Shown: in pieces, positions 1-10,831 of the stretch | Numbering within the stretch: position 1 is the first letter of the stretch | How the letters are laid out: each line of letters opens with the position of its first letter | From: Planctomycetota bacterium | Lineage (GTDB): Bacteria > Planctomycetota > UBA1135 > UBA2386 | Reading direction: 5' to 3' | Assembly (NCBI GenBank): GCA_947501605.1 | Contig: CANMWZ010000065.1 | Location: 1 to 10,831 of the forward strand | DNA: 10,831 nt | Made by a program: the position numbers and the translations under genes | The notes under the pieces: model-generated | Told to the model about the DNA's origin: nothing | Seen by the model: only the letters and a program-made list of their open reading frames with translations | Databases searched by the model: none

Positions 1-2
1 AG

Positions 3-2897
3 GCAACGAAGTGGAACTTCGCAATCCTGACCTACGGCAACCTCGCCGAGACCAAGCGGTGCTTGCGCACGCTGGCCGAGACGATGAACGAGCCGTTCTC
101 GGTCTTCGTCGTCGACAACGCCTCGACAGATGGCACGCAGCAGTGGTTGAAGATGCACGCGGCCGAGTGGCTCCACTGGCAGTGCAACACTCAGAACCGC
201 GGTGTGCCCGGCGGGCGCAACGACCTCCTCGACTTCGTCCTCCCGCACCTCCGGGCAGAGGACTGGGTCGTGTTCTGCGACAACGACCTCGAGTTCGTCC
301 CGGGTTGGCTCGAGCACTTCCGCCGCGCGATGGGGGAGTTCCCTGGTGCGCGTCTGTTCGGGCAGGTCGGTCACTTGATCGAGGTTCGCGACGATCGCCG
401 CATTCTGCTGCCGCCATCGCACACGACTTCGCCGGTCGATGTGTTGAGCGGGGGCTTCGCGTGCATGGTCCGCGCCGACACAGCGGCGGCTATCGGTCCG
501 TTCGACGAGAAGCTCGGCCTGTTCTGGCACGAGGACGACGACTACTGCGTGCGCGCTCTGCAACTGCAGGTCGAGATCGTGGCCGTGCCACGCGCTGGCA
601 TCGTGCACCACGAACATGCGACCGGCGTGGCGACGTCAGGGCTGCGCGAAGGTGGGTCGCGGCGCAACTTGGCATACCTCGTGCGCAAGTGGCGCGAGCT
701 CGGGTTCGTCGACGACGGTGGTTGGATCCGGCAGCAGTCCGGCATCTACCGCGAGCCGTCGATCCGCATCGAACTGCAGCGCCGTTCCGGGAGCCCGCGT
801 CCGATCGGTCGCGCTGAGTTCGCGACGGCGTACCGCGTGCTCGAGACGCTGGTCGCGGCGCCTGACCCGGCGAAGACGTTCGACGCCGCCCGCGAGCCGC
901 TGCCGCCATGCTGGAGTGCCTTCGTGCAGTGGAACCTCGAGGTGGCGCGCGCTGGCGGTGCGAAGGAGTTGATCGATCGACTGCTCCGCATCGTCGAGAT
1001 CACCGAGAGGACCCGCTACGCAGCGCTGTTGAAGCCGATGCTCCGCGTGCCCGATTCGCGCGCCGAAGGACTCGTCGGCCACGGTGTGTGCTCGAGCTCG
1101 GACTTCGACGATCCACAGTGGCTCCTCGCCGCGGACGAACTCGACCCCATGCACTGCGCGCGCGACCCGCAAGCGCGCGATCGAGTGTTCTGGGAAGAGG
1201 TCTCGCTCGTGCTGTCGCTGCAGCGAAGCGGTGCCGTTCGGCCGAACAGCACGGTGTTGTGCGCGGGCGAAGTTCGTCCTCGCGTCATCGACTGGCTGGC
1301 GGCGCGCGCGCGGTCGGTGGTCGAATTCGATCCGGTTGCGCCACCGCCGGCGCACTCGTGCGATGTCGTGGTCTGTGTTCGTGCGCATTCGGCGAACGCG
1401 CTCGCGCTCATCCGACACTGCGCCACAGAGGGCGCGACGTTCGCGTTCGCCGGCGACGTGGTTCTCGATGGCGCACCGTCGCGAAGCGAGCCGCAGCCGA
1501 TGCAACTCGAGCACGAACTCGGCCCGCGTGTCGGCGCCGAACCGATCGGGCCGGTTCGCACGGCCGTCGACGACGCAGTCTTGGAAGCGTGTGCCGACGG
1601 CGCTCGAAACGAACACCGATTACCCCGACTCTGTTCCTATTCGCAGCGACTGGTAACGAGCTTCGTTCTCCTCGCGCGTTGCGCGAAGGCCGCGGCACCG
1701 GCGACAGCCGTGCTGACCCCGGCCCGGACGTCGACTGCGACCATCGGCATCGATCTCCGCACCGTCGCCTACGCCGACTCGACGGCGCGTGGCATCGGGC
1801 ACTACACGATCCATCATCTTGCGGCCGTCGCGGCGCGCGCGCCAGATCTGCACCTGCGGTGCTATCTCCCGTACGATGCCGAGATGCCGGCGGCGCTCCG
1901 GCTGCCGAACGTCAGCCGCGCCGAGGTCGACGACTATCGGCCGACGGAAGTCGATCTCGTGCACCTTCCGGATCCGATGAATCTGTCCATCGGTTTCGAT
2001 TCGCCGCTGCGGACCTTCCGCCACGAACGTACGACGGTCACGTTCCACGATCTCACACCGCTGCGGCACTACATCGCGCAGTGGCCGCTGCAGAATCGCG
2101 AGGCGTATCTCGACCGCGTTCGCCAGATCGAGAAGTCGGCAGCGCACCTCTTGTGCAACTCGCAGTTCACCGCCGACGACGTGGTGGCGACGTTGCATCG
2201 CGATGCGGCGAAGGTCACCCCGATCCTCGCGGGCCTCAACGGGGCGCGCGGTGCCGTGGCGGCGAGCCTTCAGGAGAACGTGCGCCGTCGCCTGGGCATC
2301 CGCGGTCCGTTCGTGCTCCACATAGGCGCGCTCGATCCGCACAAGAACTTCCCGGCGGCACTGTCGGCGTTCTTGCAGGTGCGCGGCCGGCGGCCGTTTC
2401 AGCTGGTCGTGGTCGGTGCGGTCGATCCCGGCATCGAGTATTTCGCTTCGATGTGCAGCAAGAAGCGCATCCCCGATGTGGTCTTCACCGGCTACCTGCC
2501 GCGATGCGACCTCGATGCGCTCTACGCGTCGGCGGTGGCGCTGTTGTTCTTGTCGAAGAGCGAGGGCTTTGGCTTCCCTCTGCTCGAAGCGATGGCGGCG
2601 GGGTGCCCAGTCATCGGCAGTGACGTCACCTCGCATCCGGAGGTAGTCGGGGGAGCCGGCATCCTCGTGCCACTCGCCACGGCAGCCGAGAGTGCCGCGA
2701 CCGCGCTGATGCACCTTCTGTCGGATCCCGCACACGCGGCGCGACTGCGCGCGGCCGGTTCGGCGCAGGCCGCAACGTTCACCTGGGACGCCGTCGCCGA
2801 CCGCACGCTACAGGTCTGGCGGTTGATGCTCGGTGTCCGCGAACTCGCGCTGCCGGCGTTCCGCGCAAAGCTCGCGCCACTGCCGGTCGGGCTGTAG
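3..2897 (+). CDS. Multidomain glycosyltransferase (GT2 + methyltransferase-like domain + GT4), 5' end outside the window
   Basis: The frame is open from position 3 (ATKWNFAILTYGNLAETKRCL, a typical first GT2 strand), so the TTG at 63 is not the true start. GT2 motifs: VVDNASTDGT, VFCDND (DxD) and HEDDDYCVR. GT4/GT-B part from about 1740: TFHDLTP, HIGALDPHKN and EGFGFPLLEAMAAGCPV (EX7E). Stop TAG at 2895-2897. Confidence 0.92.
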   Translation, partial: ATKWNFAILTYGNLAETKRCLRTLAETMNEPFSVFVVDNASTDGTQQWLKMHAAEWLHWQCNTQNRGVPGGRNDLLDFVLPHLRAEDWVVFCDNDLEFVPGWLEHFRRAMGEFPGARLFGQVGHLIEVRDDRRILLPPSHTTSPVDVLSGGFACMVRADTAAAIGPFDEKLGLFWHEDDDYCVRALQLQVEIVAVPRAGIVHHEHATGVATSGLREGGSRRNLAYLVRKWRELGFVDDGGWIRQQSGIYREPSIRIELQRRSGSPRPIGRAEFATAYRVLETLVAAPDPAKTFDAAREPLPPCWSAFVQWNLEVARAGGAKELIDRLLRIVEITERTRYAALLKPMLRVPDSRAEGLVGHGVCSSSDFDDPQWLLAADELDPMHCARDPQARDRVFWEEVSLVLSLQRSGAVRPNSTVLCAGEVRPRVIDWLAARARSVVEFDPVAPPPAHSCDVVVCVRAHSANALALIRHCATEGATFAFAGDVVLDGAPSRSEPQPMQLEHELGPRVGAEPIGPVRTAVDDAVLEACADGARNEHRLPRLCSYSQRLVTSFVLLARCAKAAAPATAVLTPARTSTATIGIDLRTVAYADSTARGIGHYTIHHLAAVAARAPDLHLRCYLPYDAEMPAALRLPNVSRAEVDDYRPTEVDLVHLPDPMNLSIGFDSPLRTFRHERTTVTFHDLTPLRHYIAQWPLQNREAYLDRVRQIEKSAAHLLCNSQFTADDVVATLHRDAAKVTPILAGLNGARGAVAASLQENVRRRLGIRGPFVLHIGALDPHKNFPAALSAFLQVRGRRPFQLVVVGAVDPGIEYFASMCSKKRIPDVVFTGYLPRCDLDALYASAVALLFLSKSEGFGFPLLEAMAAGCPVIGSDVTSHPEVVGGAGILVPLATAAESAATALMHLLSDPAHAARLRAAGSAQAATFTWDAVADRTLQVWRLMLGVRELALPAFRAKLAPLPVGL

Positions 2898-2922
2898 CTG
2901 CGAGCGCACGGAGCGTGCCCGT

Positions 2923-3276
2923 TCAGAGCGCGGGCGCGCCCTTCTTGACGAACGCGTAGATCGCGGCGCGCACGAGCGGCGGGACGTCGGTGAAGGCGAT
3001 GGCGACGTGATGCTCGCGCCCGGTCGCGTCCACCTTGGTGCAACGGAGGACGTGACCCAGGATCGGAGGCTTGCCAGCCGCTCCGTCGATCGCGAGCTCG
3101 ATGCGGAGCTTTCCGCGCATCGGTAGCTTCTGCTTGCAGCGGACGGCGATGCCGAGTTCGGACACATCGCTCGCCGTGGCGGTGAGCACTTCGTCGGCGG
3201 TCGACAAGGCGACCGCGAACGCGGCGCGCGCGCGCGGCCGACGACGGCGTTCGCTGGGAGGTAAGGCTGGCTGCAC
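2923..3276 (-). CDS. Stand-alone PilZ domain protein (putative c-di-GMP receptor)
   Basis: This is the C-terminal ~117 aa of the long 2923..5058 ORF. It has RxxxR (ERRRRPR) and DxSxxG (DVSELG), followed by a beta-barrel pattern (GHVLR...VAIAFTDV). Start is uncertain: GTG at 3276 (AGGT upstream) or ATG at 3315. Confidence 0.85.
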   Translation of the reverse strand: MQPALPPSERRRRPRARAAFAVALSTADEVLTATASDVSELGIAVRCKQKLPMRGKLRIELAIDGAAGKPPILGHVLRCTKVDATGREHHVAIAFTDVPPLVRAAIYAFVKKGAPAL

Positions 3277-3363
3277 GCGACGAAACCTATCGAGCCTACG
3301 ACAGAGGACAACCATGAGCTGGTGCGCGGTCGAGAACGAGGTGCCGCAAGTTGCCGGAGAATC

Positions 3364-3390
3364 TGTCACAATCGGCGATGGCACCGGTTG
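3364..3390 (+). promoter_or_regulatory. Conserved motif copy 1 (TGTCAC-aatcgg-CGATGGCAcCGGTTG), candidate ECF promoter or operator of the kinase-ECF operon
   Basis: Matches the minus-strand element at 7839-7865 at 20 of 21 non-spacer positions with identical spacing. Ends 12 nt before the kinase ATG. Confidence 0.65.
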
Positions 3391-3402
3391 AAGGCCGCCA
3401 CG

Positions 3403-5817
3403 ATGACGAAGGACGACGCACAGGACGGAAATCAGGGACCCGCCCCGGGGTCGAACGGCAACAACCCGCCGAGCGAGCGCACGCGTTTCCTCATGCGGTT
3501 GCTCGACGACCAGGAACGCGACCGTCTGGAGCCGGTCGAGCGCTACCTCGCCGAGTTCGCGAGTATTCCCGACTTCGTTCGCAGCGAGCACGCGAACCTC
3601 GTCCGTGACTCCCTTGGTTCGACGGCGGGCGGGACGCACGCCATGGTGCCGGGCCGCATCGGTCGTTACGAACTGCTGCGCGTGATCGGGGAAGGCGGCA
3701 TGGGGCGCGCGTGGTTGGCGCGCGACCCGCAGGTGGGGCGCGAGGTCGTGGTCAAGGCCCTGCGCGGCAGCGAGGGCCCGAACGATCCGGGTCACGAGCG
3801 ACTGCGGCGCGAAGCGCGCGTGCTCGGCCGGCTCGACCACAAGGCGCTCGCCGAAGTGCTCGACATCCTCGACGTCGATGACGGCGTGTACTTGGTGTTG
3901 CCGTTCTACGAAGGGCGCACGCTGGGCGCGCACATCGGAGCGTTGCGCGCGCAGAGCGAACGAGGCGGCGTGCCGCGGAGTCCTTGGGTTCTCTACGACG
4001 AAGAGACGCCAGCGGACCGCGCCAAGGCGCTGCGGCGGTTGTTGACCTTCTTCGCCGAGATGGCGGACGGTCTGCACACGGCGCACGTGGCGGGCATCGT
4101 CCATCGCGATCTCAAGCCGCACAACGTCATCGTGCAGCCGGACGGGAGTCCGATCGTGCTCGACTTCGGACTCGCGCTGCCGATTGACGACGAGCGGTTG
4201 ACGCTGCCTGGCGAGGTGTTGGGCACACCGATGTACATGTCCCCGGAGCAGATCGATGGCAGCAGGCCGGTCGACGCGCGCTCGGACGTCTATGCGCTCG
4301 GGGTTCTGATGTACGAAGCCCTGACCCTGGTGCACCCGTTCGCGGGGGCGCCGGGACGCGAGGCGACGTTCCACCGCGTGCTGCGCGGCGATGCCGTGCC
4401 GCCGCGTCGGCATCAACCGCTGATCCCGCGCGATCTCGACGCGGTGGTGCAGAAGGCGATGGATCGCGATCCGGCGCGTCGCTACACGGATGCCGCGGCG
4501 GTGGCGCGCGAGCTGCGTAGGGTCATCGAGTTGGAACCGACGGAAGCGCGGCCGATCTCGGGGATCACGAGGTGGATGCGCAAGGTCGTGCATCGGCGGC
4601 GGATGTTCTCGATGGCGGCCGGGATGGTGCTCGTGCTGGTCGGGGCGCTGTGGTGGCAGGACTCGCTGGCTGAGTCGAGGCGTGACGAGGAGAGGGCCCG
4701 AAGGCTTCGGGTCTTCGCGGATCAGGAGAAGATTCTCGATTGGCGCACCGATCCGGATGTCCTGCCTTCTGTGCGCAACGTGCTCGATGCCCGCGACGCG
4801 CTCGACCCGCTCGTTCGCGAAGATCTGGACCCGATCCTGCTCGCGAGGCTCGACGACATCGTTGACCTCGTCCTGTCCCACCCGACACGCGCCGGTGCAG
4901 CCCCGTTCCTCGATTGCAAGGCTTCGCTGTATCTCGAGCTCGGGTTCGAGCGCGTCGCCGAGGTGACTGCCGACTACGAGCGATTGGTCGACTCGTGGCC
5001 CGCTGCGGAACGCGCGTCGCCGCGGTTTGTCTGGACCTGCTGGCATGCGGCGAACCACGCGCTGGAAACCGCGCAGGATCCGAAGGCGGGCATTGCCTTC
5101 GTCGAACGCGGGCTAGAAGCCCTCGCTGCCATGCCGGAGTGGACGGAGGAGGCGCGGAGCGACTTGGTGTCCTCTGCAGAGTTCTTCGTGACCCAGACAA
5201 AGCGTCCGTCGGCGGGTTCGTTCGCGGACACCCAGGCCGAAGGGCTTCTGCTGCGAGCCGGCTGCATCGTTGCACGGGATGGTGTGTTGGCCGACGTCCG
5301 GGCACTCGACGAGGCGATCGCAATGCTGCGCAATGTGGACAACGTCCATCGGCTGGCCAACGCGCTCGCGCTACGTGCGCGGCTGCGCCTCTTGCGCCGC
5401 GAACCCGGCGATGCTGCCGTGGATGTCGCCGAAGCGCGCGATCTCTACCAAGTCGGTTTCACGAACCTGCGGCCGGGGACTGAAGGTGACCAGGAACCAG
5501 ACAAAGCCGGGGTGGCGAGCATGCGGATGATGGAGGCCTGGATCTCGATGCAACGCGGGCAGATCGCCGAGGCACTGGCAGAGCTGATGTCGCTCATCGA
5601 GGAGATGCGAGGTGGCGATGGTCTGACTCGGATGAACCCGGTCCTCAGCGACGTTCCGCTGCTGGCTGCGAAGTGCTTGCTCGATGTCGGCGGTGACGCC
5701 GCACAGCTTGCCGTGATGTGCGACCACCTTCACGCGGCCAAGGTCTTCTATGAGTTCCGTGGTATGACTGAGCGCCTCAAGCAGGCTGATAACAGCATCA
5801 AGGAACTCCGGGAGTGA
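3403..5817 (+). CDS. Membrane-anchored Hanks-type serine/threonine protein kinase with helical/TPR-like C-terminal domain (804 aa)
   Basis: Kinase motifs: IGEGGMG (G-loop), VVVK, HRDLKPHN, DFG, GTPMYMSPEQ, SDVYALG. One hydrophobic segment MFSMAAGMVLVLVGALWW (4603-4656) is preceded by basic residues (RKVVHRRR). Ala/Leu-rich helical C-terminus. ATG at 3403 (GAAGG 8 nt upstream) is preferred over GTG at 3322. Confidence 0.95.
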   Translation: MTKDDAQDGNQGPAPGSNGNNPPSERTRFLMRLLDDQERDRLEPVERYLAEFASIPDFVRSEHANLVRDSLGSTAGGTHAMVPGRIGRYELLRVIGEGGMGRAWLARDPQVGREVVVKALRGSEGPNDPGHERLRREARVLGRLDHKALAEVLDILDVDDGVYLVLPFYEGRTLGAHIGALRAQSERGGVPRSPWVLYDEETPADRAKALRRLLTFFAEMADGLHTAHVAGIVHRDLKPHNVIVQPDGSPIVLDFGLALPIDDERLTLPGEVLGTPMYMSPEQIDGSRPVDARSDVYALGVLMYEALTLVHPFAGAPGREATFHRVLRGDAVPPRRHQPLIPRDLDAVVQKAMDRDPARRYTDAAAVARELRRVIELEPTEARPISGITRWMRKVVHRRRMFSMAAGMVLVLVGALWWQDSLAESRRDEERARRLRVFADQEKILDWRTDPDVLPSVRNVLDARDALDPLVREDLDPILLARLDDIVDLVLSHPTRAGAAPFLDCKASLYLELGFERVAEVTADYERLVDSWPAAERASPRFVWTCWHAANHALETAQDPKAGIAFVERGLEALAAMPEWTEEARSDLVSSAEFFVTQTKRPSAGSFADTQAEGLLLRAGCIVARDGVLADVRALDEAIAMLRNVDNVHRLANALALRARLRLLRREPGDAAVDVAEARDLYQVGFTNLRPGTEGDQEPDKAGVASMRMMEAWISMQRGQIAEALAELMSLIEEMRGGDGLTRMNPVLSDVPLLAAKCLLDVGGDAAQLAVMCDHLHAAKVFYEFRGMTERLKQADNSIKELRE

Positions 5818-6398
5818 CCGACGAATCGACCCAGATCCTGGTTCGTGCGATCCAGAACGGCGACGCCGCCGCGAAGGAGATCCTGTTCGCGCGCTATCTA
5901 CCTCGCGTCAGTCGCATGGTCGCGCTCGAACTCGGCGTCTCGCGCTACTCGCTGCCGGCCGAGGCCGAGGACCTGGTTCAAGACGCGATCCTGCGGGCAC
6001 TGCGCGCGCTGCCGGACTTCGAAGTTCGCAGTCCCGGCGCGTTCGCCGCTTGGTTTAGCCGCATCGTCAAGAACTGCGTGCTTCAAGCGCGCGAGAAGCA
6101 CGGCGGACACAAGGCGCGCATGCTGTGGCAGCGCTACGGCGACCTGGATCTGTCGGAGTCGTTCTTCGACGGCAACCACGAGACGCCGAGTCAGATACTG
6201 ACGAGCGCCGAGGCCAACCGTCAGGTCGAAGAGGCGCTGCTGGCGCTGCCGACGCTGTACCGCCGCGTTCTGTCGTTGCGGCATCTCGGCGGCGCGACGC
6301 ATGCGGAGATCGCGCAGGAGCTCGGGCGGACCGAGGTCAGTTGCCGCAAGCTTGCGCAGCGCGCCATCGAGATGCTGCGCGCGGAACTCGCGAAGTGA
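5814..6398 (+). CDS. ECF-type RNA polymerase sigma-70 factor
   Basis: Region 2: GDAAAKEILFARY, AEDLVQD, FAAWFSRIVKN. Region 4 HTH: THAEIAQELGRTEVSCRKLAQRA. 194 aa. The GTG start overlaps the kinase TGA (GTGA, 5814-5817). Confidence 0.95.
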   Translation: MTDESTQILVRAIQNGDAAAKEILFARYLPRVSRMVALELGVSRYSLPAEAEDLVQDAILRALRALPDFEVRSPGAFAAWFSRIVKNCVLQAREKHGGHKARMLWQRYGDLDLSESFFDGNHETPSQILTSAEANRQVEEALLALPTLYRRVLSLRHLGGATHAEIAQELGRTEVSCRKLAQRAIEMLRAELAK

Positions 6399-6430
6399 GG
6401 ATCGCTGGTTCCGCGCACAGTCCTGGGCTT

Positions 6431-7810
6431 TCAGAAGCCGACCTTCGCGCGGATGCCGTTCGACATCAGCAGCGGGATGGCGGTGGGCAGGCTCGTGTCG
6501 AGGGTCGCGCCTTGGAGCCCGAAGCGAATACCCGGCAGCGCGCTCGACGGCGGCACCGAGAACTGCGTCACGCTCTGGCCCGCGCCGTCCGCGACCGACC
6601 ACAAGACTGCGTCGTCGGAGACCAGGAGGCTGCAGCCGTTGGGCGCGCCGACCGTGTTGAGGCGGAACGGCAGCGGCTGTCCGCCGAGGCAGGTGCTGCC
6701 GAAGCCGAGCACCAGCAGGGACACTCCGTTCGGCACTCCGCCGCCGGCGGTCACGGACATCGTGCTCGTGTAGACCGGCGCCGTGGCCGTCAGAGTCGGA
6801 GCGATGCTGCCGTTGGCACAGCCTGCCCCGAAGGGAATCGCACTGGCACCGGGTGAGATCCAACTGTCGCCGCGCATAGGCGGAGTGAGGTCGTTGCCGC
6901 CGAAGAACACGACTTGGTCGCGCACGGGATCGTGGGCCATCCCGAAGAGGAAGCGCGCCGGCATAGGCGGTGTCACGGCCTGCACCCAACCTCCGTCCAC
7001 CGTGTAGGTCCAGGTGTCGTTCAAGACTGTGGCAGAGCTGCTGATGCCGCCGTGGAGGACCACAACTTGGTTGCCCGCGTCATAGACCATTTGGTGGTAG
7101 CGACGAGCCGTCGGACGTGGTGTGCGCGTGTCCTCCTGCCACGTCGAGCCGTTGAACCACCAAGTCCGGTCCACCTCGGCATTCGCGGAGCCCGAGACGT
7201 TGCCGCCGAAGAGCACGAAGAGGCCGCTGACGGGGTCGAACACCATCGCCGGGCCGAGTCCGGCCGTTGGGCCGGTCGCAGCCAGCGGCGTCCAGGTGAG
7301 CCCATTCCATCGCCAGGTGTCGGTGTGGTGCGGGCCATTGGAGTTGCCGTTGGGCGTGCCGCCGAAGAGGTAGGTCTCGCCAAGTCCGTAGGCCATGGCG
7401 CCCAGGCAGCGTGCCGAGGGCGGGTTTGCGGGCGTTTGCGGCAGCCACTGCGTGCCGTCCCATTCCCAGGTCTCGTCGTTGCAGCTGCCGCCTGGATTGA
7501 TGCCGCCGAACATGACGACGCGGCGGCTCAGCAGGTTGGTCGCAAAGTTCTGAGCGGTGCGGGGCGATGGGATCGAGCCGGCGGGCGACAGCGTCTGCCA
7601 TGTCTGGCCGTCCCACGCGTAGGTGTCGTTCGCGAAGCCGCTCGTGAGTGCGCCGCCGAATCCCAGCAAGCGCTGGGTGACTGGGCACCACGTCAGGCTG
7701 TTGAGCTCGCGCGGCGCGGGCCCTGCGAGGTCGGTCGGGCGCCAATCGATCTGGGCGGGGAGAGTGCTGCCGCAGACGGCGGCAGTGAACAGTGCGAGGA
7801 CGTTCTTCAT
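6431..7810 (-). CDS. Secreted Kelch-repeat (six-blade beta-propeller) protein with an additional ~140-aa C-terminal domain (459 aa)
   Basis: ATG at 7810 with AGGAG 5 nt upstream. Signal-peptide-like MKNVLALFTAAVCGSTLPA|Q. Six Kelch-type repeats of the form P..R....(F/H)GG....(D/E)TW.W.G..W. Confidence 0.9.
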   Translation of the reverse strand: MKNVLALFTAAVCGSTLPAQIDWRPTDLAGPAPRELNSLTWCPVTQRLLGFGGALTSGFANDTYAWDGQTWQTLSPAGSIPSPRTAQNFATNLLSRRVVMFGGINPGGSCNDETWEWDGTQWLPQTPANPPSARCLGAMAYGLGETYLFGGTPNGNSNGPHHTDTWRWNGLTWTPLAATGPTAGLGPAMVFDPVSGLFVLFGGNVSGSANAEVDRTWWFNGSTWQEDTRTPRPTARRYHQMVYDAGNQVVVLHGGISSSATVLNDTWTYTVDGGWVQAVTPPMPARFLFGMAHDPVRDQVVFFGGNDLTPPMRGDSWISPGASAIPFGAGCANGSIAPTLTATAPVYTSTMSVTAGGGVPNGVSLLVLGFGSTCLGGQPLPFRLNTVGAPNGCSLLVSDDAVLWSVADGAGQSVTQFSVPPSSALPGIRFGLQGATLDTSLPTAIPLLMSNGIRAKVGF

Positions 7811-7838
7811 GGATGCTCCTGTGAGAGATGCATCATTC

Positions 7839-7865
7839 CAACCGATGCCATCGGGGCGCGTGACA
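7839..7865 (-). promoter_or_regulatory. Conserved motif copy 2 (TGTCAC-gcgccc-CGATGGCAtCGGTTG), candidate ECF promoter or operator of the Kelch gene
   Basis: Same motif and spacing as 3364-3390. Ends 28 nt before the Kelch ATG, leaving room for the AGGAG site. Contains the palindrome CCGATG-G-CATCGG. Confidence 0.65.
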
Positions 7866-7875
7866 CAGAAAGCCT

Positions 7876-7917
7876 CCGACGCATCGCAGCCGCTCTCCAG
7901 TAGCCACGATGCGTCGG
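7876..7917 (-). repeat. Inverted repeat / RNA hairpin (possible terminator or stabiliser)
   Basis: Perfect 11-bp arms CCGACGCATCG (7876-7886) and CGATGCGTCGG (7907-7917). On the minus strand the stem extends inward through G-U pairs and is followed by AGGCUUUCUG. Confidence 0.6.
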
Positions 7918-7950
7918 TTCGCGCCCTGCTCGCGCAGTGCGAGCGAACCA

Positions 7951-7977
7951 GAATCGCCCACGCCGACCCGCGTGACA
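7951..7977 (-). promoter_or_regulatory. Weaker third motif copy (TGTCAC-N15-CGATTC)
   Basis: Same TGTCAC hexamer and 15-nt distance to a CG.TT element, but the CGATGGCA core is absent. Confidence 0.35.
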
Positions 7978-7994
7978 GAAAATCTGTCGCGCTG

Positions 7995-9629
7995 CTACGC
8001 GTGCACGCCCGGCGCTTCCATGCCGGTCTTCTCGACCCATTCGATGTAGCTGCCCGGATAGACGAGCGGCGCGCCGCCGCTTGGGCACGCGGACACATCG
8101 AGCACGCGATTCGCCAAACCGCGCAAGAACGTGCGGTCGTGGCTCACGAAGATCATCGTGCCGTCGAAGTTGCGCAGCGTCTCGACCAGCATCTGCTTGG
8201 TCACGAGATCGAGATGGTTGGTCGGCTCGTCGAGCACCAAGAAGTTCGGCGGATCGAACAGCATCTGCGCCAGCACCAGCCGCGACTTCTCGCCGCCGCT
8301 CAGGATCTCGACGCGCTTGTCCGGCTCGTCGCCCGAGAACTGGAACGCGCCCAGCAGCGTGCGCTTCGTGCCTTCGCCGACCAGCGGGAACTTGCTGTCG
8401 AGCTGGCCGAGCACGGTCAGCTTCGGGTCGAGCACCTCGAGCGACTGCTGCGCGAAGTAGCCCAGCACCACGCTCGGTCCGATCTTGACCTGGCCTGCGT
8501 CCGGCGCGAGCGCGCCCGAGAGCATCTTGAGCAACGTGCTCTTGCCGGCGCCGTTCTGGCCCATCACTGCCCAGCGTTCGCCGCGGCGGACCTCGAAATC
8601 GAAGTTCTTGTAGATCGTGCGCGTGCCGTAGGTCTTGCCCACGCCCTTGCAGATCGCGACGTCCTCGCCGACGCGCGGCGGCTTGGCCAGCGCGAACGGC
8701 ACGATCACGCGCTTCTTCGGCGGGTCGATGCGTTCGATCTTGTCGATCTTCTTCTGCCGGCTCTGCGCCTGCGCGGCCTTGGCGACGTGCGTGCCGAAGC
8801 GATCGATGAAGCGCTGCATCTTGGCGAGCATCGCCTGCTGGCGACCGAATGCGGCTTCTTGCTTGGTCGCGCGGTCCGCCTGCTGTTTCTCGAGGAAGTC
8901 GTAGTCGCCCGTGTACGAGATCAGCTCGCCATCGTCGATGTCGATGATCCGCTTCACGACGCGGTTCATGAAGTCCTTGTCGTGGCACGTCATCAGCACC
9001 GCGCTGCGCGTGTTCTGCAGATACTGCTCGAGCCACAGGATCGACTCGATGTCGAGGTGGTTCGTCGGTTCGTCCATCAGCAGGACGTCGAAGTCGCCGA
9101 GCAGCACTTTGGCCATGCCGACGCGCATCTTCCAGCCGCCCGAGAGCGCGCCGACGTCGCCCGCGACCATCGACTCGGCGAACCCGAGCCCGTGCAGGAT
9201 CTCCTTCGCACGGGCGGCGAGTTCGTAGCCGCCCATCGCCGCATACTGCTCCTGCACTTCGCCGTAGCGCGCGAGGATCGAGTCCATCTTGGCTTGCTGG
9301 TCCGGGTCCGCCATCGCGGCTTCCAGCTTCTCGATCTCGTGGTGCAGTTCGCCGACCTTGCCGCAGCCGATGATCGTCTCGTCGAGCACCGAGCGCCCAC
9401 TCATCTCGCCCTGTTCCTGGCGGAAGTGGCCGATCGTGACGCGCTTGGGTAGCGACACGTCGCCGTCGTCGGGGTGGTCCTCGCCGGTGATGAGTCGGAA
9501 GATCGTCGACTTGCCGGCGCCGTTGGGGCCGACGAGGCCGACCTTCTCGCCGGGGTCGAGCTGCATGCTCGCGTCGACGAACAGGACCTGATTGCCGTGG
9601 CGCTTGTTGATCTTGTTGAGCGCGATCAT
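7995..9629 (-). CDS. ABC-F family ATP-binding cassette protein (ribosome-associated ATPase, 544 aa)
   Basis: Two ABC domains: GPNGAGKST / LSGGW / LMDEPTNHLD and GQNGAGKST / LSGGEK / VLDEPTNHLD. Helical inter-domain linker (FIDRFGTHVAKAAQAQSRQKKIDK), no TM segments. ATG at 9629 overlaps the upstream TGA (ATGA). Confidence 0.96.
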   Translation of the reverse strand: MIALNKINKRHGNQVLFVDASMQLDPGEKVGLVGPNGAGKSTIFRLITGEDHPDDGDVSLPKRVTIGHFRQEQGEMSGRSVLDETIIGCGKVGELHHEIEKLEAAMADPDQQAKMDSILARYGEVQEQYAAMGGYELAARAKEILHGLGFAESMVAGDVGALSGGWKMRVGMAKVLLGDFDVLLMDEPTNHLDIESILWLEQYLQNTRSAVLMTCHDKDFMNRVVKRIIDIDDGELISYTGDYDFLEKQQADRATKQEAAFGRQQAMLAKMQRFIDRFGTHVAKAAQAQSRQKKIDKIERIDPPKKRVIVPFALAKPPRVGEDVAICKGVGKTYGTRTIYKNFDFEVRRGERWAVMGQNGAGKSTLLKMLSGALAPDAGQVKIGPSVVLGYFAQQSLEVLDPKLTVLGQLDSKFPLVGEGTKRTLLGAFQFSGDEPDKRVEILSGGEKSRLVLAQMLFDPPNFLVLDEPTNHLDLVTKQMLVETLRNFDGTMIFVSHDRTFLRGLANRVLDVSACPSGGAPLVYPGSYIEWVEKTGMEAPGVHA

Positions 9630-10831
9630 CGCCGGCTCTTCTCTCGGTGACGGTTCGTGTAGTCGACGAGCATCTGCCACTGCGCATGCAGGTTGTGCGT
9701 CGTCGTGTCGATGGGCTGCTTGAAGTAACAAGCGAGGTGCGTCATCGGGCCGCTTTCGCCGCGTTGGCGGGCAAGATCGGCAAAACGCACAAGGTCGAGC
9801 ACCAACGGTGCTGCGAGGATCGCATCGCAACCCTGCCACACGAACTGCATCGACATGCGATGGCCGAGGAAGCCTTCGAAATGGATGAAGTCCCAGGCAG
9901 TCTTGTGGTCGTGCAACGACGGCACGTAGTCAATGCCGACGTGGCTGTGCAGCGGGTAGCCGAGGATCTGCGGCAGTAGCGCGTCCTTGCTCGCGATCTT
10001 CGCCGCCTTGTTCTCGTCGTCAGCGAGCACCGCGCCGTCGCGGTCCCCGAGGATGTTGTAGCCCTGCCACGTGAGCACGCGCAGGTTGCGATAGAGGAAC
10101 ATCGGCGCCAGCGCTGACTTGACCAGCGTCTCGCCGGTCTTGCCGTCCATGCCGGCGTACGGCGTGCCGGTCAGCGCAAACAGCTCGCGAATCGCCGGCA
10201 GCAGCGCGGCATTGCTGGGCGTGAAGTGCACGAACGGGAGCGACAGCTTGCCGGCGGCATACGCGTAGAGCGACGAACTGCGGACGGCCTTCTGGTCGTC
10301 CTTGTCGATCGCCTGCTCGAATGCGGCGAGCGAGCGATGCGCCGGAGACGTCTTCAGCACCGGCTCGGTCGAGGTCAGATTGACGCAGACGACGCTGTCG
10401 AGACGGTTCGCCTTCTGGAACGCGAGCAGGTCCTTCTGGAGCTGGTCGAGTTGCTGCCGCAGCGTGCGCGTGTGGCTGTCGTGCGCCCCGGTGACGCGCT
10501 CGATCGTCGCGCCGGCGTTGACCATCACGCCAGGCCGAACGTTCTTGCTCAGTTTCTTGAGATCCGCGGCGAGGGCTCGGTCGAGCGCCTGGGGAAGAGT
10601 GCCGTTCTGCTGGTGGATGTCTTTGGCCGACGCGGCCCAGTCGCCGCCGCGGACCTCGTGGCCACCAAAGACCATCGTCGCAATCGGCGCGAGTGGCAGG
10701 TCGCGGCAGAGCTCGGTCTCGGTCGCGAGACCGTGGGGTGTGGCGAGGCCGCGAACGATCGCGCGCGCGCCGGTCACCAGCGTCGTCGCGAGGCCGCCGT
10801 AGGCGCCAAACAGCCAGACGCCGAGACGGCG
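9626..10831 (-). CDS. ino1: myo-inositol-1-phosphate synthase (inositol-3-phosphate synthase), 5' end outside the window
   Basis: The frame is open to the window edge (RRLGVWLFGAYGGLATT, Rossmann start). Motifs: VNLTSTE, GMDGKTGETLVKS, YNILGDRDG, IDYVPSLHDHKTAWD, WQGCDAILAAPLVLDL, YFKQP. Confidence 0.93.
   Translation of the reverse strand, partial: RRLGVWLFGAYGGLATTLVTGARAIVRGLATPHGLATETELCRDLPLAPIATMVFGGHEVRGGDWAASAKDIHQQNGTLPQALDRALAADLKKLSKNVRPGVMVNAGATIERVTGAHDSHTRTLRQQLDQLQKDLLAFQKANRLDSVVCVNLTSTEPVLKTSPAHRSLAAFEQAIDKDDQKAVRSSSLYAYAAGKLSLPFVHFTPSNAALLPAIRELFALTGTPYAGMDGKTGETLVKSALAPMFLYRNLRVLTWQGYNILGDRDGAVLADDENKAAKIASKDALLPQILGYPLHSHVGIDYVPSLHDHKTAWDFIHFEGFLGHRMSMQFVWQGCDAILAAPLVLDLVRFADLARQRGESGPMTHLACYFKQPIDTTTHNLHAQWQMLVDYTNRHREKSRR

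Follow-up and report, generated by a model that had tools for sequence, protein, structure and literature searches.

The window (the whole stretch of planctomycete DNA analysed, 10,831 nt) carries a kinase gene and an ECF sigma factor gene in tandem, convergent with a gene for a secreted Kelch protein. The kinase, ECF and Kelch calls of the first-pass annotation were borne out by matches to Pkinase, Sigma70_r2 plus r4_2, and Kelch, respectively. The features are as follows:

3356..3390 (+), predicted ECF-type promoter for the kinase and sigma genes: -35 TGTCAC at 3364-3369 next to an A/T-rich flank, -10 GGTTG at 3386-3390
3403..5817 (+), Hanks-type Ser/Thr receptor kinase, 804 aa: Pkinase match, catalytic motifs intact
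4660..5814 (+), TPR superhelix in the periplasmic part of the kinase: homologue of the N-terminal region of a TPR-CHAT protein that relatives secrete
5814..6398 (+), ECF sigma factor, 194 aa: Sigma70_r2 plus r4_2, GTG start overlapping the kinase stop
6431..7810 (-), secreted Kelch beta-propeller protein, 459 aa: Kelch match, signal-peptide-like start
7839..7873 (-), proximal predicted Kelch promoter: -35 at 7865-7860, score 26.6
7876..7917 (no strand), 11-bp perfect inverted repeat (arms 7876-7886 and 7907-7917) between the two Kelch promoters
7951..7985 (-), distal predicted Kelch promoter (third motif copy): TGTCAC at 7977-7972, -10 GATTC, score 24.8

A shared motif upstream of the operon and the Kelch gene

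Two 27-mers, at 3364-3390 (+) and 7865-7839 (-), had been reported to share 20 of 21 fixed (upper-case) positions and to lie in sense orientation 12 and 28 nt ahead of start codons. All of this holds, the starts being ATG 3403 of the kinase and ATG 7810 of the Kelch gene, and the two are identical at 21 of 27 positions, ungapped. The pair was not the full set, as a matrix scan of the genome gave a third, overlooked copy at 7977-7951 (-). When the 21 shared positions were searched in the 4.65-Mb assembly, the only two perfect matches were this pair, followed by one match with 3 mismatches and five with 4. The similarity itself is modest (rank 16 by length among 1082 inverted pairs in the window), and of 3000 pairs of 150-nt windows drawn at random, 5 also reached 21/27 identity; the pair was accepted as real because of its position and conservation, not similarity alone.

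In the pan-ECF numbering scheme (Todor 2020, PMC7776599, Table S1), the -10 element is GGTT(G), 16 nt past TGTCAC. The first-pass assignment of TGTCAC as the -35 stands; its -10 (CGGTTG, after 15 nt) is adjusted, so that the predicted +1 moves from 3396 (+) and 7833 (-) to near 3399 (+) and 7830 (-). From the latter, the Kelch transcript would have a 20-nt leader containing AGGAG. The kinase start lies at predicted +5 in the window and at +1 to +5 across loci, so that the kinase mRNA likely has little or no leader.

The 11-bp inverted repeat would fall within the leader of a transcript from the distal Kelch promoter, whose start is predicted near 7942 (-). This hairpin leader had no Rfam match and no clear second copy, either in the genome (best other match E 0.015) or in the relatives' loci fetched. 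A sigma70 promoter scan returned no sites, and a terminator search between the convergent sigma and Kelch genes found none.

Conservation among relatives and genome scans

Comparison of orthologous upstream regions, a check proposed by the first-pass annotation, gave a conserved core of A/T-rich-[T/C]GTCAC-N16/17-nnTT, with standard ECF -35/-10 geometry: a fixed 16-17-nt spacer, in sense orientation, ahead of the sigma operon. Fifteen sites had the hexamer after either 15 nt (11 sites) or 16 nt (4 sites). The motif precedes the kinase in all 12 loci whose 5′ end is on the contig, with the kinase start always 8-12 nt past the -10 hexamer, and the adjacent gene for a secreted protein has it upstream in 10 of the 11 loci that could be evaluated. 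These target sites occur in convergent (G000, the source genome of the window, G002, G003, G004 and L237) and divergent layouts (G005, G010, G101, G063 and L247; G- and L-numbers denote genomes and loci of relatives), ahead of targets of any fold, be it Kelch, C-type lectin or beta-helix. Both site classes were found in all five genera whose loci were readable on both sides, so that the recent promoter duplication suggested earlier is not needed as an explanation.

A genome scan, likewise proposed there, used a scoring matrix built from 13 sites outside the source genome. The three window sites at 3364, 7865 and 7977 ranked first (30.5, 26.6 and 24.8), ahead of an intragenic site at 19.0 and a maximum of 17.6 in the reversed genome; the GTCAC and TT columns of the matrix are circular, since the 15 training sites were chosen by the pattern GTCAC..TT. 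A genome-wide, position-independent repeat, the reading that would have counted against a promoter, is rejected by this ranking and by the placement of sites at kinase and target promoters. The top matches in three held-out loci were again kinase or target promoters; one of these loci (L237) is almost the same as G004, the kinase site of L247 scored just 11.2, and the first divergent Kelch gene of L241 had no site scoring at least 11. None of eight more distant kinase-ECF or ECF loci had a site scoring at least 11, so the motif is conserved with the sigma clade and absent at distant sigmas. In an alternative haplotype without the cassette the site has decayed (score 4.9).

In G003 and G004 together, the motif was present at 5 of 14 evaluable Kelch genes identified by protein search, including 3 of 12 unlinked ones (null maximum 12.5 in 400 windows), and the predicted regulon of these congeners also takes in unlinked Kelch genes. 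The C-terminal domain of the window's Kelch protein recurs at six other loci of the source genome. Family-wide, 12 of 14 matches to a strict pattern fell in 6 of the 14 genomes having the system, with the remaining 2 among the 77 other genomes, an enrichment that is partly circular as the pattern was chosen after inspecting sites. A loose pattern in five control genomes was at background (23 matches vs 43 reversed). A single-sequence protein search gave 37 proteins at at least 53%, then a gap; a pattern scan of genome contigs with a single sigma gave, among the matches listed, distant sigmas of at most 44% identity. Pieces of the kinase, sigma or Kelch gene are present in RNA runs X9, X12 and X17 as contigs that carry no strand, start or level and may include DNA carry-over.

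The relatives' loci and the matrix scan support the earlier proposal that operon and Kelch gene share a bipartite ECF-type promoter. The motif probably serves as the promoter recognised by the sigma of 5814-6398, which would thereby drive both the operon it belongs to and the Kelch gene converging on it, the predicted target. The system is likely an autoregulated local ECF regulon, resembling the ECF regulons of few, close promoters surveyed by Todor et al. 2020 (PMC7776599), where 47.8% of ECFs are given as controlling no more than three promoters, often nearby.

Which factor reads the motif

The window sigma comprises sigma2 and sigma4 only. Its sigma2.2 EAED is kept (A51-E52-D53 invariant in 13/13 sigmas), linker residues S116, P125 and S126 are invariant, and sigma4.2 carries xRKxxxR. 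Invariant R178 (RpoE R171, with a -31C preference of 0.88) and R183 (RpoE R176, a -35 determinant) fit GTCAC, and the mostly basic residue 61 (RpoE K56) fits -11T; the K at the RpoE S172 equivalent gives no information on the base. Q91 (RpoE N84) predicts CA or CG at -13/-12 (0.32/0.25), against the GG seen (0.014), all these preferences having been measured in other sigmas.

This misfit favours another reader, in which case the motif would be ECF-type, recognised by one or more unlinked sigmas, with the adjoining sigma merely a target. Cross-talk is possible, given how near the motif comes to the pan-ECF consensus TGTAAC/CGTC of PMC7776599; TGTCAC(A) is also listed as the -35 of ECF41 and ECF103 (PMC7826278), and the source genome holds 25 other sigma-like matches as candidates. 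However, none of the 25 carries the motif close to the start of its gene (top score 10.0) or shares the sigma4.2 RK, and both the absence of the motif at the eight distant loci and the partly circular strict-pattern enrichment tie it to this system, making an unlinked reader unlikely.

Considerably less probable is an operator for a dimeric transcription factor, whose site would be CGATGGCA or, in divergent loci, the GTGAC...GTCAC arranged back to back. The 8-nt spacer identity in the window led the first-pass annotation to suggest an operator or other special meaning for CGATGGCA, spacer positions 17-19 show a weakly conserved GGC, present in 11 of 16 genus sites, and divergent loci have two GTCAC in opposite sense. 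Yet CGATGGCA is exact in just 2 of the 16 sites, both within the window, so that no operator is required and one within the spacer is rejected. Half-sites of divergent loci are 27, 34, 35, 36 or 52 nt apart, and 4.5 kb in the window; the ORFs read at these loci include no such regulator, and the constant distance to the kinase start is as expected of a promoter. The sigma54 consensus has GG at -24 and GC at -12, and TGGCAC resembles the -24 box. Least probable is that the copies are a sigma54 promoter, chance, or a recent functionless duplication: TGGCAC/T is in both copies and the random pairs above reach 21/27, but the -12 GC is missing from 16/16 sites, by which sigma54 is rejected, and five genera retain the motif with spacers that have diverged.

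The receptor kinase and its proposed signalling circuit

At its N-terminus the kinase carries a conserved helical extension (about aa 23-70, no invariant Cys/His), followed by a kinase domain (aa 89-366), one TM (aa 401-419) and periplasmic TPRs; one hydrophobic segment was found in 4/4 kinases scanned. In relatives, a separate secreted TPR-CHAT protease gene lies between kinase and sigma. The unexpected finding is that the periplasmic TPR domain of the kinase is homologous by profile comparison to the N-terminal part of this protease (hhalign 99.6%, E 4.9e-24). Its model (AF2 pLDDT 87.6) matches LGN/Rap/NprR-like folds (Z 19-20, rmsd 4-5 A over about 285 residues) and separase (Z 17.5); DdvA and Csx29 were absent among the fold matches listed, neither outcome being telling for a repeat fold, and every ESM Atlas match was below 0.9, a lead at most. 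The kinase gene is at -1 of sigma in the window's genus and at -2, the ancestral position, elsewhere. The fusion clade (support 100/98) is nested among separate-CHAT loci, and no further TPR-CHAT copy was found in the source genome. By this phylogeny, a single fusion in the genus joined the TPR half to the kinase, and the protease was lost. TPR-CHAT of another genus has a catalytic His-to-Tyr change.

PknS/EcfK (Xanthomonas citri) and PknT/EcfP (Vibrio parahaemolyticus), of ECF43, likewise pair a sigma with an adjacent transmembrane Hanks kinase and no anti-sigma, the arrangement found in the window. PknS and PknT are described as having, like the window kinase, a helical extension at the N-terminus, a single TM and TPRs in the periplasm, and EcfK as having linker phosphosites T104-S110 (PMC13147305), a position resembling that of the window sigma's conserved serines. 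ECF43 sigmas are presented as lacking DAED and switched at a sigma2.2 Thr (PMC8999054), whereas xAED is kept in 13/13 sigmas of the window family; ECF43 membership is rejected because of this acidic motif. Targets differ too, being secreted Kelch, lectin or beta-helix proteins here, with an ancestral TPR-CHAT partner. ECF59, ECF61, ECF62 and ECF217 share the planctomycete origin (close relatives are named Planctomycetota), a TM kinase neighbour and no anti-sigma. Their descriptions in PMC7826278 hold no full promoter, giving 'TC in -35' for ECF59 and 'not conserved' for ECF61 and ECF62. The kinase is at +1 in ECF59, ECF62 and ECF217, not upstream; that of ECF62 has an N-terminal zinc finger and/or WD40 in place of a TPR fold, and that of ECF61, at -2, has at least 5 TM helices, not one. 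These four groups were set apart on their group descriptions; the window sigma scored 96 with TIGR02984, below its cutoff of 184. Wiegand 2020 reportedly added 30 planctomycete ECF groups, which could include the window sigma clade. ECF41 has a C-terminal SnoaL extension, lacking in the window sigma. ECF54 sigmas lie near TPR-CHAT genes, as in the window's relatives, but belong to actinobacteria; their neighbours are subtilase/carboxypeptidase genes, and the group description mentions no kinase. In Myxococcus xanthus DdvA/DdvS, periplasmic TPR-CHAT is a proposed sensor for an ECF sigma; DdvA, described as a zinc anti-sigma without kinase that is proposed to work through proteolysis (PMC11506125), joins zinc domain, TM and TPR-CHAT in one chain, whereas the window kinase has no CHAT, and TPR-CHAT is a separate secreted protein in relatives, reduced to its TPR part in the window's genus.

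In the proposed circuit, a periplasmic protein or peptide would bind the TPR domain, which in relatives is carried by the separate TPR-CHAT protein, and trigger kinase autophosphorylation. The sigma would then be activated, likely via the conserved linker serines or by release from the N-terminal helical extension; the sigma2.2 threonine is less favoured. Holoenzyme would bind TGTCAC (-36..-31) and melt GGTT (-13..-10), transcribing the Kelch gene from two tandem promoter copies, with target mRNAs carrying ribosome-binding leaders and the kinase mRNA starting at +1 to +5. Positive feedback would raise kinase, sigma and secreted targets. Tentatively, and with some doubt, this may be an undescribed three-part receptor circuit of a secreted TPR-CHAT co-receptor, a membrane Ser/Thr kinase and a DAED-keeping ECF sigma, with a leaderless autoregulated mRNA and interchangeable secreted propeller, lectin or beta-helix targets, in which the kinase-TPR fusion with protease loss (and the His-to-Tyr change elsewhere) would mark the TPR as the sensor and caspase-like cleavage as dispensable.

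The promoter itself is the expected kind of element, and supplies a defined one where ECF61 and ECF62 were described with none conserved (PMC7826278). How kinase-linked, DAED-keeping ECF sigmas are activated is stated as open in PMC8999054; with promoter, sigma, kinase and target all defined, the question can be put to a heterologous reporter assay. The kinase-TPR fusion found in nature represents an evolutionary split of TPR-CHAT into sensor and protease, and bears on DdvA-like signalling.

Conservation of a two-box motif

Pfam searches of the window identified genes for a kinase, an ECF sigma factor, a Kelch protein, a divergent PilZ protein, a glycosyltransferase, an ABC-F protein and an inositol-phosphate synthase. 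The features used here are:

63–2897 (+): fused GT2-GT4 glycosyltransferase, kept across the genus
2923–3282 (−): stand-alone PilZ gene in divergent orientation to the kinase, kept across the genus
3364 (+): motif site before the kinase
3403–5817 (+): Hanks-type Ser/Thr receptor kinase
5814–6398 (+): ECF sigma factor
6431–7810 (−): secreted Kelch protein, convergent
6431–6850 (−): Kelch C-terminal domain, present at six other loci of the source genome (G000)
7865 (−) and 7977–7951 (−): motif sites before the Kelch gene

The two 27-mers reported in the first-pass annotation lie where it placed them, ending 12 nt upstream of the kinase ATG (3403) and 28 nt upstream of the Kelch ATG (7810), and share 21/27 bases without gaps. 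The 21 common positions are perfectly matched nowhere else in the G000 assembly (4.65 Mb, 89 contigs, 91% complete). Likeness alone makes the pair unremarkable: it is the 16th longest among 1082 inverted pairs of the window, and 21/27 identity was attained by 5 of 3000 random pairs of 150-nt windows. The copy at 7977, previously overlooked, lies 112 nt farther upstream than the Kelch promoter, 17 nt past the ABC-F stop, giving the Kelch gene tandem predicted promoters with two hairpins in between.

Orthologous sigmas (55–74% identity) occur in 13 of the 91 genomes of the family, the close relatives carrying the Planctomycetota label from their sources, and in 0 of 248 genomes from other families of the same order. 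A metagenome scan yielded additional loci, of which L237, L241 and L247 are long and new. Fifteen sites from eight genomes share an A/T-rich flank and T or C followed by GTCAC, along with a purine and a constantly spaced TT, with a gap before the hexamer of 15 nt (11 sites) or 16 nt (4 sites); as these sites were selected by GTCAC..TT, those columns are circular, the subsequent tests less so.

A matrix built from the 13 non-G000 sites ranked the window sites first in G000 (3364, 30.5; 7865, 26.6; 7977, 24.8), followed by an intragenic match at 19.0. The reversed genome reached 17.6, and weak matches (at least 13) were similar in number, 30 vs 32. In the held-out loci, the best matches fell at the kinase and target promoters. 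L237, which nearly duplicates G004, gave 31.1 for the kinase and 27.7 for Kelch; L241 gave 30.3 for the kinase, with 12.4 before the second Kelch gene and no match of 11 or more before the first; and L247 gave 20.2 for the target and 11.2 for the kinase. None of eight more distant sigma loci reached 11.

The site precedes the kinase in 12/12 loci with the 5′ end on the contig, a count that omits G097, G099, G102, G103, G106, L238, L239, L243–L246 and L248, where contigs end too early; in G001 (62% complete) a contig end interrupts the kinase ortholog. The adjoining secreted gene has a site in 10 of 11 evaluable loci. Operon and target are convergent in the window's genus and divergent in G005, G010, G101, G063, L241 and L247; the five divergent loci possessing both sites have them back-to-back, 27–52 nt apart. 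The target slot holds Kelch, C-type lectin or beta-helix proteins. In L238 (751–1662), the convergent ABC-F gene comes immediately after a fused-type kinase (one with its own TPR domain) and sigma, the slot lacking a Kelch gene. The motif is real and likely a promoter, and the ECF-type bipartite promoter proposed earlier for the operon and Kelch gene agrees with the two conserved boxes and the top matrix ranks.

Contig C77 of G000 (L269, 1–5779) carries an alternative haplotype of this flexible island, aligning with window 2418–7994. The GT-PilZ flank is 78% identical, the cargo different and the ABC-F end identical; only the kinase's first codons remain, without a start codon, and the motif site has decayed (score 4.9). 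It was found in runs X1, X2, X4 and X6, extending beyond the ABC-F end in two. As a single event, decay of the site alongside kinase loss lends weak support to a link between motif and system.

Register and spacer of the predicted promoter

The pan-ECF consensus of Todor 2020 (PMC7776599) is TGTAACC at −36 to −30 and CGTC at −13 to −10. Aligned with it, TGTCAC occupies −36 to −31 and GGTT −13 to −10, which predicts +1 near 3399, 7830 and 7942; the earlier reading of TGTCAC as the −35 element stands, while its starts at 3396 and 7833 move to 3399 and 7830. In 12/12 kinase promoters the start codon falls 8–12 nt past the hexamer, at predicted +1 to +5, so the kinase mRNA is likely leaderless; this constraint does not depend on how the sites were selected. 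Target leaders are longer, the window Kelch gene having a predicted 20-nt leader with AGGAG.

The invariant sigma residues R178 and R183 are equivalent to RpoE R171, which favours −31C (0.88 in Dataset S3 of PMC7776599), and R176, which helps determine the −35; at residue 61 most of the sigmas are basic, as RpoE is at K56 (−11T). Against the fit, Q91 (RpoE N84) predicts CA/CG where GG is observed, and the K at RpoE S172 is uninformative for base prediction.

The spacer stretch CGATGGCA, identical in both copies and once read as a possible operator, is exact in 2/16 genus sites, both inside the window, and GGC occupies positions 17–19 in 11/16. These counts argue against an operator; GGC may reflect a weak extended −10 preference. 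A sigma54 promoter, whose consensus has GC at −12, was rejected, as this GC is missing in 16/16 sites.

Predicted regulon size and target proteins

Sites were absent from both other evaluable Kelch genes and from all 25 other sigma-like loci of G000. Among the genes checked, the predicted regulon of G000 is local, as expected of the proposed mini-regulon rather than a genome-wide repeat. The predicted regulon of congeners is broader: a protein search of G003 and G004 gave sites at 5/14 evaluable Kelch genes, 3/12 among unlinked ones (three more genes, truncated at the 5′ end, were left out; the highest null score over 400 windows was 12.5). Motif searches also turned up G003:C122 and G097:C152. 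A conserved lipoprotein gene has the site upstream in L129 (G001:C17), L131 (G004:C9) and L151 (G003:C343); its G000 ortholog on C42 lacks it. Family-wide, a strict pattern, fixed after the prior motif search and hence partly circular, had 12 of 14 matches in 6 of the 14 system-bearing genomes and 2 in the 77 others; a loose pattern was at background level in five control genomes.

Congener Kelch orthologs (L031 5073–7355, L032, L033, L237 9669–11969) have two propellers, the window's one. The Kelch C-terminal domain, without a Pfam match, is possibly a sorting or anchoring domain. Other target proteins end in similar-looking C-termini.

Kinase architecture and proposed activation

The window kinase has all catalytic motifs intact, one TM and a conserved, helical N-terminal extension. 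Other genera encode, between kinase and sigma, a protein of ~1000 aa whose start looks signal-like and which contains a CHAT domain (TPR-CHAT). The kinase C-terminal domain aligns to its N-terminal part (hhalign 99.6%, E 4.9e-24, 285 columns), is the only TPR-CHAT profile match in G000, and is predicted as a TPR superhelix (pLDDT 87.6; LGN, NprR and Rap matches at Z 19–20). The seven fused-type sigmas form one branch (100/98), sister to L241 (89/77) and nested within 11 having a separate TPR-CHAT, and in G005 (L034 6650–9535) Tyr replaces the presumed catalytic His of the H-x-A-C-H motif (HLACYA). Hence, on this phylogeny, the protease was lost once and probably inactivated once, the predicted circuit and promoter being retained.

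Planctomycetes kinase-linked ECFs, small autoregulated ECF regulons and the DdvA TPR-CHAT sensor for an ECF are described in PMC7826278, PMC8999054 and PMC11506125; the literature search returned no kinase/secreted TPR-CHAT/ECF operon or kinase-TPR fusion, nor this promoter, in the text it covered.

The Thr switch is a feature of ECF43 (PMC8999054); the present sigma instead keeps xAED in 13/13, so that switch is inapplicable. The sigma has invariant S116, P125 and S126 and either S or T at position 124, making S116, S126 and position 124 candidate phosphate acceptors by analogy with ECF283 and with the EcfK linker sites (PMC13147305). Alternatively, the kinase N-terminal extension would sequester the sigma, in place of sigma phosphorylation. 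The likely chain runs from ligand through TPR domain and kinase to sigma: ligand binding to the TPR domain would activate the kinase, which would in turn activate the sigma, and the active sigma would transcribe its own operon and the secreted targets, providing positive feedback.
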